From assembly GCA_018812585.1 (NCBI GenBank), contig JAHJDJ010000325.1, positions 1 to 42,524 on the forward strand: DNA of 42,524 bases, read 5' to 3'. Below the pieces are notes generated by a model. That model was not told where the DNA came from. It did not search any database and saw nothing but the letters and a program-made list of their open reading frames with translations. The stretch comes from a bacterium (GTDB taxonomy: Bacteria; Electryoneota; B3-LCP). This document shows, one piece after another, positions 1 through 42,524 of the stretch. Position numbers and translations under genes: made by a program. Each line of letters begins with the position of its first letter. Positions within the stretch are counted from its first letter, which is position 1.

Positions 1-1121
1 AAAAATCCGGGGCGTTCAATGCGTTTTCCGCCGGACAGGATCTCGCCGCCAGTTTTCTTGATGGTTTCAAGGGCTTCTTCCATAGTCACGACAGCCGCTT
101 TGTTAACCAGCGGTCCCATCAGGGTGCTTTCATCCAGCGGGTCACCGAGGCGCACTTGCTTATAGGCATTCAGCAACTTTTCGGTGAAGGATTTGGCGAT
201 ATCTTTATGCAGGAAAACGCGGCGGGTTGAGGTGCAGCGTTGTCCGGAAGTACCCACAGCTCCGAACAGGACGGCTCGCAGCGCTATCTCGATGTCCGCA
301 GTTTCGTCGACGATGACGGCGTTGTTGCCACCCAATTCGAGGATTGTGCGGCCTAATCTCTTGCCGACAACTTCGCCGACGTGGAAGCCGATTTGAGTTG
401 AACCGGTAAAGGAGACCAGCGGAATGCGTTTATCGGAAATCAGGCGGTCGCCGATGACGCGGCCTTTGCCGATCATGAGATTGAACACACCCTGTAATTT
501 ATGGGCTTTCATCACGTCGTTGCAGATTTTCTGCACGGCGACTGCAGTCAAGGGTGTTTCCGAGGATGGTTTCCAAAGCGTGACGTCACCGCAAACGGCG
601 GCTAAAGCGGCGTTCCAGGACCAGACTGCGACGGGGAAATTGAAGGCTGAGACGACGCCGACGATCCCCAGAGGATGCCACTGTTCAAACATGCGGTGGA
701 GGGGACGTTCGGAATGCATGGAATTGCCATAAAGTTGACGTGATAGTCCCACAGAAAAATCGCAGATGTCGATCATTTCCTGAACTTCGCCCCAGCCCTC
801 CTGCACGATCTTGCCCATTTCCAGGGTCACCAGGCGGCCCAATGCGTCTTTCTTGGCTCGTAGAGCATCCCCCAATTCGCGGACGATTAAACCGCGTTTG
901 GGCGCTGGGATCATACGCCATTCAAGGAAAGCTTCAGAAGCGGCTTCCATCACCTTTTCATAGTCGGATTCGTTCGCTTGCGCTACGCGGGCGATCTCTT
1001 TGCCATTGGTTGGATTTATGGATGCCAGCAGATCACGTCCCTCTGTCGGACTCCAGGCCCCCGGTCCAGAACATGCGCCGGGATTCACACCTTCTATACC
1101 AAGTTCTTTCAAGAACTCCAT
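1..1121 (-). CDS. Aldehyde dehydrogenase, ALDH7/alpha-aminoadipic semialdehyde dehydrogenase-like (3' end runs off the window)
   Basis: Manual translation (not in the ORF track): MEFLKELGIEGVNPGACSG...LEMGKIVQEGWGEVQEMIDICDFSVGLSRQLYG...SERPLHRMFEQWHPLGIVGVVSAFNFPVAVWSWN...FTGS...LELGGNN...GQRCT. AGGAG lies 6 nt upstream of the ATG at 1121. Confidence 0.93.
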   Translation of the reverse strand, partial: MEFLKELGIEGVNPGACSGPGAWSPTEGRDLLASINPTNGKEIARVAQANESDYEKVMEAASEAFLEWRMIPAPKRGLIVRELGDALRAKKDALGRLVTLEMGKIVQEGWGEVQEMIDICDFSVGLSRQLYGNSMHSERPLHRMFEQWHPLGIVGVVSAFNFPVAVWSWNAALAAVCGDVTLWKPSSETPLTAVAVQKICNDVMKAHKLQGVFNLMIGKGRVIGDRLISDKRIPLVSFTGSTQIGFHVGEVVGKRLGRTILELGGNNAVIVDETADIEIALRAVLFGAVGTSGQRCTSTRRVFLHKDIAKSFTEKLLNAYKQVRLGDPLDESTLMGPLVNKAAVVTMEEALETIKKTGGEILSGGKRIERPGF

Positions 1122-1376
1122 TATCATCTCCTAAGTTGTGGCGCTTTTGGAAGCACTTATAAATCGGTTTAAAAAACGGGCTGAAAAACCCGCCCAATAA
1201 GGTAAGAAAAAGCGTCTGACAAGTCAAGCGGATTTGGAGTATTTTATCAAATCGGACGATCTGTTTTTGCCTGTTCTGCATAAACTTCGGCAGAGGCTTA
1301 AGAAATCATTGAAAACCATTGTCTTTTCTGCGAATCATTTATAATTTGTCTTTGATCTTCTGAACATCCTCTTTAT

Positions 1377-2957
1377 GTGGCGGTTATGCAGAAACGGCTG
1401 ATTGCAATCACTGGGCAGGACAAAGATGGCGGCACACGCATTAAGCATACTCTCGCCAGCCGCGGGATCAATGCGACTTTTCACACCATCGATCTTCTGC
1501 AATTGGAAAAACTGAGTCCAGGGTTCGATGGAGTTGTCGTCCAAGTCAGATCGATGCCGGAGGCGCGTTCCATTGCCTCTATCTTTGAAAAACAAATCCG
1601 CCTCCCCCCCACCATCGCAATACTTTGCAAGGGTCTCCGTTACGCCTCGTACCAACCCATCCTGAACAAAGTTCCTCTCTTCCGCGAACCCAGCACCAAC
1701 GAACAATGGAATAATCTTGGCAGGGTAATCGGAGTTTTGATGCTGCAGGAACAGACTGTAAAAGAACAGCCTGTGAAGCGGTTGACCAAGTCCAGTTCTG
1801 GGTTTACCATTTATCCGAATGCGACACGCTGTGATGCATTGCGTTCATCAGGAGCTGTCGCCGGCGCGTTGACGGTCGAATTCGATCGAGCGCTGCATCA
1901 TATTGCTGAACGAGTCAGCTCTATCAACAAAGCGCTGAAACACGATATTCACATCTCATCCGATCTTGAGGCAATAGAGTGCGAAACTAAAAATGCTTCC
2001 CGCGTGACCACTCAGTTACGCAGTATGTTGAACGGGGAAACCGGGTTGCATGGCAGCGTTGACCTTAACCAGCTCCTGCGGGAAATCGTGCCGCTGGTTA
2101 AATCCATTCTGGGAAACCTGATACCCTTGACATTAGAATTGTATCCCGGCTCACTGCCTCTTTCCGGTGACCGGCTGCAGTTGCAGAGGGCGCTCTTTAA
2201 TATCTTCATCAATGCCAAGGATGCGCTGGGTAAGGAGGGGGCTTTGCGCATCAGGACCGGAAAGTTGAACTACGAGGACAGTTACGATCTGGGATTGGTA
2301 GAGGCGAAAAACGGCAGTGTCTGGATTGCCATACAAGATACCGGTCTGGGGATGACCACCAAAGTCAGAGAGAGCCTCTTTAAACCATTTTTCAGCACAA
2401 AACCTGTCCATGAGCATCCGGGGCTGGGCATGATCATGGTCAAGCATATCCTCGATCAGCATCAGGGGATTATCAACATCGACAGCCAGGCAGGTCGAGG
2501 CACTACGATTACATTTCATTTTCCTGCTCTTCCCATTACGAGAGGCGTTGCAACGAAGAGCGGCACAGCAGAAGACGAGGCTCGCTCCGTGCTGGTCATC
2601 TGCCATGAGCCGGTGATGCTGCAACTTTTAACGGACGTTCTACAACGCGAACAATACCGGGCATTGCATACTAATCGTTTATGGGAAGGGATTGAATTAC
2701 TGTACGAGCACCGTCATGAAATCGAAATTGTCATCTTACATGCGTCACCTTCCGACACGGATATGAAGGAGCTGGTCGAACGTGTACAGCAAATCCACAA
2801 AGAGGCTAAGATCATCATTATCCAGAGCCAGTCCATCGATAGCGACGTCGAAGCGCCAGATTCTCAGAACGTGAGATATCTATACAAACCGTTCCGGCTG
2901 AAGCATCTGTTGGAATCAATTGAACTCCTGAGAAAAGGCTCTGGAGCCGGCAATTGA
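1377..2957 (+). CDS. Hybrid sensor histidine kinase-like protein (HATPase_c plus degenerate HisKA and receiver domains)
   Basis: N box LFNIFINAKDA, G1 IQDTGLGM, F box LFKPFFSTK, G2-like PGLGM, and a C-terminal REC-like fold ending YLYKPF. The start may be ATG 1386. Confidence 0.85.
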   Translation: MAVMQKRLIAITGQDKDGGTRIKHTLASRGINATFHTIDLLQLEKLSPGFDGVVVQVRSMPEARSIASIFEKQIRLPPTIAILCKGLRYASYQPILNKVPLFREPSTNEQWNNLGRVIGVLMLQEQTVKEQPVKRLTKSSSGFTIYPNATRCDALRSSGAVAGALTVEFDRALHHIAERVSSINKALKHDIHISSDLEAIECETKNASRVTTQLRSMLNGETGLHGSVDLNQLLREIVPLVKSILGNLIPLTLELYPGSLPLSGDRLQLQRALFNIFINAKDALGKEGALRIRTGKLNYEDSYDLGLVEAKNGSVWIAIQDTGLGMTTKVRESLFKPFFSTKPVHEHPGLGMIMVKHILDQHQGIINIDSQAGRGTTITFHFPALPITRGVATKSGTAEDEARSVLVICHEPVMLQLLTDVLQREQYRALHTNRLWEGIELLYEHRHEIEIVILHASPSDTDMKELVERVQQIHKEAKIIIIQSQSIDSDVEAPDSQNVRYLYKPFRLKHLLESIELLRKGSGAGN

Positions 2958-2972
2958 TCGGATCTGAAAACA

Positions 2973-3096
2973 GAAAATAATAACGCCCCTATCGTGATAT
3001 TCGACAGGGGCGTTTTCGTTATCCGCTCTATTTCATCAAGCCGATGATCTTCTCGACGCCGCGTGACGTGAACCAGAAGCCGACGACCCATTTGGA
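2973..3096. repeat. 124-bp direct repeat, copy 1 (terminator plus last ~68 nt of the holin gene)
   Basis: Identical to 4318-4441 except for 5 mismatches in a 6-nt stretch at the hairpin loop (GTGATA vs CTATAG). Confidence 0.97.
2974..3020. terminator. Probable bidirectional intrinsic terminator
   Basis: AACGCCCCTATCG-loop-CGACAGGGGCGTT stem with an A-tract on the left and a T-tract on the right, just downstream of the kinase stop. Confidence 0.8.
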
Positions 3097-3247
3097 ACTC
3101 ATAATTACAAAAAAGCACCTCTCATTATGCGAACAAGCACTAAGAGATATAATTAGAAGTAGGGCTAATGGGTCTACGTAAAAAGGAAGATACTATGGAA
3201 TTGGTGCTTGAATTTGAAGATGGTAAGCCTGTTTAAAAAGGCTAGTA

Positions 3248-3772
3248 CTATTCTGTAGGAGGGTCTTCGCCGGTAGGTAAATCTTTAGTGGTTTTTACCG
3301 GGGTCCGTTGACGTGTGAATAAAAATCCACCGAAAACAATTGTCAGGGTTGATACAATTAGTGTTGTAGCGACCCATTCATGGTCATACATTGCTAAAAT
3401 TACGCCACACACAATAATAAATGCCGCCAACAAGCTTCCTAAAGTTTGTCCTCTTCTTTCTAATACACGTTGATCTTTTACCCCTTCAATAGCAGCAGAT
3501 AATTTTTTCTCCTCGAACTCAAACTCTTTAATATCCATCCTAAATCTATGCTGCTGTTCGTTTTCAGCTATTTTTATAATACGATCACCTGCACCAGTAA
3601 GCGTGCGTTCATATACCTCGAACTCAGAAGCCATTGGGAGAGGTCCACGCCGATACAATTCTTGTTGAATCGTAACAAGTCCTTTTGTTTCGCGTGGAAT
3701 CTCCTCAACGTCTCCAATATCTTCTGGCTCAGTCGGGAAATCTTCACCCTGCGGATCTTCAGAATCAGGCAT
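3248..3772 (-). CDS. DUF2335-like predicted membrane protein
   Basis: Motif YRRGPLPMASEFEVYERTLTGAGDRIIKIAENEQQHR followed by RGQ and two hydrophobic helices. Confidence 0.85.
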   Translation of the reverse strand: MPDSEDPQGEDFPTEPEDIGDVEEIPRETKGLVTIQQELYRRGPLPMASEFEVYERTLTGAGDRIIKIAENEQQHRFRMDIKEFEFEEKKLSAAIEGVKDQRVLERRGQTLGSLLAAFIIVCGVILAMYDHEWVATTLIVSTLTIVFGGFLFTRQRTPVKTTKDLPTGEDPPTE

Positions 3773-3780
3773 ATATTACA

Positions 3781-4035
3781 CTAAGGAAACCTAATTGGTA
3801 ATTGAAAAGTGGAGTGAATGGAGTGTTTTGGTTTAGCATCAGAAAGTTCTAAGCCTACTGATGATATCCACATTTTTCGAATCTGGATACCATCATCAAT
3901 CCACGATCTCATTTTTCTAATTGATGGTTCGTGGATTGATGGAAGCCCTAAGCTTTCGGAGCTCACAGGGAAGAAGCTACCAATAAGAGAGCCAACACCA
4001 GAAAAATAGTGAGCTAAAGCGTCTCGCTGATACAT
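3781..4035 (-). CDS. Small hypothetical protein upstream of the DUF2335 gene
   Basis: ORF ends 8 nt before the DUF2335 start. ATG 4035 (MYQRD...) is preferred because ATG 4095 abuts the predicted -10 box. Confidence 0.55.
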   Translation of the reverse strand: MYQRDALAHYFSGVGSLIGSFFPVSSESLGLPSIHEPSIRKMRSWIDDGIQIRKMWISSVGLELSDAKPKHSIHSTFQLPIRFP

Positions 4036-4095
4036 GGTAATACTCTTCTTTGTGGATTTATTTCTGAGTTTTTCGAGCGGTTGCCTTCCAAACAT

Positions 4096-4124
4096 AATTT
4101 ACCATCTCCATCATATTTTGTCAA
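4096..4124 (-). promoter_or_regulatory. Sigma70-type promoter of the islet genes
   Basis: TTGACA-17 nt-TAAATT on the minus strand. Confidence 0.65.
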
Positions 4125-4317
4125 GCAGTTTGTTAAATAATTCGCCAGCTACTTAGTTTCTTTTACTTGACTGGTATTCTCTTCTTTACAATATTTGATA
4201 CGTATCTATTCCCGTTCTCGTTGTGATTATACGCACAGAGCGGGAGTATGTTCACCCTAGTTATGTCAGAAAACACACTCAGCGTCCTATTCTACATATG
4301 TTAAACTAAGACATTGC

Positions 4318-4441
4318 GAAAATAATAACGCCCCTATCCTATAGTTCGACAGGGGCGTTTTCGTTATCCGCTCTATTTCATCAAGCCGATGATCTTCTCG
4401 ACGCCGCGTGACGTGAACCAGAAGCCGACGACCCATTTGGA
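4318..4441. repeat. 124-bp direct repeat, copy 2 (holin 3' end and terminator)
   Basis: Matches 2973-3096; contains the holin stop at 4373 and a GC hairpin followed by a T-rich tract on the minus strand. Confidence 0.97.
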
Positions 4442-4867
4442 GAGTTCGACGACCTCTTCAGGGATGATGAGCAGATCGGGTAAGCTGATAAACACCTGTT
4501 GATAATATTGGATCAGTATTCCCAGGGCAAAAAGCCCCACCAGGCTAAACGACAGCAAGGGGCGTGTAATCGTCCGCCAGAGCTGTGCCTGAGGACTTAA
4601 CTCTGCGGCTTTGCCGTAGAATGCCATTTCGAATTCCCGCCTGGCTTGCTCTTCCTTCTGGAGAGCGGCTTGCAACTCAGGGTCCTGTTGCGCAAGCCTC
4701 TTCACACCAGATAGCACTTGATCGATCTGTCGATCTGCGATGCCGATTTCCTTGGCGGCTTTGCGAACCAGCAGATGGCCCGCGCCTTCGACCAGAGAAC
4801 GGACGATGGTTCCTCCCGGCAGGAGATCTGCCGCCGATGAAACGATACTTTTCAGATTGATTCCCAT
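4373..4867 (-). CDS. 3TM-type holin (GTA_holin_3TM-like)
   Basis: Helical N-terminus, then W-x-x-x-x-RP before a TM helix, and C-terminal VVGFWFTSRGVEK, characteristic of this holin family. Confidence 0.8.
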   Translation of the reverse strand: MGINLKSIVSSAADLLPGGTIVRSLVEGAGHLLVRKAAKEIGIADRQIDQVLSGVKRLAQQDPELQAALQKEEQARREFEMAFYGKAAELSPQAQLWRTITRPLLSFSLVGLFALGILIQYYQQVFISLPDLLIIPEEVVELSKWVVGFWFTSRGVEKIIGLMK

Positions 4868-4881
4868 GATTTCCCCCCTTT

Positions 4882-5877
4882 CTAATTGGATTTCTTAAAA
4901 TAGATCATATACTTGGGATCAAGACGGCTGAAGCGGTAGGTTACGGCTTTGCCTTCCTGATCTTTCTCACCGCAGCGGTTGTATGCTTTCCAGCGCGTCA
5001 GGTTGATATTTTTACGGCCGTAGGGATCATGCGCAATGACGTAGGGTTCATCGAATTTATAGGTATATCCAATCCCCAGGATGACATGCTTCATACGGCT
5101 GGAGTTCAGCAGCGCTGGACTGCCCTGGTCGATGGCGCGTTGGAATTCCGCCAGCGTCACACTGGGTTGATAGACTGGCAACCAGCCTCCTCCATTACCT
5201 TGTGTGAACTGGAGACAGATATCTTTCAGGAAGTCTCCACGCGCCGTGATGATGCTGTTATAAGCGGAGGCAGGGTGGATTCCATCCCAAAGTTGCTGTC
5301 CCTTTCCCCAGTAATCCATCATATAGACATAGAGCCAGGTGGGTGATAAACGGTTAGAGCGCAGCCAGCTTGAAAGCGGCGCGCCATCAGGATATGCGGC
5401 AGGGGATCGGGTCAGGTCGAAAAAGCACAGCAGCATATAGAGCGAGGTCACGTTACAGGAGCCAGGTCTGATGCATCCTTTTTTTCTGGGGCCGGGGCAA
5501 TTTTTAGCGCCTTGACCATAGGATCCACCATCAGGAAGTTCGTTCATCCAGCAGCCGTCCGGAGTTTCGTCTCTACGGTCGGGGTCTGAAGCCCAATAGG
5601 CGCTGTCGGTGTGGGGATTGTCGAGTTGGCTGACGCAGGGGACGTTCCGAATGACGTGCTGATGTTTCGAGGACAGTGTCTCTTTGCATTCAGGCAGCAG
5701 GTATTCCCTGTCGGGCTTAAATATCCAGCCGTCAGATGATAAACAAGGATTATGTTTGACAACCTCTTCCTTGAATTCCTCCCAGGCTATGGGAATGTGG
5801 TTTTTGACCTGTTCGGTGTAGATTTTCCAGCGGCTGCCGCGCAGAGCGCGCTCGCGCCGCGTCCAGGATAAGGACAT
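4882..5877 (-). CDS. C39-like (papain-fold) cysteine peptidase, putative cell-wall hydrolase
   Basis: VPCVSQLDN, SCNVTSLYMLL (catalytic Cys), HVILGIGY (His), AHDPYG (Asp); no signal peptide; GGAGG RBS. Confidence 0.8.
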   Translation of the reverse strand: MSLSWTRRERALRGSRWKIYTEQVKNHIPIAWEEFKEEVVKHNPCLSSDGWIFKPDREYLLPECKETLSSKHQHVIRNVPCVSQLDNPHTDSAYWASDPDRRDETPDGCWMNELPDGGSYGQGAKNCPGPRKKGCIRPGSCNVTSLYMLLCFFDLTRSPAAYPDGAPLSSWLRSNRLSPTWLYVYMMDYWGKGQQLWDGIHPASAYNSIITARGDFLKDICLQFTQGNGGGWLPVYQPSVTLAEFQRAIDQGSPALLNSSRMKHVILGIGYTYKFDEPYVIAHDPYGRKNINLTRWKAYNRCGEKDQEGKAVTYRFSRLDPKYMIYFKKSN

Positions 5878-5974
5878 GGTTCCTCCAGTTTAATTGGGGA
5901 TTTGTGGGTGAGAATTACTCAGGTGAGATTATTGAAAGTGAGTGTGGAATTTAAGTAAATAAGTTGTCACAAAG

Positions 5975-6214
5975 CACCTCTGACTAATGGCATTAGATTA
6001 ATGAATCTGACACTGTTCACCCCTGTCTAATGGCCTTTGATTAATTACGTTTACAGGTAGCGCGGGGGCTTGCCCCCGCAGACGGTTAACCGAAATGTCT
6101 TACCTGGGGTGTCATGGCCACGCCATGACGCATTATTCCTGTCACGGAAGTCTCCGTGACAGCCGAGGAAAGATTTACCCCTGACTGATGGACATTAATT
6201 ATTTATCTTTACAC
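5975..6214. repeat. Three degenerate 39-bp direct repeats (5975-6013, 6018-6056, 6176-6214)
   Basis: Gap-free alignment with consensus ACCYCTGWCTRATGG-N5-ATTAWT...TKACA. Confidence 0.75.
6057..6162. repeat. Three REP-like palindromes
   Basis: GTAGCGCGGGGGCTTGCCCCCGC, GTCATGGCCACGCCATGAC and CTGTCACGGAAGTCTCCGTGACAG. Confidence 0.75.
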
Positions 6215-6423
6215 TCAGCCTACCCGCCCAGAATTCACTTGTACGCCTCTGGCGTATTCTGAGGGAGGGGCGGTGCATGTAAACCTAATTAATGCCATCA
6301 TCGGGATGCGTAAGGAATCTGACAGCATGTCAGACTCCGGACGCCAAAAGCACAGGCAAGCCGGAGTGACAGGCCAACCATAGGAAATTAGTTTTGGAAA
6401 GCAACTAGAAACTGGGGTTGGAA

Positions 6424-7068
6424 TTAGCGATAGGAAAGTATCTTCTGGCGGAATTGTCGCACGGCTGCGGCGATGTCGGGAGCGGCAGTGATCGCGGTAA
6501 CGACTGCAATCCGGCGAGCGCCGGCTGCCAGCAGCGGTTCGATATTATCGATTTTTATACCGCCCATGACGGTGATGGGGATAGAGACGCGGTCCTTAAT
6601 CTGCTTGAAGAGATCGATGCCAACCGGGCCAGCTAAGTGTTCCTTGGTCTGCGTGGCGTAGATGGGACCGACGTTGATAGTGCTGGCGCCTTCGCTGACT
6701 GCTTTCAGGGCTTCATCCAGATTGTGGGTGGATGCACCGATGACAGCTCGCGGGCCAAGCAGACGCCGCGCTTCAGGGATAGGGAAATCATCCTGTCCCA
6801 GGTGGACGCCGTCGGCTTGTACCGCTATGCAGATATCCACACGGTCATTGATGATCAGGGTCATTCCAGCTTCGCGAGTGCGGCGGCGAAATTCGGCTGC
6901 CAGGTGGAACAGATCTCGATCGGAGAGTTCTTTGGAGCGCAGTTGCACTACTTGCGCGCCACCGGCGATAAGGCCATCCAGCACTTCTAAGTTACTGCGC
7001 CCGGCGGAGAGGGATGCGCAGGTCACGGGATAAAGATCGAAATCTAAAGGGTCAGTCTTGGGAACCAT
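6424..7068 (-). CDS. thiE: Thiamine-phosphate synthase
   Basis: VVQLRSK, LIINDRVD, GVHLGQDD, GASTH, GPIYATQTK, MGGI. Confidence 0.96.
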   Translation of the reverse strand: MVPKTDPLDFDLYPVTCASLSAGRSNLEVLDGLIAGGAQVVQLRSKELSDRDLFHLAAEFRRRTREAGMTLIINDRVDICIAVQADGVHLGQDDFPIPEARRLLGPRAVIGASTHNLDEALKAVSEGASTINVGPIYATQTKEHLAGPVGIDLFKQIKDRVSIPITVMGGIKIDNIEPLLAAGARRIAVVTAITAAPDIAAAVRQFRQKILSYR

Positions 7069-7268
7069 TAACCGCCTCCCACAAAACGCACCAGCTCAAC
7101 CGTGTCGCCATCCTGCAATTGTGTGGTATCGTAGACCGACCGGTCGAGGACTTCGCGATTCAGTTCAACCAGCGTGGTTTTGGGGTTCAGTTTATAGTCG
7201 TTCAATAGATCGGCCAGGGCTAAGTTAGCTGCCGCTTCCCTGGGCGTTCCATTGACTGTGATCTTCAT
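7068..7268 (-). CDS. thiS: Sulfur carrier protein ThiS
   Basis: MKITVNG...VELN...ELVRFVGGG with C-terminal GG; ATG 7268 has GAAGGA upstream. Confidence 0.95.
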   Translation of the reverse strand: MKITVNGTPREAAANLALADLLNDYKLNPKTTLVELNREVLDRSVYDTTQLQDGDTVELVRFVGGG

Positions 7269-8388
7269 GTGAATATCCTTCATGCATCAAGCGGTCCCAG
7301 TCTTTCCAGACCGGTTCGTATCCAGCTTTTTGAATGGCGCGGGCCACTTCTGCGGGCGACCTCTCATCGACGACGGCAAACTGTTCGCCGCGCCGTTCAG
7401 GGTGAATGTACCCTCCCGGTTCGGTGCGTGATCCGGCGCTCATCTGGGTCACTCCTAAAGGAATCAATTGATCGCGCAGTTCAGCCGGTTCTCTGGTGGA
7501 GACAACAATTCCAGCGTCATGCAGGAAGATCCGCAGCGCCAGCATCATCTGCACCATCTCCACGTCACTGACCAGTGAGGGAATGGAAAAATTCTCGGGT
7601 ATATTCCGCAGACGAGGGAAACTGATAGAGACCTGCGTGCGCCAGTATTTTTTCATCAAATAATCGGCATGCAGAGCCAGAGCGATGGCTTCAGCGCGCC
7701 AGTCGTTCAATCCCAGCAGTGAGCCGATACCCAGGCGCCGCATCCCCACCTGACCGGCGCGTTCAACGGCATCTAAACGCCAGTTGAAATCTTTCTTTTT
7801 ACCTCTGGGATGCATCTTCGCGTAGACGTTGCGGTCGTAGGTTTCCTGATAAAGCGTCAAGCCATCCGCGCCGGCCTCAGCCATCTGAGCGTAGCCTGGA
7901 CCTGACAATGGGTAGACTTCCAGCGATAAGGACGGAAAATCGGGTTGCAGAGCTTGCAGGATTTCTGCCAACCGGGCGACCGGAAGCACTTTGGGCGCCT
8001 CGCCGCTGACCAGCAGCGCGTGTCCGAATCCCCACCGTTTCAGTTGGTCGGCTTCAGCCAGGATTTCTTCCATATTTAACGAAATACGGGGGATGTCGCG
8101 GGTGGCTTTGAAACCGCAATAGACGCAGGCGTTGCTGCATTCATTGGATAGATATATTGGCGCATACATCAGAATCACTCGGCCAAAACGCCGCAGTGAA
8201 ATAGCGTGAGCTTGTCTGGCCATCGGTTCGAGGTAATCCTGCGCAGCGGGTGACAGCAGCGCCAGAAAATCGGAGAAATCCGCCTGGTCTTTGTTAATGG
8301 CAGATGCGACTCTATCAGGGGTGATTTCGGTCAGTTTCGACCGGATCGCAAGCAGGTCGGTGCTATCTAAAACGTCCGTAAAGGTCAT
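7225..8388 (-). CDS. thiH: 2-iminoacetate synthase (radical SAM)
   Basis: [52 protein letters not shown]. Confidence 0.96.
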
Positions 8389-9170
8389 GAGCGTAAAAAG
8401 CCTGTTAACGGTGATGAGGCTTCCGCCAGGTGTCTTTTTGAAGGCTTACCCGCTAAGTACGCCATCCGTCCCGCTTCGACGCCTAACTTGAAGCTGATTG
8501 CCATCTTGACCGGATCGTCGGCGGTGGCGATGGCGGTATTGACCAGCACCGCGTCCGCGCCCATTTCCAGCGATTCGGCGGCGTGCGAGGGGGCTCCCAG
8601 GCCGGCATCGACTACTACAGGCACCGAGGCATTTTCGATGATGATGCCGATGGAATCACGGGTTATAACGCCTTTGTTCGATCCGATGGGACTGCCCAGC
8701 GGCATGACGGTGGCACAGCCGATATCTTCCAGCCTTTTCGCCAGAATCGGATCGGCGTTGATGTAGGGCAACACGATGAAGCCATCCTTGATGAGGATTT
8801 CGGCGGCTTTCAAGGTTTCGACGGGATCGGGCAGCAGGTAGCGGGGATCGGGGGTGACTTCCAGCTTGATCCAGGCTTCCAAACCCGAAGCGCGTGATAA
8901 CTTAGCCAAGCGGACGGCTTCTTCGGCGTCTCGGGCTCCGGAGGTGTTGGGCAGCAGCAGGAAATCGCCGCCTTGCAGCGCGGTCAGCATGTCATCCTGG
9001 GGATTATCCAGGTCGACGCGGCGCAGCGCGACGGTGACGATTTCTGACCCGGAGGCATCTACGGCCTCTCGCATTGCCTTACTCGAGGAGAATTTTCCCG
9101 TGCCAACTAACAGCCGCGACCGGAACTTTCGCCCGGCTATAACTAAGGGATCTTTATTCGAATCAATCAT
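8385..9170 (-). CDS. thiG: Thiazole synthase
   Basis: [44 protein letters not shown]. Confidence 0.97.
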
Positions 9171-9188
9171 AAAGTTATCGGGTTAACT

Positions 9189-9215
9189 GTCGGGGTCAGG
9201 GACGACCCCGACTAC
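9189..9215 (-). repeat. GTAG-type REP-like palindrome in the thiG leader
   Basis: Minus strand reads GTA-GTCGGGGTC-GTCCCT-GACCCCGAC. Confidence 0.7.
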
Positions 9216-9273
9216 TTAGATTCTCTAATTAAATATACGTCCGCTGGCGCATAACGTTGTGACGCTTCAGCAT

Positions 9274-9302
9274 AATATAACGATCCCGATTTGAGAATGC
9301 AA
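9274..9302 (-). promoter_or_regulatory. Putative thiGHSE promoter
   Basis: TTGCAT-17 nt-TATATT. Confidence 0.65.
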
Positions 9303-9429
9303 TATTAAAGGGAGGGAAGAAGCATGTACTGACTGTGTGTGTCAGATTTGACCGTCAGGCTTCCGTGTCCGTCAACGTTGTCGTTTTATTGTGCGGGGGA
9401 AATTGGCGAGGTGACAGATTTATCATCAC

Positions 9430-9478
9430 AAAGTCAAAATGCAAAATTTCCAAGTAAAAAGTCAAAATTGAAAAGTGG
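9430..9478. repeat. Degenerate 7-mer tandem array
   Basis: AAAGTCA AAATGCA AAATTTC CAAGTAA AAAGTCA AAATTGA AAAGTGG. Confidence 0.7.
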
Positions 9479-9512
9479 TTTGGTGCGGGACGAAGGTAGG
9501 GTGCTTGTATGT

Positions 9513-9541
9513 AATATACGTCATTATGTCGCTGAATGCAA
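9513..9541 (-). promoter_or_regulatory. Second putative promoter with identical hexamers
   Basis: TTGCAT-17 nt-TATATT. Confidence 0.55.
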
Positions 9542-9569
9542 GGATTATTTTTGGTTTATGATACGTTCA

Positions 9570-10030
9570 TTGTCGGAACCACAGATGACGCAGATTTCGC
9601 TGATTGCGCTGATTAAGGGTTGTCCGAGGGTGCAAAACCTGCCTGAGGCAGGTAAACCCCCGACGAACAACATGGATTTCCGATTTAATGACTGATCCGG
9701 CGAATCTTATATTACGGCTGGGCGGGGGCACCGTGTTAAAGGTGAAGGCATGGGTGCCGGGTTTTAGGGGCGCAGCATTTTTATGCCTATGGTGCTGCGC
9801 CCTTAAAACGAATCCCGACATGGGCGAGGCATGCCTCGCCCCTACATCGCATGGGTAACCATTTGACGCTCGCCAAAGGGCGCGAAGATTGCCACACTGC
9901 ATCCCGTCTGGACGGGATTTCGTTCGCAATGACCGTGCTCTATCAGCTTTCGTCGGATTCCGCCAAGGCGTCCCTTCGGGAGGAGAATCCGACCTACAAC
10001 ACCGTCGTCGAGTACAGGGACTCGACGGCA
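9570..10030. repeat. Cluster of diverse palindromic/REP-like elements
   Basis: 9-mer array 9570-9615; hairpins at ~9620-9670, 9761-9809, 9822-9845 (GTAGGGGCGAGGCATGCCTCGCCC on minus), 9878-9937, 9951-9997 and ~10003-10028. Confidence 0.85.
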
Positions 10031-10128
10031 AGATGAACAAACCAGCCAAGCCACCGACAAAGCCGGATTGAGGATACCATAGGCACAGGAAGGGATGATC
10101 AGACGCCTGCGGCTCTGGTACAAACAAA

Positions 10129-10156
10129 AAGCTAAGAGCTAACTGCTAACAGCTAA
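10129..10156. repeat. 7-mer tandem array overlapping the LD-carboxypeptidase stop
   Basis: AAGCTAA GAGCTAA CTGCTAA CAGCTAA. Confidence 0.75.
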
Positions 10157-11076
10157 ATGCTATAGAGTTCTTCCAGCAGATCCAGGCCGTTTTCAGAGAG
10201 TTCGGCTTCTACACCGATGGGTAAGGTGACGCGATCAATGTGGTGTCCGTAGGGGAAGCCGATGCCGATAGGGATGGGGTGATCGGAGGTTAATTCTAAG
10301 AGAATGTCATCCAGTTTCAGGTGCTGGCCGCGGTTGGTTTCGGGCCAACAATCGACCATGCTGCCGACGACCAAACCTGAGATTTTCTGCAGTATCCCAG
10401 CATTTTTCAGATGCGTCAGCGTGCGGTCGATGCGGTACGGTTTTTCGGCGACGTCTTCGATGACGAGGATCGCGCCGGTGAGATCGGGCATAAAAGGGGT
10501 GCCTAAGAGAGTCACTATCATGCTTAAGCAGCCGGGAAACAACCTGCCGCGGGCGGAACCGGGGCGCAGCATTCTGAAGTTGTCTGACTTTATGGTTGCT
10601 GCGGATGATTCCAGGCCCAACGCAGCGCGGAAAGAGCGCAGGGAATCGGGGGGCAAGCCATCGCCTATTTCTCCGACCGTGGGGCCGCTTAAGGTGATCA
10701 GCCCAGTCTTAGCGAAAATCGCCCAATTCAGGGCGGTGACGTCGCTGAAACCGACGAACGGTTTGGGATTGCTGCCGATGGTATCGAAGGGGATCATTGA
10801 CAGGAGACGGCCAGCGCCATAACCACCGCGTGAACAGAAGACGGCGTCGACGGATTTATCTTCAAAGGCGGAGATCAGGTCGCTCAGGCGCTGTTGGTCG
10901 TTGGCTGCGAGATAGGCCGTTTTCCCGGAAGCGTGTTCGCCTAAAACCGGATTAAATCCCCACTCTTCTAATTGCCGCAGACCCTTCTTCAGGCGCTGGG
11001 GATCAATAGGACCGGCGGGTGAGATGACGGCGATTTTTGCGTCAGGCGAGAGCGCTGGAGGTTTGATGATCCTCAT
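10153..11076 (-). CDS. ldcA: LD-carboxypeptidase, peptidase S66 family
   Basis: IAVISPAG, CSRGGYG, FVGFSDVT (Ser), IEDVAE (Glu), PYGH (His). Confidence 0.92.
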   Translation of the reverse strand: MRIIKPPALSPDAKIAVISPAGPIDPQRLKKGLRQLEEWGFNPVLGEHASGKTAYLAANDQQRLSDLISAFEDKSVDAVFCSRGGYGAGRLLSMIPFDTIGSNPKPFVGFSDVTALNWAIFAKTGLITLSGPTVGEIGDGLPPDSLRSFRAALGLESSAATIKSDNFRMLRPGSARGRLFPGCLSMIVTLLGTPFMPDLTGAILVIEDVAEKPYRIDRTLTHLKNAGILQKISGLVVGSMVDCWPETNRGQHLKLDDILLELTSDHPIPIGIGFPYGHHIDRVTLPIGVEAELSENGLDLLEELYSI

Positions 11077-12302
11077 TAATAATCCGACCAGATGGGTCCG
11101 ACCAGGCGATACTCACCGAAGCCTTCTTTGTCCTGGAAGACGAATTGCCGGTCGATGTCGTAGTAGTACCATATTTCGTACGGTTTAGTGTGCGTATCGA
11201 AGGGGTGGCGCTCGATGTCGTTGGGATTACCGAAAATAACAAAAACACGCCCCATGTCGGTTTGCCAGCCGTCGTTGTAACCGGAGAAATTCTCATTGGC
11301 GATGCTGATGCGCAGGTAGTACTCTTCCATTTTTTCATTTAACCCTGTGTCCGGCGTCGGATCTCTTCTTTCCCAGAACTCACGGAACAGCGCTTCCCGA
11401 CGATAAGGCGGCGCGTCCATCAGCTTCTTGTACTCATCATCGGAAGCGATATATTTCAACTGGTTGATGGCCAGATCGAGGTTACCGATATAGCTGGGCA
11501 AATTACGTTGGAGGAGCGTGAAAGTATATCCTCGCAACAGTGTTTTGTCAGCCCGCCTGGACCCTAAAATAAAGCGGTAGTTTCCCTGCTGGATATCGCT
11601 GGTGGCGACGGTAATTGTATCAGAGAAGAAAGGCCCTGAACCAGACAAGGGGATCTCTTCATGCTTGACGACCTGTTCCATTTCATCTTCGATTCTAAAG
11701 AACAGCGTGATGCCTTCCTGTTTTTCGCTGTAGAGTTTGTAAGCGACGCGCAGGGGCGGACCTTTGAGGATGCCGGAATTCAGTTGGGGCGTCCCGGTGG
11801 AATCCAGCATCAGAACTTCGCCAAGTTTATAGTCTGAGGCCCATCCATCTTCTGAGAAAGTCAGTTTCTTTTCGATGACGCGGCTCTGCCTGCTCTCATG
11901 ATCCATCAGATCGATACGCAGCTCATAGGTGCGGGGAGCCATTCTGAAAACTACACAGGTTTGATCATACTTTACACGAGAGTTGGTTTGCTGGTAAGAG
12001 TCTGCAGTGATCTTGCGCTCCAGATGCTGAATCCCGCTGAGATTTTCATCCTTATCCCGCAGGACTACATCCAGACTGTACTTTGCGGTAAAGGATTCAT
12101 TCTTTTTGATGAATTGCAGGTCATCGTAAACGATGCGCACGTGGACCTGCACTTCAATGGTATCAGGGTATTCTGTGGGCAGGCGCACCGGCAGTGCGCT
12201 GAATTCTGGCAATCCGAGGAATTGATCAGAGTAAAATTCCGATTGTGCCGCGGCTGTCAACGCCACAGCGAAAAGAGTAAAGATCAATGCCAGTTTCTTC
12301 AT
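11076..12302 (-). CDS. GWxTD domain-containing secreted protein
   Basis: Signal peptide; FWERRDPTP, GWQTDMGRVFVIFG, YEIWYY. Confidence 0.92.
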   Translation of the reverse strand: MKKLALIFTLFAVALTAAAQSEFYSDQFLGLPEFSALPVRLPTEYPDTIEVQVHVRIVYDDLQFIKKNESFTAKYSLDVVLRDKDENLSGIQHLERKITADSYQQTNSRVKYDQTCVVFRMAPRTYELRIDLMDHESRQSRVIEKKLTFSEDGWASDYKLGEVLMLDSTGTPQLNSGILKGPPLRVAYKLYSEKQEGITLFFRIEDEMEQVVKHEEIPLSGSGPFFSDTITVATSDIQQGNYRFILGSRRADKTLLRGYTFTLLQRNLPSYIGNLDLAINQLKYIASDDEYKKLMDAPPYRREALFREFWERRDPTPDTGLNEKMEEYYLRISIANENFSGYNDGWQTDMGRVFVIFGNPNDIERHPFDTHTKPYEIWYYYDIDRQFVFQDKEGFGEYRLVGPIWSDY

Positions 12303-12338
12303 GGAAAACCTCTTACTGTTCGATCCATATTCAGGCGG

Positions 12339-13640
12339 TTACGCGTCTACGATCTCTGCGAACAGGTCGTACTCTGTGGCCGAAGTAAAGCGCACTTTAA
12401 GCTTGCTTCCGGCTTGCAGTTCGCCCTGGATTAAGATTTCTCCATCGAGATCGGGCAATTCCAGGCGGCTGTGAGCGATACTGTAGCCGGTTTCTTTTTC
12501 GTAGAAATCTACGAATACCTCTGCGACCTGTCCGACACGCGCCAGACAGCGCTCTTCGGAAATGTCAGCCTGTAGTTCCATTAACCGCGTTTGCCGTTCA
12601 GCTTTCACTTCGTCCGGAATCTGATCCGGGAGCAGAGCTGCCGGGGTTCCGTCTTCCGGTGAATACTGAAAAGAGCCCAACCGTGCGATTTCCATCGCGG
12701 CGACGAAACTTAACAACTCTTCGAAATCAGCGTCCGTTTCACCCGGAAAGCCAACGATCATCGAAGTCCTGATGACCACGCCTGGAATCAAGGATCGGGC
12801 GGTTTCGAGGAGTTGTCGTAACTGTTTCTGACTACCTCCCCGCCCCATAGCTCGTAACATGCGATCCGAGGCATGTTCGATGGGAAGATCCAGGTAGGGA
12901 CACAATTTCGGCTGCGAGGCCCAGAAGATGAGCAGCTCTTCGTCGCAGGCCGGGGGATGCAGGTAAAGCGGCCTGATCCATTCGATGCCGTCGATCTGAC
13001 CCAGTCTGCCCAACAGGTCGATCAACGGCTTATTCTTATGACCCGCGTTCAGATCGTGTCCGTAACTGTTTAACTCCTGAGCCACCGGCAGCAGTTCCTT
13101 GACTCCATTTGCCGCCAGAAGTTGTGCTTCCCAGATGATATTTTCAGGCGGGCGGCTGTGATATTTCCCGCGGATCTGGGGAATCACACAGTAGGTACAC
13201 CCGCGATTGCAGCCATCGGCGATACGCAGGTAAGCGTAGTGGCCGGGTGTTCCGATTATGCGGTGCAGCAGTGGATCGGCTGCTGCAGTTGTTTCAGGTT
13301 TCAACTGGTTTTGCAGATCACTCCATTCCTGCACCCCATAAAAGCCATCTACTGCGGGAAGCTCAGCCTGCAACTCTTCTTTAAACCTCTGTGGGAAGCA
13401 GCCGCAGACGTAAAGCCGCTGGCAGCGCGCAGTTTCCTTCAACTGACCGGCTGCGAGGATGGCGTCGATGGCTTCATCTTTGGCAGCATCTATGAAGGCG
13501 CAGGTGTTGATGACAATGATTTCCGCTTCTTCTGCGGCGTCAATCAGCTCGATGCCTTGCAATGCTGCCCAACCGGCAAATGCTTCTCCGTCAACCTGAT
13601 TTTTAGAACAGCCTAAATTGTGCAAGTATAGGGTCGTCAC
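12339..13640 (-). CDS. rimO: Ribosomal protein S12 methylthiotransferase
   Basis: LGCSKNQVD, NTCAFI, AYLRIADGCNRGCTYCVIP, PDLDG, C-terminal TRAM domain ending EYDL. Confidence 0.95.
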   Translation of the reverse strand: MTTLYLHNLGCSKNQVDGEAFAGWAALQGIELIDAAEEAEIIVINTCAFIDAAKDEAIDAILAAGQLKETARCQRLYVCGCFPQRFKEELQAELPAVDGFYGVQEWSDLQNQLKPETTAAADPLLHRIIGTPGHYAYLRIADGCNRGCTYCVIPQIRGKYHSRPPENIIWEAQLLAANGVKELLPVAQELNSYGHDLNAGHKNKPLIDLLGRLGQIDGIEWIRPLYLHPPACDEELLIFWASQPKLCPYLDLPIEHASDRMLRAMGRGGSQKQLRQLLETARSLIPGVVIRTSMIVGFPGETDADFEELLSFVAAMEIARLGSFQYSPEDGTPAALLPDQIPDEVKAERQTRLMELQADISEERCLARVGQVAEVFVDFYEKETGYSIAHSRLELPDLDGEILIQGELQAGSKLKVRFTSATEYDLFAEIVDA

Positions 13641-14572
13641 TCGCTATCCTCATCAGAGGCTAACAAGGCTCTCGCGAAAGCGCTGGGATCGAAGGGTTCC
13701 AGATCCTCCATCTTTTCGCCGATGCCGATAAAGCGCAGAGGAATGCCTAATTCGCGGCAGATGGGGATGACGGCTCCGCCTTTGGCCGTGCCGTCCAGCT
13801 TGGTGATGACCAGACCGGTCACGCCGCTGGTTTCCTGGAAAATTTTCGCTTGTTGTAGGGCATTCTGCCCCGTCGTGCCATCCAGAACCAGGAAAACCTC
13901 ATGCGGCGCTTCGGGGTCCTGCTTCTTCATGGCGCGGTATATTTTCTCCAGTTCGTGCATGAGGTTTGCTTTGTTGTGCAAACGCCCTGCGGTGTCTACG
14001 ATCAGGATATCGAAACCGCGGGCTTTGGCGGATTGCAGAGCGTCAAAGGCGACGGCCGCCGGATCTGCACCGTGACCCTGCTGAATGACCTGAACTCCCA
14101 GTCTATCGCCCCATTCCACTATTTGTTCCGTCGCGGCGGCGCGGAAGGTATCTGCGGCGGCTAACAGCACTTTTTTATTCTGCTTCAAAAAGTGATACGT
14201 CAGTTTCGCAATCGTGGTGGTTTTGCCACTGCCATTGACTCCTACGATCAATATGACAGACGGCGTATGTCCCAGATTCAGCGGTTTCTCTTCTGCCGCT
14301 GGCCGCATGACCTCATCAATCGTATCAGTAAGCAGGTCGTAGATGATTTCCGGATCACCGTTGGTTGAGACTTTGCGAACTTTCTCGCGCAAGGTCTCCA
14401 AGATAGCTAACGTGGAATCGATGCCGACATCTGCGGTGATCAGGGTTTCTTCCAGTTCATCGTAAAGCTCCTCACTGATTTTCGAGTGGGAGCTGATAAT
14501 CGATCTGATCTGTCCGCCAAGTTTTGCGCGGGTCTTGGTTAAGCCGTTCTTAAGTTTGCTGAATAGTCCCAT
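13637..14572 (-). CDS. ftsY: SRP receptor FtsY
   Basis: GVNGSGKTT, DTFRAAA, DTAGR, TKLDGTAKGG. Confidence 0.97.
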   Translation of the reverse strand: MGLFSKLKNGLTKTRAKLGGQIRSIISSHSKISEELYDELEETLITADVGIDSTLAILETLREKVRKVSTNGDPEIIYDLLTDTIDEVMRPAAEEKPLNLGHTPSVILIVGVNGSGKTTTIAKLTYHFLKQNKKVLLAAADTFRAAATEQIVEWGDRLGVQVIQQGHGADPAAVAFDALQSAKARGFDILIVDTAGRLHNKANLMHELEKIYRAMKKQDPEAPHEVFLVLDGTTGQNALQQAKIFQETSGVTGLVITKLDGTAKGGAVIPICRELGIPLRFIGIGEKMEDLEPFDPSAFARALLASDEDSE

Positions 14573-14612
14573 AGTGGTGTCTTTGAAAGATCCTCATCTA
14601 TTGTCGAAGGTT

Positions 14613-15287
14613 TTATTTCCAGGCCTTCACTGCCCAATGCTGGTAGAAGACGTTGTCCAGTTTCTGCAATCTTGGATCGCTGCCGAAAACGGGGTCTTTG
14701 TCATCGTAAGGGCGGGTGACTTTGTCTATTTCAACTCGATTGAAATTTAGCAGCATCTGGCGTAGTTCTTCCTCAGTGTAGAAATGGTGGGGCACACCGG
14801 CTTCAATCCCTTGACGCGGCACGAAGGTATGGGGTTCGATCTGGTCACCTTCTCCATAGCGGGCGTCTTCCCTGCCGATGATTTTGAAGAAAAACGCGCC
14901 ATCCGGTTTCAGCATACGGAAGCTGTCATCGAAAGCCTGTTGGGCTTCTGCGACTTTGGCGTGATTGATGACGTTCATGGCCAAGACGCCGTCGAAGAGG
15001 TTTTCTCTGAAGGGTCCCCAAGCCATGTCTGCCAAGAAAAGATCCGCTGCCAAGTTTTCCTGCATCAGCCAGGTGCGGGAGGAGTGTAGTCCAACCCGCG
15101 CGACATCGCTGCCGATCACACGCAAGCCAGCTTTCGTCAGCGACAACAGATGCCGGCCGGCGCCGCAGCCTAAATCGTAAACGAAAGCGCCCTGTGGCAG
15201 GGCGTCGATGAAGCTTGAGGCTAAGGGATCCGGCTTTTTGATAATCTTCGTCGGATCACGAAACAGTTGATTCCAATCTGGCGACAT
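14613..15287 (-). CDS. Class I SAM-dependent methyltransferase
   Basis: VYDLGCGAGRH motif I. Confidence 0.88.
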   Translation of the reverse strand: MSPDWNQLFRDPTKIIKKPDPLASSFIDALPQGAFVYDLGCGAGRHLLSLTKAGLRVIGSDVARVGLHSSRTWLMQENLAADLFLADMAWGPFRENLFDGVLAMNVINHAKVAEAQQAFDDSFRMLKPDGAFFFKIIGREDARYGEGDQIEPHTFVPRQGIEAGVPHHFYTEEELRQMLLNFNRVEIDKVTRPYDDKDPVFGSDPRLQKLDNVFYQHWAVKAWK

Positions 15288-15296
15288 AAAGCTGTT

Positions 15297-16184
15297 TCAG
15301 TCTTTTTTATCGTCGGTATTGCGGGGCGGCCCCCATTTCAGCTTTTCACGGAGCACATCATAGAAGTATTTATCTTCGAATAGAACCAGTTTCACCGAGT
15401 AGTCGGCCATGGAAATGAAGACTCTATCTCCCTGGGTCAGTAAGCGGCCATATTCACCATCGGCGACCAAGGTCAGGCTGTCATTGTGTCCGACGATTAA
15501 GGCTTCGACGGTTTTATCGGCGCCGATCACAACCGGCCGGTCGGCTAAGGTATGCGGTGATATAGGGCTGATGATGATGGTATGCAGGCCGGGTTCAACG
15601 ATGGGTCCGCCGGCTGAGAGCGAATAGGCGGTTGACCCGGTTGGGGTGGCGATCACCAGGCCGTCGCCGGTGTAGGTGTTGAGGTATCGTTCGTCGATGG
15701 TCGTTCGTATGCTGACGACGCGCGGGTATGATCCTTTGGCGATGACGATATCATTCAGGGCAAAGAACTCGTCGTCAGATCCTTCCACCCAGCATTTCAG
15801 CACCATGCGGTCTTCTATGCGAAAACAGCCACCCAGAAGTTTCTGCATGCGGGGATGGAGATCTTCTAAGGAAATTTCTGCCAGGTAGCCTAAACCACCC
15901 AGATTGACGCCCAAGATGGGGATCTGGGAGCGGCCGACTTTGCGCGCGGTGGCGAGCATGGTGCCGTCGCCGCCGAACGATAGAATCATATCGCTCGCCT
16001 GGACTAACTCGTCCGCTGGCAAGAAGGTGGTTTCAGGACTTTTGAGGTGGTCTTTCAGATCATCGCACACCAGGACGGTCGGTCCCTGACTTTCGATCCA
16101 CTTTAGAAAATCCGGGAGAACCTCCCACACCCTGGGCATCTTTGTATTGGCGATGATGCCGAACGTCTTGGGGTTTGACGGCAT
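15297..16184 (-). CDS. nadK: NAD(+) kinase
   Basis: GGDGT, GVNLGGLGYL, ALND, GDGLVIATPTGSTAYSLSAGG. Confidence 0.96.
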   Translation of the reverse strand: MPSNPKTFGIIANTKMPRVWEVLPDFLKWIESQGPTVLVCDDLKDHLKSPETTFLPADELVQASDMILSFGGDGTMLATARKVGRSQIPILGVNLGGLGYLAEISLEDLHPRMQKLLGGCFRIEDRMVLKCWVEGSDDEFFALNDIVIAKGSYPRVVSIRTTIDERYLNTYTGDGLVIATPTGSTAYSLSAGGPIVEPGLHTIIISPISPHTLADRPVVIGADKTVEALIVGHNDSLTLVADGEYGRLLTQGDRVFISMADYSVKLVLFEDKYFYDVLREKLKWGPPRNTDDKKD

Positions 16185-18135
16185 CTTTCAACTTCAGTTT
16201 GCGGGTATCAGAGTTACTTTGGGCAGCGAAGAAGTTACGCGCCTGGAGCACGATTCCTTCGACATCCAGCCCAACTTTTTGCAACAGCTTGGATCGTTTT
16301 CCCTGTTCAATAAAACAGTCTGGCAGGCCCAGGCATTTCACCTTTGGGATTTCGCCGTCCATCTGTGAATAATTCTCCAGCACCGAAGAGCCGAAACCGC
16401 CGACTACCGTTCCCTCTTCGATGGTCATTATCTTACCGAAACGTTCGCTCAGATCTGCCAGCAGGCCGGTATCTAACGGTTTTAGACTGCGCATGTTGAC
16501 CACTGTCAGCGAAATTCCCGATTCCTCCAACAGTTGCGCGGCAGCCATAGCTTCCCAGAAGACGGGGCCTAATGTCAAAATAGCGCCGTCACTGCCGGTG
16601 CGGGCGACTTCGCCTTTTCCCGGTTCAAGGGTTTTGAATTCTTCGTCCATATGCACACCGACACCTGTGCCGCGCGGATAACGGATGACTATCGGTCCCT
16701 GACGCCACTGAACGGCAGTATGCAGCATGTGCTGCAATTCATTTTCATCGCTGGGGACAAAAATGGTGATACCGGGAACGTTACGTAGATAGGCCAGATC
16801 GAAACAGCCGTGATGCGTGGGGCCGTCGTCGCCGACCAGACCTGCCCGATCAACGGCAAAGATAATGGGCAGTTTCTGCAATGCGGCGTCATGGATGATC
16901 TGGTCATAGCCGCGTTGCAGAAAGGTTGAATAAATGGCGACTACCGGACGATACCCCTGTGCGGCCAGACCGGCTGCAAATGTCACCGCGTGGCCTTCAG
17001 CGATACCAACGTCAAAGAAGCGCTGCGGGTATTTAGCGGCGAACTCCGTCAAGCCAACACCGTCTGTCATAGCGGCTGTGATGGTTACCAGCGATTTGTG
17101 CTTTTCAGCCAGTTTAACGGCGGTTTTACCGAAAACAGACGTATAGGAAGGATGAGCCGAGGTCCCGTTCGTCTTACCGGAGTGCTTGTCGAAAGAGCCG
17201 ATGCCGTGAAACTGCGTGGCATTCTGCTCCGCGGGCTGATAGCCTTTGCCTTTCTGGGACAGGATGTGAACCAGAATGGGGCCTTTCAGTCCTTTGACTT
17301 TATTGAAGATATTGATCAGGTCTTCGGTGTTATGGCCATCCAGCGGTCCAATATAGCGGAAGCCTAATTGTTCGAAGAACATTCCCGGCGCGAGCATCGC
17401 TTTGATGGAATTCTCCAGACGTCCCCAGGAGCGGGTGATGCGTTCGCCCTGCGGCAATTTACCGGCAAAATCCATTAATTGTGCTTTCAGCCGGTTCATT
17501 CGGGGGTCGGTGATGAAGTAAGCCAGATATTTTGAAAGCGCCCCGACATTCGGCGAGATCGACATTTTATTATCGTTCAAGACGACGATAAAGCTGCGCT
17601 TTGAAGCGCCGGCGTTGTTGAGACCTTCAAAGGCTAAGCCGCCGGACATGGAGCCGTCACCGATGACCGAAATGACGTGATAGTCGTCAGCCGCGAGGTC
17701 CCGGGCGCAAACCATACCGTATCCTGCAGATATCGAGGTGGAGGCGTGGCCGGTACCGAAGGCATCGTGGGGACTTTCGGAGCGGTTGGGGAATCCAGAG
17801 ATCCCTCCCATCTGGCGATTCTGGGGGAATTGATCGCGGCGGCCGGTTATGATTTTATGAGCGTAAGCCTGGTGTCCGACGTCCCAGATAAATTTGTCGA
17901 CGGGGCTGTTGAAAACATGGTGCAGCGCCAGAGTCAGTTCCACTACGCCCAGGCTGGGCGCCAGGTGTCCACCGGTAACGCTGACGTTGTTGATGATGTA
18001 GTCGCGGATTTCCTGCGCCAGTTCGTTCAGTTCTGCAACATCCAGTTTTTTCAGATCCGCGGGGGAATTTATTTTACTTAAATGGTCTGCCAAAACAGCC
18101 TCAGGGTTTCCGGTAGATACGCTGACTTTCAGCAA
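16060..18135 (-). CDS. dxs: 1-deoxy-D-xylulose-5-phosphate synthase
   Basis: GGHLAPSLG, WDVGHQAY, GDGS...NDN, DVGIAEGHAV, DRAGLVGDDGPTH. Confidence 0.97.
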   Translation of the reverse strand: MLKVSVSTGNPEAVLADHLSKINSPADLKKLDVAELNELAQEIRDYIINNVSVTGGHLAPSLGVVELTLALHHVFNSPVDKFIWDVGHQAYAHKIITGRRDQFPQNRQMGGISGFPNRSESPHDAFGTGHASTSISAGYGMVCARDLAADDYHVISVIGDGSMSGGLAFEGLNNAGASKRSFIVVLNDNKMSISPNVGALSKYLAYFITDPRMNRLKAQLMDFAGKLPQGERITRSWGRLENSIKAMLAPGMFFEQLGFRYIGPLDGHNTEDLINIFNKVKGLKGPILVHILSQKGKGYQPAEQNATQFHGIGSFDKHSGKTNGTSAHPSYTSVFGKTAVKLAEKHKSLVTITAAMTDGVGLTEFAAKYPQRFFDVGIAEGHAVTFAAGLAAQGYRPVVAIYSTFLQRGYDQIIHDAALQKLPIIFAVDRAGLVGDDGPTHHGCFDLAYLRNVPGITIFVPSDENELQHMLHTAVQWRQGPIVIRYPRGTGVGVHMDEEFKTLEPGKGEVARTGSDGAILTLGPVFWEAMAAAQLLEESGISLTVVNMRSLKPLDTGLLADLSERFGKIMTIEEGTVVGGFGSSVLENYSQMDGEIPKVKCLGLPDCFIEQGKRSKLLQKVGLDVEGIVLQARNFFAAQSNSDTRKLKLKDAVKPQDVRHHRQYKDAQGVGGSPGFSKVDRKSGTDRPGVR

Positions 18136-18137
18136 TA

Positions 18138-18347
18138 CTATTTAGAAGCGTTTGGTTCGTTGAGAATCTGCAGCTTCTGGTCCGCCTCATCCAGTTTTTT
18201 CGCGCAGGCGGCAATGAGGGTCTTCCCCTCTTCAAAGAGACCGACGGCTTCATCCAGGGAAGGCGCATCGCTCTCCAGTTTTTGTACGATCTCTTCCAGC
18301 CTTAAAATTGAGGCTTCGAAGGATTCCTGCTTCTTTTTTGTGGTCAT
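18138..18347 (-). CDS. xseB: Exodeoxyribonuclease VII small subunit
   Basis: SFEASILRLEEIVQKLE...LDEAVGLFEEG; follows xseA. Confidence 0.95.
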   Translation of the reverse strand: MTTKKKQESFEASILRLEEIVQKLESDAPSLDEAVGLFEEGKTLIAACAKKLDEADQKLQILNEPNASK

Positions 18348-18356
18348 GACAACTAT

Positions 18357-19562
18357 TTACAGTAAACGCAGTTTTTTGATTTGAGCATCCGCTTTACCGT
18401 GGTGCAGGGTGATCTCTACCAGATCCTTTTCTGCAAGCTGGGCGATACCGGTGATGGCTTCAGTTCTGCCGGCGCGCCTGACAACGGCATAGCCGCGCTC
18501 TAAGATCCCCAATGGATTCAGAACGTTGTGTTTAGCGCTTAGCCGTTCAAATAGTGAGCGTCGACGTTCCGTCAAGCGGGAAATCGCCTGCTCGAGACGG
18601 CGGGCTAACTCATCGGTGCGCTGGCTCTCTTCACGCCAGATCGATCTAATGCTTTGTTTTATCACCGTGCCCGCTCGATCTTTCAGCCAGTTACGGGCCT
18701 CTGTGATACGAGTCTGAAGGGAGCGTTGCAGGCGAATTTGCGCTTCATTTAAACGCTCCCGCAGAGCTTCCCGGTCAGGCAGGCACATTTCTGCCGCGGC
18801 TGAGGGCGTCGGAGCGCGCAGGTCCGCGGCCAGATCGGACAAACTGACGTCGACTTCATGACCGACTGCACTGACGATAGGCGTCACACAGTTGGCTACT
18901 GCGCGCACCACCACCTCTTCGTTGAACGCCCAGAGGTCTTCTGCTGATCCCCCGCCTCGTCCGATGATGATCAGATCCAGTGTGCCGGTTTGATCCAGCG
19001 CCTTGACCGCGGCGGCCAATTCAGCAGCCGCCGCCGCTCCCTGCACTGCGGCCGGAGCCAGAAGAAATTCGACCCAGGGGGCGCGTTCACGGGCCACACG
19101 CAGAATATCCTGCAAGGCAGCGCCGGTAGGGCTTGTCACTAAACCAACGCGTTCAGGGAGACGCGGCAGAGGTATCTTGCGATCCAGCGAAAAGAGACCT
19201 TCTTCGTCCAGTTTTCGCTTGAGCGCTTCGAATGCCTGGGCCAGTTGTCCCACACCTGCAGGGCGAACTTCGAAGCAGTCGAACTGGTATCTCCCGCCCC
19301 GTTCGTAGACCGTTACGCGGCCGTTAATCATCACCTGATCGCCGGCTTGAGGAACGTAAACCGCCTCGGCGGCACGGCCCCGCCATAAAACGCAGGGAAG
19401 CACTGATTTCTCATCGCTTAAGGTGAAATACCAGTGCCCCGATCGGTGTTTGGTGAACTGCGATATTTCGCCGCGCACCCATAGTGGAGGCAGGCTTCCC
19501 TCCACGACGACTTTTATCCTTGATGTAACCTCTGCAACTGTCAGGGGAGTCGGATCGGTCAT
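18357..19562 (-). CDS. xseA: Exodeoxyribonuclease VII large subunit
   Basis: GEIS, SGHWYFTL, RGGGSAEDL, SAVGHEVD, APTPSAAA. Confidence 0.97.
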   Translation of the reverse strand: MTDPTPLTVAEVTSRIKVVVEGSLPPLWVRGEISQFTKHRSGHWYFTLSDEKSVLPCVLWRGRAAEAVYVPQAGDQVMINGRVTVYERGGRYQFDCFEVRPAGVGQLAQAFEALKRKLDEEGLFSLDRKIPLPRLPERVGLVTSPTGAALQDILRVARERAPWVEFLLAPAAVQGAAAAAELAAAVKALDQTGTLDLIIIGRGGGSAEDLWAFNEEVVVRAVANCVTPIVSAVGHEVDVSLSDLAADLRAPTPSAAAEMCLPDREALRERLNEAQIRLQRSLQTRITEARNWLKDRAGTVIKQSIRSIWREESQRTDELARRLEQAISRLTERRRSLFERLSAKHNVLNPLGILERGYAVVRRAGRTEAITGIAQLAEKDLVEITLHHGKADAQIKKLRLL

Positions 19563-19777
19563 TTCCGACTCAGAAATTGCAGCAGGATTGTCAGAACGAT
19601 ACTGAGCAGAACAGTTGCGCCCAGTGGGAAATAAAGCGTCACGGGTCCCTTTTGCCAGCGAAGATTACCGGGCAGCTTTTCGAGGAAGGACAGATTAGGT
19701 CCCAGGTAGAGAATTCCACCCAGGACGACTAAAATGATTCCGAAAAGAAGCAGCAGTTTTCCAAATTCCTGATGCAT
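19559..19777 (-). CDS. DUF2905 family membrane protein
   Basis: GKLLLLFG...KLPGNL...YFPLGATVLLS; internal ATG 19777 chosen as start. Confidence 0.85.
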   Translation of the reverse strand: MHQEFGKLLLLFGIILVVLGGILYLGPNLSFLEKLPGNLRWQKGPVTLYFPLGATVLLSIVLTILLQFLSRK

Positions 19778-19787
19778 GATATCTGCT

Positions 19788-20303
19788 TTAAGGAAACCGA
19801 CCCAGCCGCGGCAGTTGCACGTGCTCAGCTTTAACATCACTCCCGGATATCTCGATCCAGCCGACCGAGGCATAGGAGCTTCTCGGACTGGTTGCGCTTC
19901 CGGGATTGAACAGCAGCACGTTCCCGCGTTTCTGGCGGCACATGCGATGCGAGTGTCCGAAGATCAGCAGTTCCGGTATTGGAGCTGACCAGCTCTGGTA
20001 AACCCGTTCGGGTAAACCGCTGGCTGATCCCCACCCGTGCGTGATTCCGATGCGAATGTGCTCGCACTCAACTACGGTTCGATCCGGCAATTCATGCCGC
20101 AGCGGCATGACGTCCATGTTCCCATGCACTGCCACGATATTTCCCGCGCACATCAGTTCGGCATAGAAGCCTAAGCTGGTGTGGTCGCCAGCATGAATGA
20201 TCAGGTCAGAAGCCTGGAGATAGCCATCGAGATCTGCTAACAGATTTGAGGCATTCTCCCCGTGCGAGAAATGTGTGTCAGAAAGGACCAGGATGCGGGT
20301 CAT
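19788..20303 (-). CDS. YfcE/MJ0936-family metallophosphoesterase
   Basis: SDTH, HAGD, VHGNMD, THG, FGHSH, NPGS. Confidence 0.93.
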   Translation of the reverse strand: MTRILVLSDTHFSHGENASNLLADLDGYLQASDLIIHAGDHTSLGFYAELMCAGNIVAVHGNMDVMPLRHELPDRTVVECEHIRIGITHGWGSASGLPERVYQSWSAPIPELLIFGHSHRMCRQKRGNVLLFNPGSATSPRSSYASVGWIEISGSDVKAEHVQLPRLGRFP

Positions 20304-20324
20304 GTCCGCGAACCGGATGACGGA

Positions 20325-20417
20325 TTATTTCTTCTTCTTGTGTCTGTTCTTGCGCAATCTTTTTTTGCGCTTATGCGTAGCCATCTTGGCCCGCTTACGT
20401 TTTTTGCCGCAGGGCAA
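20325..20417 (-). CDS. 30-aa basic ribosomal protein bS22 (AURKAIP1/COX24 domain)
   Basis: TTG start with AGAGG RBS; MPCGKKRKRAKMATHKRKKRLRKNRHKKKK; too short for the ORF track. Confidence 0.9.
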   Translation of the reverse strand: MPCGKKRKRAKMATHKRKKRLRKNRHKKKK

Positions 20418-20444
20418 TGCCGTACCTCTCTACTTTTGTGCTTT

Positions 20445-20726
20445 TTATTTTTTCTTCAGTAACTCAGTTTTCCATTCAGGTGATGCTCGGAACACGGGCA
20501 CATTTTTCTTTGGAACGCTGATCGTCTGCCGGGTTCTGGGGTGCTGAGCTTTACGGGCTTCCCGTGCGACTGATTTGAACGTTCCGAAACCTCGCAGGTT
20601 CACGGTGCGGCCTTTGGAGACCTGCTCACCAATGATTGTAACGGTTTGGTCGATTGCGGCACGGGCTTCCATTTGAGTTAAGCCTGTACGACTAGCAATT
20701 TCACGAACCAGATCGCTTTTGTTCAT
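20445..20726 (-). CDS. hup: HU family DNA-binding protein
   Basis: MNKSDLVREIA...LRGFGTF...HPRT...VPVFRAS; GAGGTG RBS before ATG 20726. Confidence 0.93.
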   Translation of the reverse strand: MNKSDLVREIASRTGLTQMEARAAIDQTVTIIGEQVSKGRTVNLRGFGTFKSVAREARKAQHPRTRQTISVPKKNVPVFRASPEWKTELLKKK

Positions 20727-20805
20727 GGTCCACCTCTTGTTTTTACGATCGTTCCCCGGTTTGGGGCTGTCATTTAACAGAGCCGTCAGCAACACAACTG
20801 GAAAA

Positions 20806-21708
20806 TCAAGGGAGTAACTGCGGCATTTCGTACCTTAAGGGGCTACCCAATCCAAGCTTTAAAAAGACAATCTCTTCCAAATCACCGAACATCAGATCGA
20901 TAAACGTCATCTTCCGTTTCTTTTCAAGTACCACCGTGGTCGGTTTACCTTCGATGCCACCCATTTCGCCAGCGATACGGATAGCGTCATCCAGGCCACC
21001 TATAACATCTATCAAATTCAACTCCAGCGCCTGTCGGCCGGTAAATATGCGGCCATCGGCTACCGGCTCTAAATCTTCTGATGTAATGTCTCGTTCCTGC
21101 AGGACCGTTTCACGGAATTGCTGGAAGCCGTCATCCAGGAAATCCTGCAGATAGGCCGCCTCATCTGGCGACATGGAACGATAAGGAGATCCGGTATCTT
21201 TAAATTTCCCGCTCTTAATTACTCGGAAATCGATGCCGATTTTTTCGAGCAAATCATAATATGCCGGCAGCATCATCACGACACCGATGGATCCGGTAAT
21301 GGATCCGGCATTGGCGACGATGGTATCGGCGGCAAGCGCCACATAGTAACCACCGGAAGCTGCCACATTCCCCATAGAAGCTATGACGGGAATTCCCAGA
21401 TCATCGCGCAGGTAAGCTATCCGCTGATATACTTCCTGAGACGCGGCCAAAGCGCCGCCAGGGGTTTCCAGCCGCAAAACCAGCGCCTTGACAGCCGAAC
21501 TTTCAGCGACGCGATCTAATTGTTCTAATGTGGGACGGGAATCGTAGATGGGGCCAATCAGGTTGACGATAGCGACCTTTTCGCCGGAGGACAAACTGAT
21601 CTCGCTCAAGCCTACGGATGATGACATCATCCCAAAGACGAGATACATTAGGAGAATAAAGATCAGAATGAAGAATACCAGTACAAATAGATCGCGACGT
21701 CGACTCAA
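20806..21708 (-). CDS. sppA: Signal peptide peptidase SppA (36K type)
   Basis: ETPGG, AASGGYY, ITGSIGV, KSGKFKD, ADGRIFTG. Confidence 0.95.
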   Translation of the reverse strand: MSRRRDLFVLVFFILIFILLMYLVFGMMSSSVGLSEISLSSGEKVAIVNLIGPIYDSRPTLEQLDRVAESSAVKALVLRLETPGGALAASQEVYQRIAYLRDDLGIPVIASMGNVAASGGYYVALAADTIVANAGSITGSIGVVMMLPAYYDLLEKIGIDFRVIKSGKFKDTGSPYRSMSPDEAAYLQDFLDDGFQQFRETVLQERDITSEDLEPVADGRIFTGRQALELNLIDVIGGLDDAIRIAGEMGGIEGKPTTVVLEKKRKMTFIDLMFGDLEEIVFLKLGLGSPLRYEMPQLLP

Positions 21709-21721
21709 TCGACCTCCTTTT

Positions 21722-23635
21722 TCAGGGTTGCAACTGCAGCGACATACCGGGTTTAATGCGGCGCGCTGATTTGATGCTGTTCCAGTCCATTAAATTGCGA
21801 ATGGAGACTCCATAGAGCTGCGAGATATCCCACAGGGTGTCCCCTTTGCGGACAACGTGTACCTGTATACCATCGGTTACCGTTCCGGACGTCGGAGGTC
21901 CGACTACCGAAATATGGGTTTCATCGGCAGCTTGCTGCGGCGTTTTCGTCCAGACGATTAAGTTTTGACCGGGATAGATGAATCTTTTACCCCAGAGATG
22001 ATTCCAATTTTTGATATCTGAGATGCGCACCTTGTACCATCCAGAAATCTCAGACAACGTATCACCACGGCGCACGTGATGTATGACACGGGTACGGCCA
22101 TCTTCCGTGGTAACCGTCATGGGTTGCGGCTTTCCTACCGCGGGTTCAAAGACCGGGTCGCCTTTACCTTCGCCCACCGGAATAATTAGGTACTTACCGG
22201 CTCTAATTTTATGCGGATTGCGGAGATTATTCGTCTGAATCGACATAATCGCCCGCTGACTGACTCCATACTTGGACGCGATGGTGCTTAAGGTTTCACC
22301 GGAACGAATCTTATGACGAATCCATTCTGAACGCTGCAAGCGAGGCGCCTGGGCGATCAGCTCATCGAATTGATCGCCTTTGCCCACGGGAATCAGGACG
22401 GTAAAATTTTTAGCGTCATGCGGTGTGCAATCGCGTTTCAGAGCGGGATTTAGATCTTTGATCGTCTGCAAACTCACGCCTGCTGCTTTTGCCACATCTT
22501 TCAAGCTGACACAACCGTCAACCTGCACACGCTTATATTGAGTCGGTTCCACAAACTGGATGGGATCAAATCCGTATTTTTCGGGATTTTCGCCGATAAT
22601 AATGGCCGCCAATATGGACGGCACATAACCGCGCGTCTGGCGGGGAAGACTTTTACGGATTCCCCAGAAATCATCCTTTCCGCTGCGATTGAGAACTTTA
22701 GCCACACGCCCCTCACCGCAGTTATAGGCGGCAAAGGCCAGATACCAATCTCCGAATTGGTCGTATAGCTTGCGCAGATATTGGCAGGCGGCGCGGGTAG
22801 ATTTTTCTTTATCGCGTCGTTCATCGTACCAGTACCCGACCTGCAGGTTATAGATCTTGGCTGTCGAACTAATGAACTGCCAGGGACCGGAAGCATGAGC
22901 GCGCGAATAGGCCTTGGGGCTGAAGCCGCTCTCAATCATCGCCAGATAGACCAGTTCTTCCGGCATGCCTTCGTCTTTGAGTAGAGCCGTGTAATACGGA
23001 ATTGCTTCACCGGCGCGTTCCAGCCATTTGCTGTATACCTTGCGACCCTTGGTCTGGTAAAACTTTATGACATTTTCAACGTACGAATTATAGACGATGG
23101 GAATGTCGGGATAAAGTTGATGCGTTGAACTGGAATCGACGATTCTGGGCGTTTCGGCAACCGGCTGCATCACACCCAGCAGATCTTCCGGAGAGCCGAT
23201 CGAATCTCCGACAAACTCCGAAAGCCCTAAGTAGACGGCTGAGGGCGAACTTTCTGCCGGCAGTTGATCCAAACTTCCGAGAAAATTGGCGTAATCCTGG
23301 GCTAACTGCCAACGGAGCCAGACAAAATCTTCTTCAGCCACATCAAGGTTGTCAAAATCTAATTCTGACAGCTCGATAATGGCGCTTTCAAAGAGCTTTT
23401 GCGCGGCAAGGTCACTGCCAGCCGTAACGCTGTCCAGCGCTTCGCTGTACATCTGAATCGCTAAGTCGAAACGCGAATCTGGTGTAACAGCCTGTTGCTC
23501 TGTGGGAACTTTTATCGCATTTTTATCTTCAGAAACCGCTTGGGTTTCAGATGGTTTTTGAAATAATGAAAAATTTTCCAGCGCCGTGCAACCCGACAAG
23601 ATCACGGCAAGAAGCAGATACGGGAATATACGCAT
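21722..23635 (-). CDS. mltD: Membrane-bound lytic murein transglycosylase D-like lipoprotein (SLT plus 3 LysM)
   Basis: Lipobox LSGC, AMIES, GPWQF, AAYNCG, three LysM repeats (GETL/GDTL). Confidence 0.93.
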   Translation of the reverse strand: MRIFPYLLLAVILSGCTALENFSLFQKPSETQAVSEDKNAIKVPTEQQAVTPDSRFDLAIQMYSEALDSVTAGSDLAAQKLFESAIIELSELDFDNLDVAEEDFVWLRWQLAQDYANFLGSLDQLPAESSPSAVYLGLSEFVGDSIGSPEDLLGVMQPVAETPRIVDSSSTHQLYPDIPIVYNSYVENVIKFYQTKGRKVYSKWLERAGEAIPYYTALLKDEGMPEELVYLAMIESGFSPKAYSRAHASGPWQFISSTAKIYNLQVGYWYDERRDKEKSTRAACQYLRKLYDQFGDWYLAFAAYNCGEGRVAKVLNRSGKDDFWGIRKSLPRQTRGYVPSILAAIIIGENPEKYGFDPIQFVEPTQYKRVQVDGCVSLKDVAKAAGVSLQTIKDLNPALKRDCTPHDAKNFTVLIPVGKGDQFDELIAQAPRLQRSEWIRHKIRSGETLSTIASKYGVSQRAIMSIQTNNLRNPHKIRAGKYLIIPVGEGKGDPVFEPAVGKPQPMTVTTEDGRTRVIHHVRRGDTLSEISGWYKVRISDIKNWNHLWGKRFIYPGQNLIVWTKTPQQAADETHISVVGPPTSGTVTDGIQVHVVRKGDTLWDISQLYGVSIRNLMDWNSIKSARRIKPGMSLQLQP

Positions 23636-23873
23636 TTTCCACCGTTAGTTTTCAAGCATGAGTTGTAAAATACTAAATTAAGCATGGTTTTGCAAGATAT
23701 ATTTCTGGACTTTCCATCGTATACTCGTTAAATTCAGCATTTTCTCCATACGGATGAGGTTACATTCTGGCTGCATCGCACAGATCAGGCCTCTGTCTCA
23801 TAATAATAAAGCGTTTTTTGCCTGAAGAAAACAGAGAAGTGAGTTATTTATAGGGGGATCAGTTAATTTTCTG

Positions 23874-23902
23874 TTGCCTTTCATCCAGCTTTTTACTATA
23901 TT
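23874..23902 (+). promoter_or_regulatory. Putative SOR promoter
   Basis: TTGCCT-17 nt-TATATT. Confidence 0.6.
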
Positions 23903-23962
23903 GACAGATCGAAATATACACAATAAATCGAGATAACGAAAGCGAAATAACTGGAGACTAAC

Positions 23963-24319
23963 ATGGATTTATTTGAAAACATCAATCATCCTGCCGATGC
24001 GGCGCATAAAACTGACCTGGAAAAAAAGCATTATCCGACCGTAGAAGCGCCAGGTTCGGTGAAATCCTGGGAGCCTTTCGACGTCACAGTGACCGTAGGG
24101 AAAGAGCTGGCACACCCGAACGAAGGCGGCCATTTCATCCAGTGGGTCGAACTGTTCTACAACGACGTATTGATCTGCCGCACGGAACTGACACCGACCA
24201 TTTATGAAATGCCGGTGAGGATGCGCCTTAAAATCGGCCAGTCCTGCACGTTGAAAGCCCGCACCCGCTGCAATCTGCACGGCATCTGGGAAGGCAGCGT
24301 TGATTTGAATGTAGAGTAA
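23963..24319 (+). CDS. Superoxide reductase (neelaredoxin/class II SORL)
   Basis: EKKHYP, HPNEGGHFIQWVEL, CNLHG iron ligands. Confidence 0.92.
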   Translation: MDLFENINHPADAAHKTDLEKKHYPTVEAPGSVKSWEPFDVTVTVGKELAHPNEGGHFIQWVELFYNDVLICRTELTPTIYEMPVRMRLKIGQSCTLKARTRCNLHGIWEGSVDLNVE

Positions 24320-24335
24320 TTATCCATGCAGGGTA

Positions 24336-24360
24336 AGAGCCTCGGTTTTCCGGGGCTTTT
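24336..24360 (+). terminator. Intrinsic terminator after SOR
   Basis: AGAGCCTCGG-TTTT-CCGGGGCTTTT. Confidence 0.65.
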
Positions 24361-24366
24361 ATATAT

Positions 24367-26169
24367 TTGATTCAAACGGGAGTCCCTCTGCACCTCATCG
24401 ACTGGGCCATTGTTGTCTTTTATTTGTTGATCGCGCTGGGAATCGGATACTACTTCACCAAGCGATCAGCATCCTCCACTGAAGAATTCTTCCTCTCGGG
24501 TCGTTCCCTCCCCTGGTGGATCGCCGGAACCTCCATGGTCGCCACCACCTTCGCCGCAGATACGCCTTTGGCAATTACAGAGCTGGTGCGCTCCGAAGGG
24601 ATCTGGCGGAACTGGTACTGGTGGTGTTTAGCGATGGGAGGTTTGCTAGGGGTTTTCTTCTTTGCGCGTTTGTGGCGGCGCGCGGAAGTGTTGACGGATA
24701 ACGAGCTGATCGAACTGCGTTATTCCGGGAAATCTGCGGCAGCGCTGCGGGGTTTCAAGGCGCTATATTTTGCACTGCTTTATAATTTTATCGTGATGGG
24801 ATGGGTGATTAACGGGATGTCGGCGGTGGCGTCTGTCACCCTGGGCGTGGGCCGGGGATGGGCGGTCTGGGGATGTGCCATCATCGCGCTGTTTTATTCC
24901 ACTCTATCCGGTTTCTGGGGGGTTGTGGTTACTGACTTCTTTCAATTTATATTGGCGATGGGCGGCGCGATACTCTTAGCCTATCTGGCGGTCGATCGCT
25001 TCGGCAGTATGGCTTCGCTGCTGGAGCAAGCTAAAGCATCCGCCTCGTTTCAAGCGGATACACTGCAGTTTTTCCCTTCCTTCGATATTGGTTCCGCTGG
25101 TTTTTTATCCAGTAATCTGTTTACATTTCTGGTTTTCGTGCTGGTGATGTGGTGGGCGTCGCATAACGCCGACGGGGGGGGGTATATCATACAGCGGATG
25201 TCTTCCTGCAAGAATGAGAAGCATGCGCTCTTAGCGACGCTCTGGTTCAACCTGGCGAATTACGCCTTCCGCGTCTGGCCGTGGGTGGTCGTGGCTGTGG
25301 TTTCAATGGTGATGTTTCCTTCATTGGTGGATGATCCCCTGGGGGATAAGGCGGGTTATCCCAAGGTCATGCTGGAGGTTTGCGGCCCGGGTGTGCTGGG
25401 TCTTTTAATTGCCAGTTTTCTGGCGGCGTTCATGTCCACTATTTCAACACACTTGAACTGGGGCGCGTCTTATCTGTTGAATGACGTGTACATGCGGTTC
25501 ATCAGACCGGAAGCATCGCAGAAACATTACATCTGGGCAGCACGTTTGGCGACCATTTTAGTGATGGCGGGAGCCGCTTTAACCGCGACCTTCATGGGAT
25601 CAATTGCCCGTGCATGGGAATTCATCTGGGCGATGGGCGCGGGCATCGGGCCGGTGTTAATCATGCGCTGGTTCTGGTGGCGCATCAACGCCTTGTCGGA
25701 AATCACGGCGCTGGCGTCGTCGATTCTGGTCACCATCGGTTTTGAAGTCATCGCTTTTGTACAGGCTCTGCAGAGCGGCGCGGAGTACGCGTTGTTCAGT
25801 AAAGCTCCCGTGATAGCGGGGTTGACCTTCAACATTCAGCACAAGGCGCTGGTCATCGTCCCGGTTTCGTTGGTAAGCTGGCTGATCGTGACGTTTATCA
25901 GCCAACCGGTGGAGCGGGAACGTTTGCGGTCGTTTTATGAAAGAGTCCATCCCGGCGGCATCTGGCCTGATGAATGGAAACAGAGGTGGGGATCGCAGCG
26001 CTTGTCCGGCTATATCCTGAATTGGATTTTGGGCGTCATCTTCATTTACGGCGCGACGTTTGGAATCGGCGCGCTGATTTTCACCAGTTGGGCTACAGGA
26101 ATCTGCCTGATTTTAGCTGCGGCAATCGCGGGATACTGGGGTGTCAGGCGCGCACTTGCTACGCCATGA
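24367..26169 (+). CDS. Sodium:solute symporter family protein
   Basis: FFLSGRSLPWW, SMVATTFAADTP, QR, AAFMSTIST, many TM helices; start uncertain. Confidence 0.92.
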   Translation: MIQTGVPLHLIDWAIVVFYLLIALGIGYYFTKRSASSTEEFFLSGRSLPWWIAGTSMVATTFAADTPLAITELVRSEGIWRNWYWWCLAMGGLLGVFFFARLWRRAEVLTDNELIELRYSGKSAAALRGFKALYFALLYNFIVMGWVINGMSAVASVTLGVGRGWAVWGCAIIALFYSTLSGFWGVVVTDFFQFILAMGGAILLAYLAVDRFGSMASLLEQAKASASFQADTLQFFPSFDIGSAGFLSSNLFTFLVFVLVMWWASHNADGGGYIIQRMSSCKNEKHALLATLWFNLANYAFRVWPWVVVAVVSMVMFPSLVDDPLGDKAGYPKVMLEVCGPGVLGLLIASFLAAFMSTISTHLNWGASYLLNDVYMRFIRPEASQKHYIWAARLATILVMAGAALTATFMGSIARAWEFIWAMGAGIGPVLIMRWFWWRINALSEITALASSILVTIGFEVIAFVQALQSGAEYALFSKAPVIAGLTFNIQHKALVIVPVSLVSWLIVTFISQPVERERLRSFYERVHPGGIWPDEWKQRWGSQRLSGYILNWILGVIFIYGATFGIGALIFTSWATGICLILAAAIAGYWGVRRALATP

Positions 26170-26182
26170 CCGCACAATTGTT

Positions 26183-26211
26183 TTGACTAAGACCGTAATA
26201 ATTCGTATATT
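26183..26211 (+). promoter_or_regulatory. Promoter of the nucleoside salvage operon
   Basis: TTGACT-17 nt-TATATT. Confidence 0.7.
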
Positions 26212-26258
26212 GGCAGAAAATTCAACATCAACCTGATCGAAATCTTTCAACTTGAACC

Positions 26259-27536
26259 ATGGAACGTCTCATCAGTCTTCTGGGTATCCTGGCGCTTTTA
26301 GGAATCGCTTTTCTGATGTCCAACAACAAGCGGAAGATCAACTTTCGGACTGTTTTGGTCGGAACGGGGATTCAGTTTTCGCTGGGAGTGGTGCTACTCT
26401 GGTGGGAACCGGGCGTTAAGGCTTTCCGCTGGTTGTCAGATCAAGTCTATACCTTTCTGGCGCTTTCTCAGGTGGGCGTTGACTTTCTCTTCGGCGAGCT
26501 GGGAAAGCCTGGTAATTACGGTCTTTACGGCCCGCAGATCGCGCTGATTATCGCTTCTACGATCATCTTTTTCAGCGCTTTCATGGCGATCTTATACTAT
26601 CTGGGCGTCATGCAGTTCATCATCGAAGGAATGGCGAAATTCATGCGTTGGGCGATGCGGACGTCGGGAGCGGAATCTCTCTCCTGCTCGGCCAACATTT
26701 TCGTCGGTCAGACCGAAGCGCCCTTACTGATTCGCCCTTTCTTAAATGAGATGACCGTATCGGAGCTGCATGCTGTCATGGTGGGCGGGTTTGCAACGAT
26801 TGCCGGCGGCGTGCTGGCCAGCTATATGAGTTTAGGCGTTTCGGCCGGACACTTGATTGCGGCTTCGGTGATGTCGGCTCCGGCGGCGCTGGTGATGGCC
26901 AAGATCATCTTCCCGGAAACGGAACATTCGAAAACTGCCGGCGACGTGAAAATACCTGAGGTGAAGCTTTATGATAATGTCCTTGATGCCGCCGCGCGGG
27001 GCACGACGGATGGATTAAAGTTAGCGGCTAACGTGCTGGCTATGTTGATCAGTTTTCTGGCGTTAATCGCACTGGTGGACGTAATCCTGGGTGGATGTGA
27101 TACTCTGATCGACGGAAAGCTTATGGGAGGAACATTCATGGAGGGGAGAGGGTATGAGGGTATTTTCCCGGCCAAACTGAGTGTTCTTTTCGGAACCATC
27201 TTCGCTCCGCTGGCGTTTCTCATGGGCGTTCCCTGGGCTGATGCAAGTATAGTCGGGAATCTACTGGGCACGAAAATCGCGGCTAACGAATTTGTCGCTT
27301 ATCTGCAGTTATCGCAATTAATTTCAGACGGTCACTTGAGTGAACGCTCCATTACCATTGCAACTTATGCGTTGTGTGGATTTGCCAATTTCGGATCGAT
27401 TGGTATCCAGTTGGGGGGAATCGGATCCCTGGCGCCGGGGCGACGTCCGGAATTGTCTAAGGTTGCTCTGAAGGCGATGTTTGGGGGCGCACTGGCTTCC
27501 TGGATGACCGCTTCAATAGCAGGACTATTAATTTAG
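26259..27536 (+). CDS. nupC: Concentrative nucleoside transporter (CNT/NupC family)
   Basis: NIFVGQTEAPL, GFATIAG, NEFVAY, YALCGFAN. Confidence 0.95.
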   Translation: MERLISLLGILALLGIAFLMSNNKRKINFRTVLVGTGIQFSLGVVLLWWEPGVKAFRWLSDQVYTFLALSQVGVDFLFGELGKPGNYGLYGPQIALIIASTIIFFSAFMAILYYLGVMQFIIEGMAKFMRWAMRTSGAESLSCSANIFVGQTEAPLLIRPFLNEMTVSELHAVMVGGFATIAGGVLASYMSLGVSAGHLIAASVMSAPAALVMAKIIFPETEHSKTAGDVKIPEVKLYDNVLDAAARGTTDGLKLAANVLAMLISFLALIALVDVILGGCDTLIDGKLMGGTFMEGRGYEGIFPAKLSVLFGTIFAPLAFLMGVPWADASIVGNLLGTKIAANEFVAYLQLSQLISDGHLSERSITIATYALCGFANFGSIGIQLGGIGSLAPGRRPELSKVALKAMFGGALASWMTASIAGLLI

Positions 27537-27549
27537 AGAGATAACCAAT

Positions 27550-28626
27550 ATGAGTGAGACAAAGAAAAAACAGATAGTAAAATCCAATTTGCCATCCCGC
27601 GAAGAGATCTTTGCGTTACCCAAAGTTGACCTGCACTGCCATCTTGATGGCTCGGTCCGACCTGAAACCCTATGGGAATTGGCCGAGGAACGAAAATTTC
27701 CGCTAAAAGCAAAAACCAAGGAAGAATTCCTCGATTTCTTCCGTGTGAAAAAGCCTTTCAAGAACCTGGAAGAGTATCTGGAGCGTTTTCATACGGTTCT
27801 GCCCATTTTGCAGGACACAGAATCACTGGAGCGGGTCTCATACGAGCTTGCTGTCGATGCCGCCGCAGAGAATGTGCTTTACCTCGAAGTGCGATATGCT
27901 CCCATTCTGCACACGGATCAAGGGTTGACTCTCTCGCAGGTGATGGATGCGGTACTGGAGGGTCTGCGACGCGCGGAGCGCGATGCTGATATCATTGCGC
28001 GCGTGATCGTCTGCGGAATTCGCAACATCAGTCCGCAGACGTCACTTCGTCTGGCGGAACTGACCGCAGCCTATAAGTCGCAAGGAGTGGTCGGATTCGA
28101 TCTGGCCGGCGCTGAGGATCAGTATCCGGCAAAAGATCATTCCGAAGCATTTTATCTGATCCGGCGCAACAACATTAACTGCACGGTTCATGCCGGTGAG
28201 GCTTACGGTCCTGAATCGATCCGCCAAGCGCTGCATGATCTGAATACGCATCGCATCGGACATGGCACACGCCTGCGGGAAAATGGCGATCTGTTGAATT
28301 ATGTCAACGATCATCGTATTCCCATGGAGGTCTGTCTGACCTCAAACGTACAGACGCGTGCCGTCAAAGATTTCCAGTCGCATCCACTGCAGTTCTACTA
28401 CGATTACGGTTTGCGTGTCACCCTCAATACCGACAACCGGCTGATTTCAAATACAACCGTTACGGATGAGTATGTCGCTGCTTGCGAGACGTTTGGCTTC
28501 GATGAGCAGGATCTCAAGAATATGATCGTGATGGGTTTCAAAAGCAGTTTTCTGCCATATAAGAACCGGGTAAGACTGTTAGAGCGCGTGCTGCGCATCT
28601 TACGAAAGAAAAAGACTCCTTTTTAG
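27550..28626 (+). CDS. add: Adenosine deaminase
   Basis: PKVDLHCHLDG, HAGE, RIGHG, NTDN. Confidence 0.95.
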   Translation: MSETKKKQIVKSNLPSREEIFALPKVDLHCHLDGSVRPETLWELAEERKFPLKAKTKEEFLDFFRVKKPFKNLEEYLERFHTVLPILQDTESLERVSYELAVDAAAENVLYLEVRYAPILHTDQGLTLSQVMDAVLEGLRRAERDADIIARVIVCGIRNISPQTSLRLAELTAAYKSQGVVGFDLAGAEDQYPAKDHSEAFYLIRRNNINCTVHAGEAYGPESIRQALHDLNTHRIGHGTRLRENGDLLNYVNDHRIPMEVCLTSNVQTRAVKDFQSHPLQFYYDYGLRVTLNTDNRLISNTTVTDEYVAACETFGFDEQDLKNMIVMGFKSSFLPYKNRVRLLERVLRILRKKKTPF

Positions 28627-28629
28627 AGT

Positions 28630-29448
28630 ATGTCTAAATTAGATAACATCGTAAAAACGGTGCAGCCGCTTTTCCCCGAACCTCCCGCAATTGCGGTCGT
28701 CTTAGGCAGCGGCCTGGGGACCTTTGCGGAGGAGTTGGAGTCGCCGCGGAAAATTGCGACGTCCGAAATCGCGGGTTACCCCAGATCCACAGTGGCCGGT
28801 CATGACGGGTTTATCATTTCCGGTTCTCTTGCTGGTAAGCGTGCGATCTGCTTTCAGGGGCGGATTCATCTCTACGAGGGTTACGAGGTTGATGAGGTCG
28901 TTCTGCCAATTCAATTAGCTTCCGCGTTGGGGGCTAAGACATTGATCATCACGAATGCATCCGGGGGGGTGAACGATGCTCTTGCTCCCGGATCGCTGAT
29001 GCTGATTACCGATCAGATCAATTTTCAGTTTCGCCGCAGAGTATTGCCTTCAGAAAATCAGCCAACAATAGAAAGACCGACATGGTATTCAGGGACAGGG
29101 CCGTATTCGCCTCCTTTGCAAACCTTAGCATTAGAAGCGGCTTCTGATGAGAAGATTCGACTATTTCCCGGCCGCCTTGGGGCGGTGTTGGGGCCAACTT
29201 ACGAAACACCGGCAGAAGTTCGCATGCTGCGGTTTTTAGGAGCTGACTCTACCAGTATGTCAACGGTGGCGGAAGCCGCGGAAGCCGCGCGCTTGGGGAT
29301 GGAAGTCCTGGGAATAAGCTGCATTACCAATAAAGCCGCCGGTCTGCCGGGGTCAACCTTGGATCACGAAGACGTAATTGCCGTCGCGGCGCGCGTGAAG
29401 GACGATTTTATCCGCCTGTTGAAGTCGATTATCCAACGGATCAAATAA
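28630..29448 (+). CDS. punA: Purine-nucleoside phosphorylase (trimeric type)
   Basis: VLGSGLG, GRIHLYEG, TNASGG, GPTYETPAE, MSTV, ITN. Confidence 0.93.
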   Translation: MSKLDNIVKTVQPLFPEPPAIAVVLGSGLGTFAEELESPRKIATSEIAGYPRSTVAGHDGFIISGSLAGKRAICFQGRIHLYEGYEVDEVVLPIQLASALGAKTLIITNASGGVNDALAPGSLMLITDQINFQFRRRVLPSENQPTIERPTWYSGTGPYSPPLQTLALEAASDEKIRLFPGRLGAVLGPTYETPAEVRMLRFLGADSTSMSTVAEAAEAARLGMEVLGISCITNKAAGLPGSTLDHEDVIAVAARVKDDFIRLLKSIIQRIK

Positions 29449-29450
29449 TC

Positions 29451-29600
29451 ATGTTTATCAGTTCAGCAATTATTGCGCGGCTGGACGATCAGGTCTGGGA
29501 GATGATTTTAGATGGCCTGCGACCGGTTGAAAGCGATGCATTGGATTATCAGGCAGGGGACGAAGACCTGGAATATATGATTGAAAGGGGGGAAGATTAG
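29451..29600 (+). CDS. Candidate 49-aa acidic small protein
   Basis: MFISSAIIARLDDQVWEMILDGLRPVESDALDYQAGDEDLEYMIERGED exactly fills the gap between PNP and the M20 peptidase. Confidence 0.5.
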   Translation: MFISSAIIARLDDQVWEMILDGLRPVESDALDYQAGDEDLEYMIERGED

Positions 29601-30941
29601 ATGCCGCGGCGCTTATTTATCTTTTTATTCTGCTTCTTTCCAATTTTGGTTCAAGCAGTAGAACCGGATTGGAATAAGATCGAAGAGGAACTGATTGACC
29701 TGTTGCAGAAGCTGATTCAGGTCGATACGCAGAATCCTCCCGGCAATGAATTAGCTGCGTGCCGCGTTTTAGATAAATTCTTCCGCAAGAATGGCATTTC
29801 CAGCAAGATCTATCGGGTTGACGATCAGCGGGCAAACCTTTTAGCTCGTTTGAAGGGAGACGGTTCGCAGAAAGCGATTCTGCTGGCGGCTCACACTGAC
29901 GTGGTTCCTGCCAACGGAGATAAATGGTCGGTTGATCCCTTCTCAGGGGAAGTGCTCGATGGTTATATTTATGGGCGCGGCGCCATCGACGATAAGGGGA
30001 TGCTGGCAGTTCATGCGATGACGCTTGTCTTGCTGAAGCGACAAAATGTCCCCTTGCGGCGGGATGTCATTTTTTTAGCGACGGCAGGCGAGGAATCGGG
30101 CGGCAGTCCGGGAATTAAGTGGATGCTGGAGCGGCATCGTCCCAAGTTGGAAGCAGCCTTTGCATTAAATGAGGGCGGCCGCATCATCTACAGAAATGGC
30201 AAACCGCTCTACATCGCACTGCAAACGGAAGAAAAACAGGCATATAACATAAATTTGACTGCCACGGGCACGACCGGGCATTCGTCGATTCCCAGATTGG
30301 ATAATGCGATTGTCAGCATGGCGAAGGCTCTGGAACGGTTAGAGCGGCGTCCGATGCAGCAATCGCTGGACGCCGTGACGACAGCGTTTTTCCAGGAGAT
30401 CAATCGGGTTGATACGGCAGTGGTTTGGACCGACAATCAGGTGCTAACCACCGATCCATTATATCTGGCGATTCTGTCCAATACGATCGCTCCGACGATT
30501 ATCTCGGGCGGTATTAAGTCGAACGTGCATCCTCCATCAGTCGAATTGAATTTGAACTGCAGGTTGCTGCCCTCTCAGGATGTGGATGAGTTCGTTGACA
30601 GTCTACGCACCTGGATCTCTCCCGGACCTTATTCATTTGATTATCGCAAGCGGAATCCTGCCCCAGCGCCGTCACCACAGGACGGTCTTGGTTATATTCT
30701 GATTGAGCAGGTTTGCAATGAATTATATCCGGGTACGCCGGTTTTGCCTTATCTTTCACCGGGAATGTCGGATGGGACGAGCTTACGCCATGAAGGCATT
30801 CCGACCTATGGGCTGCTCCCTTTCCCGCTGGATGAAGAAGAGGTCTGGAGACAGCACGGCGTCGATGAGAGATTGTCGCTGGAATCGTTGATGATGGGGA
30901 TGAAGCTGGTACACAGGTTAGTGAAGTTAGCAGGGATTTAG
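29601..30941 (+). CDS. Secreted M20/M25/M40 metallopeptidase
   Basis: Signal peptide, AHTDVV, GRGAIDDKG, GEE, NEGG, HGVDE. Confidence 0.93.
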   Translation: MPRRLFIFLFCFFPILVQAVEPDWNKIEEELIDLLQKLIQVDTQNPPGNELAACRVLDKFFRKNGISSKIYRVDDQRANLLARLKGDGSQKAILLAAHTDVVPANGDKWSVDPFSGEVLDGYIYGRGAIDDKGMLAVHAMTLVLLKRQNVPLRRDVIFLATAGEESGGSPGIKWMLERHRPKLEAAFALNEGGRIIYRNGKPLYIALQTEEKQAYNINLTATGTTGHSSIPRLDNAIVSMAKALERLERRPMQQSLDAVTTAFFQEINRVDTAVVWTDNQVLTTDPLYLAILSNTIAPTIISGGIKSNVHPPSVELNLNCRLLPSQDVDEFVDSLRTWISPGPYSFDYRKRNPAPAPSPQDGLGYILIEQVCNELYPGTPVLPYLSPGMSDGTSLRHEGIPTYGLLPFPLDEEEVWRQHGVDERLSLESLMMGMKLVHRLVKLAGI

Positions 30942-30954
30942 TCAGGGATATCAT

Positions 30955-31950
30955 ATGTTGACTTTCAAGCAATATGTCGCAGAGATAACGGATGTCATTC
31001 ATCGGACCAGCGGATTTGACCCTGATCTGCAGGCCAAAATTCTGGCAACGCTTGTCTTTCTTCTGTCGCTCTCTATCCTGCGTTACGTTATTCTCCGCAT
31101 CGTCTGGAGACGTACCGAAGATGTTCACGTCCGCTATCTCTGGCGTAAGAGTATAAGTTATATTGTCACGGCGCTGGGATTACTGTTCATCGTCCGTCTG
31201 TGGTTTTCAGGATTTAAGGATCTGGGCACATTTTTAGGGTTAGTTTCTGCTGGACTGGCAATTGCGTTAAAAGACCCTTTAACCGATATCGCAGGCTGGA
31301 TGTTTATTCTCTGGCGTAAGCCGTTCGGTATCGGTGACCGCATTCAGATCGGCGCGCACGCGGGCGACGTTATCGATATTCGTCTTTTCCAGTTCACTTT
31401 ATTGGAAATTGGCAACTGGGTGGATGCAGATCAAAGTACCGGTCGGGTGATTCACATCCCAAATGAAAAGGTCTTCATGGAAGCGCTGGCCAACTATAGC
31501 AAAGGCTTTCAGTTCATCTGGAATGAGATCGCGGTACTGGTAACTTTTGAGAGTGATTGGAAGAAAGCGAAAGAAATTCTGGCGCGGATTGTTGCTCGGC
31601 ATGCGGAGCATCTGACTCAAGAGGCACAGGAGAAGGTCAAAAAGGCGAGCCAGAAATTCATGATATTTTACACTCAATTGACACCGATTGTGTACACTGA
31701 CGTTAAAGATAGCGGAGTCAACTTGACCATCAGGTATCTCACTGATCCGAGAAAGCGACGCGGATCCACGCAAAATATCTGGGAAGATATCCTGACAGAA
31801 TTTGCTGAGCATAAAGATATTGATTTCGCTTATCCAACGACCCGGTTTTACAATAATTTGAACGAGGGAAAAGAGGCTGGTAACTCAGGTCTACCGAGTC
31901 AACAGAGGGTAGATCACTTGGATAATCGTGAAGCAAAAAACTCGACATAG
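30955..31950 (+). CDS. MscS family mechanosensitive channel
   Basis: AGLAIALKD, KPFGIGDRIQIG, IPN. Confidence 0.92.
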   Translation: MLTFKQYVAEITDVIHRTSGFDPDLQAKILATLVFLLSLSILRYVILRIVWRRTEDVHVRYLWRKSISYIVTALGLLFIVRLWFSGFKDLGTFLGLVSAGLAIALKDPLTDIAGWMFILWRKPFGIGDRIQIGAHAGDVIDIRLFQFTLLEIGNWVDADQSTGRVIHIPNEKVFMEALANYSKGFQFIWNEIAVLVTFESDWKKAKEILARIVARHAEHLTQEAQEKVKKASQKFMIFYTQLTPIVYTDVKDSGVNLTIRYLTDPRKRRGSTQNIWEDILTEFAEHKDIDFAYPTTRFYNNLNEGKEAGNSGLPSQQRVDHLDNREAKNST

Positions 31951-31959
31951 TTGCCGGGT

Positions 31960-31977
31960 TTCGCGGAGAGGGCGGGA
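31960..31977. repeat. 18-bp direct repeat of the tRNA-Ser(GCT) 3' end
   Basis: TTCGCGGAGAGGGCGGGA, identical to 32411-32428. Confidence 0.92.
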
Positions 31978-32410
31978 AGGTAGTTTGAGGTTTGAAGTAG
32001 ATAAAGCGCTACATATATAATGCAGAATTACAAAACGTTATCCGTCTGGCACAAAAGTCACCGTTTGGTGTTAGAGACATACGAATTGACGGCTAAGTAC
32101 CCAAAGACTGAACAATATGGATTGACCAGCCAAATGAGGCGGGCAGCGGTTTCTGCACCTGCCAATATCGCAGAAGGGTGCAGCCGCGACTCTGCTGCGG
32201 ATTTCGTCAATTTTTTGAGGATCGCGGTTGGATCAATCAATGAATTAGAATATTATTTCATACTTTCCGGTGAACTTGGCCTTCTAACTGATGACTCTGC
32301 TGTGCTACTTGGGGAGAAGGCATTAGAAATAAAGAAAATGCTCATCAACCTTATCAAAAAGGTGAGAGCATCACAGTGACTATAAACCACAAACTACAAA
32401 CTATAAACTA
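31978..32410. mobile_element. Putative 433-bp mini-element: four-helix-bundle gene with inverted heptamer-repeat termini
   Basis: Lies exactly between the 18-bp direct repeats; left end TAGTTTG AGGTTTG, right end CTATAAA CCACAAA CTACAAA CTATAAA CTA. Confidence 0.7.
32020..32379 (+). CDS. Four helix bundle protein (23S rRNA IVP-like family)
   Basis: YKTLSVWHKS, YPKTEQYGLTSQMRRAAVSAPANIAEG, FLRIAVGSINEL. Confidence 0.95.
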   Translation: MQNYKTLSVWHKSHRLVLETYELTAKYPKTEQYGLTSQMRRAAVSAPANIAEGCSRDSAADFVNFLRIAVGSINELEYYFILSGELGLLTDDSAVLLGEKALEIKKMLINLIKKVRASQ

Positions 32411-32414
32411 TTCG

Positions 32415-32504
32415 CGGAGAGGGCGGGATTCGAACCCGCGGTGAGGTTTTGGCCCCACACTCGCTTAGCAGGCGAGCGCCTTCAGCCAGCTCGGCCACCT
32501 CTCC
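32415..32504 (-). tRNA. tRNA-Ser(GCT), CCA not encoded
   Basis: GGAGAGG/CCTCTCC acceptor stem, anticodon loop CT-GCT-AA, long variable arm, GGTTCGAATCC, G discriminator. Confidence 0.97.
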
Positions 32505-32510
32505 AATTTG

Positions 32511-32596
32511 CGGAGGATGAGGGACTCGAACCCCCATGGCCCCAAAGGGCCGGCGGCTTTCAAGGCCGCTGCCTTACCAATTAGGACTAATCCTCC
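32511..32596 (-). tRNA. tRNA-Ser(TGA), CCA not encoded
   Basis: GGAGGAT/ATCCTCC acceptor stem, anticodon loop CT-TGA-AA, long variable arm, GGTTCGAGTCC. Confidence 0.96.
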
Positions 32597-32665
32597 CAAG
32601 AACCCTGAATGGCTTATAGGGGTATAATACCCAGGAACTCCGAGTCAAGGTAACAGTAAACAATA

Positions 32666-32694
32666 AATATAAATAAAGAACTTAGCAAAGTCAA
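32666..32694 (-). promoter_or_regulatory. tRNA operon promoter
   Basis: TTGACT-17 nt-TATATT. Confidence 0.7.
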
Positions 32695-32717
32695 GCATTT
32701 TTGTAAAACCTCTTCGG

Positions 32718-33890
32718 ATGAAAATAATTTACCGCTATCTGGCGATGGAGTTTATCCCGCCTTTCTTTTACGGTTTCTTTCTGATCACCGTTATCATTTT
32801 GATGAACCTGGTCGTGCAGATGTTGGGGAGAATTGCGGGAAAAGGATTAGATCCATACGTAGTCACTGAATATTTCTTTCTGAACTTAGCCTGGATCGTG
32901 GCGTTGGCCGTACCGATGGCGGTGCTGGTGGCGACGCTTTCAGCATTTGGACGGCTTTCTGCTGAGAATGAATTTACGGCCATGAAGGCCGCGGGTATGA
33001 GCCTGTGGCAATTAATGATGCCTTTTATTTTAATGGCTGGTCTGCTCTGTTACCTGCTGATTGAGTTCAACAATCGTGTCCTGCCTGATTTTAATCATCG
33101 CACTCGTGTGCTTTCCGGGGATATCAGCCGAAAGCGCCCCACGTTAGCTTTGGAAGCGGGAACGTTTATTTTTGACATTCCGAAATACGTGTTATGGGCG
33201 CAGCAGATCGATCAGAAAGGTTCGGAGCTGAAATCACTGGTCATTTATGATCGCAGTGAACCGCGTCATCCCACTGTGGTATCAGCAGAGCATGGGAAAT
33301 TGACGTTTGTGCGCGCAGACGAAGCGTTCCACATGCAGCTTTTCGACGGGGAGATTCACCGCCAGGATACGGGTGATCCGGGTTATTATCAGCGCACTAA
33401 ATTTGAGCGCTCGCTGGTGCGTATTCCTGCTCCTAATATGGTCTTCGAAAGGCATGACAGCGAATATCGATCAGACCGCGAATTGTCGGCTTTAGAAATG
33501 TGGCAGCAGGTGCAGTTGATGAAGCAGGATGATCCGGTTAAGAACAAACGCAAGATCAACGCCTACATGGTCGAAGTCCACAAAAAGTACTCTATTCCGG
33601 TTGCCTGTCTGGTGTTCGTCCTGATTGGCGCTCCATTAGGCGTCAGGGTTCACCGGGGCGGTCTGGGTGTCGCGGCTGGTTTGAGCGTCCTCTTCTTCCT
33701 CGTCTATTGGGCGTTTCTGATTGGCGGTGAAGATTTAGCTGACCGCAGTATCATCACACCTGCAATGGCGATGTGGGCTCCGAATGTGCTTATGGGAGTG
33801 CTGGGGTTCTTCCTGGTGCGCAGTACCATCCGCGAAGCGAAAATCCTGGATTTCGGCGTCATTTTGCGGAAATTTAAGAAAAATCAGTGA
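32718..33890 (+). CDS. lptF: LptF/LptG family LPS export permease
   Basis: IIYRY, AVPMAVL, GRLSAENEFTAMKAAG, EVHKKYSIP, WAPN. Confidence 0.9.
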   Translation: MKIIYRYLAMEFIPPFFYGFFLITVIILMNLVVQMLGRIAGKGLDPYVVTEYFFLNLAWIVALAVPMAVLVATLSAFGRLSAENEFTAMKAAGMSLWQLMMPFILMAGLLCYLLIEFNNRVLPDFNHRTRVLSGDISRKRPTLALEAGTFIFDIPKYVLWAQQIDQKGSELKSLVIYDRSEPRHPTVVSAEHGKLTFVRADEAFHMQLFDGEIHRQDTGDPGYYQRTKFERSLVRIPAPNMVFERHDSEYRSDRELSALEMWQQVQLMKQDDPVKNKRKINAYMVEVHKKYSIPVACLVFVLIGAPLGVRVHRGGLGVAAGLSVLFFLVYWAFLIGGEDLADRSIITPAMAMWAPNVLMGVLGFFLVRSTIREAKILDFGVILRKFKKNQ

Positions 33891-33938
33891 CCTGTAACAC
33901 AAATTCTCCTGAAATATCATTTAAATTATAGACGTGCC

Positions 33939-35441
33939 ATGTCAATGCCAATGACCCAGATCGCTATACCACGGTCATTTTTTCTGCTCTCTGGAATCGT
34001 GCTGATGGGATTATTATTAATCCCGATCCCTGTTTCTGCACAATCGAATCTGGTAGATTACGACAGGGTTTGGCGTATCTATGAGGAAGCAAGAGCAGCG
34101 CGCGCTGACCAATTAGCTTCTGATCTTTTCCTTAAAGCTGAAGCAATCTTCAGCGGTGCGCGAGCCGATTCAGGCAATTCTAAGCGCACCAAGCGGATAC
34201 AAAAAAACTTAGCCGCGGCCCACAACCAGTTTTCGGACGCCATCAGAGTAGCCGGGGCAATACAGAATGAGTTTCCTTCGCTGATTAAGGCATACGATGC
34301 GGCGCTGGCATCACACGCTCCGGATATCGCTGTAAAATTGTGGAAGCAAGCAACAGTCCAGTTTCTGAAAGTGCAGGGTTTCATCGCAGAATACAAATCA
34401 AACTCTGCGGTAGGGCCTGCGATGGAGGCCGAAGATCTGTATCTGCAGGCTGAATTAGCAGCTTTTAAGCAGAGCTATCTTCATGACGCGAAGAGTCGTT
34501 ATGCCGCTCTGCTGGAGGAAGATCTAGACGAGTTGACTCCACTTCTTCTGCGGAAAGCAGCGGTAGCGCTTGCTGGGGCAGAAACACAGCTTGAAAGGGA
34601 TCGCTACAGCGATGATGAGATCAAACGATATGTGAAGGCAGCCGAGTATTACCTGACACATGCCGAGTTTCTGGCATCATGGATCAAGAGTCTCCCAGAA
34701 GAAGATGGCGCTGTTGAAACGTTGATTCTTCAATTTGAAGAGCAGCTTTCCCGGCTGTGCAGAAGCGTATCACTGGAACCGGACTTCAATCGAAACCATT
34801 CGCTGAGTACCGACGCGATCTTGAGGGAGATCCGCCGGTTGCAGGATAATGGTCAATACCTCGAACAGCAGATTCAGCAGCGCGATTTGCAGATTGGCGA
34901 ATTGGAAGCAGAATTGAGGAAATTGCAGAGTCAATCCGGCAAATATCTGTCAGAGATTGAGATCAATCGACGGAAGATTCAACAGAAAGCACGCTTCGAG
35001 GCGAAGATCAAAGCGATAACCACCGTTCTTGATCCCGAACGAGGAACCGTTTCGTACGCGACAAGCGGCGGTAACGCTGAGATCATCATCCGCTTAAACG
35101 GTTTGCAGTTTTCATCAGGATCAGCAAAGCTTAAAAATGAGGATTTAGAGCTGCTGGACGACTGTATTACGATTATGAAAGAGTTTCCTCGCGCTCGCAC
35201 CGAAGTTCTGGGACACACCGATTCACAGGGCAGTACTTCTTTAAATCAGAAATTATCGCAGGAACGCGCCGCGTCGGTGCGTGACTATCTGGTCACTAAA
35301 TTGACAGATAAGGCGGAAATTCTGGCGATAGGACTCGGTGAGGACAAACCGATCGCTTCCAACGATACGGCTGCAGGGCGTAAGCAAAACCGACGCATCG
35401 AGATTATCTTGAAAGATATAAAAATACAGGACAATTACTGA
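33939..35441 (+). CDS. OmpA-family peptidoglycan-binding protein with long helical/coiled-coil N-terminus
   Basis: Signal peptide; FSSGSA, GHTDSQG, NQKLSQERA, GEDKPIASN, NRRIEI. Confidence 0.9.
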   Translation: MSMPMTQIAIPRSFFLLSGIVLMGLLLIPIPVSAQSNLVDYDRVWRIYEEARAARADQLASDLFLKAEAIFSGARADSGNSKRTKRIQKNLAAAHNQFSDAIRVAGAIQNEFPSLIKAYDAALASHAPDIAVKLWKQATVQFLKVQGFIAEYKSNSAVGPAMEAEDLYLQAELAAFKQSYLHDAKSRYAALLEEDLDELTPLLLRKAAVALAGAETQLERDRYSDDEIKRYVKAAEYYLTHAEFLASWIKSLPEEDGAVETLILQFEEQLSRLCRSVSLEPDFNRNHSLSTDAILREIRRLQDNGQYLEQQIQQRDLQIGELEAELRKLQSQSGKYLSEIEINRRKIQQKARFEAKIKAITTVLDPERGTVSYATSGGNAEIIIRLNGLQFSSGSAKLKNEDLELLDDCITIMKEFPRARTEVLGHTDSQGSTSLNQKLSQERAASVRDYLVTKLTDKAEILAIGLGEDKPIASNDTAAGRKQNRRIEIILKDIKIQDNY

Positions 35442-35470
35442 TAATTCGCTAATATTTCAGGGTTCGTATT

Positions 35471-36268
35471 ATGAACAGATTAATTAAGAATCAGCACGGT
35501 TCCCATTTTTACGATCAGCTTGCTTCCGAATACGATCAGATGATGGATTGGGAATCCAGACTGCATAAAGAGACACCCTTCTTTGAAAAAGTTCTCCGCA
35601 ATTATGACGTGAGAAGTATCTTGGACGTCGGCTGTGGAACAGGACGGCACTGTTTCTTCTTCAGCACTCTGGACGTTGACAAGATCGTGGGTATTGATCC
35701 CGCTGCCAATGTTGTGCAGTACGCTCAATCCCGGGCACAAGTCAGCGGCGCAGAAATACGTTTCATTGAGGGGGCGTTACCGAACCTGACCGATTATGTC
35801 ACGGAGCGATTCGATCTGGTTTGTCTGCTGGGTAATGTTCTATCGAACCTGATCACTTATGATAACCTGGAGTTGACCCTCAAGAATCTCAAAAGAGTAC
35901 TGACCCCTTCGGGTGTTATTCTAATCCAGATGATTAACTGGGATGCTCGCATCGCATCACGGGATCGCTTTTTCCCACCGACGGGTCATACCAGCACGCA
36001 AGGCGAAAAGCTGTTCTTCCGCTTCTTCGATTTCCACGATGAATTAGTAACCATGAATCTGGTGATTTTCCATTCTCCGGGGTCTCAACCTCGAAGCTGG
36101 TCAAATCGTATCCTGCAAACCAAACTGCGCCCCTGGCGAAGAGAAATTATCACTATGGCTTTAGCCGATACCGGTTTCGATCTGCTGCAGGAATACGGCG
36201 GGACTGATTTGTCGGAATACAGCCAGAACGAGTCGCCGAATTACATCTTCATCGCAAAACCTCAATAG
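35471..36268 (+). CDS. Class I SAM-dependent methyltransferase
   Basis: ILDVGCGTGRH, FDLVCLLGN. Confidence 0.9.
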   Translation: MNRLIKNQHGSHFYDQLASEYDQMMDWESRLHKETPFFEKVLRNYDVRSILDVGCGTGRHCFFFSTLDVDKIVGIDPAANVVQYAQSRAQVSGAEIRFIEGALPNLTDYVTERFDLVCLLGNVLSNLITYDNLELTLKNLKRVLTPSGVILIQMINWDARIASRDRFFPPTGHTSTQGEKLFFRFFDFHDELVTMNLVIFHSPGSQPRSWSNRILQTKLRPWRREIITMALADTGFDLLQEYGGTDLSEYSQNESPNYIFIAKPQ

Positions 36269-36291
36269 CTCCTACACTTCTTGTTTATCCC

Positions 36292-36341
36292 CAACTCCTG
36301 GTTGTTTTGCGGCGTATCATAGAAACAACAACTAGGAGTTG
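36292..36341. other. 15-bp inverted repeat (terminator- or operator-like)
   Basis: CAACTCCTGGTTGTT...AACAACTAGGAGTTG, overlapping a possible -35 (TTGATT-17-TACCTT). Confidence 0.5.
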
Positions 36342-36404
36342 ATTATCTCCTCCTCCAGTCTTACCTTTATATAACCTTGCATATTTGCATGAAAGTAATT
36401 CATC

Positions 36405-38072
36405 ATGCCAACTATAAAAAAGATCGCCTTAATTGAACCGGAACCTCCCGGACTTCACGTTTTCAGCAGCTTCCGCATGCCGCGTCTGGGTTTACCTTTA
36501 TTAGGCGCTATTCTGAAGAAAAACGGTTATGACGTTACCATACACGTAGGCGCGCTTAGTGATGCCTATATCAAGGAATTCAGTCAGAGTGATCTGATTG
36601 CCATATCGACAACGACGTCGACCGCCATTGAAGCTTACCGTATTGCCGATCTTTTCAGAGCGTTGGGCAAAACAGTAGTGATTGGCGGCGTGCACGCTAC
36701 TTTCCTTCATGACGAAGCTCTGGGACACGCGGATTATGTGGTGCGGGGTGAAGGTGAAAACGTCTTTCCGGAGCTGATTCGGCATATCGCCGATGAAACT
36801 CTACCAAAGGGTCTTCAGGGCGTCAGTTTTAGCGATGGTGAGGAGATCATCCATAATCCTGTAGCGCCGTTAATTGATGATCTGGATACACTGCCGTTTC
36901 CCGATTTTTCACTGCTGAATGACAGTTTAAAACTGTTCAATACACCCGTTCAAACCAGCCGCGGTTGTCCGTATCCCTGTAATTTCTGCAATGTCACTCA
37001 GATGTTCGGCCGAAAAATGCGCTATCGTTCGGTTGATCATGTTATCGCTGAATTATCTCAGTTACCCAGCGAAGAAATCTTCTTTTATGATGATAACTTC
37101 TGCGCCAACCCAAAGCGCACCAAAGACCTCTGTGAAGCAATGGCGCAGAAAAGCATTAAGAGCAAGCGGGGATCAGCGCAGGTACGCGCGGATATGACTC
37201 GTGATCGCGAGCTGGTGCAATTGATGAAAAGCGTTGGGATCAATCAGGTTTATGTCGGTTTCGAGTCGATCAACCCTGACTCTTTGGAATATTTTGACAA
37301 GAAGCAGACGGTCGAAGAGATTGCTCAGGCGATGGAGGTATTCCGCCAGTTCAAGATTCATGTACACGGCATGTTTGTCATGGGCGCGGAGCACGATACG
37401 GAAAAGACAGCTCAGGATACGTTGAAATTCGCCAGGAAGCATCGCATCGATACGGTACAGTTCATGATGCTATGCCCCCTTCCGGGGACGATGTTGGCTG
37501 ACCAGTTGGACACCGAAGGCCGCATCCTGACCAAAGATTGGAGTCTCTACGACGCACATCATGCGGTTTACATTCCTAAGAAAATGAGCGCGGAAACATT
37601 GCAAACATCCACCATCCTGGCGATGCAACGGTTTTATTCCTTATGGGATGGCGTTTTAAAGCTTTCGAAGGGTGATTGGTATAACGCGGTACGCCGGGCT
37701 ATGGGTTGGTATCTGATTCGTAATTGGAAGAAGGACAACAAGGGTTGGGATGCGCATTTACGTCAGCTCAATACCGGCAAATACCAGGCAATAATCGACC
37801 AATACCTGGTAGAGGCTAAGAAACAGATCGATGAATTACGCGAAAAATTCAAGACGAAGAATCCCGTCTTGAATGCCAGGCTCGATGATCTGCGCAATAC
37901 GATTGAGGCTTATGGTAAGGAAGTAGCCCGCATCTCCAGCGAACTGAGAAGCGGCATCGAAACTGATTTACCGAAGCTGCAAAAACGGGCGGAGCAGGTT
38001 CTACAATCTGCGGAGAATGCGGTTAATGAATTCCGCAGGTTAAGTCAGAGGATTAACAAGCAGGCTATTTAG
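36405..38072 (+). CDS. Cobalamin-binding radical SAM protein
   Basis: GGVHAT, VVRGEGE, TSRGCPYPCNFC, DDNF, GFES, PLPGT. Confidence 0.93.
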   Translation: MPTIKKIALIEPEPPGLHVFSSFRMPRLGLPLLGAILKKNGYDVTIHVGALSDAYIKEFSQSDLIAISTTTSTAIEAYRIADLFRALGKTVVIGGVHATFLHDEALGHADYVVRGEGENVFPELIRHIADETLPKGLQGVSFSDGEEIIHNPVAPLIDDLDTLPFPDFSLLNDSLKLFNTPVQTSRGCPYPCNFCNVTQMFGRKMRYRSVDHVIAELSQLPSEEIFFYDDNFCANPKRTKDLCEAMAQKSIKSKRGSAQVRADMTRDRELVQLMKSVGINQVYVGFESINPDSLEYFDKKQTVEEIAQAMEVFRQFKIHVHGMFVMGAEHDTEKTAQDTLKFARKHRIDTVQFMMLCPLPGTMLADQLDTEGRILTKDWSLYDAHHAVYIPKKMSAETLQTSTILAMQRFYSLWDGVLKLSKGDWYNAVRRAMGWYLIRNWKKDNKGWDAHLRQLNTGKYQAIIDQYLVEAKKQIDELREKFKTKNPVLNARLDDLRNTIEAYGKEVARISSELRSGIETDLPKLQKRAEQVLQSAENAVNEFRRLSQRINKQAI

Positions 38073-38077
38073 CACAC

Positions 38078-38125
38078 CGTCGGATTCTGCCATAGGCACT
38101 CCTTCGGAGGGAGAATCCGACCTAC
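38078..38125 (-). repeat. Branched GTAG-type REP-like element, sister of 9951-9997
   Basis: CGTCGGATTC...GGAGAATCCGACCTAC shared between both copies. Confidence 0.85.
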
Positions 38126-38144
38126 CTGTCGCACTTGAACGAAC

Positions 38145-38176
38145 AAAAAAACCCGCCCTCTGGCGGGTTTTTCTTT
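38145..38176. terminator. Bidirectional intrinsic terminator
   Basis: A7-CCCGCC-CTCT-GGCGGG-T5 between convergent genes. Confidence 0.88.
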
Positions 38177-38192
38177 AGGTATTCAGTATCTC

Positions 38193-39359
38193 TTATTTCA
38201 TCAGGAATGCTTTGCGCGTATGCACAAATCCACCGGCGCGCATCTGGACTAAGTAGAGACCAGAGGCCACATTCGGAGCATCCCAGATCACCGTATGATA
38301 ACCTGCTTTCAACTGCTTGTCGATTAATGTTGTTACTTTGCTGCCCAGGATGTTGTAGACGTCGATACGGACATTGGCAACATCCGGTAATCCGAATTGG
38401 AATTGAGTTGACGGATTGAAGGGATTGGGATAAGGCGGCGCCATGAAGAATACGTCGGGGATGGGCGACGTGATAAACTCGGTTGTTTCCCAGCCCTCAA
38501 CTTCCCAACCGACCAGATTCGCTTCCAGACCATCGGAACCTGCCGCGCCTTCTTTTTCAAAGGGGAAGCTGTCTTCAGCGATGATGGCGCCGGTAAGGTA
38601 AACGCCGGAATGTACCTGATAAAGGTACAAACCTGCGGGAGCGCCTCCGGGAATCGACTGTGACAGGGTACGCGCCAGACTGCCGCTGGTCGGCATAGTT
38701 AAACCGGTACGCGTAAGCAGAGGCCCGTATATATTGCCGTTGGGCAGGACAAGATCAATCCAGACGTCGTAAGTTACCGGTGTCTGGATGTTGTTGGCGA
38801 TTACAACATTATAATCGAAGGAGCCGCCTATCACCGGCAGCGAAATTGGGGGATCCACTGGCGCTGCGGTCACGGTCAAGTCGGTTGTGCCACCCAGAGA
38901 TGCGGTCATAACATCAGGAAACTCGACACCGTAAAGGATGGGATCGTCCATAAGTGGAGCCAGGAATTCCGTGACAGACTCAGAGTAATAGGTTCCGACT
39001 GTCGGTGAGGCGGCATTAAAAGCGCGCAGGAAAATCCAGCCACCTTCAGCGGGCGCGGTTCCTGGCAGCACGAAATTGCCAGCGGACGGCGCGCCGCCTG
39101 TCATAGCGACGAAACAGGCGCCCATCAAAACGTCATCGCCAGTGGGAAGGCCATTCAGGGCCGGTGGATTCATGCCGTTGCCTTCGCTGTCCCAGATCAA
39201 CTGCAGAAGAGATCCAGAAGCTAAAGGCTGACCATTTTCATCCGCTACGACGCCAAAGAAGCCGGAGGCGTAATTTGTGGCGGTTATCATGTAGGGTTGG
39301 GCTTGCAAACCGCCAACCAAAGCCAATGTCAGAATGATGACAGCTATAAGTCGTTTCAT
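38193..39359 (-). CDS. Secreted protein with T9SS type A-like C-terminal sorting domain
   Basis: MKRLIAV signal peptide (ATG 39359, GGAGG RBS, ATGA overlap); C-terminal PYPNPFNPST...VYNILG...SGLYLV...K. Confidence 0.88.
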   Translation of the reverse strand: MKRLIAVIILTLALVGGLQAQPYMITATNYASGFFGVVADENGQPLASGSLLQLIWDSEGNGMNPPALNGLPTGDDVLMGACFVAMTGGAPSAGNFVLPGTAPAEGGWIFLRAFNAASPTVGTYYSESVTEFLAPLMDDPILYGVEFPDVMTASLGGTTDLTVTAAPVDPPISLPVIGGSFDYNVVIANNIQTPVTYDVWIDLVLPNGNIYGPLLTRTGLTMPTSGSLARTLSQSIPGGAPAGLYLYQVHSGVYLTGAIIAEDSFPFEKEGAAGSDGLEANLVGWEVEGWETTEFITSPIPDVFFMAPPYPNPFNPSTQFQFGLPDVANVRIDVYNILGSKVTTLIDKQLKAGYHTVIWDAPNVASGLYLVQMRAGGFVHTRKAFLMK

Positions 39360-40198
39360 TGCGCACCTCCCTTTGCTGAAGAAGCCGGCGCGGTTGTATT
39401 TGTGATTGCTGTTGGCATAGGTGGTCTTCCAATTATCTCCAAAGCATCTAAATCGGGGTAGTATCCTCCGGGGCCGCGGGAATCCAAACCGGTTGGACCA
39501 GGCTGCGGGTAGGTCCAATTAAATCCCGGATGCCCTGGTGCTATGTAAACCCAGTACCCTTTGCAGGGTTCGAATTCGGTCAGGTTACCCTGCCAGAGTG
39601 CGGCGTCGTTTTTCCAAGCGTAGGTATGATTGCCTGAAGCGGCGTCATAACTCATAATCAAGTCGGATAAGAACAGATAAACGCCTCCCTGAAATCCGCT
39701 CATCCCGGCATTGGTCAGAGAAGTCGGCATCGCCCAAACGGAACCGACAGCGTTATATCCCGGTGAGATTGCGCCCATATTGTAGGTCGGTTCTTCAATG
39801 ACGTTGCCGTAAGCAACGATGGTCTGCACGGCAGGATGATCGGGCTGCACGTAGACCCAGTAAGCTTCAGCTTCAGAAAGTTCGCTGAACTCTCCTGCCC
39901 ATTGACTGGTAGTGCTGTTGTACCAGGCTATCTGGAATCTTGCGGAAGTCGGATTCCAGCGTATGATCTGATCAGATTCTTCCACTGTCGCGCCGCCGGT
40001 CAATTGATCACTCAGCACGTTATTCAGCGCTTTGTTATCTGGAAGGAGGGGGAAGGAGATCTGGGTAAATCCCGGTTGCACGTCCAGTTTCCAAAAACCG
40101 ACGGTATTCGATGGGCCGGAATCAGTCGCGAAAACGGTACAGGGAAGCAGTATCGCAGCAGCCATCAACGCATAAATCATTCTGCTGATCATCATCAC
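39356..40198 (-). CDS. Secreted hypothetical protein with internal duplication
   Basis: Signal peptide; two ~95-aa units PGFTQIS...DQII.W...AYWVYV and PGYNAVG...DLIM.Y...GYWVYI. Confidence 0.8.
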   Translation of the reverse strand: MMMISRMIYALMAAAILLPCTVFATDSGPSNTVGFWKLDVQPGFTQISFPLLPDNKALNNVLSDQLTGGATVEESDQIIRWNPTSARFQIAWYNSTTSQWAGEFSELSEAEAYWVYVQPDHPAVQTIVAYGNVIEEPTYNMGAISPGYNAVGSVWAMPTSLTNAGMSGFQGGVYLFLSDLIMSYDAASGNHTYAWKNDAALWQGNLTEFEPCKGYWVYIAPGHPGFNWTYPQPGPTGLDSRGPGGYYPDLDALEIIGRPPMPTAITNTTAPASSAKGGAQ

Positions 40199-40236
40199 TC
40201 CATTGAGGGAATCGCATTTTTATCGAGCTGTCTAAG

Positions 40237-40265
40237 AATATAATACATTATATTGCAAAAATCAA
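40237..40265 (-). promoter_or_regulatory. Promoter with an overlapping palindrome
   Basis: TTGATT-17-TATATT; AATATAAT-AC-ATTATATT at 40237-40254. Confidence 0.6.
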
Positions 40266-40312
40266 GTGAAATTTTTTTTCTCCTCACGATTTTCATTTTT
40301 TCCACGTCAGCA

Positions 40313-40341
40313 TTGCAAAATCGGTCGGAATTCATTATATT
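40313..40341 (+). promoter_or_regulatory. Divergent promoter
   Basis: TTGCAA-17-TATATT. Confidence 0.6.
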
Positions 40342-40416
40342 TAAACCCGGACAACCAGACGCGCATCCTTGATATCTCTGAACATTTCGTAAAATCATCG
40401 AAAATAAGGGTGACTC

Positions 40417-41082
40417 TTGCTATATAATTCCAGGCGAGTTCTTTTCTGGATGACGCTGTTTGCCATCGCCATGGCCTATCTGGAAGCGACGGTGGTGGTC
40501 TATCTGCGCATGCTGTATTATCCCGATGGTTTCGATTTTCCGCTGATGCCAACGCCCCCAATGGTCATGTTTATCGAGTTAGGCCGGGAAGCCGCGACCA
40601 TCATCATGCTGGTGGCGGTGGGGATTATCGCAGGACGAAGTAAAATCGAGCGGTTCGCTTACCTGATTTTTGCTTTTGGCGTCTGGGATATCATGTATTA
40701 CGTCTGGTTGAAGGTACAAATTGGCTGGCCGGACTCTCTCTTGACCTGGGACATTCTCTTTTTGATACCAACGATCTGGGCAGGACCGGTCATCGCGCCA
40801 GTGTTAGTCTCACTTACCATGATCTGGGCGGCGCTGTGGATTATCCGCAAACAGGATGCGGGCATCACTCCGCATTTCGCCCGCTGGGCCTGGTGGGTGG
40901 AGATCTTTGCTGGACTTATAATCATCATCTCTTTTATCTGGGACGCTAAGAACGTTGCTGCAGGAGGTTATCCGAACGCCTTCCGCTGGGAAATCTTTCT
41001 GATTGGTTTGCTGCTGGGGATAAACGTATTTATCCGTGAAATACGCAAACCGGCTAACCGACTGCAAGGACATGGGGCATGA
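40417..41082 (+). CDS. Conserved-looking integral membrane protein
   Basis: About 6 TM helices; E..VVVYLR, REAAT, WDIMYY, WDILFLIP motifs; start uncertain. Confidence 0.8.
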   Translation: MLYNSRRVLFWMTLFAIAMAYLEATVVVYLRMLYYPDGFDFPLMPTPPMVMFIELGREAATIIMLVAVGIIAGRSKIERFAYLIFAFGVWDIMYYVWLKVQIGWPDSLLTWDILFLIPTIWAGPVIAPVLVSLTMIWAALWIIRKQDAGITPHFARWAWWVEIFAGLIIIISFIWDAKNVAAGGYPNAFRWEIFLIGLLLGINVFIREIRKPANRLQGHGA

Positions 41083-41750
41083 ATCAGCAGCAGTTTCAAC
41101 GTGACGCTTATCTTGCACGCATCTGTGATCAGAATGTAGATATTTTCGATGACAAGTATCACTGGAATTTCCAGCCGGAGGATCTTCCGCTGGATCCCCG
41201 TGCTGAATTTGCTCATTGTAAGCGCACCTTTCTGGAGATCGGGTTCGGGCATGGCGAGGTGCTGGAGGAGCTGATTCCACGACATCCAGACACCGGCTTC
41301 ATCGCCATAGAGAGGCGGCCGCCCCGGGTGAGGAAATGCCTGAAGCGGATGCAGCGCGTGGGTGAGCAGCGCGCCAAGCTGATGCGCGTCAACCTGGAAC
41401 TGCTGCGGCGCAGACTTTTTGTCCCGGGTTCATTTGACGATATTTTGATTAACCATCCCGATCCGTGGCCTAAAAGTCGTCACGGGCATCACCGCCTTTT
41501 TCAAGCAGAAACGATTGACTGGTTGGCAGATATCTTAATCGCAGGCGGCATTGTCGAAGTGGCCAGCGACCACACGGAATATTTCTTCACCATCCTGCAT
41601 CTGTTTGAGACGCACCCGCAGTTCGAAAGCCTGATGCCTCCCCCCTGCTACACCGACCAGCCTATTCCCAACAGACCAACCAGCCGCTTTGAGATACACA
41701 AGCGCCGTTCCGGCTTGACGGTGCGGGTGATGAGGTTTGGGAAGAAGTAG
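41079..41750 (+). CDS. trmB: tRNA (guanine-N7)-methyltransferase
   Basis: LEIGFGHG, AIE, HPDPWPKSRH..HRL, ASD, SRFE. Confidence 0.92.
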   Translation: MNQQQFQRDAYLARICDQNVDIFDDKYHWNFQPEDLPLDPRAEFAHCKRTFLEIGFGHGEVLEELIPRHPDTGFIAIERRPPRVRKCLKRMQRVGEQRAKLMRVNLELLRRRLFVPGSFDDILINHPDPWPKSRHGHHRLFQAETIDWLADILIAGGIVEVASDHTEYFFTILHLFETHPQFESLMPPPCYTDQPIPNRPTSRFEIHKRRSGLTVRVMRFGKK

Positions 41751-41794
41751 CAAAATCCCTTACTTGAAAATCTCATCCATCCCGAAATTATCTC

Positions 41795-41823
41795 TTGACA
41801 TTTTGAAAATATGGTAGTATATT
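41795..41823 (+). promoter_or_regulatory. Strong sigma70-type promoter
   Basis: TTGACA-17-TATATT with TG upstream of the -10. Confidence 0.7.
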
Positions 41824-41837
41824 GAATATTACCGGAC

Positions 41838-42090
41838 AATGCCGGAGGTGTAAAACCACCGGCTACTAACATGGATATCACCCGGATCAATCGCTGAAGT
41901 TTGAATCCACAATAATAGCCGCGGGCTTGTCCGCCTCTGGCGGGTTTTATACCCACGGGAAAGTCCAAAGCCAATAAAACACGGTCATTGCGAGGAAAAG
42001 CGCAGACGTAGTCTAAGCGATCCGAAGCAATCTTCGCGCCCAGTCTCCTACGCAAATCCTTTTAATCCGTGTAATCCATGGTTCAGACAA
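41838..42090. repeat. Cluster of palindromic elements and a 9-mer array
   Basis: GCCGG..CCGGC hairpin; CCGCGGG...CCCACGG with a nested hairpin; GTCATTGCGA...GCAATCT element at 41980-42041; 9-mer array at 42055-42090. Confidence 0.75.
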
Positions 42091-42121
42091 TTTGAAAATC
42101 TTATTAAAACAGGAGCCCCCC

Positions 42122-42524
42122 ATGCGCACCCTGATTCTTTTACTCACCCTCCCCACCCTCCTTTTCGCGCAGGATTTGCAGTTTCAATTCGAGCCGGAAG
42201 CATTCCCGGTGGAAATAGAGGGTTTTCAAGTGTACAGTCCCTGGGCTGGGTGCAGCTCAGAATCCAAGCCGGAACTGTGTGACATTGATGCCGACGGCGA
42301 TCTGGACTTTTTCGTGGGCGAGTTTTTGGGCTATTGTGAGTTTTACGAGAATATCGGTGACGGCAATAATCCTGATTTTATTTTTTCTTCTGGTGATTTC
42401 GATTCTATGACCATTGATGCGCGTTTCAATCCCTGTTTCGGAGATATTGACGCAGATGGTGATTTTGATCTGATCTTTTCAGATGATCACCCACATTTGT
42501 GGTTGTATGAAAATATTGGGGATT
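42122..42524 (+). CDS. Secreted FG-GAP/VCBS-like repeat protein (partial)
   Basis: AGGAG RBS; MRTLILLLTLPTLLFAQ signal peptide; DIDADGDLD and DIDADGDFD repeats with YENIG; runs off the window. Confidence 0.88.
   Translation, partial: MRTLILLLTLPTLLFAQDLQFQFEPEAFPVEIEGFQVYSPWAGCSSESKPELCDIDADGDLDFFVGEFLGYCEFYENIGDGNNPDFIFSSGDFDSMTIDARFNPCFGDIDADGDFDLIFSDDHPHLWLYENIGD

What the first reader, a model, noticed from the sequence alone, without database searches (positions are those of the whole stretch)
31960..32428. Integrase-less mini-element: four-helix-bundle gene, inverted heptamer-array ends, 18-bp duplication of the tRNA-Ser 3' end
Seen: TTCGCGGAGAGGGCGGGA occurs at 31960-31977 and 32411-32428, and the second copy is the 3' end of tRNA-Ser(GCT) plus 4 trailer nt. 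The 433 bp between them hold only a four-helix-bundle gene, convergent on the tRNA. It is bracketed by 7-mer arrays that abut the duplication and are mutually inverted: 31980-31997 GTAGTTTGAGGTTTGAAG matches the reverse complement of 32380-32397 at 15/18. Known: this family (23S rRNA IVP-like, structurally related to DGR Avd) has no established function and was first found inside rRNA intervening sequences; tRNA 3' duplications usually mark integrase att sites. Inference: this is a complete tiny mobile unit with a long target duplication and no recognised transposase or integrase. Its ends could pair into a stem, as an IVS does, and the protein may bind the heptamer arrays. This is the best candidate for an undescribed system here.
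Basis: partly seen in the sequence, partly recalled or inferred. Interest (0 to 1): 0.82.

Follow-up and report, generated by a model that had tools for sequence, protein, structure and literature searches.

The report
Hairpin-armed gene cassette at tRNA-Ser end
A small gene of unknown function, bracketed by mirror-image runs of a 7-base repeat, has been inserted right at the end of a serine tRNA gene and has left an 18-base copy of the tRNA's tail on its far side; this is a rare insertion footprint for a widespread but barely described type of gene cassette.

Summary
The 18-mer occurs at 31960-31977 and 32411-32428. The second copy is the tail of tRNA-Ser(GCT). The 433 bp between them hold one PF05635 four-helix-bundle gene flanked by inverted 7-mer arrays that abut the repeats.

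The gene-plus-arms unit belongs to a large class. All 5 PF05635 genes of this genome have such arms, as do 80 of 90 cassettes surveyed across phyla. This scan has noted the class on other DNA more than 50 times. I found no paper that describes it.

A long flanking duplication is not a property of the class. It occurs in 1 of 116 cassette rows, namely this one. Its geometry (intact tRNA, then insert, then a displaced fragment running from the last T-loop base to 4 nt past the tRNA end) is what integration of a small circle at a tRNA gene leaves behind. So the likeliest cause is a recombinase acting in trans, not transposition by the cassette itself.

No empty allele could be found, because there is no same-genus genome and the metagenome homologues are at most 65% identical. 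Family relatives lack both mscS and the cassette at this site, but three of them carry other cassettes next to tRNA-Ser genes.

The parts
30955..31950 (+). mscS-type channel gene upstream, same strand as the cassette gene. It lies outside the repeat-bounded unit.
   Evidence: ORF. PF00924, E 6e-14. No orthologue at this site in the 8 family genomes. Best homologues elsewhere are 55-65% identical.
31933..31956 (-). Weak terminator-like hairpin plus T run, 3 nt after the displaced tRNA tail in tRNA sense. Possibly the tRNA operon's original terminator.
   Evidence: Consensus scan. The fold is weak: -9.7 kcal/mol, z -1.13, and 30 of 200 shuffles fold as well.
31960..31977 (.). Left copy of the 18-bp direct repeat: a displaced copy of the tRNA-Ser 3' end plus trailer.
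31980..32000 (+). Left arm: about three 7-nt units, inverted relative to the right arm.
   Evidence: It pairs with the right arm in the MFE fold.
32020..32379 (+). Four-helix-bundle gene (PF05635, 23S rRNA IVS protein / Avd-like), 119 aa.
   Evidence: Sequence matches to solved structures 2gsc (E 2.4e-19) and 2rld (E 9e-9), each with five chains.
32379..32410 (+). Right arm: period-7 array, 4.7 copies.
32411..32428 (.). Right copy of the 18-bp direct repeat: the last T-loop base through the acceptor 3' strand and discriminator, plus the trailer, of the intact tRNA.
32414..32504 (-). tRNA-Ser(GCT), intact.
   Evidence: ARAGORN. Rfam tRNA 59.6 bits.
32510..32596 (-). tRNA-Ser(TGA), upstream partner in the tRNA pair that is conserved across the family.

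Best explanation
Window 31980-32410 is one copy of a widespread IVS-type cassette: a PF05635 four-helix-bundle gene enclosed by two inverted arrays of a 7-nt repeat. It has no recombinase of its own.

This copy lies between tRNA-Ser(GCT) and that tRNA's former 3' flank. The 18-bp direct repeat is best read as a regenerated target plus a displaced fragment. That is the signature of Campbell-type integration of a small circular DNA at a tRNA gene, with the crossover between the last T-loop base and 4 nt past the tRNA end. The enzyme would be a tyrosine integrase (or another recombinase) encoded elsewhere.

Shown:
- the anatomy of the cassette;
- its membership of the class;
- that the duplication is unique to this copy;
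- that the insertion is derived relative to family relatives.

Inferred:
- the circular intermediate and the enzyme;
- that the arms pair, in RNA or single-stranded DNA, so the cassette loops out as 23S rRNA intervening sequences do;
- that an 18-bp repeat at the base of a hairpin would favour precise loss by replication slippage.
For: Class membership:
- All 5 PF05635 genes of the genome have inverted period-7 arms, each with a different unit.
- 80 of 90 cassettes, drawn from 80 GTDB loci plus this family, score above the best of 20 shuffles.
- The MFE fold pairs the arms (-131.2 kcal/mol, z -3.04, 0 of 100 shuffles as good).

The duplication is real and special:
- The 18/18 identity abuts both arms.
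- Only 1 of 116 cassette rows has such a repeat.

Geometry:
- The intact tRNA is on one side.
- The displaced tail on the other side is followed after 3 nt by a terminator-like hairpin and T run. Relatives G001 and G007 have a terminator hairpin directly after this tRNA.
- The Islander paper describes a regenerated target and displaced fragment as the marks of tDNA integration (PMC4383910; I saw only the start of its abstract in the listing).

Candidate enzymes and origin:
- Nine PF00589 matches lie elsewhere in the genome.
- The state is derived: the peptidase-to-tRNA gap is 36-179 nt in G007, G001, G002 and G005, against 1472 nt here.
- A foreign origin is plausible. The protein's closest homologues (up to 58% identity) are in Bacteroidota, Planctomycetota and other phyla, while family paralogues reach at most 51%.

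Recurrence in the family:
- In G004, an 82-aa GIY-YIG gene sits between tRNA-Ser(GGA) and a copy of its 3' half.
Against: - No empty allele and no circle junction was seen. Contigs from three studies (X1, X3, X4) all show the filled left junction, and no joint skips the cassette. Contigs drop rare variants, so this is weak either way.
- No integrase lies on this contig or next to the other tRNA-Ser copy, so no enzyme is linked to the site.
- A 433-bp integrative element is far smaller than known islands.
- The genome and its relatives hold other partial tRNA copies beside tRNA genes that are not explained by this model. The left 18-mer could therefore pre-date the cassette.
- The terminator-like hairpin is weak (z -1.13).
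- For the looping-out idea, arm mismatches show no excess of G:U on the sense strand: 114 against 137 of the antisense kind, p 0.16, across 107 cassettes.
- Most arm complementarity comes from the shared repeat unit rather than from mirrored order: 0.81 identity in register against 0.74 after permuting units. Selection on a sense-RNA stem is therefore not demonstrated.
Confidence: 0.45

Rival explanations
1. The left 18-mer is an older partial tRNA copy, and the cassette later landed in the short spacer between it and the tRNA. Such copies are common beside tRNA genes in this bacterial family. On this view the repeat says nothing about how the cassette moves.
For: - 3 of 48 tRNA/tmRNA genes of this genome have a copy of their 3' end downstream.
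- At the orthologous locus in G005, a partial tRNA-Ser copy lies 19 nt behind tRNA-Ser(gct). It is followed by the same trailer letters (CGAA, then A) as the window's left copy, and then by a gutted repeat hairpin.
- With spacers of 10-50 nt, an inserted cassette would necessarily abut both copies.
- In relatives the cassette arms start about 6 nt after a tRNA-Ser 3' end, so this is a favoured landing spot.
Against: - The other partial copies run from the anticodon or variable arm to the 3' end and carry a 22-23 nt insertion in the T loop. The window's copy is only 18 nt, is 18/18 identical, and ends exactly at the T loop.
- The 5' part of such a fragment would have had to be deleted to within 2 nt of the arm.
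Confidence: 0.25
2. The cassette transposes by itself or with an unknown host factor and makes a long staggered cut, so the 18 bp are a true target-site duplication.
For: - The repeat abuts both inverted arms with 0-2 nt between.
- There is no recombinase gene inside.
- Earlier notes of this scan report short duplications around some cassettes (e1-2377959, 8 bp; e1-4496101, CATT). I did not check these.
Against: - 115 of 116 cassette rows have no flanking repeat of 14 nt or more outside the arms. The three other long hits (21, 16 and 13 nt) lie inside the arrays.
- The five copies in this genome are at most 49% identical in protein to the window's copy and have unrelated arms, so there is no sign of recent transposition.
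- Three of the five sit at positions conserved across genera.
Confidence: 0.1
3. The repeat pair is the attL/attR of a once larger integrase-bearing island. That island has been deleted down to the cassette, which was merely cargo or a later settler.
For: - The tRNA 3' duplication is the classical island signature (PMC4383910, start of abstract only).
- The interval between the peptidase gene and the tRNA is variable in the family: csp genes, repeat arrays and mscS all occur there.
Against: - Both arms abut the repeats within 0-2 nt, so a deletion would have had to end exactly at the arm.
- None of the 8 family genomes, nor G012 of a neighbouring family, has an integrase island at this tRNA.
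Confidence: 0.1

Closest known systems
ORF-bearing intervening sequences (IVS) of 23S rRNA, e.g. the 428-nt Coxiella burnetii IVS encoding S23p (PMC4990558, abstract read)
   Same: The size is the same (about 430 nt). The single ORF is of the same family (PF05635). The ends can pair into a stem. The abstract infers horizontal acquisition followed by vertical maintenance. RNase III, which excises the Coxiella IVS, is encoded in this genome.
   Different: This copy is not in an rRNA gene. It lies between a protein gene and a tRNA gene, antisense to the tRNA. Its arms are tandem 7-nt arrays. It is flanked by an 18-bp target duplication. Excision from RNA has not been tested, and the arm mismatches show no bias toward a sense-RNA stem.
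Genomic islands integrated in tRNA/tmRNA genes by tyrosine integrases (Islander, PMC4383910, start of abstract in listing), and their integrase-less derivatives mobilised in trans (CIME-type elements, recalled, not checked)
   Same: An intact regenerated tRNA plus a displaced 3' fragment as a direct repeat bounding the insert. The repeat starts in the T loop and runs past the 3' end.
   Different: The insert is 433 bp with no integrase gene. Its ends are inverted repeat arrays that abut the repeats. No cognate integrase has been identified.
Avd, the accessory protein of diversity-generating retroelements (PMC10053308, passages read)
   Same: A homologous four-helix-bundle fold family. That paper relates PF05635 (2GSC) to BPP-1 Avd (4DWL), and the window protein matches 2gsc at E 2.4e-19.
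   Different: There is no DGR here. The only reverse transcriptase in the assembly is a group II intron on contig C70.
STRR-type heptanucleotide tandem repeats of cyanobacteria (recalled; a Nostoc preprint on 'heptamer repeats', 10.1101/2022.06.06.494920, seen only as a listing)
   Same: Intergenic tandem 7-mers in large excess. This genome has 132 period-7 arrays of at least 3.5 copies, against 31 of period 6 and 23 of period 8.
   Different: Here two arrays in inverted orientation enclose a gene. Most arrays of the genome are solo.
MITEs / IS-derived cassettes with terminal inverted repeats and target-site duplications (recalled)
   Same: Small, non-autonomous, with inverted ends and, in this copy, a flanking direct repeat.
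   Different: There are no near-identical copies in the genome. The arms differ between copies. No duplication of fixed length exists across the class.

Membership tests
PF05635 / 23S rRNA IVS protein (four-helix-bundle, Avd-like) | Pfam model matched above the gathering score over its full length | tested here: met
   122.5 bits against a cut-off of 33.8; model positions 1-105 of 106.
PF05635 / 23S rRNA IVS protein (four-helix-bundle, Avd-like) | Sequence relationship to solved members of the fold | tested here: met
   2gsc E 2.4e-19 and 2rld E 9.1e-9, five chains per entry. No structure was predicted here.
Heptamer-armed four-helix-bundle cassette (class noted by this scan, not found in print) | PF05635 gene enclosed by two inverted tandem arrays of a 7-9 nt unit | tested here: met
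   All 5 of 5 copies in this genome and 80 of 90 surveyed cassettes show the arrangement.
23S rRNA intervening sequence | Inserted in a helix of an rRNA gene | tested here: not met
   Rfam finds only two tRNAs in 31800-32700. The flanks are mscS and tRNA-Ser.
23S rRNA intervening sequence | Ends pair into a stem that RNase III cuts | tested here: inconclusive
   The stem is predicted and the rnc gene is present. However, there is no sense-strand G:U excess and no RNA data.
tDNA-integrated genomic island | Intact tRNA plus a displaced 3' fragment as direct repeats at the two ends | tested here: met
tDNA-integrated genomic island | Integrase gene inside the island | tested here: not met
   The only family-assignable ORF inside is PF05635. 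The 9 PF00589 matches lie on other contigs.
tDNA-integrated genomic island | Empty site in close relatives | tested here: inconclusive
   The insert is absent at the orthologous site in the family genomes. No same-genus genome exists, and no skipping joint was seen in contigs.
Transposon / MITE | Target-site duplication of characteristic length at every copy | tested here: not met
   1 of 116 rows has a long flanking repeat. Duplications shorter than 10 bp were not tested.
DGR accessory gene (avd) | Adjacent DGR reverse transcriptase with template and variable repeats | tested here: not met
   The assembly has a single RT, and it is a group II intron.

The most novel reading that the evidence does not exclude
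The heptamer-armed four-helix-bundle cassette is itself a miniature integrative element. When excised as a circle, its two arms would come together around the 18-nt tRNA-tail sequence. That hairpin-presented site would be recombined with the T-loop/3' end of tRNA-Ser by a host or trans-acting recombinase, possibly recruited by the four-helix-bundle protein bound to the repeat arrays. This copy would then be the first caught with its insertion footprint. The clustering of cassettes about 6 nt behind tRNA-Ser 3' ends in four genera of this family would reflect the same targeting.
Probability: 0.15. Interest if true: 0.8.

Novelty: new variant of a known kind. Interest (0 to 1): 0.58.

Why it matters
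PF05635 proteins are among the commonest small proteins of unknown function in bacteria. The heptamer tandem repeats of bacterial intergenic regions are likewise unexplained. The cassette class ties the two together, but how cassettes arrive at a site is unknown. Almost all copies show no footprint.

This copy has a clean one: an 18-bp duplication of a tRNA tail that abuts both arms. That yields concrete, cheap tests. One is outward PCR or read mining for a 451-bp circle. Another is a search for a restored single 18-mer. A third is recombination assays with the nine integrases of this genome.

The work also shows that, in one bacterial family, tRNA-Ser 3' flanks collect these cassettes, solo arrays, partial tRNA copies and a GIY-YIG gene.

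Tried and rejected
Empty allele:
- An mscS protein search in 61 related genomes found no orthologue in the family; the best hits were about 55% identical in other families.
- Among 66 metagenome loci (at most 65% identical), none has a tRNA-Ser behind mscS.
- Contigs of four runs were laid on 30900-33900. No joint skips the cassette. Because these are contigs only, this is no evidence that empty alleles are absent.

Apparent flanking repeats in other cassettes:
- The 11-12 nt repeats in L066 and L131 turned out to lie inside the upstream coding sequence, so I treat them as chance.
- The 21-nt (L113), 16-nt (L142) and 13-nt (L075, L249) hits are pieces of the arrays themselves.

Other ideas tested:
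- Terminator after the left 18-mer: a pattern hit, but the fold is weak. I keep it only as a hint.
- A promoter-like site (-35 at 31992, -10 ending at 32021) overlaps the conserved start codon. I did not take it as the gene's promoter.
- An association of repeat arrays with tRNAs in this genome is rejected. Only 1 of 48 tRNAs, the one in the window, has an array within 60 nt, against 1.1% of random segments.
- DGR link: rejected.
- Integron-cassette reading: by eye, the arm units do not fit the attC core consensus as I recall it, and no integron integrase is nearby. This was not tested with a tool.
- Reading the 18-mer as a retrovirus-like primer-binding site complementary to tRNA-Ser: any antisense tRNA tail has this property, and there is no RT other than the intron. 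I dropped it.

Literature:
- Two full-text searches found no paper linking this gene family with heptamer arrays. One used 'intervening sequence protein', 'four helix bundle', 'heptamer repeats' and PF05635. The other used 'S23 ribosomal', heptanucleotide, STRR and '23S rRNA-intervening sequence'.
- Supplementary files were not consulted.
- One search failed on a term that was too long and was re-sent.

Full report
OBSERVATION

The 18-mer stands at 31960-31977 and 32411-32428. The right copy overlaps the 3' end of tRNA-Ser(gct). ARAGORN places the tRNA at 32414-32504 minus. Rfam places it at 32415-32504 with 59.6 bits. In tRNA sense the repeat runs from the last base of the T loop through the T stem, acceptor strand and discriminator to 3-4 trailer bases.

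Between the copies lies one ORF that can be assigned to a family. It spans 32020-32379, encodes 119 aa, and matches PF05635 at E 1.1e-35. It also matches the solved four-helix-bundle proteins 2gsc and 2rld.

The arms are 31980-31998 and 32379-32397, at 84% complementarity over 19 nt. The right arm is a period-7 array of 4.7 copies. The arms abut the repeats with 2 and 0 nt between. The MFE fold of 31955-32415 closes the cassette by pairing the arms (-131.2 kcal/mol, z -3.04).

THE CASSETTE IS ONE OF A CLASS

The genome is 3.85 Mb in 383 contigs and has five PF05635 genes. All five are bracketed by inverted short-period arrays, and the unit differs from copy to copy.

I then surveyed 90 cassettes: the five own copies, one from relative G004, and 84 on the 80 loci that encode the closest homologues in GTDB species genomes. 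In 80 of them the inverted-repeat score exceeded the best of 20 shuffles. Period 7 dominated, with a few of period 8.

This scan has noted the same architecture more than 50 times in other genomes. I re-derived it here independently. Two literature searches found no paper that describes it. The nearest published thing is the ORF-bearing IVS of 23S rRNA (PMC4990558, abstract).

THE DUPLICATION IS NOT A TRAIT OF THE CLASS

I compared 220 nt on either side of each gene. Only the window's cassette has a long direct repeat outside its arms. That is 1 of 90 rows and 0 of 26 further family cassettes. One locus was fetched twice, so these are 115 distinct cassettes.

The other long hits lie inside the arrays or inside coding sequence. 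The null distribution from 400 mismatched flank pairs peaks at 7-8 nt and reaches 13 at most. Short duplications under 10 bp were not tested.

CONTEXT IN RELATIVES

No genome of the same genus is held. The family has eight other genomes. In them the gene order is M20-type peptidase, then tRNA-Ser(gct), tRNA-Ser(tga), then lptF. The peptidase is 60-72% identical and LptF 69-80% identical to the window's proteins.

The peptidase stop lies 36-179 nt from the tRNA in G007, G001, G002 and G005, against 1472 nt in the window. Both mscS and the cassette are therefore additions in this lineage. G001 and G007 have a plain terminator hairpin behind the tRNA.

The neighbourhood is a hot spot for repeat elements.
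- G002 has a solo array of about nine 7-mers between the peptidase stop and the tRNA.
- G005 has a partial tRNA-Ser copy followed by a gutted repeat hairpin.
- G004 has a complete cassette filling the spacer between the two tRNA-Ser genes.
- G008 has a cassette between tRNA-Ser(cga) and tRNA-Ser(gga). It is followed by a partial tRNA copy and a decayed second cassette.
- G006 has a cassette directly upstream of tRNA-Ser(gga).

I inspected 32 of the 53 family matches above the Pfam cut-off. Four adjoin a tRNA-Ser, and one lies about 118 nt from a tRNA-Arg. In these cases the arm starts about 6 nt after the tRNA's terminal CCGC.

Three of the window genome's five cassettes sit at intergenic positions that also hold a cassette in several other genera, yet with different arm units. 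Most copies are therefore long-term residents, not recent jumps.

WHERE THIS COPY CAME FROM

Its protein is closest, at up to 58% identity, to homologues in Bacteroidota, Planctomycetota, Acidobacteriota and Chloroflexota. Family paralogues are at most 51% identical. This fits horizontal acquisition but does not prove it.

WHAT THE 18-BP REPEAT MEANS

The layout is an intact tRNA, the insert, then a displaced copy of the tRNA tail followed by the old flank. This is what Campbell-type integration at a tRNA gene leaves behind (PMC4383910; I saw only the start of its abstract in the listing). That integrase crossovers often lie in the T loop is my recollection and was not checked.

Three nt behind the displaced tail, in tRNA sense, there is a terminator-like hairpin with a T run. 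That is where relatives have their terminator. The hairpin is weak, however.

Nine tyrosine-recombinase matches exist elsewhere in the genome, none on this contig. I therefore rank a trans-catalysed site-specific event first, at 0.45.

The main rival, at 0.25, is that the left 18-mer is an older partial tRNA copy. Three of 48 tRNA genes here have such a copy, and G005 has one at this very locus with the same trailer letters. Those copies, however, are 3' halves with a 22-23 nt insertion in the T loop. They are not clean 18-mers.

A true target-site duplication made by the cassette (0.1) conflicts with the 115 copies that lack one. A deletion remnant of a larger island (0.1) needs a deletion that ends exactly at the arm.

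HOW THE CASSETTE MAY WORK, AND A CAUTION

The IVS analogy predicts that the arms pair in the transcript and are cut by RNase III. An RNase III gene is present. The gene is co-directional with mscS and antisense to the tRNAs.

Two tests argue against simple selection on a sense-RNA stem.
- Among arm mismatches in 107 cassettes, G:U-compatible ones on the sense strand number 114. Those compatible only on the antisense strand number 137 (p 0.16). A further 409 are compatible with neither strand.
- In-register complementarity is 0.81. Permuting the order of repeat units in one arm still gives 0.74. Only 24 of 103 cassettes beat 95% of permutations, and the observed register was chosen as the best one.

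The arms are thus better described as the same repeat unit in mirror orientation than as a precisely co-varying stem. That description fits pairing in any register. It also fits DNA-level hairpins, or arrays of binding sites for a protein, possibly the encoded one.

There is no DGR. The only reverse transcriptase in the assembly is a group II intron.

LIMITS

- No empty allele or circle could be sought in raw reads. The one read-laying run returned contigs only.
- Contigs of three studies show the same filled left junction with no differences.
- Supplementary files of papers were not seen.

VERDICT

The unit is a member of a widespread, apparently unpublished cassette class. Its particular value is the insertion footprint at a tRNA tail.

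Noticed in passing
G000 contig C364:2290-2370 and C312:13240-13310; also L037 (G005), L146 (G008), L147 (G007): Partial tRNA copies lie 10-50 nt behind tRNA-Ser(GGA), tRNA-Met and, in relatives, other tRNA-Ser genes. Each copies its neighbour from the anticodon or variable arm to the 3' end and carries a 22-23 nt insertion in the T loop. The insertion forms two small hairpins whose stems differ between copies by paired changes. None matches an Rfam family at E up to 0.1.
   Followed up: partly
L149 (G004:C30) 950-1385: An 82-aa GIY-YIG gene (PF01541, E 1.2e-12) sits between tRNA-Ser(GGA) and a copy of that tRNA's 3' part, which by eye matches the tRNA over roughly its last 45 nt. This is a second kind of single-gene insert bounded by a tRNA-tail duplication in the same bacterial family.
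   Followed up: partly
whole genome G000: There is a strong excess of 7-nt tandem repeats: 132 arrays of at least 3.5 copies at period 7, against 31 at period 6, 23 at period 8 and 11 at period 9. Most are solo arrays, not paired around a gene. Several lie at contig ends.
   Followed up: partly
G000 C346:2296-2610, C346:6063-6377, C313:3827-4132 and loci L232-L257: Three intergenic positions hold a PF05635 cassette in five or six genera of the family: fabG-like/thiolase, a gene ending in DDLF followed by a dehydratase-like gene, and upstream of cinA. The arm repeat units differ from genus to genus at the same site.
   Followed up: partly
L146 (G008:C330) 700-1560: A serial arrangement: repeat array, tRNA-Ser(cga), complete cassette, tRNA-Ser(gga), partial tRNA copy, then another arm with what looks like a decayed four-helix-bundle gene start. 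The tRNAs sit between cassettes much as exons sit between introns.
   Followed up: no
window 32379-32412, runs X3, X4, X5: Contigs from three studies match only the right-arm array and continue on both sides with other sequence. The same 30 letters lie before position 32379 in all three, and different letters follow 32412. This suggests that near-identical arrays exist in other contexts in these habitats (table 7).
   Followed up: no
window 9452-9476 and 10127-10162: Two further period-7 arrays elsewhere in the window, with unrelated units.
   Followed up: no
G000 contig C70 (2533 bp): A group II intron with a 507-aa reverse-transcriptase ORF fills a whole short contig.
   Followed up: yes
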